Source: Deltaproteobacteria bacterium
Lineage (GTDB): Bacteria; Myxococcota; JACRCW01
Assembly: GCA_016218805.1 (NCBI GenBank)
Contig: JACRCW010000108.1
Location: forward strand, 1 to 41,667
Direction of reading: 5' to 3'
DNA: 41,667 bases
Made by a program: the position numbers and the translations under genes. Below the pieces are notes generated by a model, which searched no databases, was not told where the DNA came from, and saw only the letters and a program-made list of their open reading frames with translations. Each line of letters begins with the position of its first letter. The stretch's first letter is position 1. This document shows, piece by piece, positions 1-41,667 of this stretch.

Positions 1-131
1 ACGCCGCCGGCTCGGCATCCCGTGCCAACAGGAGTGGACCCCCCAACCACGGGCCCGCTCCCAGCCTCCATTGGACACATCGCCGCGCCGCATTTCGATC
101 CAGGCAAGCCCGGAGCCGACGGGGCCGCTAA

Positions 132-1301
132 TCAAGTACCCCCGCCCACCAGCAGGTCCACCACCAGCGTGTACGGCGTATCCAGCGGGACCGCTTGGAA
201 GTCGCCGTAGTTGAACACCTGCACCAGCACGTCGGTGTCGTCGGGAACCATCGTGACTTGGACCACTTCGTCAGGGATGGCGCCGTTGGACGGGCTGACC
301 TGCAGCGACCCCTTGAGCGCATCATGCGTGTTGGTTGCCAGATAGAGGGTGAGGTCCAGGTCCGGGGCGTTGACCGCGGTTGGCACCTGCAGGGTGAACC
401 GGGCGCCGTTTCCCGCGGGAATGGTGACCTTGAACCAGTCATGCTCCTTGGCCGGCGTCCCGCTGTCCGTGCACGAGCCCAGCGTGAAGGTGGAATGGTC
501 ACCCGCCAGGATCAGTGGCACGGCCGCGGAGGGCGCGTTGTTCGGCTCGTGCGCGTCTTCGGCGCATGCCGGGGAACTGACGGAACTGCCCGGCGCGCTG
601 CTGCTTTGCCCGTTGGGAGTGCACGCCGGGGCGGCCGTGGACGCCGCACTGCTGCTGGAAGCGCCGCTGGAGGACGTACCTGGCAAGCCGCTGCTGGACA
701 CGGCCAAGGCCGATGATGCTCCGCTGGAGGAGGTGCCCGGCATGACACTGCTGGACGACACGCCAACGACCGCGCTGCTGGACGTGGTGGCCGAGACGGA
801 ACCCACCGACGTGGTCCCCGCGGAGCCGCTGCCCGACGTCATTCCGGATGAACCGCCGCTGGACGCCGGCTCCGCAGATGCGCCGCGGGACGTGGCGCCC
901 GAGACGGAACCCGCCGACGTCGTCCCCGCGGAGCCGCTGCCCGACGTCATCCCGGATGAACCGCCGCCGGATGCCGGCTCCGCTGATGCGCTGCGGGACG
1001 TGGTCCCCGCGGAGCCGCTGCCTGACGTCATCCCGGATGAACCGCCGCTGGACGCCGGCTCCGCGGATGCGCTGCTGGAGAGCGTGGCCGACGTCGCACT
1101 GCTGGCCGGTCCCGAGCTGCCTGAGACTTCTGCGCTGGTGGCGGCGCCGGACGATGCCCCGACCGAAACCGCACCCTGGGAGGACGCGGTGGCGGTGCCG
1201 GATGACCCGCCCGAGGAAGATGACGAATCGCCGGACGACCCGCAACCGCCACATCCCGCCAGCGTGCAAACCACGCCCACCAATCCCGCGAATTTGCGCA
1301 T
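132..1301 (-). CDS. Ser/Gly/Thr-rich lipoprotein with C-terminal PPC-like (pre-peptidase C-terminal) beta-sandwich domain
   Basis: Lipobox-type signal MRKFAGLVGVVCTLAGC, a long Ser/Gly linker with repeats, then EDAHEPNN...HDWFKVTIP...DLDLTLY...YTLVV typical of PPC domains. GAGGGG RBS upstream on the minus strand. Confidence 0.75.
   Translation of the reverse strand: MRKFAGLVGVVCTLAGCGGCGSSGDSSSSSGGSSGTATASSQGAVSVGASSGAATSAEVSGSSGPASSATSATLSSSASAEPASSGGSSGMTSGSGSAGTTSRSASAEPASGGGSSGMTSGSGSAGTTSAGSVSGATSRGASAEPASSGGSSGMTSGSGSAGTTSVGSVSATTSSSAVVGVSSSSVMPGTSSSGASSALAVSSSGLPGTSSSGASSSSAASTAAPACTPNGQSSSAPGSSVSSPACAEDAHEPNNAPSAAVPLILAGDHSTFTLGSCTDSGTPAKEHDWFKVTIPAGNGARFTLQVPTAVNAPDLDLTLYLATNTHDALKGSLQVSPSNGAIPDEVVQVTMVPDDTDVLVQVFNYGDFQAVPLDTPYTLVVDLLVGGGT
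781..1072. repeat. Intragenic tandem repeat, three copies of an about 78-bp core encoding SASAEPASSGGSSGMTSGSGSAGTTS
   Basis: Near-identical gacgtggtccccgcggagccgctgcccgacgtcatcccggatgaaccgccg... blocks start at about 808, 916 and 997. Confidence 0.9.
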
Positions 1302-1330
1302 GGTACCCCCTCAATTCAAGTCGATTCGGG

Positions 1331-1359
1331 AGGTATCCACGCGTTAATGCCGTTGTCAA
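1331..1359 (-). promoter_or_regulatory. Putative sigma70 promoter of the PPC lipoprotein gene
   Basis: Perfect TTGACA (1359-1354), 17-nt spacer, weak -10 ATACCT, about 30 nt upstream of the ATG. Confidence 0.35.
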
Positions 1360-1536
1360 GCTTGGGCGCGCGGTGGACTTCAGCCGCGTGGCGGCCGCCC
1401 TTGCATCAAGGGCCACCGCCATTGTCGACGACGAACGCCGCCGTCGCCGCAGTGAGTCATGCCGCTGCGTAACGAACGTTACCGGCCGCAGGATCGACTG
1501 CATTTGCCTGCGCGGGTCAACAAAACCAGGACTTTC

Positions 1537-2808
1537 TTACGCCATCGCGCGCGCGTCAGGCGCCCTGACGCGCGGCCGTTGGGCGGAAGCACCGGTCCCG
1601 GCTGCCACGGATTCAAGCTCATTGGCGGCGGCGCGCGCCCCACCGGCACGCCGGTAACCCTCGGCCACGCGCAGGGCTCCCGCTTTCTTCTCCATGGTCT
1701 CACGGACCGCGCGGCGCAGCCGCTCCGGCGTCAGCGCGCCGGGCGACACGCGCGTTCCCGCACCCGCCACCTGGACGTGACGCGCCACCTCCAACTGGTC
1801 CCGGCCAAACGGCACCACGCACACCGGCACGCCCGCGGCCAGCGCCTTCTGCGTGATTCCCATACCGCCGTGACACACCACGCACGCGGCTTCCGCCAGC
1901 AGCGGCCCGTGGGGCACAAAGCGCTCCACGCGCGCGTTGGGCGGGGCGCGGAATTGGCCGGGGTCCACGGACGCCGTCGTCGCCACCACGCGCACGGGTT
2001 CTTCCGCCAGCGCGGCCAGCGCGGTCTCCACCAGGCGTCCGTCGTTCTGGAATTCCGTGGAGCAGGTCACCAGCACCAGCGGCCGCCCGTCAGGGGCGCC
2101 GCGCTCCGTGGGCGTGGGCGGCTCCCAGACCCCCGGCCCCACCAGCCGCACCCCCGGCGGCCACACCCGTGCGTACTCAAACGGCTCCGCGGTGTACGCG
2201 ATGATCCTTGGCGGATGGCTTGCGAAGTCCGCCACGTGGCGGAACGGCGCAACACCCGCGGCGGCGCGAACACCGTTCAGTCCACGCAGGCTGCGGTCAT
2301 ACAGCGCGTTCACCAGCGTCCACATCACGCCGTCACGCAGCCGCCCCAGCAGGCCCGGCAGCGGCGCCAGCCCCAGGCCCCACGGCGGAATCCCCGGCGC
2401 ACGCAGTGGCAAGAGGTACGGCGCAAACACCGCCCACGGCAGGCCGGACGCTTCGGCCAGCGCGGCCGCACCCCAGCAGTTGATGTCGGTGAACAACACG
2501 TCGGGTCGTTCGCGTTGCAGGGCACCGCGCAGGTCGTCCAACTCGTGATGCGCGCGGTCCACAAACGTGCGGCACGCGGCCCGCAGCGCGGCCGGCGGCC
2601 AGGACGCCTTCCAGTCGTCCAGTTCGCGCGCCTCAATCGCCCCGGCAATGGCGGCCGCGTCCAGGCCCGTGGCGCGCAAGCGCTCCACCTCGGTGGACAG
2701 GGTGCGCACGCAGACGTGATGCCCACGCTGCTGCAGTTCCAGCAGCGTGGGAACCAGCGGGTAGATGTGTCCCCGCGCTGGAGATGTGTAGACAAGAAAC
2801 CGCGTCAT
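1537..2808 (-). CDS. GT1-family (MGT/UDP-glucosyltransferase-like) glycosyltransferase
   Basis: N-terminal PARGHIYP motif; C-terminal nucleotide-sugar motif FVPHGPLL...VCHGGMGITQKALAAGVPVCVVPFGRDQ. Confidence 0.9.
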   Translation of the reverse strand: MTRFLVYTSPARGHIYPLVPTLLELQQRGHHVCVRTLSTEVERLRATGLDAAAIAGAIEARELDDWKASWPPAALRAACRTFVDRAHHELDDLRGALQRERPDVLFTDINCWGAAALAEASGLPWAVFAPYLLPLRAPGIPPWGLGLAPLPGLLGRLRDGVMWTLVNALYDRSLRGLNGVRAAAGVAPFRHVADFASHPPRIIAYTAEPFEYARVWPPGVRLVGPGVWEPPTPTERGAPDGRPLVLVTCSTEFQNDGRLVETALAALAEEPVRVVATTASVDPGQFRAPPNARVERFVPHGPLLAEAACVVCHGGMGITQKALAAGVPVCVVPFGRDQLEVARHVQVAGAGTRVSPGALTPERLRRAVRETMEKKAGALRVAEGYRRAGGARAAANELESVAAGTGASAQRPRVRAPDARAMA

Positions 2809-2809
2809 C

Positions 2810-3406
2810 TCAGCCTCCCTTTCCGTTCAGGATGGCACCCACCAGCCCGCGCAGGGTGGCCGCCGTGGCGCGCGTGGACTGACGGAGGTCACGCCGCCAG
2901 ATCTTCCAGGCGTACACGTCCGTGGCGGCAATGAGGTGCGCACGGAGACGGGCACGCGCCAGACCACGCCGCCGGCTCAGCCACGGGCCAAACACGTGGT
3001 CCACCCACGCGTGGTGCAGCGCGCGCCCCGCGTGGGTGATGCGGCGCATGGCCGGCGTGCCTTCCTCCTGCGCCAAAAAGCGCAGGCTGCGCGCGCCCCA
3101 TTCTTCATAATGCGCGGCCAGGTCCCGCAGGGCCGTGTCCACGTCACCGGGTGCCGCCCGCCACCGCGCGCGGCGAACCTCGGCCAGCCCCAGCTCTGTG
3201 GCCGCCACCGCCAGGCCGTCCTTGGAACCAAACCGCCGGAGCACCGTCTGCACCGTCACCCGCGCCGCGCGCGCCACGTCCGCCAGCGCCACGTCTTCCC
3301 AGGGGCGCGTTCCGGACAGCCGGAGGGTGGCCTCCAGGATGCGGCGGTGCGTGGCGGCGGCGGCCTCCGCCCGGGCCCCCATCCGGTAGGTGCGTGTGTA
3401 TTTCAT
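2810..3406 (-). CDS. TetR/AcrR-family transcriptional regulator
   Basis: HTH RILEATLRL...LADVARAARVTVQTVLRRFGSKDGL; stop lies 1 nt from the glycosyltransferase start. Confidence 0.9.
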   Translation of the reverse strand: MKYTRTYRMGARAEAAAATHRRILEATLRLSGTRPWEDVALADVARAARVTVQTVLRRFGSKDGLAVAATELGLAEVRRARWRAAPGDVDTALRDLAAHYEEWGARSLRFLAQEEGTPAMRRITHAGRALHHAWVDHVFGPWLSRRRGLARARLRAHLIAATDVYAWKIWRRDLRQSTRATAATLRGLVGAILNGKGG

Positions 3407-3410
3407 GTGA

Positions 3411-3432
3411 GTCGTGTTAACGTTAATATGAC
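3411..3432. promoter_or_regulatory. Palindromic operator, probably bound by the adjacent TetR
   Basis: GTCGTGTTAACGTTAATATGAC is a 22-bp inverted repeat with 2 mismatched pairs. It is AT-rich and sits 4 nt upstream of the tetR ATG. Confidence 0.7.
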
Positions 3433-3566
3433 GGCGTGTCCACCCGTCTGCGGCCCACGCCCCCGATCACGCCCACGGCCCGCCCCGCGCGCTTTTTCCG
3501 CGCTGCCGGCCTACGCTGCGTGCATCTTCCCCGGGTTGCTCCACCGGACACGCTGAGGGAGGCGCC

Positions 3567-3794
3567 ATGACATCCGCAGATCGCGTGGTTGACGTCGTGG
3601 GCAAGGCCTGCCCCATGCCGCTGGTGGCGCTCGCCAAGGAGGTCCGGACCATGCAGGCGGGTCAGACGGTCCGGATCACCGGCAATGACCCCATCTTTGA
3701 GGCGTCCATTGCGGACTTCTGCCGCGAGCGGCACCTGGCCGTGCTGGACACCACGCGGGAAGGCCGCGCCGTCAGCATGCTCATCCGCATCTGA
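3567..3794 (+). CDS. TusA/SirA-family sulfur carrier protein
   Basis: 75 aa, VDVVGKACPMP (CPxP motif), D-P...I..FC pattern; GGGAGG RBS. Confidence 0.9.
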   Translation: MTSADRVVDVVGKACPMPLVALAKEVRTMQAGQTVRITGNDPIFEASIADFCRERHLAVLDTTREGRAVSMLIRI

Positions 3795-3829
3795 CGCGCA
3801 CACAGGACCCACGGGGGCGGGAGCCAACA

Positions 3830-4363
3830 ATGGGTGACCGACGAGTGACCATCCTGCTGCAGAGTGGCGAACTGGACAAAGCGTTGTCAGCGTTCATCTT
3901 TGCCAACGGCTACGCGGCGCTGGGCCTGGATGTGACCATGTGGTTCATGCTCTTTGGCTACAACTGCCTCAAGAAACGCCGCGGATTGTGGTCATTGTTC
4001 CGGCGCAAGACAGACGTGGCGCGGGAGTCCGCCTACCGCAACCTGGAGACGGACAACGTCCTGCAACCCATGGTGGAGCTGTTCAACCGTGGCGGCGCCC
4101 GGCACCTGCCGCTCTCCCAGATCAACCTGGGGGGCGTGGGCCCGGCGCTGCTGGGGGTCATGCTCCGCAAGAAGGGCATCATGGGCCTGGACGAACTCAT
4201 CCACAGCGCCGCGGATCTCGGCGTGAAGTTCAAGATGTGCCAGATTTGTTTTGACGCCATGGGAATCAGCGTGGAGGACCTGGTGGTCCCGGACGTGGAG
4301 GTCAGCGGGGTGGCGGAATACGCGCGCGACACCCTGAATGCGCAGGTCAACCTCTTCATCTGA
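3830..4363 (+). CDS. DsrE/DsrF/DrsH-like (DsrE2-type) sulfur relay protein
   Basis: TILLQSGELDKALSAFIFANGYAALGLDVTMWF, LSQINLGGVG, ELIHSAADLGVKFKMCQICFDAMG, SGVAEY...NLFI match the DrsE_2 pattern. Confidence 0.88.
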   Translation: MGDRRVTILLQSGELDKALSAFIFANGYAALGLDVTMWFMLFGYNCLKKRRGLWSLFRRKTDVARESAYRNLETDNVLQPMVELFNRGGARHLPLSQINLGGVGPALLGVMLRKKGIMGLDELIHSAADLGVKFKMCQICFDAMGISVEDLVVPDVEVSGVAEYARDTLNAQVNLFI

Positions 4364-4370
4364 GCGGCGG

Positions 4371-6548
4371 ATGGCCCACTCCCTTCAGCCTGAGCTGCTT
4401 GATCTGCGGGACCTGGTGGACCACCTCCGCGAGGAGGTCCGCGTGCTGCGGGCGGCCCTGGCGGACAACGGGAGCGGGCGCGTCCTGCAGCAGCAGGCGG
4501 AGGAGTTTTCGCGCCTGTTGTCCGTGAGCAAGCTCATTGTCTCTGAATTGGACCTGGGCCGGGTTTACGACCTGGTGGCCAGCCGGGCGCGGGAGATTGT
4601 GTGCGCGGAAACCGTGCTTTTGCCCATGCTCAACGCGGGCCGCGATCAGTACACCTACGCGGCCGCCGCCGGTGACGACGCGGACGCCGTGCGCGGGAGC
4701 ACGTTCCCCGCGCACGTGGGCATGTGCGGGTGGGTGCTGCAGCACGGGCGGACGCTGCTGTTTGGGGAGAACAGCACGCAATGGATGGCGGAGCCCACCC
4801 CGTGGGAGGCGGGGCAGCAATCGGCCGTGCTGGTTCCGCTCGTCGGGCGCAAGGGCATCATTGGCGGGCTGTCCGCGCTGGGCAAACAGGGAGGCGGCTG
4901 CTTCACGCAGCATGACCTGGACCTGCTGACCATGTTTGCCAACCAGGTGAGCATTGCCATTGAGAACGCCCGCCTGTTCCAGGACGTGACCCGGGAGGTG
5001 GATGAGCGCCGGCAGGCGGAGGAACGGCAACGCACCAGCGAACAGTTTGTGCGCACCATCCTGGACACCATTGACGAGGGGCTCATTGTGGTGGACCACG
5101 ACTTCCGCGTGCGCGTGGCCAACCGGGCCTATGGCGCGCGGTTGCCCCACGCGCAGGACCCCGTGCTGGGGGCGCCCTGCTACGCGCTGGCCCATGAGTC
5201 CACCCGGCCCTGCTTTGAGGACGGGGTGGACTGCCCCGTGCGCCGCGTGTTCCTGGACGGCCAGCCGCACCGCGCCCTGCACCGCCACGCCGCCCGGGAC
5301 GGCCGCGTGCTGTTTGTGGAAACCAAGGCTTTTCCTCTCAAGGACCCGTCGGGCCGCGTGACCTCCGCCATTGAGCTCGTTGCGGACATCACCGAGCGCT
5401 TCCAACTGGAGGAGGAGCGCATCCGCACCCAGAAGCTGGAAGCCGTGGGCACGCTCGCCGGCGGGATTGCCCATGACTTCAACAACCTCCTGCAGGGCGT
5501 GTTTGGCTTTGTTTCGCTGGCCAAGCTGCAGATGGATGACAAGGACAAGGCGCTGGGCACGCTGGAGGAGGCCGAGAAGGCGCTCCGCATGTCCGTGAAG
5601 CTGACCAATCAACTGCTCACCTTCTCCAAAGGCGGCAAACCCGCGCGCATGCCCATTGACCTGCTGCCCATCGTGGAGAACGCGGCGCAGTTCACCCTGA
5701 GCGGATCCCGGTCGCATCACACGGTCACCACGGATGACGGCCCCTGGCGGGTGGATGCGGATGAGGGGCAGATCTACCAGGTGTTCCAGAACATCATCCT
5801 GAATGCGGACCAGGCCATGCCGCAGGGCGGTGAAGTGGCCATTGCCCTACGCAAGGTCCAGGCCCCCGGGGAGGGCGTTCCCCCGTCCTTGCGGGACGGG
5901 CGCTACGTCCGCGTGGACATCAAGGACACGGGCGCGGGCATCCCGGACGCAGACCGGCCAAAGATCTTTGACCCGTATTTCACCACCAAGGAGAAGGGCA
6001 GCGGCCTGGGACTGGCAACGTCCTACTCCATTGTCAGCAACCACGGCGGCGGCATCAGCGTGGAATCCCGTCAGGGCGCCGGGGCCACGTTCTCCGTCTT
6101 TCTGCCCGCCACGCCGGCGCCGGCAACGGCGGAGCCCGTCCAGCCCGCGGCGGCGGTGGCGCCTGGGCGCGCCGGGCGCGTGCTGGTCATGGATGATGAA
6201 CAGGTGATTCGCACTGTGGTGGGGGCGCTGCTGCGGAAACTGGGACACCGTGTGGAGGAGGCCGCGCACGGCCAGGAGGCGCTGGAGAAGTACCAGGCGG
6301 CACGGCAGGCCGGAGATCCGTTTGACCTGGTCATCCTTGACCTTACCATCCGCGGCGGGATGGGCGGCGCGGAGACTATGAAGAAACTCATGGAAATAGA
6401 TCCGCAGGTGACCGCGTTGGTCTCCAGCGGCTACTCGGATGACGCGGGGATTGCCGGGTACGAAGCCCGGGGTTTCAAGGGATTTCTCAAGAAGCCGTAT
6501 GACATCAAAACCCTGCGCGAAGTGCTGCAGCGGCTGCTGCCCCAGTGA
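4371..6548 (+). CDS. Hybrid sensor histidine kinase/response regulator (GAF-PAS-HisKA-HATPase-REC)
   Basis: GAF ending FTQHDLDLLTMFANQVSIAIENARL; PAS; H-box LAGGIAHDFNN; NADQA, DTGAGI, FDPYFTTK, GSGLGL boxes; receiver VLVMDDE...LVILD...SG...KP. ATG chosen 7 nt after the DsrE stop. Confidence 0.93.
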   Translation: MAHSLQPELLDLRDLVDHLREEVRVLRAALADNGSGRVLQQQAEEFSRLLSVSKLIVSELDLGRVYDLVASRAREIVCAETVLLPMLNAGRDQYTYAAAAGDDADAVRGSTFPAHVGMCGWVLQHGRTLLFGENSTQWMAEPTPWEAGQQSAVLVPLVGRKGIIGGLSALGKQGGGCFTQHDLDLLTMFANQVSIAIENARLFQDVTREVDERRQAEERQRTSEQFVRTILDTIDEGLIVVDHDFRVRVANRAYGARLPHAQDPVLGAPCYALAHESTRPCFEDGVDCPVRRVFLDGQPHRALHRHAARDGRVLFVETKAFPLKDPSGRVTSAIELVADITERFQLEEERIRTQKLEAVGTLAGGIAHDFNNLLQGVFGFVSLAKLQMDDKDKALGTLEEAEKALRMSVKLTNQLLTFSKGGKPARMPIDLLPIVENAAQFTLSGSRSHHTVTTDDGPWRVDADEGQIYQVFQNIILNADQAMPQGGEVAIALRKVQAPGEGVPPSLRDGRYVRVDIKDTGAGIPDADRPKIFDPYFTTKEKGSGLGLATSYSIVSNHGGGISVESRQGAGATFSVFLPATPAPATAEPVQPAAAVAPGRAGRVLVMDDEQVIRTVVGALLRKLGHRVEEAAHGQEALEKYQAARQAGDPFDLVILDLTIRGGMGGAETMKKLMEIDPQVTALVSSGYSDDAGIAGYEARGFKGFLKKPYDIKTLREVLQRLLPQ

Positions 6549-6719
6549 CCGGCGCACCCCGCTGCAACGTGCTCGCGCCGCGCGCGGCGGTTCAGCGTGA
6601 AGTTGTGTCTGTGGCATCGTCCATGAACGGATCAGAGGCGTGGCCTGCCGGCCGGCAAGGCTGACGTTAGGTTCGCGGAATTGGCACCGCGGCGGTGCCC
6701 CAGTGCAGGGGGTGACTGA

Positions 6720-9464
6720 ATGCAGAACCTGAGGGTTTTGGGGATCCTGGCTACGACGGCAATGGCCCTTTTTTCAGGCTGCGTAGAGGAGCGCAACACG
6801 GGCAGCTCGTCATCATCCTCATCGTCTTCCTCTTCCTCATCATCATCCTCATCGTCTTCCTCTTCCTCATCATCTTCCTCGTCGTCTTCCTCGTCATCGT
6901 CGTCGTCCGGGGGCGGCTCCAGCGGTCAGGCGGGCAGCAGCAGTTCCGCGGCAACGTCCGCCGGGAGTGGCGGTGCGTCCAGCACGGGCAATGGTTCGTC
7001 CGGCTATGTGTGCAACGCAGAGGCGCCCGTGTGTGCGCCGGCGTGCGGCAGCACCCAGTTGTGCAATTCAGCCTGTTCCTGCGTGGACCTCCCGCCGGTG
7101 GTGGAATTGGGACGGGACAGCCGCTCCAGCACCGTGGACATCAACGTCCAGGACACGGTGGTGGCCGCCGCCAACCGCGACCACGGAAGTGTGAGCTTCC
7201 TGAACACCACCACCAATACGGTGGCTTCCCGCGTCACGGTGCCTGATCCGCGCAGCGTGGTCTTTTCCCCCAGCGGGAGCGTCGTCTACGTGAGCGCGTC
7301 GGACGGAATCCACCGCATCACCGGGGCGGACTCACTGTCTCCCGTGCTGGGCCCCGCCCTGGCGGCCTGCGCGGAGCCACAGGGCATTGCGCTGCTTCCC
7401 AGCGGCAACAGGCTCGTGGTGGCGTGCCTGGAGGGCGTGGTGGTGTGGGTGGACACCAGTTCCGCCAGCCTGTCCGTGACCGCCACGGTGAACCTGCGGG
7501 GCGCGTTGGCGCAACACGGTGGGACGCTCCCGCCCAACGCAGCAGCCGTGGCGGTTGCTGTCACCAACAATCGCGACGGACAGGATGCGGATGAGCGGAT
7601 CGTGGTGCCACTGTTCTACGACGAGCCCGTGGATGTGGCGGGCCCGGCGGACGTGGACGTCGCCGGGGTCGGCGTTGTGGCCGTGCTGAGCGCCGACGGC
7701 TCCCTCACCCACCGGATTGACCTGCTCCCCGAGGCGGACACCGGCTTTGGTGCGGGTGCGTTCATGAATCAGCTCTCCAACGTGTGGGTGCAGGGTGACC
7801 GCGCGTACGTGCTCGCGCTCGCCGCGGGCCCCAAGGGCGCCCCCGGACCCGCCGCAGGCAATTCCAACCCGGACGCCGGGCCCATCGTCGTTGCCGGGAG
7901 CCAGAACACGTTGCCGTTCTTCATCACGCTGGACCTGGCCACGGGAACTGAACTGCACCGCATCAACCTCAACGCGGAAATGCGCGCCAAGGCCGGCGCC
8001 ATCCGGTTTTTCAGCGTCCTCTCCGGGCTTGCCTTTGTGCCGGGAACCAACATTGTCTACGTCACCAGCATTGCCTCAGACGCGCTGGTGCGCATGAAGG
8101 TCAACGCGGATGGCTCGCTGGCACCGGATGGCGGTTCCAACGGCTTTGGGAGCGCGCTCAACAACTTCATCCCGCTGGACAAGGCGCCGTCCGGGGTGAC
8201 CATCAGCCACGGAGTCAGCGGGTTCAAGGGCTACGTGGTCAACGACGTCAGCCGCAGCGTGCAGGTGGTGACGTTTGCCACCCAGGCAGTGAGCGCCACC
8301 GTGGAAAGCGCGCCGTTGCCGGCCGTGGGCAGCACGGAGGAGAAGGTTCTGGCGGGAAAGCGGTTCTTCTTCACCTCCACCGCGCGCTGGGGAAACAACG
8401 GGATGGTGGGCTGCCTGGCGTGTCATCCCGGGCAGGGGGCGCTGTCGGACAACGTCACCTGGTATTTTGCGGCCGGGCCGCGCCAGACCGTCGCGCTGGA
8501 CGCCATGTTCGGCAAGGTGGGTGACAGCGCCAGCGGCGCTCCCAACCCGCTGGATGCGCGCGTGCTCAACTGGACGGCCATCTTTGACGAAATGCACGAT
8601 TTTGAACTCAACGTCCGCGGCGTGTCCGCGGGCGTGGGAGCCATTGTCACGGATCCCGCGCTGGACCTGGCAAAGCGCGTCAACCTTGCCACCGCGGGTC
8701 CCGGCGGCGCCCCCGCACAGTTCCTCCGCAATTCAGCCAAGGTGATTGTGTGTGATGTCAGCGTGAACAAGGACTGGGATGCCATTGAATTGTTCAGCCA
8801 GGGCCTGCGGACCCCGGCGTCACCGCAGACCAACGCCACCGCCATTGCGCGCGGCCGGCTGCTGTTTGACCAGGGAGGGACGGGCGCGCCGGAAGGCGGG
8901 CGCTGCACGCTGTGCCACGCCGGCAGCAAGTGGACCGTGAGCCGGCTTCCCTATGACCCCGCGGACAACACGGGCGGGACGCTGGCGGCGGAGCGAGCGC
9001 GCGCGGTCACCTACACCGGCGGCGCCTTCAACCAGGACACCACCGTGATTGCAGCGGATGACGTCCCTGACGGCACCGGCGTCCCGGTTCCCAAGCTGGA
9101 CCGCGTGGCCTGTGTGCTCAGGCGGGTGGGCACGTTTGACGCCAGCAGTGCGTTTGAGGTCCGCCAGAACATGGCCGCAGGCAACACCGCGCAGGGTGCG
9201 CGCGGGTTCAACCCGCCGTCGCTGCTGGGCGTGCGGTATGGGTCGCCCTACCTGCATGGGGGCACGGTCCGGACGCTCACCGAATTGTTTTCTCCGGCTT
9301 TTGATGCGCACACCACGGCGGGAAACCCCAACTTCCTCGCCAACGCAAACACCCGGACGCAGGACGTGGCGGACCTGGTGGCGTTCCTTGAGTCCATTGA
9401 CGACACGACGGAAGTGTTCCCGATCCCGGCCGGGGCCATCCTGTGCCCGGCGACGATCCCGTAA
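6720..9464 (+). CDS. Lipoprotein: poly-Ser linker, YVTN/YncE-like beta-propeller and di-heme cytochrome c peroxidase/MauG-like domain
   Basis: Lipobox LFSGC; propeller blades (PRSVVFSPSG, PQGIALLPSG, YVVNDVSRSVQV); two heme motifs CLACH and CTLCH; GKRFF and GRLLF; PSLLG...PYLHGG; DLVAFLESID. Confidence 0.85.
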   Translation: MQNLRVLGILATTAMALFSGCVEERNTGSSSSSSSSSSSSSSSSSSSSSSSSSSSSSSSSSSSGGGSSGQAGSSSSAATSAGSGGASSTGNGSSGYVCNAEAPVCAPACGSTQLCNSACSCVDLPPVVELGRDSRSSTVDINVQDTVVAAANRDHGSVSFLNTTTNTVASRVTVPDPRSVVFSPSGSVVYVSASDGIHRITGADSLSPVLGPALAACAEPQGIALLPSGNRLVVACLEGVVVWVDTSSASLSVTATVNLRGALAQHGGTLPPNAAAVAVAVTNNRDGQDADERIVVPLFYDEPVDVAGPADVDVAGVGVVAVLSADGSLTHRIDLLPEADTGFGAGAFMNQLSNVWVQGDRAYVLALAAGPKGAPGPAAGNSNPDAGPIVVAGSQNTLPFFITLDLATGTELHRINLNAEMRAKAGAIRFFSVLSGLAFVPGTNIVYVTSIASDALVRMKVNADGSLAPDGGSNGFGSALNNFIPLDKAPSGVTISHGVSGFKGYVVNDVSRSVQVVTFATQAVSATVESAPLPAVGSTEEKVLAGKRFFFTSTARWGNNGMVGCLACHPGQGALSDNVTWYFAAGPRQTVALDAMFGKVGDSASGAPNPLDARVLNWTAIFDEMHDFELNVRGVSAGVGAIVTDPALDLAKRVNLATAGPGGAPAQFLRNSAKVIVCDVSVNKDWDAIELFSQGLRTPASPQTNATAIARGRLLFDQGGTGAPEGGRCTLCHAGSKWTVSRLPYDPADNTGGTLAAERARAVTYTGGAFNQDTTVIAADDVPDGTGVPVPKLDRVACVLRRVGTFDASSAFEVRQNMAAGNTAQGARGFNPPSLLGVRYGSPYLHGGTVRTLTELFSPAFDAHTTAGNPNFLANANTRTQDVADLVAFLESIDDTTEVFPIPAGAILCPATIP
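6804..6908 (+). repeat. Poly-serine tract (35 Ser codons) containing a perfect 30-bp tandem duplication
   Basis: 6811-6840 is identical to 6841-6870 (catcatcctcatcgtcttcctcttcctcat). Confidence 0.95.
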
Positions 9465-9478
9465 GCCGGGAGCCTGCA

Positions 9479-11806
9479 TTACCGTTTCAGCAGCGCCTCA
9501 AACGGCCGGTTGGCAAAACCCGCCCCGGTGGATGACGGCGGCCGCGGTCCGTCATTTCCGCGCTTTTCTCCGGGCCCGCGCCGCGGCGCGCCGTCCTCGC
9601 GCTTCCCGAACGCGCCGCCCTTGGGGCCCTCCCCCTGCCGCGCGGTCAGCGCAATGCGCTTGCGCACCATGTCAATCTCCAGCACGCGCACCTTGAGCTT
9701 GTCGCCCGCTTGCACCACCTCTTTGGGGTCCTTGATGAACTTGTCGGACAGCTGGCTCACGTGCACCAGCCCGTCCTGGTGCACGCCAATGTCCACAAAC
9801 GCGCCAAACGCGGTCACGTTGGTGACCACGCCCTCCAGCGTCATGCCCGGCTTGAGGTCCTCCATCGTGCGCACGTCGTCGCGGAACGCGGGCGGGGCAA
9901 ACTCCGCGCGCGGGTCCCGCCCGGGCTTCTTCATCTCATCCAGGATGTCCCTGAGCGTGGGCTCACCCACCTCCGGCGTCACGTACTTCTTCCACTCAAT
10001 GCGCCTGGCCAGCTCCGCGTTGCCCACCAGCGCGCCCACTTCCACGCCCAGGTCCCGGGCCATCTGCTCCACCAGCGCGTAGCGCTCCGGGTGCACCGCG
10101 GAGGCGTCCAGCGGGTGCGCACCGCCGCGGATGCGCAGGAATCCCGCGCATTGCTCAAACGCGCGCGGTCCCAGGCCGCTCACCTCCTTCACCTTGGCGC
10201 GGGAGGCAAACGCACCCTTCTGGTTGCGGTACTCCACAATCTTCTTGGCCAAAGACGGGCCAATGCCCGCCACGTACTTCAGCAGTGACGCGGACGCGGT
10301 GTTGATGTCCACGCCCACCTGGTTGACGCAGCTCTCCACCACCTCGTCCAGCTTCTTGGACAGCAACGGCTGGAACACGTCGTGCTGGTACTGCCCCACG
10401 CCAATGCTCTTGGGGTCCACCTTCACCAGCTCGGCCAGCGGGTCCTGCAGCCGCCGCGCAATGGAGATGGCGCCGCGCACCGTCAGGTCCAGGTCCGGGA
10501 ATTCCTCGCGCGCCACGTCGGAAGCGGAGTACACGCTGGCCCCCGCTTCATTGACCATGACGGGGAAGATGCCCTGCTGCGCGCTCTTCTTGAGCACGTC
10601 CCGCACAAACGACTCCGTCTCCCGCCCGTGCGTTCCGTTGCCCACCGCAATGGCCACGGGCTTGAAGCGCTCCACCAGGCCCAGCAGGATCGCTTCGGAC
10701 TTGTGCAGCGCGCCCTCACCCTGCACCAGCATCAGCAGCGTGTGGTCCAGCAGCTTCCCGGTCTGGTCCACCACCGCCACCTTGCACCCGGTGCGCTGCC
10801 CCGGATCAATGCCAATCACCGCGCGCGGCCCCAGCGGCGCCGCCAGCAGCAGCGCGCGGAGATTCTGCGCAAAGATGTCCACCGCTTCGCGGTCCGCGCG
10901 CAGCTTGAGGTCCACGCGCACGTCCGTCTCCACGGATGGCGCGATGAGCCGCTTCCACGCCTCCGCCAGCGCTTGGTCCATCTGTGCGGCCCACGGTGAC
11001 CGCGCATCGCGCTTCATCAGCCGCGCCAGTTCGCGCTGCGCCTTGTCCTCGTCCACGGCAAGCCGCACCCGCAGCACGTTCTCCACTTCACCGCGCCGCA
11101 CGGCCAAAAACCGGTGTGACGGGATGGTGCGGCACGGTTCGCGGAAGTCGTAATACATCTCAAACTTGGTGGGCGCGGTGATATCGGGCGCTTTCTCAAC
11201 GGTGACCTCGCCCTCGTCCAGGAACAGTGACCGGGCAAAGGTGCGCACATCCGCGCTTTCGCTCGCCGTTTCCGCCACAATGTCCCGCGCGCCCTGCAGC
11301 GCGGCTTTCACGTCCGGGACCTCCTTGGCCGCGTCCACGTACGCCGCCGCCTCGGTCTCCGGGTTGCCATCCGGCGGTTGCGCCAACATGCGGAGGCCCA
11401 GCGCCTCCAGGCCGCGCTCCCGCGCGATCATGGCGCGCGTGCGCCGCTTGGGCTTGTAGGGGAGGTAGAGATCCTCCAGTTCCTGCTTCTGCCCGGCCGC
11501 CAGGATGCGCTGGCGCAGTGCGTCGGTCAGCTTTCCCTGCTTGCCAATCTCGTCAAGAATGGTGGCACGGCGCGCTTCCAGTTCCAGCACGTACGCGCGC
11601 TTCTCCTCAATGTTGCGGATCTGCACTTCATCCAGGCCGCCGGTGGCCTCCTTGCGGTAGCGCGCAATGAACGGGACGGTGGCACCGCCCTCCAGCAACG
11701 CAACGACGGAGGCCACGCTTGGGGCGGGCAACTGCAGCGCGACGGCGATGGCGGGGACGGGGTTGTACGGCGGGGAAGCGGTGGCGGTGGAGGTTGCCTG
11801 CGTCAT
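9479..11806 (-). CDS. tex: Tex/YhgF RNA-binding transcriptional accessory protein
   Basis: GATVPFIARYRKEATGGLDE, LEDLYLPYKPKRRTRA, GIDPG.RTGCK, SIARRLQDPLAELVK, HhH and C-terminal S1 domain. Confidence 0.97.
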   Translation of the reverse strand: MTQATSTATASPPYNPVPAIAVALQLPAPSVASVVALLEGGATVPFIARYRKEATGGLDEVQIRNIEEKRAYVLELEARRATILDEIGKQGKLTDALRQRILAAGQKQELEDLYLPYKPKRRTRAMIARERGLEALGLRMLAQPPDGNPETEAAAYVDAAKEVPDVKAALQGARDIVAETASESADVRTFARSLFLDEGEVTVEKAPDITAPTKFEMYYDFREPCRTIPSHRFLAVRRGEVENVLRVRLAVDEDKAQRELARLMKRDARSPWAAQMDQALAEAWKRLIAPSVETDVRVDLKLRADREAVDIFAQNLRALLLAAPLGPRAVIGIDPGQRTGCKVAVVDQTGKLLDHTLLMLVQGEGALHKSEAILLGLVERFKPVAIAVGNGTHGRETESFVRDVLKKSAQQGIFPVMVNEAGASVYSASDVAREEFPDLDLTVRGAISIARRLQDPLAELVKVDPKSIGVGQYQHDVFQPLLSKKLDEVVESCVNQVGVDINTASASLLKYVAGIGPSLAKKIVEYRNQKGAFASRAKVKEVSGLGPRAFEQCAGFLRIRGGAHPLDASAVHPERYALVEQMARDLGVEVGALVGNAELARRIEWKKYVTPEVGEPTLRDILDEMKKPGRDPRAEFAPPAFRDDVRTMEDLKPGMTLEGVVTNVTAFGAFVDIGVHQDGLVHVSQLSDKFIKDPKEVVQAGDKLKVRVLEIDMVRKRIALTARQGEGPKGGAFGKREDGAPRRGPGEKRGNDGPRPPSSTGAGFANRPFEALLKR

Positions 11807-11943
11807 GGTCCGGTTGGCTTTCCAGAACGGTGAGGGGGCGCGCTGTGTCGAGGAACCACCGGGCCGCTGTCAAGAACCCGCGTGCGCCCGCGCAATGTGT
11901 GTGGGAGGATGCGCGCGGCAGTGAACCTCAAGGAGGCAAGGCC

Positions 11944-12048
11944 ATGGCCAAGGGACAGGAAGGCAAGGGTAAGACCAACAAACCCAAGCTCAGCGCGGCG
12001 GACAAGCAGAAGAAGAAGAAGGAGAAGGCAGCCGCCAAGGGGAAGTGA
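11944..12048 (+). CDS. Small Lys-rich basic protein, 34 aa (MAKGQEGKGKTNKPKLSAADKQKKKKEKAAAKGK)
   Basis: Strong AAGGAGG RBS just upstream of the ATG, consistent AAG/GCC codon use, and a hairpin downstream. Confidence 0.75.
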   Translation: MAKGQEGKGKTNKPKLSAADKQKKKKEKAAAKGK

Positions 12049-12064
12049 TCCACCCCGGCTGACT

Positions 12065-12100
12065 CCGTGCGGGCGCCGGGGGGGCGCCCTGCGCGGGTTT
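12065..12100 (+). terminator. GC-rich stem-loop after the small peptide gene (terminator/attenuator)
   Basis: ccgtgc-gggcgcc / ggcgccc-t-gcgcgg stem followed by a short gttt. Confidence 0.45.
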
Positions 12101-12120
12101 CGCGCGGTCCCGGCACCACC

Positions 12121-13434
12121 GTGGTCAATCTCGTCATCACCAACGCGTGCAATCTGGCCTGCCCGTTCTGCTTTGCGTCCGAATACCTGGCGGACGGCGC
12201 GGCGGATGCGGAGCGCATGAGCCTGGAACAGTTCCGGCGTCACGTGGCGTGGGCCGGCGGTGACACGGTCCGCTTCTGCGGCGGCGAGCCCACGGTGCAC
12301 CCGGACTTCCTGGAGCTGCTGGCGCTGGCGTTGGACCAGGACGGGCGGCGCGCGTTCATCATGACCAATGGCGTGTGGCCGGACGCGGTGCGGCGCCGCC
12401 TGGCGGAACTGCCCACCGGCCAGGCCGTGCGCATCACCTACCTGTTCAACGTGCTGGAGCCCGCGTTCTACACGGCGGCGCAGGCGCACATGTTGGACCA
12501 GACGCTGGCCGCCCCCAACCCGCTGGCCATCACGCTGGGGCTCACGCTGCACCGCGCGGACCAGGACGTGGACCACGTGTTCCACCGCGCGCGGCGGCAC
12601 GGCATCCGGCGCATCCGCTACAGCGTCGCCTCGCCCAACGCCACCGACCCGGGGTCATGGTTGCTGGACGCGCGGCGGGATTTCCCCGCGCTGGCAGCGC
12701 TGGTGCACCGCGTGGTGATGGAAGGCCGTGCGCGCGGGCTTACCGTGCATTCTGACTGCGGCTACATCCCGCCGTGCCTGTTCACCGACGCGCAGCGACG
12801 TGACCTGGAGACGCCCCATCCGTCTGCCCCCGGCCCGGCGTACACGTGCAACGGCCCGGTGGACCTGGGTCCCACCGGCGAAGCGTGGCGCTGCTACGGC
12901 CTGTATTCCGTGGTGCGCGCGCACACACGCGAGCACGCGGACGCGGCTTCCCTGCACGACGCGTTTGAGCGCCGCGCGCATGAACTGGGTGACGCGAATC
13001 TCCTGTTTGACGAGTGCGCGGCGTGTGACTGGCGCGCCCGCGGTCAATGTGCGGGGGGCTGCTACGCGCTGCGCGTCACGGCAACGGCGCGCCAGCATGC
13101 CTCCGGTGCCGGGGTGGACCTGGCGGATGATGAGAGCCTGCGTGCCGCGGTGCCGCGGCTGAACGCGGGCGCGTTTCATGTGACGGGCGGGCGCCTGCCG
13201 GTGCTCATGGTGCGCGAAGACGGCGCGTGGGCGCCGCTGGACGCGTCCCCCGTGGAGGAACGCCTGCTCGGCTGTTGCGACGGCGTGCGTGACGTTGGGG
13301 CCCTTGCCGTGGAACTGGCGCGCGGGCTGGGCCGTGCGGTTCCCGTTCCGGAGGTGGCGCGCGCGCTGCGCCGCCTGCAGGGCCGCGGTGTCGTCGGATG
13401 GGTGGCCGCGCCGGGGCGCGGTCCGCTAGCGTGA
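12121..13434 (+). CDS. Radical SAM/SPASM-domain protein with C-terminal PqqD/RRE-like winged helix
   Basis: CNLACPFC (CxxxCxxC), GGEPT, IMTNG; SPASM cysteines C..GPVDLGPTGEAWRC...CAAC...CAGGC; C-terminal RLLGCCDGVRDVGALAVEL...LRRLQGRGVV. Start GTG 12121 (alternative 12067). Confidence 0.88.
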   Translation: MVNLVITNACNLACPFCFASEYLADGAADAERMSLEQFRRHVAWAGGDTVRFCGGEPTVHPDFLELLALALDQDGRRAFIMTNGVWPDAVRRRLAELPTGQAVRITYLFNVLEPAFYTAAQAHMLDQTLAAPNPLAITLGLTLHRADQDVDHVFHRARRHGIRRIRYSVASPNATDPGSWLLDARRDFPALAALVHRVVMEGRARGLTVHSDCGYIPPCLFTDAQRRDLETPHPSAPGPAYTCNGPVDLGPTGEAWRCYGLYSVVRAHTREHADAASLHDAFERRAHELGDANLLFDECAACDWRARGQCAGGCYALRVTATARQHASGAGVDLADDESLRAAVPRLNAGAFHVTGGRLPVLMVREDGAWAPLDASPVEERLLGCCDGVRDVGALAVELARGLGRAVPVPEVARALRRLQGRGVVGWVAAPGRGPLA

Positions 13435-13438
13435 GTCC

Positions 13439-15007
13439 ATGCTTGCGCTGATCGCCCTGCTTGCTGGCGCCGCTGTGGACGGCGGCCCCGCCCCGGTGGT
13501 GGACGTCCTGCAGGTGGCCACCTGCCAGTCCCAGGGCGGCGAATACGACGTCACGCTGGAAGGAACCCTGGTGCTGCACCGGGATTTCCTGGACCCCGCG
13601 GTGCCGCCGGAACAGCACGCGCGCGCCGCGGTGCTGCACCAACTCAAGTACGTGTGGGGCTGGCTGCGCACCAACCCGGAGGCCGCGCGGACGCTCCAGG
13701 CGGTGCTCTCCGCCGTGGAGCCGCCCATTGAGGTGCGCGCCATCAAGCCGGGGAAATACGGCCACGCCATGGACATCACGTTCACGGAGGAGAAGCCGCA
13801 CCTGGTGATTGATGACCCCTACCAGGTGCGCGCGCTCAAGCGCGGCCGCACGCGCGTGAATGATCCCGCCCTCATGGTGGACTACCGCGTGGTGTTCCGC
13901 ATGGGGCTGTGCGGTCCTGCGCGTGACCGCGTGAGCACGCTGACCCTGCCGTTGCCGCGTGACCCGTGGCTCATGCACTGGCACGTCCCCCGCAGCCAGC
14001 ACCGCCTGCTGCGCTATTACACCAAGAGCGCCGTCACCAACCCCTGCGCTGACGACGACTACGCGGACCTGCCGCACCCCATCTACTACTGGTACGACTG
14101 GCAGCCCGACCGGCACGGGCCGGACGCCAACCACCGGGCCTTTGATTGCCGGAAGCTCCTCAAAGAAGGCCGGGACTACTTCCCGCACACGCTGCAACTG
14201 GTGCGCGTGGCGGAGCCCACCGGTGATTTCTCCCTGCTGCGGGACGAGCTGGCGCGGGACAGCGGACCGGTGCGCGTGACGCTGCTGTACGGCGTGCTGG
14301 ATCACGAGGTGACCCAGCCCGACGTGGCGGCCCTGGCGGGGGAACTGGGTGCGGGCGCGCCGCTGGCCACACGCGTGGCGCAGGCCCACGCCGCCGCGCG
14401 CCCCCGCGAGCGTGCCGAACGGCAGCTGCTGGCGTTGCTGGAGGACCTGCCGCAGGTGCTGCAGGTGGAGCGGCACACGGCGTCAGCGTCGGATGGGTAC
14501 TTCCACTTTGAGGCCCACGGGACCCTGGTGCGCAGCCGGCGGGCCGTGCGGCTGCGGGCGCACTACGGGCTGACCAACGTGTTCGGTCCGGTGCCGCCCG
14601 CCCACTGGCGCTACGCGCGGGAAGCGCTGGGGCAGGACCACGTTGTCATCTACGTCGGGCACTCGGGCATTGGGGAAAACGTGCGCCTGCTGCAGATTGA
14701 CCGGAACCTGGGCCTGCCGGCGGGACAGTTGGCCGGCGAGATCGCGCACGCGCCCTATCAGCTGGTCGCGTTCCTGAGCTGCTACTCGTACATGTACTTC
14801 GGGCAGGACATGCTGGAGGCGGGGGCCAAAGGCAGGGAATTCGTGTTCACGGGCACCGGGTACGGCCGGGGTGACCGGGGCGCGCTGATGGTGCTGGATG
14901 TGTTGGACCAGGCGCTGGCGCCGGACCGCGCACCGCTGCAGGTGCACTTCCTGGAACCCACGGATTTCATGCTTTTCAAGGCGCGTCACGGCGCCGCGGT
15001 GCGGTGA
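13439..15007 (+). CDS. Secreted hypothetical protein with a putative caspase/gingipain-like (clan CD) C-terminal domain
   Basis: Hydrophobic N-terminus MLALIALLAGAAV; VVIYVGHSG and LVAFLSCYS motifs 40 codons apart; 4 nt from the rSAM stop. Confidence 0.65.
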   Translation: MLALIALLAGAAVDGGPAPVVDVLQVATCQSQGGEYDVTLEGTLVLHRDFLDPAVPPEQHARAAVLHQLKYVWGWLRTNPEAARTLQAVLSAVEPPIEVRAIKPGKYGHAMDITFTEEKPHLVIDDPYQVRALKRGRTRVNDPALMVDYRVVFRMGLCGPARDRVSTLTLPLPRDPWLMHWHVPRSQHRLLRYYTKSAVTNPCADDDYADLPHPIYYWYDWQPDRHGPDANHRAFDCRKLLKEGRDYFPHTLQLVRVAEPTGDFSLLRDELARDSGPVRVTLLYGVLDHEVTQPDVAALAGELGAGAPLATRVAQAHAAARPRERAERQLLALLEDLPQVLQVERHTASASDGYFHFEAHGTLVRSRRAVRLRAHYGLTNVFGPVPPAHWRYAREALGQDHVVIYVGHSGIGENVRLLQIDRNLGLPAGQLAGEIAHAPYQLVAFLSCYSYMYFGQDMLEAGAKGREFVFTGTGYGRGDRGALMVLDVLDQALAPDRAPLQVHFLEPTDFMLFKARHGAAVR

Positions 15008-15018
15008 GGAGGCGCCCG

Positions 15019-16182
15019 TCACGGGCACCCGTCGCGGAGCAGCGCCAGCGTCGCATCCATGGCCGTGGCATCCTGTCCGTGCCGCCAGTACCAGAAGTAC
15101 GTTCCTGCGTTGCGCGCCGCGCAATACCGCTCGTGCAACACCGCGGGTTCCATGGGCGGATCCGGATTGTATTCATTCACCAGGCACGGCTTGCCGCCGC
15201 ACTGTGTGGGGTCGGCGGCCCGGTTCTGGTGCAACTCGCCAAAATCCACGCTTTCCAGCGCCACCGCCTGCGCATCTCCGGAATTCGTCCCAAACAGGTG
15301 GCGCTGGAAGCTGCGCTGGGCCTCCTCGTCACGGACCCGCGCGGCCAGGGATGCCGTCCATTCCGCCGAATACCCGTTCACCAGGCCAATCTCATTCCCG
15401 TCCTGGTAGATGACGTTGTCGAAATCCCCGGTTTCCTGCACCACCTTGCGGACCCACCGGTCGTGCACGCTGCCCGGCGCCACCGCGGCGGTGCCGGCCG
15501 CGGCGCACGCGTCCTCGCCCTGCACGTTGAACGCCGCGTCCCACGCGCTGTACCCGGGGATATCACCCCATTGGCAGTGCTTCACGGCCCACCCGTCAGC
15601 CAGGTCCACCTCCACGTAGAAGCCGTGCGTACGCGCGTAGGACAGCAGCGCGCGCACGCGCATCCAGAACGCCGGGTTGAACTGCGTCAGGTCCGCGCGG
15701 CCGCCGTGTTCCATGTACGGCCCGCCGGTGATTTCCCAGTCCGTTTCCCCGTTGCCCGTCGTCAGGAACGGGCCCAGGCGGGCATGCAGGAAGTTCATGT
15801 TGTACGTGCGCAGGCGGTCCACCCAGGCCTCGTCAAACAGCGGCCACCCAAACGCGCCCCCGCAGCACGAGATCGCGCCGCGGAAGTCCACCGCGCGCCC
15901 GTCCGCGTGCACCAGCACGCTACCCGCCGTGCGCAGCGGAGTGTCCGGTGAGGGCGCTCCCGCGTCGACCGCACCGCTGCCCGCGTCAGCCGTCCCGGTG
16001 CCGCTGTCCGCGGCGCCCGCGTCCGCGGGAGGCACCGTACTGGCGTCATGACCGGCGGCGCCGGAAGACGCCCCCGCACCGCCCACGCCAGCCGGACCGC
16101 CGTCCAAGGGGGAAGCGCCGCCGGGGCCGGCGGGAGCGCACGCGGTGAACAGCAGGGCGGCAAGCAGCGGGAGGCGTCGCAT
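15019..16182 (-). CDS. Lipoprotein with clan GH-A-like TIM-barrel glycoside hydrolase domain
   Basis: Lipobox LFTAC, DAG-rich linker, DLTQFNPAFW..V..LL.YA..HGFYVEVDL, NVIYQDGNE (acid/base) and KPCLVNEY (nucleophile). Confidence 0.7.
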   Translation of the reverse strand: MRRLPLLAALLFTACAPAGPGGASPLDGGPAGVGGAGASSGAAGHDASTVPPADAGAADSGTGTADAGSGAVDAGAPSPDTPLRTAGSVLVHADGRAVDFRGAISCCGGAFGWPLFDEAWVDRLRTYNMNFLHARLGPFLTTGNGETDWEITGGPYMEHGGRADLTQFNPAFWMRVRALLSYARTHGFYVEVDLADGWAVKHCQWGDIPGYSAWDAAFNVQGEDACAAAGTAAVAPGSVHDRWVRKVVQETGDFDNVIYQDGNEIGLVNGYSAEWTASLAARVRDEEAQRSFQRHLFGTNSGDAQAVALESVDFGELHQNRAADPTQCGGKPCLVNEYNPDPPMEPAVLHERYCAARNAGTYFWYWRHGQDATAMDATLALLRDGCP

Positions 16183-16242
16183 GCCCGCCGGATTACGCCC
16201 GCGGCGCACTGCCCGGCTTGTCCAGCCGCGCCAACCGCTTGT

Positions 16243-16569
16243 TCACCCGCGGAGCGCCGCCTCAATGTCCGCCAGGCGCCACGTGTCAGGTCCATAGCGG
16301 CCCAGGATCTCACCGGGTTGCCCCGCCCCGACGAGGAACGGCCCCGTGTTGCCCGCGCTGAGCTGGTAGCTGCCTTCCGGCTTGCGGACCTCCAGCACGC
16401 CCTCCGCCGTCCCGCGCAACACGCGCCGCACCTGCAGACGCACCACCTGCGGGGGGGCCTTGCCCGGCGTGGACGGCGTTTCCGTTGCCACCACTTCCAC
16501 CACGTCCGCCTCCACCACCAGCACAGCGGACGGCAGGACCCACGCCAGCGGTTCAGGAGGCTTGGCCAT
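16243..16569 (-). CDS. Hypothetical protein (108 aa, beta-rich)
   Basis: GGGGAG RBS, GC3-biased codons, fills the intergenic gap. Confidence 0.65.
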   Translation of the reverse strand: MAKPPEPLAWVLPSAVLVVEADVVEVVATETPSTPGKAPPQVVRLQVRRVLRGTAEGVLEVRKPEGSYQLSAGNTGPFLVGAGQPGEILGRYGPDTWRLADIEAALRG

Positions 16570-16735
16570 GGCGCTCCCCTATCCCGCCCGCGCCGGGGAC
16601 GCACCACGGCAACCACCCATCCTCCCGTTGACGTATGCCTTCCTCGACGGATCTCACCCCGTGACGCTGTTCATCGCGTGGTGCGCTCGCTAGCGTCCCG
16701 CCGTTCGGGGAAACCCCCGTTGTGGAGCGGTGTCA

Positions 16736-19700
16736 ATGACTCAGGGACTGTTCGTGTCCACGTCCGTCGTGCCGCCGTTGGCGCGCGCGGAATCGCCCGA
16801 AGTGTTCGGCGGCAGGCAGACCGAGGGTGAGGCCCTCCTCAAAGCCCACGAGCGTGCATTGTCGACGGGCGGCGGCGTGCTGCTGCTGTCAGGCCCGCGC
16901 GGCGTGGGGAAGGGCGCGCTGTTGGCCGGGCTGCGGCAGTCCATCCTCCGCGCGGGACGCGGGCCGGTGTTCCACGGCAGCGCGCGCGGCCAGCACCGCC
17001 CGTACGCTGCCCTGGCGGACGCATTGCGTGACGCGCTGGGCCACCTGGACACCCTGGGCACCGGCCATGAGCTGCGCGTGCGCCACCACGGTGCGCTCGC
17101 CGTCATGGACCCCGCCCTCACCGCCCGCCCTGACGCCACCGCCCTCCCGCCCAGCCGCCTGGGCTTCCATGAGGCCACCCTCGCGCTGTGCCGTGACGTG
17201 CTGGCCCGCTCCGGCGCCACGCTGGTCCTTGCGGACCTGCAGGACGGCACGGAGGACACGCTGGCCGTCTGCCGCTACCTGGCCTTGCACCTGCCGGACC
17301 CGCGCGCGGCGCTGCGCGGCGCGCTCGTCGTGTCGCTGACTGAGGACGGCCGCGGCGGCGCCCTGGCCGACGAGCTGGGCGCGCTGCTCCACGTGGAGCG
17401 GGTGCGCGTGGGCGGCCTGGACCGGGACGGGCTGGTGCGCTTCCTGCGCGGTTCCACCGCGGTGGACCGCCTGCTGGCGGCGTCCGGTGGCCGCCCCACG
17501 GACGTGGATGAGTTGCTGCAGGCGCTCCCGCTGGACGTGGGCGCCCTGTTGGGCGCGCGGCTGGACCGCCTGGGCGAGCGGGCCCGCGCGGTGGCGGAAG
17601 CGCTGTGCACGTGTGACGCCCCGCTGGGCGTGGACGCCATCTCCGCCATGACCAGCACCCCCCCGCACGCGCTCGCCGCGCCGCTGGGGGCGCTCACCGA
17701 GGAAGGCCTGGTCACCCGGCGCGTTGCCAATGGCGCGCTGCTGTTTACGCTGGCCCGCCCCACGCACGCGGAGCGCCTGCGCGCCGCGCTGCCGCCGGAC
17801 CGCGCCGCCCGCCTGCACCACGCCCTGGCGGTGCACCTGGAGGCCAAGGGCGCGGCGCTGATGGAGGGCGGGGACCAACACCTGGCCGAGCACTTCCTGG
17901 CCGCCGGCAACGCGGAATCCGGCGTGGCCTACGCGCTGTCCGCCACCGAGCGGCTGACGGTGGCCCACGCCTGGGGCGCGGCCATTGAGCTGCTGGACCG
18001 CGCGCTCCCCCTGGCCGCGCGCACCCCGGAGCGCCTGGCCATCCTGGGCCGCCGCTCTGAGCTGTACCAGCTGCGCGGTGACCTGGTTCCCGCGTTGGCG
18101 GATGCCGGCCGCGCGCGCGCGCTGCTGCCCGCCGCCGAGCGCGGTCCCGCCTGGCGCCGCCTGGGCGAGCTGCTGTCTGAGACCGGCCGCCCGCGCCTGG
18201 CCGTGCGCGCGCTGGACCGCGCGCTGGCGCTGGCTGCCGGTGCCCCGGACGCCGCCGAGCCGGGCCTGTGCGAAGCCGCCCTGGCCGACGCGCTGTACGT
18301 CGCCGGTGACCGGGACGCTGCCCGCGCGCGTGCCCGCGCCGCGCTTGCACGCACCGGCCTGTCGGAGTTGCACCGCATCCGCGTGCGCAACACGCTGGGC
18401 AAGCTGTCGCTCGCCGCCGAGGAATGGGAGCAGGCCCGCGCGCTGTTCACCGAAAACCGCGACGCCGCCGCCCGCACCGCGCTTCCGGCGGAGGTGACCC
18501 GGTCCGAGATCAACCTGGGCGTGCTGGCGTTCCGCCGCGGCCAATATGACCAGGCGGAGGCGCACCTGGGGCGCGCGCTGCGCCTGGCGGAGGAGAACGC
18601 GGACCTGCCCAACCAGGCTTTCTGCGTGCTCAACCTCGGCTCGCTGCGCCACCAGCGCCGTGACCTGGCCCAGGCGCTGCGGCTGCACCATGAATCGCTC
18701 GCCCTGTTCACCCGCATCGGCAACCGCGCGGAGATGGCCCGCGCGCGTCTCAACGTCGCCAACCTGTCGCTGGTGCTGGGTGACCATGACCAGGCGGAGG
18801 ACCACCTGGGCCGCGCGGGCGAGCTGCTCAGCCTCTCCGGGCTGTCCACGCAGCAGGCCTATCTGGCCGCGCTGCGCGGGGATCTCGCGCTGTCCCGCGG
18901 CCAGCCCGCGGCCGCGCGGGAGGCCTACCAGGGCGCCCGCCGCCTGTACGCGGAAGCCGGCCAGCGCGGCCGCGTGGCCGAGCAGTGGCTGCGCCTGGCC
19001 CAGGCCGCCCTGCGTGCGGGGGACCCCTCCTCTGTCGACGAGGCGCTGGGCCACCTGGGCGCACAGCGCGCCGAACTGGACCACCCGCGCCTGCGCGTGG
19101 AAGCCCGCGTGGCCGAAGCGCGCGCCATGCTGCTGGCCACGCCCTCCGCCGAGGCCGCCACCCGCGCCGCCGCCCTGGTGGACGACGCCCGCGCGCAGCT
19201 GCCCGAACCGGCGGACCCCGAGGTGCTGGCGCTCATTGCGTACACCGAGGGTGAGCTGTGGGCCGCCCGCGGTGACTCCCGCCGCGCCGAGAAGCTGGGC
19301 GCCGTGGCCCGGGACCACCTGCACCGCGCCGCCGCGGACCTCCCGCCCGCCCTGCGGGACGGCTACGTCCGCTCGCGCGCCGCGCTGCTGGGGCCCGCGG
19401 CTCCCGTGGCCGCCCGCCCGTCGGTGGACACCGCCAGCACCCCGCCCGTTGAGACGGGCGCCACCGAGCCGCCCGTGCCCGCCTCGCGCCCCGAGCCGTG
19501 GACGGTCCGCTACGGCGCCATGGTCGGCAGTTCGCCCGCGCTGTTCCGCCTGTTCAGCCGGCTGGACCGCCTGGCCGGCTCCACCTCCACCGTCCTCATC
19601 CGCGGCGAATCCGGCACGGGCAAGGAGCTGGTGGCCAACGCGCTGCACGCGCAGAGCCCGCGGGCCAGCGCGCCGCTGGTGAAGGTCAACTGCGGCGCCC

Positions 19701-20548
19701 TGGTGGAGACGCTGCTGCTGTCGGAGCTGTTTGGCCATGAGAAGGGCGCGTTCACCGGCGCGCACCAGCGCAAAGTCGGCCGGTTTGAACTGGCGCGCGG
19801 CGGCACCATCTTCCTGGATGAGATCGGTGACATTTCGCCCAAGACGCAGGTCAGCCTGCTGCGCGTCCTGCAGGAGCGCGTGTTTGAGCGCGTGGGCGGC
19901 GGCGTCACCCTGCGCGCGGACTGCCGCGTCATCTGCGCCACGCACCGGGATCTGGAGGCCATGGTGAAGGCCGGCAGCTTCCGCGAAGACCTCTACTACC
20001 GGCTCAAGGGCGTGGTGGTGGAGACGCCGGCCCTGCGGGACCGCCGCGCGGACATCCCGGAGCTCATTGACCACGTGGCCCGCGCCGCAGCCGCTGAGAT
20101 GGACCGCCCGGCCCCCGCCTTCAGCGCGGCCGCCCTGGAGGCCCTGGCCCGCCATGACTGGCCCGGCAACATCCGCGAACTGGAAAACGCCATCCGCTCG
20201 CTGGTCCTGTTTGCCGAAAACGGGGCCGTGGACGTGGAGCACCTGGCCGAATTGGGCCTGCGATCGCCCCGGCGTGCATCCGCCAACAGCGATCACGCCA
20301 CCGCGCCCGAGGCGATCGGCGCGGGCCTGCCTCCGGGCGGCATTGCGCTGGGGCAGATGAAGAAGAAACTTGAATTTGAAGCCATTTCAAGAGCTCTGGA
20401 GGACGGCCGGGGCAACATCTCCCGGGCGGCAGAACTCTTGCACATGAAGCGTCCCCGCCTGTCCCAGATCGTGAACGGCAACGCGGCGTTGCGGGCGATC
20501 AAGGAGCGATGGCGCGCGGTAGCGGCCGAGGACGGGGGTGAGGCATGA
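16736..20548 (+). CDS. Sigma54-dependent enhancer-binding protein with N-terminal P-loop (AAA_16/STAND-like) and TPR regions
   Basis: VFGGRQTE, GPRGVGKG P-loop, many TPR helices, then [37 protein letters not shown] and Fis HTH GNISRAAELL. GGAG RBS before ATG 16736 (alternative GTG 16730). Confidence 0.92.
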   Translation: MTQGLFVSTSVVPPLARAESPEVFGGRQTEGEALLKAHERALSTGGGVLLLSGPRGVGKGALLAGLRQSILRAGRGPVFHGSARGQHRPYAALADALRDALGHLDTLGTGHELRVRHHGALAVMDPALTARPDATALPPSRLGFHEATLALCRDVLARSGATLVLADLQDGTEDTLAVCRYLALHLPDPRAALRGALVVSLTEDGRGGALADELGALLHVERVRVGGLDRDGLVRFLRGSTAVDRLLAASGGRPTDVDELLQALPLDVGALLGARLDRLGERARAVAEALCTCDAPLGVDAISAMTSTPPHALAAPLGALTEEGLVTRRVANGALLFTLARPTHAERLRAALPPDRAARLHHALAVHLEAKGAALMEGGDQHLAEHFLAAGNAESGVAYALSATERLTVAHAWGAAIELLDRALPLAARTPERLAILGRRSELYQLRGDLVPALADAGRARALLPAAERGPAWRRLGELLSETGRPRLAVRALDRALALAAGAPDAAEPGLCEAALADALYVAGDRDAARARARAALARTGLSELHRIRVRNTLGKLSLAAEEWEQARALFTENRDAAARTALPAEVTRSEINLGVLAFRRGQYDQAEAHLGRALRLAEENADLPNQAFCVLNLGSLRHQRRDLAQALRLHHESLALFTRIGNRAEMARARLNVANLSLVLGDHDQAEDHLGRAGELLSLSGLSTQQAYLAALRGDLALSRGQPAAAREAYQGARRLYAEAGQRGRVAEQWLRLAQAALRAGDPSSVDEALGHLGAQRAELDHPRLRVEARVAEARAMLLATPSAEAATRAAALVDDARAQLPEPADPEVLALIAYTEGELWAARGDSRRAEKLGAVARDHLHRAAADLPPALRDGYVRSRAALLGPAAPVAARPSVDTASTPPVETGATEPPVPASRPEPWTVRYGAMVGSSPALFRLFSRLDRLAGSTSTVLIRGESGTGKELVANALHAQSPRASAPLVKVNCGALVETLLLSELFGHEKGAFTGAHQRKVGRFELARGGTIFLDEIGDISPKTQVSLLRVLQERVFERVGGGVTLRADCRVICATHRDLEAMVKAGSFREDLYYRLKGVVVETPALRDRRADIPELIDHVARAAAAEMDRPAPAFSAAALEALARHDWPGNIRELENAIRSLVLFAENGAVDVEHLAELGLRSPRRASANSDHATAPEAIGAGLPPGGIALGQMKKKLEFEAISRALEDGRGNISRAAELLHMKRPRLSQIVNGNAALRAIKERWRAVAAEDGGEA

Positions 20549-21570
20549 AAACGCCGCGCAGGTTTGGACAGGTCATTGGGAGCATGGGTGTGGTCATGAA
20601 GCGGACGGCTTGGGTGGTGGGTGCAGCGCTGTGGGCGGCTGCGTGTCTGGGACCGGTGGAGGGGGAGCATCCCTCCGCCGCGGCGCTGACCGGCGGCCGG
20701 CCGGGCGAAATCGCCCTGGTGCCGGTGGTCAACGTGGACGGGCTGGAGGCGCTGACCAACCGGTCCGTGGGGACGGTGTTTGTCAACGAGGTGCTGCTCA
20801 ACGCCACGGACGTGCGCCTGTGGGACGGCGAAGGCAACCGGCGCAGCATCCTGGCCGAGCCCCAATACCTGCTGCGTTATGACCCCGCCGCCGGCGAGAC
20901 CGGCCTGTCCCGCCTGTGGGCGCCGGCCGACGGCCGCTACCAGACGCTCACGCTGGACGTGGGGCCGCTGACATTGTCCCACGGCCAGGCGCAGGAGGAG
21001 GCGCGGGCGCGCGGGTTTGACATCTCAGACCTGGCGGGTGCCAGCGTGCTCATCCGCGGCGTCATGGTGACGGAGACCGCGGGGCCGCAGGCCCAGCTGC
21101 TGCACGCCACGTCCACGGAGTCGGGCTCCGGCTGTCCGGAGGGAGACTCCCAGTGCGAAGGCACCGTCCCGGACACCGCGCCCGCGGACGGCCCGGTGGC
21201 CGTGGACAACGGCACGGTCCCGGACACCGCACCCGCCCGTGACGAGGTCGGCTCGCAGGCCGGCGGGCTGGCCGGCAAGGTTGGCGCGGCCATGCCCATG
21301 CGGACCTACCGCGCGTTCTCGCTGGTGAGCACCGGGGCCTTCATGCTGGGCACCAACCTGGACCCGCTGGTCATGGAGGGCGGCGGTGCGGTCACGCTGC
21401 ACCTGGACGTGGACGCGCTGTTCACGGACGAGCGCATTGCCGAACTGCGCCAGGCCGTCCGCGACCAGCGCACCGGCGACATTGTGCGCACCGTCAACGG
21501 TGCGGAACTGTCCGGCTCCGTGTCCGTCCACTCCAAGGACGTGAACGTCAACCCCATCATCCGGCGCTGA
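20545..21570 (+). CDS. Hypothetical exported/lipoprotein coupled to the sigma54 activator
   Basis: ATGA overlap with the upstream stop; hydrophobic segment ending WAAAC; duplicated GTVPDTAPA motif. Confidence 0.7.
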   Translation: MKTPRRFGQVIGSMGVVMKRTAWVVGAALWAAACLGPVEGEHPSAAALTGGRPGEIALVPVVNVDGLEALTNRSVGTVFVNEVLLNATDVRLWDGEGNRRSILAEPQYLLRYDPAAGETGLSRLWAPADGRYQTLTLDVGPLTLSHGQAQEEARARGFDISDLAGASVLIRGVMVTETAGPQAQLLHATSTESGSGCPEGDSQCEGTVPDTAPADGPVAVDNGTVPDTAPARDEVGSQAGGLAGKVGAAMPMRTYRAFSLVSTGAFMLGTNLDPLVMEGGGAVTLHLDVDALFTDERIAELRQAVRDQRTGDIVRTVNGAELSGSVSVHSKDVNVNPIIRR

Positions 21571-21658
21571 CCCACCGCGCGCGGTTGCAAACCCGCCCTG
21601 TTTTGTCCAGAACGCCCACACGGGCGGGCCACCGGCCTCCCCGGAGGGACGGGTCACC

Positions 21659-22414
21659 ATGTTCTCCTGGTTCGGCAGGGATCGGCGGCGTACGGGGGAC
21701 GTGCTCCACGTCGCGCTGCTCATTCTGCTCGCCGTGGGCGGGCTGACGCTGGCCTTCCGGACACCCAATGCGGCGGGCCTGCTGCTGTTCACCGTGGTGG
21801 CGCTGGCCCTGTGGCGGTGGCACCAGCCGCTGGACTTCCTGCTGGCGGGCATTGGCGTCGTGGTGGGTCCCACGCTGGAGTACTTTGCCACGGCCACCGG
21901 GCTGTGGACCTATCCCTACCCGTCCCTGGGGCGGCTGCCGCTGTGGGTGTTTGCGCTGTGGCCGGCCTTCCCGGTGTGCCTGGTGCGCCTGACCTTTGCG
22001 CTGGTCCCTCCGGACGGTAAACACCGCCGGCACCTCGCCCTGGAGGTGGGCGCGGGCCTGGCGGTCCTGGCGCTGGAGATCCCGCTGCTGTGCACGTTTG
22101 GGACGGCGCAACCGGCGTGGACGCTGGCGGGGACCGTGGTGCTGTTGGCCCCCATCGCGTTTCTCATGCGCGGGGTGCACGCCGCGCTGATGCTGCTCAT
22201 CAGCGGCATCGTCGGCCCGCTGTGCGAAAGCCTCCCCGTCGCCATGGGCGCCTGGGGCTACCCCAACCCGGACATCCTGGGCCTGCCCATGTGGCTGCCC
22301 ACCGGGTACGCGCTGTTCGGGTTTGCCATGGTGCGCCTGGCGCTGGGCGCTGACGCCTGGCTGTCCGCCCGCGCCCCGCGCCCGGGCGCGCTGGACGGCG
22401 CCCCCGCGCTCTGA
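21659..22414 (+). CDS. Polytopic membrane protein with internal two-fold repeat (DUF2878/INSIG-like, tentative)
   Basis: About 8 hydrophobic helices; GPTLE...GLWTYPYP..GRLPLW and GPLCE...GAWGYPNP..LGLPMW repeats. Confidence 0.7.
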   Translation: MFSWFGRDRRRTGDVLHVALLILLAVGGLTLAFRTPNAAGLLLFTVVALALWRWHQPLDFLLAGIGVVVGPTLEYFATATGLWTYPYPSLGRLPLWVFALWPAFPVCLVRLTFALVPPDGKHRRHLALEVGAGLAVLALEIPLLCTFGTAQPAWTLAGTVVLLAPIAFLMRGVHAALMLLISGIVGPLCESLPVAMGAWGYPNPDILGLPMWLPTGYALFGFAMVRLALGADAWLSARAPRPGALDGAPAL

Positions 22415-22420
22415 GCTGAG

Positions 22421-23281
22421 ATGCCCGCCACGCTCCGGCTCAACGTCGCCTACGACGGGAGCCACTTCCACGGCTGGCAGCGCATGCCCGGCGTGGCGAC
22501 CATCCAGGAGCATCTGGAGCGCGCGCTGGGGACGGTGCTGCGCGTTCCCGTCGTCGTGAACGCCGCGGGGCGCACGGATGCCGGCGTGCACGCCTGCGGG
22601 CAGGTGTGCAGCGTGGCACTGGCGGGGCCGCTGGATGCGCTGGCGCTGCGGCGGGCCCTGCGCGGGACCAACGCCCTGCTGCCGGACGGAATCGCGGTGA
22701 CGGCGTTGTCCCACCGCCCGGAGGGGTGGCACGCGCGCTTTTCGGCCATTGGGAAGCGGTACGTGTACCGCGTGTTTGATGCGCCCTTCCCCCCGGTGTT
22801 CACACCCACCACGCGCTGGCATGTGCCCCGCCGGCTGGACGTGGAGAGCATGCAGCGCGCCGCGCTGTGCCTGGTGGGGGACCATGACTTTGAGGCGTTC
22901 CGTGCCGCGGGCTGCCAGGCCCGGCACGCGCGCCGCTACCTGTGGCGCGCCTGCGTCACGCGCCATGATGACGACGTGGTGGTGGAGCTGCGCGGGAACG
23001 CGTTTGTGCGTTCGCAGGTGCGGGTGACGGTGGGGACGCTGGTGGAGGTGGGCCTGGGGAAGCGCCCGGAGGCGGACGTGCGCGCCATCCTGGAGGGACG
23101 GGACCGGACGCGCGCCGGCCGGACCGCGCCGCCCTCCGGGCTGTTCCTGGACCGCGTGTACTACGCGGAGGACGCCGCCGAGGCGGACATCCCCCCCGGT
23201 GCCACCTGGCCCGGCTGGCCGCCAGACCCCGGCGCGCCCCGCCGCCACGCGCCACCGCCGGACCACGACGACGACGAATGA
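22421..23281 (+). CDS. truA: tRNA pseudouridine(38-40) synthase TruA
   Basis: VAYDGSHFHGWQ, AGRTDAGVHA, HARFSA, GDHDFEAF, GNAF, TAPPSGLFL. Confidence 0.96.
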   Translation: MPATLRLNVAYDGSHFHGWQRMPGVATIQEHLERALGTVLRVPVVVNAAGRTDAGVHACGQVCSVALAGPLDALALRRALRGTNALLPDGIAVTALSHRPEGWHARFSAIGKRYVYRVFDAPFPPVFTPTTRWHVPRRLDVESMQRAALCLVGDHDFEAFRAAGCQARHARRYLWRACVTRHDDDVVVELRGNAFVRSQVRVTVGTLVEVGLGKRPEADVRAILEGRDRTRAGRTAPPSGLFLDRVYYAEDAAEADIPPGATWPGWPPDPGAPRRHAPPPDHDDDE

Positions 23282-23436
23282 CCGCCCCGATCACGTGGAC
23301 CGCCTGCCGAGCCCTGGCTCAGCGGGTGCGTGGTCCGTGCGAGAATCCACGCTTGTAGACATGAGTAGACATGACAATGCCCGTCCTGCGGCCCGGGCCG
23401 CCCGCGCGCTCCGTCGTCGAGGGCGTCGTGGAACGC

Positions 23437-23625
23437 ACCCATGCAACCCACGCGGGTGCCCCTGCAGCCCACGCTCCCACCCTCGCAGCCCACGCTCCCA
23501 CCCTTGCAGCCCCACGCTCCCACCCGTGCAGCCCACGCTCCCACCCTTGCAGCCCCACGCTCCCACCCGTGCAGCCCACGCTCCCACCCTTGCAGCCCAC
23601 GCTCCCACCCTTGCAGCCCCACGCT
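23437..23625. repeat. Intergenic tandem array of 21/22-bp units, consensus GCAGCCC(C)ACGCTCCCACCCTT; 8 copies (last partial) plus one degenerate leading copy
   Basis: Read directly; unit lengths 21,21,22,21,22,21,21, partial. No unique spacers. Confidence 0.95.
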
Positions 23626-23909
23626 GGTGCCATGGCACACCGCAAGGGCACCAGCGTGCAGGTGAAATGCATGGAGCGTGGCCTGCGCCGCTGAAAGCGT
23701 GGGGCGTCGGGACGCCAGCGTGACGCGCCGGCGGAGCAGCGTGGGAACCCAAGGGCGGGAGCGGGCCGTGCCCGGAGGGGAGCGCGGCCTGCGTTGCCGT
23801 CAAGCAACGTCTGCGAGCGGTTGCACGGCAAGGGCTCCGCGTCCGGGCCCGCCCTCCGCCGCCCTCCGCCGGCGGCGGCGGTTGCATCGTTCGCGCGCGG
23901 GCTCCTAGC

Positions 23910-25472
23910 TTGCCGCGCGTGTCCGGGCCCCGCTCCATCCTGACGCTGTTTGATGACCCGCGCGGCCCGGCGGCGCCCGCGCAACCGGGGGGCAAGCCGG
24001 CCGACGGCGCCCGCCCGCAGTCCGTGACGGAGGTGGTGCGCGCCTCCCGCATGCTGGTGGAGCAGCGCTTTCCGCGCGTGCGCGTGCAGGGCGAAGTGAG
24101 CGACTACCGCGCGCGCGGTTCCGCGGGGCACCTGTATTTCACGCTCAAGGACCAGGTGTCCGCGCTGCCCGTGGTGATGTGGGAGTCGGACGCGCGGCGG
24201 CTGCGCTTCAAGCTGGCGGCGGGGCAGCAGGTCATCGCCACCGGAAAGCTGACGCTCTACGAAGCGCAGGGCCGCTTCCAGCTGCAGGCCACCGCGCTGG
24301 AGCCCGCCGGGCAGGGCGCGCTGGCCGCAGCGTATGAGGCGCTGCGCGCGCGGCTGGAGGCGGAAGGGTTGTTTGCGCCGGCGCGCAAGAAGCAACTCCC
24401 GGCCCACCCGCGAGTGGTGGGCGTGGTGACCAGCCCGGAGGGCGCTGCGTGGCAGGACGTGCTGCGCGTGCTGCGGCGGCGCGCGCCCGGCGTGCACGTG
24501 CTGTTGTCCGCGGCGCGCGTGCAGGGGGCGGGCGCGTCGCAGGAGATCGCCGCGGCGCTGACGCGGCTGGACCGGGACGGGCGTGCGGACGTGATCATCG
24601 TGGCGCGCGGGGGCGGGGCCGCGGAGGACCTGGCCGCGTTCAATGATGAAGCACTGGCCCGCGCCCTGGCCGCGTGCGCCACACCGGTGGTGTCCGGCGT
24701 GGGCCATGAGACGGACACGACCATCTGCGACTGGGTGGCGGACGTGCGCGCGCCCACGCCGTCGGCCGCGGCGGAGCTGGTGGTCCCCGACCGGCAGAAG
24801 ACCCGCGAGGCGCTGGCCCACCTGCACGAGCGCCTCCAGAGCGCGATGGCCGGGAAAGGCCGCGCGGCGGAGCTGGCGCTGTTGCGGCTGCAGCAGCGGC
24901 TGGGTGACGGACGGGACCTGCTGCGCCCGCGCGCCCAGGCGCTGGATGACCTGGACGAGCGGCTGCGCCACGCGCTCCGCCGCCGGACGCGGGAGACGCG
25001 GGAGCGGTTGACGGCGTGCTCCACGCGGTTGGACCGCGCGCATCCGGTCCGGCACCTGCGCGCCCAGCGCGAGCGGCTGGACCGCCTGCGGGGCGCGCTG
25101 CAGTCCGCGGCCACCCGGCGCCGCCAGCTGGCGCGGGAACGGGTCACGCACGCCGCCGCGCGGTTGGAGCGCGCCCGCCCGGAGCGGCGGCTGCGCGCGG
25201 GCGGGGACGCGCTGGCGCGCCTGGAACAGCGGCTGCGCGGCGCGTTTGACCGCGCGGCGCGGGCCGCCCGGGAGCGGTGGTCCACGGACGCCGCGCGGCT
25301 GCAGGCGCTCAGCCCGCTGGCGGTGCTCTCGCGGGGGTATGCCGTGGTACAGCGCGCTCCCGACGGCACCGTGGTCCGCGACCCCGCGGATGCGCCGGCC
25401 GGCACGGAGCTGTCCGTCCGGGTGGCCGGCGGGGTCATTGACGCGGTGTCGCGCGGAGGCAGCAAGCCATGA
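23910..25472 (+). CDS. xseA: Exodeoxyribonuclease VII large subunit
   Basis: VQGEVSDY, GHLYFTLKD, GVVTSPEGAA, VARGGG.AEDL.AFNDE, SGVGHETD, PTPSAAAE, LSPLAVLSRGYAVV. Start uncertain (TTG 23910 or GTG 23919). Confidence 0.95.
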   Translation: MPRVSGPRSILTLFDDPRGPAAPAQPGGKPADGARPQSVTEVVRASRMLVEQRFPRVRVQGEVSDYRARGSAGHLYFTLKDQVSALPVVMWESDARRLRFKLAAGQQVIATGKLTLYEAQGRFQLQATALEPAGQGALAAAYEALRARLEAEGLFAPARKKQLPAHPRVVGVVTSPEGAAWQDVLRVLRRRAPGVHVLLSAARVQGAGASQEIAAALTRLDRDGRADVIIVARGGGAAEDLAAFNDEALARALAACATPVVSGVGHETDTTICDWVADVRAPTPSAAAELVVPDRQKTREALAHLHERLQSAMAGKGRAAELALLRLQQRLGDGRDLLRPRAQALDDLDERLRHALRRRTRETRERLTACSTRLDRAHPVRHLRAQRERLDRLRGALQSAATRRRQLARERVTHAAARLERARPERRLRAGGDALARLEQRLRGAFDRAARAARERWSTDAARLQALSPLAVLSRGYAVVQRAPDGTVVRDPADAPAGTELSVRVAGGVIDAVSRGGSKP

Positions 25473-25759
25473 AGGGCATCCGGGCAACGACGTCAGGCGA
25501 GGCGGGCGAGGAGCGCTTTGAGGCCCTCATGGCGCGGCTGGAGCAACTGGTGGCGGCGCTGGAGAAGGGTGACCTGCCGTTGGAAGAGGCGCTCAAGGCG
25601 TTTGAGGAGGGCGTGTCCCTGGTGCGGCGCGGCCAGGGCCGGCTGGAAGACATGGAACGCCGCATTGAACAGCTGATGGCCAACGGCACCACCCGGCCGC
25701 TGGCTGAGCCCGCGCCCTCCCGCGCCACGGCCGACGACCCCGACAAGATCCCGTTCTGA
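25469..25759 (+). CDS. xseB: Exodeoxyribonuclease VII small subunit
   Basis: FEALMARLEQLVAALEKGDLPLEEALKAFEEGVSL; ATGA overlap with xseA. Confidence 0.95.
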   Translation: MKGIRATTSGEAGEERFEALMARLEQLVAALEKGDLPLEEALKAFEEGVSLVRRGQGRLEDMERRIEQLMANGTTRPLAEPAPSRATADDPDKIPF

Positions 25760-25782
25760 GGCCATCCCGCACGAGGCAGAGA

Positions 25783-26754
25783 ATGCAGAAACCGCGCCGC
25801 GCTTCCAAGACAGGTAAGAAGACCAAACCCGCCGCCCGCCGTGTCACCCGCACGCGCACCGTCAACCTGCAGGCCAGCGTCAAGATGCGCGCCGCGCAGG
25901 TGGACCGCGAACTGGGCCGCACGCTGGGCCGCCTGCGCGACTTCCCCGCGCACGGCGGTGTGTCCCCGCCCACGCGCCTGCTGGCCGCCATGGCCCACAG
26001 CCTGCTGGCGGGCGGCAAGCGCCTGCGCCCGGTCATCTGCATTGAGAGCTGCGTGGCCGCCGGTGGCCACGCGCCCGCCGCGTTCCGCAGCGCGTGCGCG
26101 CTGGAGATGGTGCACACCTACAGCCTCATCCATGACGATCTCCCCGCCATGGACGACGACGACCTGCGCCGCGGGCAGCCCACGTGCCACAAGGCGTTTG
26201 ACGAGGCGACGGCGATCCTCGCCGGGGATGGGCTGCTGACGGACGCGTTCCTGGTGCTGGCGCAGGCGCCGCGCAACCCGCTTCGGCAGGTGACGGAGCT
26301 GGCGGCGGCGGCGGGCAGCTTTGGCATGGTGGGCGGGCAGATGGATGACATCCTGGCGGAGGGCCAGGACCCCGCGCAGGTGGAGCTGGAGGCCATCCAC
26401 CGCCGCAAGACGGGCCGGCTGTTCGTGGCGTCGTCGGTGCTGGGCGGATTGTGCGCCGGGGCCGGGGACCGCGAGATTGCCGCGCTGCGGACGTACGGGG
26501 CGGCGTTGGGGTTTGCCTTCCAGGTGTGGGACGACGTGCTGGACGTTGTTGACACCACCGGTAAGGGCGGCAAAGGCGTGGGCCGAGACGAGAAGCACGA
26601 CAAGGCGACGTACGTGCGGCGGCACGGGCTGGACGGTGCGCGGTTCCTGGCGCACCAGGCGGCGGACCGCGCGGTGCACGCGCTCAAGCCGTTCGGGAAG
26701 CGCGGCGCGGTGCTGGCGGCGCTGGCGCGTTACGCGGTGGAACGGGATCACTGA
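25783..26754 (+). CDS. ispA: Short-chain polyprenyl (farnesyl/geranylgeranyl) diphosphate synthase
   Basis: GGKRLRP, HTYSLIHDDLPAMDDDDLRRG (FARM), GQ.DD, KTG, FQVWDDVLD (SARM); follows xseB. Confidence 0.93.
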   Translation: MQKPRRASKTGKKTKPAARRVTRTRTVNLQASVKMRAAQVDRELGRTLGRLRDFPAHGGVSPPTRLLAAMAHSLLAGGKRLRPVICIESCVAAGGHAPAAFRSACALEMVHTYSLIHDDLPAMDDDDLRRGQPTCHKAFDEATAILAGDGLLTDAFLVLAQAPRNPLRQVTELAAAAGSFGMVGGQMDDILAEGQDPAQVELEAIHRRKTGRLFVASSVLGGLCAGAGDREIAALRTYGAALGFAFQVWDDVLDVVDTTGKGGKGVGRDEKHDKATYVRRHGLDGARFLAHQAADRAVHALKPFGKRGAVLAALARYAVERDH

Positions 26755-27018
26755 GTGGACGCGCAGACGATGACCACGGCGCTCGGGCTGGTGGCCGGGA
26801 CGCTGACGACGGTAGCGTTCATCCCCCAGCTGCTGCTGGTGGTGCGCACGCGCTCCGCCAAGGACATCTCACTGGGGATGTTCATCATCTTTTCGGTGGG
26901 CGTGTTCCTGTGGATGATCTACGGGATCATCAACCATGACGTGCCGGTGATCCTGGCCAACGCCATCACGCTGGGCCTGGCGCTGGTGATCCTGTGGTTC
27001 AAGATCACGCTGCGCTGA
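26755..27018 (+). CDS. SemiSWEET/PQ-loop (MtN3) family transporter
   Basis: AGTLTTVAFIPQ, RSAKDISLGMF, LWMIYG, PVILAN; 3 TM helices. Start GTG 26755 or ATG 26770. Confidence 0.92.
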   Translation: MDAQTMTTALGLVAGTLTTVAFIPQLLLVVRTRSAKDISLGMFIIFSVGVFLWMIYGIINHDVPVILANAITLGLALVILWFKITLR

Positions 27019-27052
27019 CGGCACTTTGACGTCGTGGGAGGCTGCGGGACGT

Positions 27053-27142
27053 GGCTCGCCGGGAGGCTCGCCCTCCCAGGACGTCCGCTGGGAAACCGGT
27101 TGCTTCCTCCGCTTCCCGGGAGGGCGAGGCTCCTGCCGAGCC
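27053..27142. repeat. Inverted pair of 25-bp REP-like elements (REPIN-like doublet) between convergent genes
   Basis: GGCTCGCCGGGAGGCTCGCCCTCCC (27053-27077) matches the reverse complement of GGGAGGGCGAGGCTCCTGCCGAGCC (27118-27142) at 22/25 positions; 40-nt spacer. Confidence 0.75.
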
Positions 27143-27146
27143 CGGC

Positions 27147-28301
27147 TCAGCGCAGACCGTGCTGGAACGGGACCACCGTTCCCTGCCGTTCAAACGTGAC
27201 CGTGAAACCGAAACGGAACGAGAACCGGTCTGCACCCTCAAACAACGCAACCGGCGGATTGGGAAACGGTCCGGCGGCGCGCACCGCGCGGCTCGCCTCG
27301 TCGTCAAGGTCGTCGTTCCCGCTGAAGCGGTCCACCTGAACGCCCACCACGCGCCCGTCGCGGTCCAGCGTGATCTCCACCAGCGTGAAGCGCCGGCGCA
27401 CGCGCCCGGAGCGGTCCGGCGCGTTGGCCCGCAGCACGCTTTCGGGGTGCCAGGTGCGGCGCACCGCCTCGGAGATGCGGTTGAAGTAGCTCGCGTACTT
27501 CCACTGCCGCGCGTTGAGGTACGTACCGGTGCCCTCCTCCACGTCGTCCAGCGCGTCGTTGGCCGGGGCACCACCCGCCACCCGCGCCGCCGTCGCGTCG
27601 TCCGGGTAGAGGTTGCGCGGTGCATCCGCATCGTCGCGGCCGCCCTCGTCCGCCGCCGTGCCCGCCGTGCCCTCGTCAGCGTCGCTCGCCACCTCGGTGT
27701 CGGATGCGCCGCGATTGCCCCCGTGCGCGCTCTCCTGCGCGGCCCGCCACATGGCCAGCCAGCCCGGGCCGCGAAACCCGCCGGCCGTGGCGCCGGAGAC
27801 GTGCTCCGCGTGTTCCTGCGGCGCGCCCGGTTCCTCGGCGGGCGGTTGCGGAGCGCCGGTCTCGGCGGACACCTCGTGCGCCACCGGTGCGGGCTCGTGC
27901 ACCTCCCGCGCGCGCGTCTCCTCCCGCACCTTGTGGTCCTGCTCGCTGACAAACTTCGCCTGCTCGGGCCGCTCCGGCGTCGCCGTGCGCGGCAGGCGGA
28001 CAATCTGCCCATCGGGCCGCGGCGGGTCGGGGCGCTCCACGGGTCTTGGCGCGGTCCGCTCGGCGGGATGCGGCCGAATGACCGCTTCCGCCATGCCGTT
28101 GGGCACCTTCGAGGACGGCTGGAACGTCACCGTGATCGCCGTGCGGTTCGTCGTTGGGAGGCGTTCCTCGGGGAGCTGGCGCACCGTCACTGCAAACCCC
28201 ACGTGCAGCACCGCGGACAGCCCCAGCGCGACAACGAGCGCGAGGCGCCCACGCGAACGCCAGGACACCGGGGCGCGGGAGGCGGAGACTGCCGACGACA
28301 T
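27147..28301 (-). CDS. TonB-family energy-transducer-like protein
   Basis: N-terminal TM ALGLSAVLHVGF (SxxxH), Pro/Glu-rich spacer, C-terminal YASYFNRI...W...VEITLDRDGRV...SGNDDLDDEA.RAVRAAGPFPNPP. Start may be 28358. Confidence 0.85.
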   Translation of the reverse strand: MSSAVSASRAPVSWRSRGRLALVVALGLSAVLHVGFAVTVRQLPEERLPTTNRTAITVTFQPSSKVPNGMAEAVIRPHPAERTAPRPVERPDPPRPDGQIVRLPRTATPERPEQAKFVSEQDHKVREETRAREVHEPAPVAHEVSAETGAPQPPAEEPGAPQEHAEHVSGATAGGFRGPGWLAMWRAAQESAHGGNRGASDTEVASDADEGTAGTAADEGGRDDADAPRNLYPDDATAARVAGGAPANDALDDVEEGTGTYLNARQWKYASYFNRISEAVRRTWHPESVLRANAPDRSGRVRRRFTLVEITLDRDGRVVGVQVDRFSGNDDLDDEASRAVRAAGPFPNPPVALFEGADRFSFRFGFTVTFERQGTVVPFQHGLR

Positions 28302-28453
28302 GGGGCGGCGCACCTTAGCGGAAGCCGCGGCGTCACGCGCGCGCACCCCGCGTGACATCCGTGTCGCACCGGCAACACCTGCCGGGTGCGGCTTCTCGTC
28401 GTCACCCGGGCGTGGCGCACCGTTTGCTTGGCCGCGGGCGCCGGAGGTGGTGC

Positions 28454-29287
28454 ATGCACGGGTGGCTGGCGAAGTGGCGTCCCTGGTTCCTGGTCCTTGG
28501 CACGGTGGCCGCGTGCGACCCGCAGTGTGCCGGTGGCAACGAGCAGCAGGCCTCCGGGTGTGATGTCAACGTGGGGCCGTTCTTCCCGGGCTGCGCCGCG
28601 CGTATCGACCATGCGGAACGGCAGGCCGACGGAGAGACGTACCGCATCTTTGGCAGCGCCAACGCGGGGGACCTCGTGTCGCTGCACCCAGACGGCTGCG
28701 GCGGCCCCGTTGTGGACAGCACCACGGCGGACAGCGGCGGCGGATTCGAGTTTCTCGTGGTGGTCCCGGTTGGGACCCGGCGGACCTACAACGTGTCCTC
28801 CCGCCAGCCCAACACGGATCCGAGCGCAGACACCTGCTGCGGCGGGGCGGTGCTCAACAACGGGATGGTCGTTGACAACCTCGCCCCAGCTCCGCCGCGG
28901 GGGATGACGTGGCGGCCGGAGACCGCCTGGGGCTGCCGCCAGCTCGTGGCCGGGCTGGCCGAGCCGCGCGCCACGGTGAGCGTGTTCGCGGACCCCGACT
29001 GCACGGTGGTGGTCCCTGCCTGCGGGACCACGGCCGCGGTGCGCGTGAACCACGAGGGAACCTGGATCCACTACACGGCCCGCAGCGAGCCGGACCCGAG
29101 CCTCGCCTTCTATGCCCGGTTGACGGACACCTCCGGCAACGTCTCAACGTGTGCGGGCCCTGCGGAGCTGGAGCCCGGCTTTGACGGCGGCGGAGTGCCA
29201 GCCGACGCCGGCCTGCTGGATGCGGGATGGGATGACGCGGGCCCGGGTGACGCGAGTGTCCCCGACGCGGCGGCGGACGCGGGCTGA
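28454..29287 (+). CDS. Cys-rich putative lipoprotein with Ig-like beta repeats and DAG-rich tail
   Basis: GGAGG RBS, signal ending VAAC, G.AEP.ATV.VF.D..C and YARLTDTSGNVS.C Ig-like pattern. Confidence 0.65.
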   Translation: MHGWLAKWRPWFLVLGTVAACDPQCAGGNEQQASGCDVNVGPFFPGCAARIDHAERQADGETYRIFGSANAGDLVSLHPDGCGGPVVDSTTADSGGGFEFLVVVPVGTRRTYNVSSRQPNTDPSADTCCGGAVLNNGMVVDNLAPAPPRGMTWRPETAWGCRQLVAGLAEPRATVSVFADPDCTVVVPACGTTAAVRVNHEGTWIHYTARSEPDPSLAFYARLTDTSGNVSTCAGPAELEPGFDGGGVPADAGLLDAGWDDAGPGDASVPDAAADAG

Positions 29288-29291
29288 GGCG

Positions 29292-30347
29292 TCACGCGCG
29301 CACGGTGCCCCACGCGGTGATCTCGTTCTTGTTGTTGTCCAGTTGCCGCAGCACGAACTCGGCAGCGTGCGCGCGCAAGATGCCCTTCACGTCCTCCAGG
29401 CGGCCGTGGTCCTCGTCGCCACGGAACTTCACGGTCACGCAGAACTTCCGGCACAGCTTCTGCCGCGTCCAGTGGCGCAGCAGCGTGACGGTGCGCTCCG
29501 GGAACGCAATGAGGTCGCACACCAGCCAGTCCACGGGCACCTTGGGCTCCCAGCTGAACGCGTCACCCTCAACAAACTTCACCGCCGGGTGGCGCATCAC
29601 GTCCGCGCGCAGCGGGCTGCGGTCTACGGCGGTCACGCGCGCGCCCTGCTCCACCGCCACCCACGTCCACCCGCCGGGGCTGGCGCCCAGGTCCACCACC
29701 GTCTCGCCCTTCTGGAAGGTGGTGCCCATGTGGCGCAGCGCTTCGCGCAGCTTGAGGTGCGCGCGCGAGGGCGGCCGCTTGTCCTCCGGGATCACCACCC
29801 GCCCGCCCGGGAACCGGCTCATCACCGCGCGCAGCCGCTCGCGCGCCACCGCGTCACACACGCTCACCACCGCGCGCGTGGGCGTGGCCAGCGCCACCTG
29901 CACCAGCAGCTCGTCCTCGCGCCAGGCGCCATCCGGCGCGGCGGCGCGGCCGCGCATCGCGCCGCCCGCGGACTTCCGCAGCTCGTCCACCACCGCGTCA
30001 CGCACGCGCTCCACCCGCGCGGCGCGCACGGGAGAGCCGCGGTACTCGTGACAAAACGCATGCAGCCGCCAGGCTCCCGCGTGTTGCACCACCGCGGGCG
30101 CGATGACCGCGGACGCCGCCACCGCCAGTTCGCGCGCGGAGGCGCCCTCCACGTCCACGGCGGATGGCAGGCACTGCGCGCTGAAAGCCAGGTGCACCGG
30201 GACCTGCGCCTGCTGCGCGTCCAGCGTGCACGCCAGAAACCCCTCGGCCACCGTCTCGACGGTCACGCCGGGGAACGCGCGGCGCAGCTCCGCGGCAAGC
30301 GCCGCTTCCATGCCGGGCCGGCATGCGTGCACGCGGCGTTCGTCCAT
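29292..30347 (-). CDS. rlmM: RlmM-like (FtsJ-family) 23S rRNA 2'-O-methyltransferase
   Basis: CRPGMEAALAAEL, PSRAHLKLREA, DLGASPGGWT, AVD, DWLVCD, NKNEIT. Confidence 0.8.
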   Translation of the reverse strand: MDERRVHACRPGMEAALAAELRRAFPGVTVETVAEGFLACTLDAQQAQVPVHLAFSAQCLPSAVDVEGASARELAVAASAVIAPAVVQHAGAWRLHAFCHEYRGSPVRAARVERVRDAVVDELRKSAGGAMRGRAAAPDGAWREDELLVQVALATPTRAVVSVCDAVARERLRAVMSRFPGGRVVIPEDKRPPSRAHLKLREALRHMGTTFQKGETVVDLGASPGGWTWVAVEQGARVTAVDRSPLRADVMRHPAVKFVEGDAFSWEPKVPVDWLVCDLIAFPERTVTLLRHWTRQKLCRKFCVTVKFRGDEDHGRLEDVKGILRAHAAEFVLRQLDNNKNEITAWGTVRA

Positions 30348-30392
30348 GACGGCCCCATACCACGCGTGGGATGCTGCGCGCGGGAGGACGCC

Positions 30393-31709
30393 ATGAAGCG
30401 TCTTGTGGACGGGGTGCATGCGTGGGTCCACCGTGCGCCGTTTGGCATTGAGGTGGCCAGCGGTCTCACGCAGCGCGCGCTGACGCTCCCGCCGGACCTG
30501 CTGGGCGAAATCATCCCGCTGGCGCACGGCCTCCCCGACGACGAACCCGCCGGCGAGGCGTACCGCCGCCTGCGCGAAGCAGGCCTGGCCGACGCAGACC
30601 TTCCCGCGGTGGACCGCACCGTCGTCGAGCACCTGCGGCGTCTGGGCGCGGGTTACGCCTGGCAGCTCGCCGGGCACAAGGACGCGCCGCGGCTGGTTGA
30701 GGTGGTGCGGGCGGTGAATGCGCAGCGCAAGATCACGTTTGACCAGTTTGGCCAGACCACCGTGCTGCCGGAGACGGCGGTGTCCCGCGCGCTGGAGCTG
30801 CGGCGGCGGCTGGGGAAGAAGGCCCGCGTCCTGCTCATTGGTGACGACGACATGCAGTCCCCGCTGCTGACGGCGATGGGCCAGCGCGTGAGCGTGCTTG
30901 AGATCGACCCTGAGCTGGTGCGCTTCCTGCGGCGCACGTGCGCGGACGCGGGCGCTGACGTCGACGCGCGCTGCCTGGATGTGCGCGTGCCGTTCCCAGC
31001 GGACTGGGCCGGCGCGTTTGACGCGGTGCTGACTGACCCCATGACGTTTGAGCCGTGCCTGGTGGCGTTCCTGGCGCGCGCGGCCAATGCGCTGCGGCCC
31101 GGTGGCCTGCTGCTGTGCGCGGTGCACACGGCGGGGGGCGCGCTGTGGCGGCAGGTGCTCCCGCGTCTCCCATTCCGCGAACTCGACGTGATGGGCGCGC
31201 TGCACGCCTATCACGACGAGGGCTTCACGGAGAGCTGGTACCACTCGGACCTGCATGTACTGCGGCGCACGCGCGGCGCCGCGCCGTTTTCCCCTGACCA
31301 GGACATCCCGTTCCCCGAACTGATCCTGGGCGCACATGGCGGCCCGTGGCACGGCATCCTGTGGGCGGCCAGTTCGCCGTGGCGGCGGCCGCGGTTTGAC
31401 GTGCTGGCGGACCGGTTCCGCAGCTGGCCGGCCCTGGCGCGGCTGGAGGTGCTGGAGGAGTTGCGTGACGAGGACGACCGCTGGAGCCGGCTCACCCTGG
31501 TGACGCGCGGCGGCGGCCACGCGGTGCTGGCGTATGACACGCGGCGCGGCCTGCTGTGCGCCACGCTGTTCCCCTACACCACCGAGCGCGCCAACCTGCT
31601 GCGCAGCCACCTCGCCCCCGTGTTCACGGGCGTGTCCGAGGGCACCTACCGCTGCGAGGCGCCACCGTTGCGCGTGCCGGACTTGGCACCCAGCCGCGCC
31701 AGCAGGTGA
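30393..31709 (+). CDS. BpsA-like (N4-bis(aminopropyl)spermidine synthase family) aminopropyltransferase with C-terminal degenerate AdoMetDC-like domain
   Basis: GGAGG RBS; FDQ...PETAVSRA, VLLIGDDDMQS, VLEIDPEL, DVR.PFP, FDAVLTDP, FLARA signature; about 100-aa C-terminal extension with GGGH...LFPY. Confidence 0.8.
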   Translation: MKRLVDGVHAWVHRAPFGIEVASGLTQRALTLPPDLLGEIIPLAHGLPDDEPAGEAYRRLREAGLADADLPAVDRTVVEHLRRLGAGYAWQLAGHKDAPRLVEVVRAVNAQRKITFDQFGQTTVLPETAVSRALELRRRLGKKARVLLIGDDDMQSPLLTAMGQRVSVLEIDPELVRFLRRTCADAGADVDARCLDVRVPFPADWAGAFDAVLTDPMTFEPCLVAFLARAANALRPGGLLLCAVHTAGGALWRQVLPRLPFRELDVMGALHAYHDEGFTESWYHSDLHVLRRTRGAAPFSPDQDIPFPELILGAHGGPWHGILWAASSPWRRPRFDVLADRFRSWPALARLEVLEELRDEDDRWSRLTLVTRGGGHAVLAYDTRRGLLCATLFPYTTERANLLRSHLAPVFTGVSEGTYRCEAPPLRVPDLAPSRASR

Positions 31710-32746
31710 TGGGCCAGCGCGGCGTCCAGGCCGGCATGGAACGGGAACAGATCCCAGGAGAACCGCCCGGTCCCCAGGTTCCATGACGTGGACAGGTGCC
31801 CTCCGTCCGCAAACGCGGCAAAGAAGTGCCAATGACCCACCTCGGGGACCTCGCGCGTTGACGTCGGCACGGCGCCGCACGCGGCCAGCGCGCGCTCCAC
31901 GGCGTGCCGGGCGTCCGCGGTGCGGTCCGGGCCTGCCACCAGGATCACGTCGCTGTGGGCATGCGTGTCACCCAGCGGTGCGCCCGGCACGGCGTCATCC
32001 ACCGGCGTCTCCTCGGCGGCGCGCGCTCCCTGCCGCCGGAACAGCCAGTGATCCCACCTGTGCGCGGCGGGGATCAGCCCGGGCAGCAGCACCGCGGTGT
32101 GCTCCTGCATGCACTCGGTGATGACCAGCCCGCGCGGACCGGCAGCGGCCACCACGTGGTCCCGCAGCAGCGGATGCGCCACCAGCGAAACCCGGCCGCC
32201 GTCCCTGGCGCGCGCGGCGGCCACCACCAGCTGCCGGCCCATCCACGCCGCGGTCTGCGGCGGATCCACGAACACGACGTCACACGGGTGCTCCGTCTGT
32301 GCCGCGCCGCGCGCCAGCACCGGCCCGTCACACCCGGTCATCTCCACGCGCATGCCGCGGCGCGCCGCGACGATTCCCGGCCACCCGCGTCCACCCAGCA
32401 CACCCACGCGCGCACCACGGCGCGTTCCCTGCAGCGCCTGCCGCGCGCGCAGCACCACGGACTCCGGGACGGGCGTGGTGTTGCCGTGCGGGTCATCAAA
32501 CAGCCTGAACCCGGCCATGGCGCGCCGCACCGCCGTCACCTCCGCGGCCGCGCCGTCCCACCCGCGCAGCGCCCACGCCCACGGCTTTCCCGCCTGCGCC
32601 AGCGCGCGCAACCACGCAGGGTCCACACCGCCCAGGTCAGCGCTGGCGCCGCGCTGCTCACGCACGCCCGTCCGCCCCAACCGCCGGATCTCCATCATCC
32701 CGTCGCGTGACACCACCGCGTATTGGCTGGGCCCCAGGCGTTGCAT
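31646..32746 (-). CDS. Degenerate paralog of the BpsA-like/AdoMetDC-like fusion (lacks GDDD)
   Basis: Collinear motifs FDDPHGNTTPVPESVVLRA, ARVGVLG, CDVVFVDPP, RDGGRVSLVAH, DHWLFRR, DGGHLS...DLFPF. N-terminus MQRL parallels MKRL. Confidence 0.7.
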   Translation of the reverse strand: MQRLGPSQYAVVSRDGMMEIRRLGRTGVREQRGASADLGGVDPAWLRALAQAGKPWAWALRGWDGAAAEVTAVRRAMAGFRLFDDPHGNTTPVPESVVLRARQALQGTRRGARVGVLGGRGWPGIVAARRGMRVEMTGCDGPVLARGAAQTEHPCDVVFVDPPQTAAWMGRQLVVAAARARDGGRVSLVAHPLLRDHVVAAAGPRGLVITECMQEHTAVLLPGLIPAAHRWDHWLFRRQGARAAEETPVDDAVPGAPLGDTHAHSDVILVAGPDRTADARHAVERALAACGAVPTSTREVPEVGHWHFFAAFADGGHLSTSWNLGTGRFSWDLFPFHAGLDAALAHHLLARLGAKSGTRNGGASQR

Positions 32747-32818
32747 GGTGCGGCACCCTAGCAGCCTTTCCTGGCGGGCCGCAGGCATTGCAGGATGGCG
32801 GAAACCCGAGGTGACCGC

Positions 32819-33094
32819 ATGGACTGGAAGCTGTTCGCGACGACGTTTGGGTTGGTGTTCATGGCGGAGCTGGGTGACAAGACACAGCTTGCCACGCTGG
32901 TGCTGGCGTCTGAGGGCGAGGGGAAGTGGATGGTGTTTGCCGGGTCCGCGCTGGCGCTGGTGACCACCAGCGCGCTGGCGGTGCTGGGCGGGGAGCTGGT
33001 GTCCCGGGTGGTCCCGCCGGGGGTGTTGCCCAAGGTGGCGGGGGTGCTTTTCGTGCTGCTTGGACTCTGGATGATCCTCGCCAAAGGGGATTGA
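32819..33094 (+). CDS. UPF0016 (GDT1/TMEM165) family membrane protein, single-repeat form
   Basis: FMAELGDKTQLA motif, 3 TM helices; GAGGTG RBS. Confidence 0.92.
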   Translation: MDWKLFATTFGLVFMAELGDKTQLATLVLASEGEGKWMVFAGSALALVTTSALAVLGGELVSRVVPPGVLPKVAGVLFVLLGLWMILAKGD

Positions 33095-33105
33095 GGAGGC
33101 GGCAC

Positions 33106-33528
33106 ATGTTCCGGGAGATCGTGGTGGGCTTTGATGGTTCCGACCCGTCACGTCGGGCCTTTGAACGCGCGGTGGAGATGGCGCGTGCAGAGGGCGGGCG
33201 TGTGACGCTGGTGTACGCGTTTGACCCGGTGCCGTTCACGCCGCTGGAGGTGTACGGCGTGGCGCCGCCCACGGTGCGGTCCACGGAGATTGAGCGCGCG
33301 CACAAGATGCTGCAGCACGCGGCCGAGCGCGCGGACAACGTGAAGACGGACGTGGTGGTGGAGACCGGCTACCCGGCGGACGTCCTGGTGGAGACGGCCA
33401 AGGCGCGCAAGGCAGACCTGGTCGTCGTCGGCTCGCGCGGGATGCGGGCCATTGGGCGGTTCATGCTGGGTTCCGTGAGTGACCGGGTGGTGCACATGGC
33501 GCCGTGCGCGGTGCTGGTGGTGCACTGA
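33106..33528 (+). CDS. Universal stress protein (UspA family)
   Basis: IVVGFDGS..S.RA, G.PAD.L, ADLVVVGSRG...LGSVSDRVVHMAPCAVLVV; GAGGAGG RBS. Confidence 0.95.
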   Translation: MFREIVVGFDGSDPSRRAFERAVEMARAEGGRVTLVYAFDPVPFTPLEVYGVAPPTVRSTEIERAHKMLQHAAERADNVKTDVVVETGYPADVLVETAKARKADLVVVGSRGMRAIGRFMLGSVSDRVVHMAPCAVLVVH

Positions 33529-33536
33529 GGCAGCTG

Positions 33537-33581
33537 AAAAACCGCGGTGCCCTCCTCCGCGGGAAGCGGACAAGGGCACCG
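33537..33581 (-). terminator. Rho-independent terminator between convergent usp and response-regulator genes
   Basis: Stem cggtgccct..tccgc / gcgga..agggcaccg with an A-run at 33537-33541, which is a U-tract on the minus strand. Confidence 0.65.
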
Positions 33582-33602
33582 GGGTGAACCGTGCGGACGT
33601 TC

Positions 33603-35039
33603 TCAGGCCTGCGGTGCGGCTTTGCCCGCCTCCACCGGCACACCTTCCTCGTCGTGGCGGTGCGTGCGCGGACGCAGGCCGTTGCGCGGGTCGTTGTACT
33701 CGTGGAGCTTGTACTGGATCTTGCGCGCGCTGATGCCCAGGATGGCCGCCGCCTTGGACGTGCTGCCGCCGGTGTGCTCCAGCGTGCGGAGGATGGCGTA
33801 CTTCTCCAGCTCCGCCAGCGTGGAGCCGGGGATGGGCGGCATGCCGTTGTTGGGCATGGACGGCGAAGACACGGTCGGCGTGAGGTCCTGCGGCCGGATG
33901 ACCTCCTGCCGGCAGATGACCACCGCGCGCTCCACCGCGTTCTCCAGCTCGCGCACGTTGCCGGGCCAGCTGTAGCGGACCAGCGCCTCCAGCGCGTCGT
34001 CAGAGAAGCCCTTGACGGCCTTGCCGTTCTCCTTGGAGTACTTGTTGAGGAAGTGCATGGCCAGAAGCGGGATGTCCGTGCGGCGCTTGCGCAGTGGCGG
34101 GACCTCCAGGCTGACCACGTTGAGGCGGTAGTACAGGTCCTCGCGGAACTTCCCGTCCTTCACCAGCTTGGCCAGGTCGCGGTGGGTGGCCGCAATGACG
34201 CGCACGTCCACCTCAATGGTCTGGTTGCCGCCCACGCGCTCAAAGGTGTGCTCCTGCAGGAACCGCAGCAGCTTGACCTGGATGGCGGGGCTGATCTCGC
34301 CAATCTCGTCCAGGAACAGCGTGCCGCCGTGCGCCTGCTGGAAGCGCCCGTCCCGCCGGGACACCGCGCCGGTGAACGCACCGCGCTCGTGACCGAACAG
34401 TTCGCTCTCCAGCAGCGTCTCCGCCAGCGCCGCGCAGTGCAGCTTCACAAACGGCCCGTGTGACCGCGGGCTGTGCTGGTGGATGGCTGCGGCAATGAGC
34501 TCCTTGCCCGTGCCGCTCTCGCCGGTGATGAGCAGGGAGGCGCGCGAGGGCGACACCTGCAGCACCGTGTTGAACAGCTCCTGCATGATGGGGCTGCGGC
34601 CCACCATGTTCTCAATGCCGTGGCGCTCGGCCAGCCGCTCGCGCAACTGCCCGGCTTCCAGGCGCAGGCGCCGGCGCTCCAGCACGCGGTCCAGGACCAG
34701 CAGCAGCTCGTCCATGTTGATGGGCTTGGTCAGGTAGTCCGCCGCGCCCTGCCGCATGGCCTCCACCGCGGTCTCCACCGTGCCGTACGCCGTCATGACC
34801 ACCACCTGGCGCTCCGGGTCCTGCTCGCGGGCCTTCTTCATGAGCTCAATGCCGTCCATCCCCGGCATCTTGAGATCCGTCAGGACCAGGTCCGGGGCGA
34901 ACTCCGCCAGCTTGGGCAGCGCTTTGAACCCGTCCGCAGCCAGCTCGATGCTGAAGCCTTCCTCGCGCAGCAGTTCCGCCAGTGCGCCGCGCGCGTTCGC
35001 TTCATCGTCCACCACCAGGATCCGTCCGCGAGTGCCCAT
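33603..35039 (-). CDS. Sigma54-dependent response regulator (NtrC/AtoC family)
   Basis: REC ([24 protein letters not shown]), [30 protein letters not shown], Fis HTH; AGGAG RBS. Confidence 0.96.
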
Positions 35040-35072
35040 GTCTGACTCCTTTGAAAACCTTGCGCCGCTCTG

Positions 35073-35088
35073 AGCCAGTCCTGTGCCA
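35073..35088 (-). promoter_or_regulatory. Sigma54 (-24/-12) promoter of the response regulator gene
   Basis: Minus-strand TGGCACAGGACTGGCT fits TGGCAC-N5-TGGC with correct GG-N10-GC spacing, 33 nt upstream of the ATG. Confidence 0.7.
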
Positions 35089-35290
35089 CCGCCTGGTGCG
35101 GTGCATCATTCACGGCTTAACACTTCATGAATACGCGTCTTTTTCGCATGGCCCGGCTTGCGTCTGCGGCGTGGATTGGACGCAATATTTTCACAATGAC
35201 CCGCTACAGCGCAATGCTTTCCACGGCGCAAGCGTTTTTCGTGGGAATGCGGTGGCCAGGGGCTTGCTGCACCAACTTCTGAGGCAGGCC

Positions 35291-36082
35291 ATGTGGTTCC
35301 GGCATTGGTTGGTGCAACCGGGACGCGAGCGCCCAATGTGGTTGGGCCTGGCGGGAGCGCTGCTTTCTGCGGGTTCACCCCTGGGCGTGGCCCTGCTGCT
35401 GGAATGGCCGGCCCTGGCCGGGGATGCGAAATTGTTGCGTTGGATGCTGGTGGGCTACGTGGCGGTGGGGACAGCCATTGCGTTTGCGCTGGCGGGCTAC
35501 TGGGCCGGGCGCCTGCTGGATGAGCTGGTGGCCGCGCGTGAAGCGCTGGCCCAGGAGGCCGCGGAGGACCCGCTGACGGGCCTGCCCAACCGGCGCGAGT
35601 TTGAACGCGTGCTGCGCGCCCAGCTGGCACAGGCGGCCCGGACGCAGCAGCCCGTGGGGCTCATCATGGTGGACGTGGACCGGTTCAAGGACGTGAATGA
35701 CCAGCACGGGCACCCCGCAGGGGACCAGGTGCTGCGCTCCATTGCGTCCCTGGTGCGGGCCGCCTGCCGTGCCGGGGACACGCCCGCGCGGGTGGGCGGC
35801 GAGGAGTTTGCCGTGCTGGCGCCAGGCCTGGCCACCCAGGACGTGGCGCGCGTGGCCGAACGCCTGCGCTGCGCGGTGAAGGCCGCCGTGACCCACCACG
35901 CGGAGCGGGACATCACCGTGACCGTGTCGGCGGGCGTGGCCAGCTCGGATGCGCTGGCTGCTCCCACCAGCGCGGCGCTTGTCGCCGCGGCGGACGAACA
36001 GTTGTACAGGGCCAAGCGCGCGGGCCGGAACCTGGTCTGCGTGCCGGGCTGGGAAGCCGGGACCCTGCTGCAGGGAGACTGA
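35291..36082 (+). CDS. Membrane-anchored diguanylate cyclase (GGDEF)
   Basis: Two TM helices, DPLTGLPNRR, DVDRFKDVNDQHGHPAGD, I-site RAGD five residues before GGEEF, AD.QLY.AK..GRN. Start uncertain. Confidence 0.92.
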   Translation: MWFRHWLVQPGRERPMWLGLAGALLSAGSPLGVALLLEWPALAGDAKLLRWMLVGYVAVGTAIAFALAGYWAGRLLDELVAAREALAQEAAEDPLTGLPNRREFERVLRAQLAQAARTQQPVGLIMVDVDRFKDVNDQHGHPAGDQVLRSIASLVRAACRAGDTPARVGGEEFAVLAPGLATQDVARVAERLRCAVKAAVTHHAERDITVTVSAGVASSDALAAPTSAALVAAADEQLYRAKRAGRNLVCVPGWEAGTLLQGD

Positions 36083-36085
36083 ACC

Positions 36086-37198
36086 ATGACACCGCCGGTC
36101 AAGCGCATTGGGATCCTGTGCGGGGGCGGGGATTGCCCCGGACTCAACGCGGTCATCCGCGCCGTGGTGCACCACGCCGTGCGCAACTACGGCATGAGTG
36201 TGGTGGGCGTGGAGGGCAGCTTCCAGGGCCTCATGCATGACCCGCCCAACGTGCGCGAACTCAACCTGGGCGCGGTCAGCGGCATCCTTGCCCGCGGCGG
36301 CACCATCCTGGGGACCACCAACCGCGGCAACCCCTTCAGCTTCCCCGTCAAGGGGCCGGACGGCGCGGTCACCACCACGGACCGCTCGGCGGAGATTGCC
36401 ATCCGCGCGCGCCAGCTGGGCCTCCAGGGCCTGCTGGTGCTGGGCGGCGAAGGCACGCTCGCGCTGGGGTGGCGCCTGATGCAGGAGCGCCAGGTCCCCA
36501 TCATTGGCGTGCCCAAGACCATTGACCTGGACCTGTCCGCCACCTCCGCCACATTTGGCTTTGTGTCCGCCCTGGAGGTGGCCACCGACGCGGTGGACCG
36601 CCTGCATTCCACCGCGGAGAGCCATGACCGGGTGCTGGTGCTGGAGGTGATGGGCCGTGACGCGGGCCACATTGCCCTGTGCAGCGGGCTGGCCGGCGGT
36701 GCCGACGTGATCCTGCTGCCGGAGATCCCCTTTGACCTGGACGCGGTGACCCGCAAGATCGAACAGCGCCGTGCGCTGGGGCGCCGCTTCTCCATCATCG
36801 TGGTGGCGGAGGGCGCGCGTGAACACGGCGCGGGGCAGCGCGTGCTGGCCGGCACCGAACCGGGCAAGGACAAGGTGCGCCTGGGCGGGATGGGCAACTG
36901 GGTGGCCGGCCAGCTGCAGGAGCGCACGGGCGTGGAGGCGCGCGCCGTGGTGTTGGGGCACCTGCAGCGCGGCGGCAGCCCTGCCCCGCTGGACCGCGTG
37001 CTGGCCAGCGCGCTGGGCGTCCACGCCGTGGACATGGCCGCGCGCGGGCTGTGGGGCCGCATGGCCGCGCTGCGCTACCCGGACATTGTGGACGTACCGC
37101 TGCCTGAAGCGTTGGGGACCTACCACGTGGTGGACGTCCACGGCGCGCTGTGCCGCACCGCGCGCAGCCTGGGCATCTGCTTGGGCGAACCGGAGTAG
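36086..37198 (+). CDS. pfkA: 6-phosphofructokinase (PfkA family, probably ATP-dependent)
   Basis: GGDCPGLNAVIR, GGTILGT, GGEGT, PKTID, EVMGRDAG, VVAEG, LGHLQRGG. Confidence 0.93.
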   Translation: MTPPVKRIGILCGGGDCPGLNAVIRAVVHHAVRNYGMSVVGVEGSFQGLMHDPPNVRELNLGAVSGILARGGTILGTTNRGNPFSFPVKGPDGAVTTTDRSAEIAIRARQLGLQGLLVLGGEGTLALGWRLMQERQVPIIGVPKTIDLDLSATSATFGFVSALEVATDAVDRLHSTAESHDRVLVLEVMGRDAGHIALCSGLAGGADVILLPEIPFDLDAVTRKIEQRRALGRRFSIIVVAEGAREHGAGQRVLAGTEPGKDKVRLGGMGNWVAGQLQERTGVEARAVVLGHLQRGGSPAPLDRVLASALGVHAVDMAARGLWGRMAALRYPDIVDVPLPEALGTYHVVDVHGALCRTARSLGICLGEPE

Positions 37199-37338
37199 CC
37201 CACCGCGATCCGCGGCAGGTTTGCGCGTGGGACTCTGCCCGCCGCACGCGCTGCGCTGCTGCGGGGCGTTCTCCTTGTCCCACCGTCGTGGACGGGCTGG
37301 CAGCCGGCTTGCACAACGCGTCGTCCAAGGAGTTCGCC

Positions 37339-37764
37339 ATGACGCGCCAGGGAATGCACGTGTCAGCCGTGATGACGCGGGGAGCGCACACCATCAGCCG
37401 CGACCAGAGCCTGGAGTCTGCGCATCACGTGATGGACAAGTTCCACGTGCGCCACCTCCCCGTCATGGATCACGGCAAGGTGGCGGGCATGGTCTCCGAG
37501 CACGACCTGTACCTGCTGGAAACGCTGCGGGAGACCAACGCGTTTGACGTGCGGGTGGAAAACGCCATGAGCGCGGACCCCTACACGGTGTCCCCCAATG
37601 ACCCGCTGTATGAGGTCTGTGACGAGATGGCGCGCAACCGCTACGGCGCCGCCATTGTGGTGGAGCACGGGCGCGTGGTGGGGATCTTCACGGCGGTGGA
37701 TGCGCTGCGCGTACTGTCAGACATGCTGCGCGAGCCCACGCCTGACCCCGCCACCCGTCAGTAG
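37339..37764 (+). CDS. CBS-domain pair protein
   Basis: VSAVMT...VRHLPVMD.GKVAGMVSEHDL and VENAMS...VVGIFTAVDAL; AAGGAG RBS. Confidence 0.92.
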   Translation: MTRQGMHVSAVMTRGAHTISRDQSLESAHHVMDKFHVRHLPVMDHGKVAGMVSEHDLYLLETLRETNAFDVRVENAMSADPYTVSPNDPLYEVCDEMARNRYGAAIVVEHGRVVGIFTAVDALRVLSDMLREPTPDPATRQ

Positions 37765-37895
37765 CGGCCCAGCCCCGTCTCGGCGATGAGCGAGATGATG
37801 GTGAACGCCACCGCCAGGGTTGCCACGGCAACGACGACGAGCCTGCTGGCCGTCCATGCGTCATTGCCGTCCACGTTGATCTTGCCGTCCGTCAT
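37758..37895 (-). CDS. Small single-TM membrane protein (45 aa)
   Basis: GGAGGAAG RBS, then MTDGKINVDGNDAWTASRLVVVAVATLAVAFTIISLIAETGLGRY. Confidence 0.6.
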   Translation of the reverse strand: MTDGKINVDGNDAWTASRLVVVAVATLAVAFTIISLIAETGLGRY

Positions 37896-37942
37896 GGTGC
37901 TTCCTCCGGGGCGGCCGCTGTGACACGGCCCCAACGGGCGGG

Positions 37943-38830
37943 TCAACGCCGCGCCAGCACAGCGTCCAGTGCGCGCGGCCGGGGCAGCGCGGGCAGCAGC
38001 GCGCGCAAGCGGTCCGTGCGCAGCACGGGCGCGGGCGCACGCGGCGGCACCAGCCCCGGCACATCCGCCATCCGCACCGCTTCCAGCAGGGACAGGTCCA
38101 GGCCGCGCGCCCGGGCAATCCGCACACCCAGGTCGTACCGTGACACCGCCGCCGGCCCGGCAACATGGAGCAGGCCGCGGTACGCGTGCCCGCACAGCGC
38201 CAGCAACACCGCCGCCAGGTCGTCGGCCGCCAGCGGGGTGCGCAGCTCGTCCACAAACAGCCGCGCGCGGCCACCGGCGCGCAGCGTGCGCTCCATTGCT
38301 TCGTCCACACCCCGGTCACCCCGGGCGGACCGCCCCAGCAGCAGGGACGTGCGCACCACCACGTGGTCGGCGTGCGCCGCCGCCACGGCCGCCTCGCTGG
38401 CCGCCTTGCTGCGCCCGTACGCGCTTGCCGCGGTGGGCACGTCCTCCTCGCCGTATGGCCCGGACTGCCCGTCAAAGACCAGGTCCGTGGTCAGGTGGAT
38501 GATCCTTGCCTCCGCCCGCGCGCACGCCGCGGCCATCTCCCCGGCCGCCGCCGCGTTCACGCGGAACGCCCGCGCGGGGTCCGCCTCCGCCTCCGCGGGT
38601 GACGTCATGGCCGCGGTGTGGATGACGGCATCCGGGCGCACGCGCTCCACCAGCGCCCCCGCCGCACCCGGCTCCGCCAGGTCCAGCGCCGCCCAGGCCA
38701 CGCCGTCAGCCGGGGACCTGCCGGGCACCCGGCGGCAGCTGGCCGTGACGTCCCAGCCACGCCCTCGCGCGCCCTCCACCACCGCCCCGCCCAGCAGCCC
38801 CGTTCCACCGGTGACCAGCAGTCTCGTCAC
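37943..38830 (-). CDS. RmlD/RfbD-like extended SDR (dTDP-4-dehydrorhamnose reductase family)
   Basis: LVTGGTGLLG, PDAVIHTAA, LTTDLVFDG, YGRSK (YxxxK), LFVDELRTP, G.LHVAG. GTG start with GAGG RBS. Confidence 0.88.
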   Translation of the reverse strand: MTRLLVTGGTGLLGGAVVEGARGRGWDVTASCRRVPGRSPADGVAWAALDLAEPGAAGALVERVRPDAVIHTAAMTSPAEAEADPARAFRVNAAAAGEMAAACARAEARIIHLTTDLVFDGQSGPYGEEDVPTAASAYGRSKAASEAAVAAAHADHVVVRTSLLLGRSARGDRGVDEAMERTLRAGGRARLFVDELRTPLAADDLAAVLLALCGHAYRGLLHVAGPAAVSRYDLGVRIARARGLDLSLLEAVRMADVPGLVPPRAPAPVLRTDRLRALLPALPRPRALDAVLARR

Positions 38831-38880
38831 GCACAACCTCCGCGCTGACAACAGCGCGCCAACCGTTACACCCGCCGGGC

Positions 38881-39189
38881 ATGCCCGCGCGCGCCCCGCT
38901 GCTCCTTCTGCTTGGGATGTCCCCCCTGCTGGCAGCCTGCCCGCCGCCGCCCTTGCCGGTGGCCGCGCGGCCGGCAGGCGCGGTGGACCTGTGCGTGGCC
39001 TCCGTCCCCGCGGGCGCGTCCGTCACGGCGGATGGGACGCCGCGCGGAACCGCACCGCTGTGTGTGGGCGTACTGCCCGGACCCCACCGCGTGCGCCTGT
39101 CCAAGGCGGGTTACTTTGACTTGGAGGCCCGCGTGGAGGTGTCCCCAACCGGGGGCGAATTCAGCGGGAACCTGGTGGCGTCGCACTGA
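38881..39189 (+). CDS. PEGA-domain lipoprotein
   Basis: Lipobox LAAC; VASVPAGASVTADG...GTAPL...PGPHRVRLSKAGY. Confidence 0.8.
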   Translation: MPARAPLLLLLGMSPLLAACPPPPLPVAARPAGAVDLCVASVPAGASVTADGTPRGTAPLCVGVLPGPHRVRLSKAGYFDLEARVEVSPTGGEFSGNLVASH

Positions 39190-39439
39190 GGTCGGCTTCG
39201 CCAGGCGGTGGGACAGCCTGCCGCGCAGCCTGGGTGGCGGCGCGGGTCACGGCGTCGGAGAGTTCGCGGACGCGGCGGCGCGGATTGAGCAGGCGCAGCG
39301 CCATCCCGGCCGCGGCGCCCAGCAGGACCAGGCAGAACAGCAGCCCGGCCACCAGCTCGGCCAGCCCGGGCCATTCCCACCCGCGCGGGCGTGTCTCGCG
39401 CGGGGGGTCTTCGTCGGGTTGCCAGGGGGCGCGGCGCAT
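39161..39439 (-). CDS. Hypothetical small single-TM protein
   Basis: Hydrophobic helix LVAGLLFCLVLLGAAAGMAL followed by basic residues; fills the gap before grpE. Confidence 0.4.
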   Translation of the reverse strand: MRRAPWQPDEDPPRETRPRGWEWPGLAELVAGLLFCLVLLGAAAGMALRLLNPRRRVRELSDAVTRAATQAARQAVPPPGEADLSATPPGSR

Positions 39440-39655
39440 TCAGGTTGGATGGTGTGCAGGCGCCGCGCCAGCGCGGTCACCGTGCGTCTTTGCTGCGGTT
39501 TCTTGGCGCGGGCGCCGTGGGGTGGTGACAGGTCCGCCACAGCAGGTGTTGCAGCCCGTCACAGGGTGAGACGGCCGTGGGAATCCGGGCGGAAAGGTGG
39601 CGGGGCTTCGGGACGCCGTGGGATAGTGCCGTCCCACTCCATAGGGATGGTGCCC

Positions 39656-40453
39656 ATGACTGATGTCAAGCCCGCCACGTTCAAGATTGACGCCGACGCC
39701 GTGTTCAAGGAGGCGCTGGAGAGCCAGGCCAAACGCGAACAGGCCGCGCCCGAGCCGGGCGCCGGCGAGGTCCCGCTGGAGGTGGCGCCCGCCGCCACCG
39801 GCGAGATCATTGTGGCGGTGGAACCCCCGGCAGCGGAAGCCGGGGCGCCGGAGTTGGCCGCGGCGGCGCCGGAACCGGCGGCCGAGCCGGCACCCGCAGC
39901 CCCGGTGGCCCCCGCGCCGCCGCCCAAGAAGTCACCGCAGGACCTGATCATTGAAGCGCTCATCAAGGGCAAGCAGGAGGCCACCGAGGCGCTCAAGCAG
40001 ACGCAGAAGGAGGCCAAGGACCTGCTGGACGCGCGGGTGCGGTTGCAGGCGGAGTTTGAGAACTACAAGAAGCGCGTGGGCAAGGAGAAACAGGAAGCCC
40101 AGCTGCAGGTCACCAAGAACCTGATGCGGGAGATCCTGCCCGTCATGGACAACCTGGAGCGCGCGCTCAGCCACGTGAACCGCGAGGAGAGCTCGGCGGA
40201 CATGAAGAACCTGCTGGTGGGCATAGACATGGTGGCCAAGCAGCTGGTGGATGCGGTGAAGAAGATCGGTGTGACGGGGTTCACAGCCAAGGGCCAGCCG
40301 TTTGACCCCGGCCGCCACGAAGCTGTCTCGCAGGTGCCCGCCGAGGGCGAAGCGTCCCCCGGGACGGTGGTGGAGGAACACCAGCGGGGGTACATGCTCG
40401 GCGAGGTGCTGCTGCGCCCCGCGCTCGTGGTGGTGGCGGGTCCCAAGGCGTGA
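39656..40453 (+). CDS. grpE: Nucleotide exchange factor GrpE with Ala/Pro/Glu-rich N-terminal extension
   Basis: RLQAEFENYKKR, ILPVMDNLERAL, FDPGRHEAV, QRGY.LG..LLRPALVVV; directly upstream of dnaK. Start 39656 or 39647. Confidence 0.95.
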   Translation: MTDVKPATFKIDADAVFKEALESQAKREQAAPEPGAGEVPLEVAPAATGEIIVAVEPPAAEAGAPELAAAAPEPAAEPAPAAPVAPAPPPKKSPQDLIIEALIKGKQEATEALKQTQKEAKDLLDARVRLQAEFENYKKRVGKEKQEAQLQVTKNLMREILPVMDNLERALSHVNREESSADMKNLLVGIDMVAKQLVDAVKKIGVTGFTAKGQPFDPGRHEAVSQVPAEGEASPGTVVEEHQRGYMLGEVLLRPALVVVAGPKA

Positions 40454-40527
40454 GGCACCGTCGGACGGCTTGCACGCTGAAGGGTATGCGGTGCTAGGTA
40501 GTCGTCAGAAACTGGAGACTGGACCAC

Positions 40528-41667
<1,140 letters not shown>

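Follow-up and report, generated by a model that had tools for sequence, protein, structure and literature searches.

Branched-chain polyamine synthase BpsA, the N4-bis(aminopropyl)spermidine synthase of EC 2.5.1.128 (PF01861; PDB 5xnc, 6j27), has had its chemistry described from thermophiles, and the subfamily presented here is a compact one in uncultured Myxococcota. The GDDD motif of BpsA is reported to orient decarboxylated S-adenosylmethionine (dcSAM) (PMC12979288). Animal spermine synthase (3c6k) and bacterial AdoMetDC-aminopropyltransferase fusions join a transferase to a domain of class 1b S-adenosylmethionine decarboxylase (AdoMetDC) fold; in animal spermine synthase this domain is described as dead and, for the human enzyme, as required for dimer formation (PMC12803844). 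A dead paralogue kept beside an active polyamine enzyme is described for trypanosomatid AdoMetDC/prozyme and deoxyhypusine synthase (PMC5201418; PMC3663545). Those systems are eukaryotic and involve other enzymes, and heterodimer activation, which is proven for them, is putative for the proteins described below. In the biosynthesis of microcin C, a methyltransferase-fold enzyme and a decarboxylase, MccD and MccE, are reported to aminopropylate a ribosomally made peptide (PMC12250964). At the present locus no mcc genes or short precursor were seen, and the neighbours of the family are instead secretion-filament-like genes. A dcSAM-dependent variant of microcin C aminopropylation reportedly occurs in Bacillus subtilis.

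Architecture of the P0001 and P0002 gene pair

Within the window, meaning the whole stretch of 41,667 nucleotides that was analysed, two convergent genes with a 64 bp overlap at their 3′ ends encode P0001, an intact BpsA-like protein, and P0002, a degenerate paralogue (Table 1). No sigma-70-type promoter was found in positions 30000-33200. The seven motif pairs quoted in the preliminary description are all present and share the same alignment columns, and the homology that it had claimed holds by profile alignment, the family profile matching P0002 with probability 98.7 over 318 columns. A direct BLASTP comparison gave an E-value of 9e-10, and the Smith-Waterman score of 123 lies far above those of 500 shuffles (40 +/- 5.6, maximum 65); judged by sequence, the two are full-length paralogues with homology beyond chance. 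The myxobacterium-like host also proved correct, the best titled genome matches being Myxococcota/Myxococcales.

Table 1. Features of the P0001 and P0002 genes, with positions counted from the first nucleotide of the window.
Feature	Position	Strand	Details
P0001, intact BpsA-like three-domain protein	30393..31709	+	438 aa ORF; PF01861 E 6e-23
N-domain of P0001, PqqD/RRE-like winged helix (lead)	30393..30602	+	~aa 1-70; three strands plus helices
BpsA-type transferase domain of P0001	30648..31334	+	aa 86-314; VIA and Foldseek fold matches
GDDD motif of P0001	30840..30851	+	aa 150-153; corresponds to Tk-BpsA 157-160 as reported in PMC12979288
C-domain of P0001, S-adenosylmethionine decarboxylase fold	31335..31667	+	GGH replaces ESH; no pyruvoyl site
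P0002, degenerate paralogue	31646..32746	-	366 aa ORF; C-domain kept
AdoMetDC-like C-domain of P0002	31652..31978	-	C-domain profile E 9e-10 (locus set)
GGRG replacing GDDD in P0002	32384..32395	-	aa 118-121

The catalytic domain of P0001 is of BpsA type and carries GDDD, as had been claimed: PF01861 (BpsA_C) scores 81.7 bits against a cut-off of 27, and BpsA is the best fold match in both Foldseek and VIA (5xnc_A, Z 23.7, rmsd 2.8, 227 aligned), in whole-protein searches whose result covers the transferase domain only. Among intact copies R112, Q121, G150, D151, D153, D172, D215 and Y273 are kept in 37/37 rows, D152 in 36/37 and Y283 in 35/37, and GDDD replaces a glycine-rich loop in 65 of the 68 full-length family members. 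By alignment, D215 and Y273 of P0001 correspond to D225 and Y290 of Tk-BpsA, and Y283, a candidate equivalent of Y316, aligns with the tyrosine of 5/5 canonical-type homologues. It differs from BpsA in its N-domain and in the added AdoMetDC-fold C-domain, and it lacks both the acidic carrier tail and a counterpart of E259, which in Tk-BpsA sits in an insertion absent from the family. The stretch of P0001 that matches the acidic tail holds one acidic residue (1-5 in other family members), compared with 3-4 in five canonical-type tails, and continues into another domain. The family further differs from BpsA in having a dead partner and hosts not known as thermophiles. The assignment of the N-domain is a lead: the model has two clear helices ahead of the linker helix, where the PqqD/RRE winged helix has three strands and three helices, its nine look-alikes (TM 0.49-0.59, three of them named PqqD) all fall below the tool's family-naming bar, and Pfam PqqD was absent from the 25 families listed for 71 family members.

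The fold of the C-domain is modelled for P0001 (pLDDT 93) and assigned by alignment for P0002. The top five Foldseek matches are all AdoMetDCs (TM 0.73-0.76), followed by human spermine synthase; VIA gave Z 12.1 for 2iii and the N-domain of 3c6k, 11.9 for 1vr7 and 8.8 for the next match, and the C-domain profile matched the SpeD profile with probability 92. Profile matches to AdoMetDCs in the PDB were discarded because the alignment included a real SpeD, and a 25-row profile without it retrieved no AdoMetDC among PDB sequences. The Glu-Ser self-cleavage site is absent, GGH standing in its place in both proteins, and [EQ]SH occurs in 0/56 aligned C-domains. This domain is N-terminal in spermine synthase and C-terminal in the P0001 family; as the transferase of the family is of BpsA type rather than SpeE type, the fusion is independent of that of spermine synthase, to which the family also adds a second, dead paralogue.

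The minus-strand gene was described as lacking GDDD and part of the SAM-binding region over 366 open codons, which is accurate, GDDD being replaced by GGRG and the Rossmann domain shortened by a deletion of about 23 residues. Roughly half of its N-domain is gone (47% of columns filled), and the columns of R112, Q121, D196, Y273 and Y283 hold F, N, Q, V and H, so that the suggested pairing of an intact copy with a catalytically dead one is upheld. P0002 is detectable only with family profiles; on its own it had no match in Pfam, NCBIfam, PDB sequences or a search of 5.8 billion proteins. Its GC3 is 0.88, compared with 0.89-0.93 in five neighbouring genes. Low-depth contigs of a relative (run X1) span 336 and 598 bases of P0002 without gaps; among the differences listed inside P0002, 32/59 affect the third base of a codon (p 8e-4 for an expected one third), and 20 of the 49 changed codons are silent with no stops. 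These data indicate that the frame is under selection and looks coding, a paralogue without catalytic residues in the manner of a prozyme. P0002 was not found in the three other genomes of the class.

A third paralogue, intact, lies on contig C77 (450 aa, 40% identity to P0001). The ancient local inverted duplication proposed earlier is neither shown nor rejected: P0002 shares 24% identity with P0001 and 28% with the C77 paralogue, so it is not closer to the former, and in the tree it groups with five further dead copies on long branches (SH-aLRT 83), yet a grouping with P0001 is not rejected by the data (p-AU 0.44). The C77 paralogue, the half-lost N-domain of P0002, the fused domains and the recurring neighbours had gone unnoticed in the preliminary description.

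Recurrence of intact and degenerate copies

The three-domain family, consisting of a PqqD/RRE-like N-domain, a BpsA-type transferase and an AdoMetDC-fold C-domain without pyruvoyl site, is present in 27 of the 401 genomes of the phylum. Of 41 intact genes, 23 have a degenerate copy within 7 kb (18 tandem, 4 convergent, 1 split by a GNAT gene), and in 19 of these 23 cases the two genes are directly adjacent. In two database proteins, of 781 and 840 aa, a dead half is joined to an intact one. The pairing of an intact with a dead copy is not a local oddity, and its convergent layout is incidental, as most pairs elsewhere are tandem. A 132-aa convergent ORF at locus L063 was dropped as a dead copy, reducing the count from 24 to 23, because it starts with residues that end the intact ORF of L141 at a contig edge.

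Among the dead rows (n=24), Q121 is kept in 2, D152 in 3, D215 in 6, Y273 in 2 and Y283 in 0. The mean identity of the catalytic domain falls from 0.38 among intact copies to 0.22 among dead ones and half of the N-domain is lost, whereas the C-domain is retained, with 96% of columns filled and a mean identity of 0.215 compared with 0.186 among intact copies. The dN/dS of dead copies is 0.10-0.38 in 6/7 pairs, the seventh being saturated, which indicates that these sequences are under selection.

In four family genomes no dead copy was found; the dead subunit is therefore not obligatory. The closest relative (96% complete) and both other class genomes are among these four, each carrying two intact copies. 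Dead copies unlinked to intact ones also occur (L144, L145), and the tree places the degenerate copy of L145, with its very long branch, among intact copies, so more than one origin of dead copies is possible. A metagenome scan (29/64 parts) yielded at least four family loci with no dead copy by the gene caller, and family members outside the phylum (L066, L170) stand in other gene contexts.

Polyamine and secretion-type neighbours

Recurring neighbours of the 41 intact genes include speD (13/41), often immediately upstream of the dead copy, GNAT-fold genes (18/41; weak PF13302 match), and tip-like c4/c11 (15/41), SycD-like (11/41) and SctE-like (6/41) genes, as counted with profiles built from the very loci counted. 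Any of the three secretion-type genes is found near 16/41; in the DNA fetched for the other 25 loci, some of which stop at contig edges, no secretion-like neighbour was seen. Neighbourhood genes were called by a composition-based script that missed some, such as an RlmM-like gene. The P0001/P0002 pair has none of these speD, GNAT or secretion genes within 7 kb. The parts of the module are dispersed in this genome: the pair is on C74, a GNAT gene on C137, and the second intact copy on C77 with speD and a tip-like gene. FlhA (flagellar) is the sole FHIPEP gene seen in this assembly (completeness 92%), and its SctN- and SctU-like genes stand alone. The three PF01564 matches of this genome are all weak (best E 3.5e-13).

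Two of the three TPR neighbours tested exceed the LcrH/SycD cut-off, and c4 stands in a run with SycD (over cut-off) and SseC-like genes (E 3.5e-6, below cut-off). Among the feature look-alikes of c4 are clusters that bear LcrV and EspA (0.93-0.94), with each of the two families assigned to 12% of members; neither c4 nor c11 had a Pfam or NCBIfam match at cut-off, c4 had none among PDB sequences, and the two share just a 40-column C-terminal match (probability 88). The family is present in 19/22 c4 genomes and the remaining 8 family genomes all match c11, kin among them not being independent; the glycine-rich c11 profile matches 86/401 genomes, the majority without the family. SycD was dropped as a phylogenetic marker as too widespread, in 226/401 genomes (a tally including unpublished genome G195, which no conclusion depends on).

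A possible heterodimer and its alternatives

We tentatively propose that P0001 and P0002 form an enzyme/pseudo-enzyme heterodimer using dcSAM for a type III secretion tip or filament. The two would pair through their decarboxylase-fold C-domains, the intact subunit would move aminopropyl groups from dcSAM to an acceptor serving the tip or filament, and the dead copy may act as a scaffold or allosteric subunit. The use of dcSAM is probable, given the kept BpsA active site and the neighbouring speD; we lean towards a dead copy that physically partners the intact one in such a role, and the link to the secretion filament is about evenly balanced. An amine on the tip-like protein, held by the RRE-like N-domain, is slightly preferred as acceptor over a free polyamine. 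The fullest version is unlikely; here, a heterodimer of BpsA-type transferase, dead decarboxylase and RRE-like reader, arisen by independent fusion, would attach aminopropyl or polyamine chains to an injectisome tip or filament protein, and the GNAT neighbour would serve to cap or reverse the charge.

That dead copies are under selection and that the pairing recurs favour the catalytic plus regulatory or scaffold subunit suggested earlier. Complex prediction for P0001 with P0002 gave a weak score (0.36; runs 0.69, 0.01 and 0.36; best of three controls 0.00), part of which may come from resemblance to AdoMetDC-fold dimers of solved structure. Contact agreement between the runs is at least 0%, with partner pLDDT of at least 59. 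The mark for this score was reached by 116/157 solved and 2/215 mismatched pairs; only 18 of the 157 solved pairs, and both mismatched ones, reached it at 0.60 or below. The partner of P0002 could instead be the C77 paralogue or SpeD.

The subfamily offers a bacterial test case for two eukaryotic tricks, evolved separately: the dead AdoMetDC domain and the dead-paralogue partner. Polyamine support of needle assembly in Salmonella is reported as shown genetically, not mechanistically (PMC11299824), and the association of the family with speD and with genes of the secretion tip and translocon opens the recent question of how this support works to testing. An aminopropylated tip or filament, if true, would add a new type of protein modification to an injectisome component. 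All parts are small and soluble, making E. coli assays feasible.

A free polyamine, branched or long-chain like that of BpsA, is a somewhat unlikely product; in this reading the dead copy would modulate activity or chain length, and the secretion genes would adjoin because the filament needs polyamine or by inheritance only. The retention of GDDD, D215, Y273 and Y283, the best fold match to BpsA, the adjacent speD genes, GNAT neighbours that could be polyamine acetyltransferases and the polyamine requirement reported for Salmonella agree with such a product, whereas the lack of the acidic carrier cluster and of an E259 equivalent, and an N-domain resembling peptide-binding RREs (below the naming bar), do not; the PF01564 matches are weak, so spermidine supply is not established. 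Distinctly unlikely is a dead copy acting alone or with another partner, through SpeD binding like prozyme, for which trypanosomes are the reported precedent (PMC5201418), or through MTA or polyamine sensing. The AdoMetDC-fold domain is the best-kept part of dead copies, speD often lies directly upstream and unlinked dead copies exist, but the entire transferase fold is retained rather than the C-domain alone, fusions join dead and intact halves, and many of the abutting pairs lack speD.

That P0001 uses SAM, as a methyltransferase or an MccD-type 3-amino-3-carboxypropyl transferase on a protein or peptide, is quite improbable: its fold is that of class I methyltransferases, METTL5 is the second VIA match (Z 20.1), and MccD/MccE are reported to perform carboxypropyl transfer followed by decarboxylation (PMC12250964), however GDDD replaces the glycine-rich loop, the fused decarboxylase domain lacks a pyruvoyl site, and intact speD is a frequent neighbour. 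A decaying, functionless P0002, which its long branch (1.91), the lack of close relatives in the search of 5.8 billion proteins and the failure to find it in the three other class genomes would allow, is scarcely credible against 366 codons open at 24-29% identity to the nearest paralogues, a GC3 near that of its neighbours, third-position bias with no stop or gap in the relative, and dN/dS well below 1 in other dead copies.

Domain anatomy of the gene pair

P0001, an intact BpsA-like gene, and its degenerate paralogue P0002 lie tail to tail on contig C74, which makes up the window, with an overlap of 64 bp, in an assembly of 6.4 Mb (92% complete, GC 70%). The preliminary description had aligned the two products motif by motif, and the same alignment is recovered here; their homology is borne out by BLASTP (E 9e-10), by an alignment score 14.9 standard deviations above 500 shuffles, and by an 18-member family profile that matches P0002 with a probability of 98.7 over 318 columns. 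A third paralogue with GDDD is located on contig C77 of the same genome. The neighbours of the pair are RlmM-like methyltransferase, GDT1 and Usp genes; no speD, GNAT, c4/c11 or other recurring family neighbours were found in its 7-kb flanks. The RlmM-like gene, divergent from P0001 with only 45 bp between starts, does not recur beside other family members.

Coordinates of the gene pair, its neighbours and other features discussed (G000, studied genome; C, its contigs; L, DNA stretches compared)
Feature	Position	Strand	Basis or remark
RlmM-like 23S rRNA methyltransferase	29292-30347	-	PF01728; NF008734 below cut-off
P0001, intact BpsA-like, 438 aa	30393-31709	+	ORF
P0002, degenerate paralogue, 366 aa	31646-32746	-	ORF
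Half-size GDT1 gene (91 aa) and Usp gene	32819-33528	+	divergent from P0002
Second intact paralogue region	G000 C77:31078-35113 (L001:7076-11114)		223-aa protein of no known family lies ahead
Full-looking flagellar cluster	G000 C158:36000-70000 (L257, L258)		flagellin, cap, hook, motor and export genes (motif labels)
Non-flagellar type III export-like genes (SctN-, SctU- and SctV-like)	G000 C61:7842-9212; C143 ~81400-82450; L275; L276		alone among housekeeping genes, unclustered
Stretches sharing 161 identical first residues	L157:1-483; L144:6086-7273		neighbours common

The structure of P0001 is predicted with a pLDDT of 88. Residues 1-70 resemble PqqD/RRE winged-helix domains, below the tool's naming bar; RREs are reported to bind leader peptides (PMC13381572). 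BpsA is the best match to residues 86-314 (VIA Z 23.7; Foldseek E 1e-15; PF01861), and fold searches assign residues 315-425 to the class 1b AdoMetDC fold, using a domain modelled alone from 56 aligned domains, SpeD excluded (pLDDT 93). Among 59,002 ORFs searched with the profile of this domain, the top match outside the family is the genome's own SpeD (E 0.007), and the AdoMetDC self-cleavage site is absent from all 56 rows. P0002 retains the three parts in outline; its C-domain is kept, whereas its N-domain is reduced by half and its active site is lost.

In Tk-BpsA, GDDD (157-160) is reported to orient dcSAM, the acceptor to be surrounded by D225, E259, Y290 and Y316, and a C-terminal acidic cluster to serve as aminopropyl carrier (PMC12979288). 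Like Tk-BpsA, P0001 retains GDDD and equivalents of D225, Y290 and Y316; unlike it, P0001 has no equivalent of E259, and its carrier stretch contains a single acidic residue. Judged from sequence, the donor site would work as in BpsA, and the carrier tail and architecture set P0001 apart from BpsA. A literature search, with most subscription journals outside its scope, returned no account of the three-domain family and no mention of either a dead paralogue of BpsA or a link between BpsA-like and secretion genes. A 2025 paper reportedly describes dcSAM-dependent aminopropylation of microcin C.

Recurrence of intact and dead copies

The enzyme/pseudo-enzyme pairing is real and conserved, and the BpsA-like family that shows it, with three domains, is new. 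In 23 of 41 loci the intact gene has a degenerate copy no more than 7 kb away: directly upstream on the same strand in 18, upstream with a GNAT gene between in one, and convergent in four (the window, L064, L142 and L143). A 24th listed pair was dropped, its supposed dead copy being the tail of another intact gene. Dead copies are present in at least 22 of 27 family genomes; none was found in G001, G002, G003 or G075, the first three of which carry two intact copies each. In two fusion proteins (781 and 840 aa), known from protein records, the N-terminal half is a dead copy and the C-terminal half an intact one; these may be frameshift artefacts.

In six of seven pairs the dN/dS of the dead copy is 0.10-0.38, one pair being saturated and some dS exceeding 1.5, and where both are computable it is 1.3-2.8 times that of the intact partner. 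A quick tree of 66 rows places 17 tandem-type dead copies in one starred clade and P0002 with five others (SH-aLRT 83), one dead copy falling elsewhere; a tree constrained to group P0002 and P0001 is also compatible with the data (p-AU 0.44 under LG+G4). P0002 itself has GC3 of the coding type, and two contigs of a relative in the groundwater metagenome X1, from which the present DNA may itself derive, span most of it gap-free at depth 4-5. About 130 differences were counted on these contigs; the 59 listed inside P0002 include 32 third-position changes and no new stop codon. This comparison of sequences indicates that P0002 is under selection, but a loose one, since 29 of the 49 codons changed among these listed differences alter the residue.

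Neighbouring genes, secretion and the proposed mechanism

Within 7 kb of the 41 intact genes, speD with an intact ESH site occurs near 13 (PF02675 on both speD tested), GNAT-fold genes of two kinds near 18, secretion-like genes near 16, and a further unnamed kind near five. One GNAT kind has PF13302 matches; the second is GNAT-like by its presumed fold. The fullest order, present in L067, L068, L070, L076, L077, L079 and L080, runs SctE-like, tandem SycD and c4 (a kind of gene likened to those for type III secretion tip proteins), then on the opposite strand GNAT, speD, dead and intact copies. Near the window's lineage c4 is replaced by c11, the two having their C-terminal 40 columns in common. 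The C77 paralogue is divergent from a glycine-rich, tip-like c11 gene and adjoined by an intact speD, an order repeated in metagenome contig L168, and the GNAT gene of the studied genome lies on C137, where the order of genes is one that includes c11 and the intact gene in L062. The c11 motif (…KxYEMLSNxxKxMHDM…RN) ends five scattered proteins of this genome (C77, C133, C19, C36 and C38; L163-L166), and the C133 copy, too, has a 223-aa-protein homologue as its partner; these are possibly a family of secreted filament proteins.

Two FHIPEP genes are present in four of five relatives tested, the fifth having one FHIPEP gene and no flagellin, and a non-flagellar type III system is therefore likely in these relatives. 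Flagellin was identified in four of the five. In the studied assembly only the flagellar FlhA was found, with no second FHIPEP gene; its lone FliI/SctN-like and FlhB/SctU-like genes are presumed to be such from similarity. The system of cultured Myxococcus is reported to have no needle or translocon (PMC12075869).

The simplest mechanism, and tentatively the best although somewhat less likely than not, is that P0001 and P0002 would form a heterodimer, joined via their dead decarboxylase domains, with one working active site supplied by SpeD. This joint is proposed by analogy with human spermine synthase, in which a dead AdoMetDC domain is reported to join the dimer (PMC12803844). Complex prediction lends weak support, scoring 0.36 (runs 0.69, 0.01 and 0.36) against 0.00 for the best control; of 157 solved pairs 116 reached the mark, as did 2 of 215 mismatched ones, but those at or below 0.60 comprise just 18 solved pairs and the two mismatched ones. 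Contact agreement in these runs was at least 0% and partner pLDDT at least 59, and solved AdoMetDC-fold dimers may have contributed. The RRE-like domain and lost carrier tail may point to a protein acceptor, and retention of the acceptor-site residues may favour a polyamine; needle assembly in Salmonella reportedly needs polyamines (PMC11299824), which would be compatible with either. Covalent modification of a secretion filament seems unlikely.

Range of the family and related architectures

Searched with the family profile, a set of 1.84 billion representatives yielded 118 proteins at E <= 1e-30; the best 150 matches and first hits include 68 full-length proteins (380-480 aa), with GDDD in 65. 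Scoring four candidates per genome, a full-length member (E < 1e-60) was found in 27 of 401 genomes of the phylum, spread over 12 families; in the two families with most genomes searched (172 and 67), no member was found, bar a BpsA-like protein of 329 aa. The strongest matches that carry a title are MAGs of Myxococcota, Myxococcales, Deltaproteobacteria and Bdellovibrionales and single Gemmatimonadota and Planctomycetota records; the host is assigned from these titles. The identity between L157 and L144, from genomes of two different families, probably reflects a foreign contig in one of the two bins.

Two family members have an unusual context: by motif labels, the Gemmatimonadota member (L066) lies beside speD, methyltransferase and KamA-like radical SAM genes, and that in L170 precedes AMP-binding-like and radical-SAM-like genes. 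A separate subfamily without a dead copy (L078, L148, L152, L153 and L154) is always convergent with two unnamed genes, c9 and c10, and BpsA-like ORFs form tandem pairs in Asgard archaeal (L083) and Anaerolineae (L108) records. Proteins P0103, P0105, P0111, P0114, P0119 and P0130 (650-800 aa) fuse a BpsA-like domain to an exported-looking N-terminal domain and a membrane segment, and P0096 (1081 aa) has a membrane segment at its N-terminus together with a pair of BpsA-like domains, each with GDDD.
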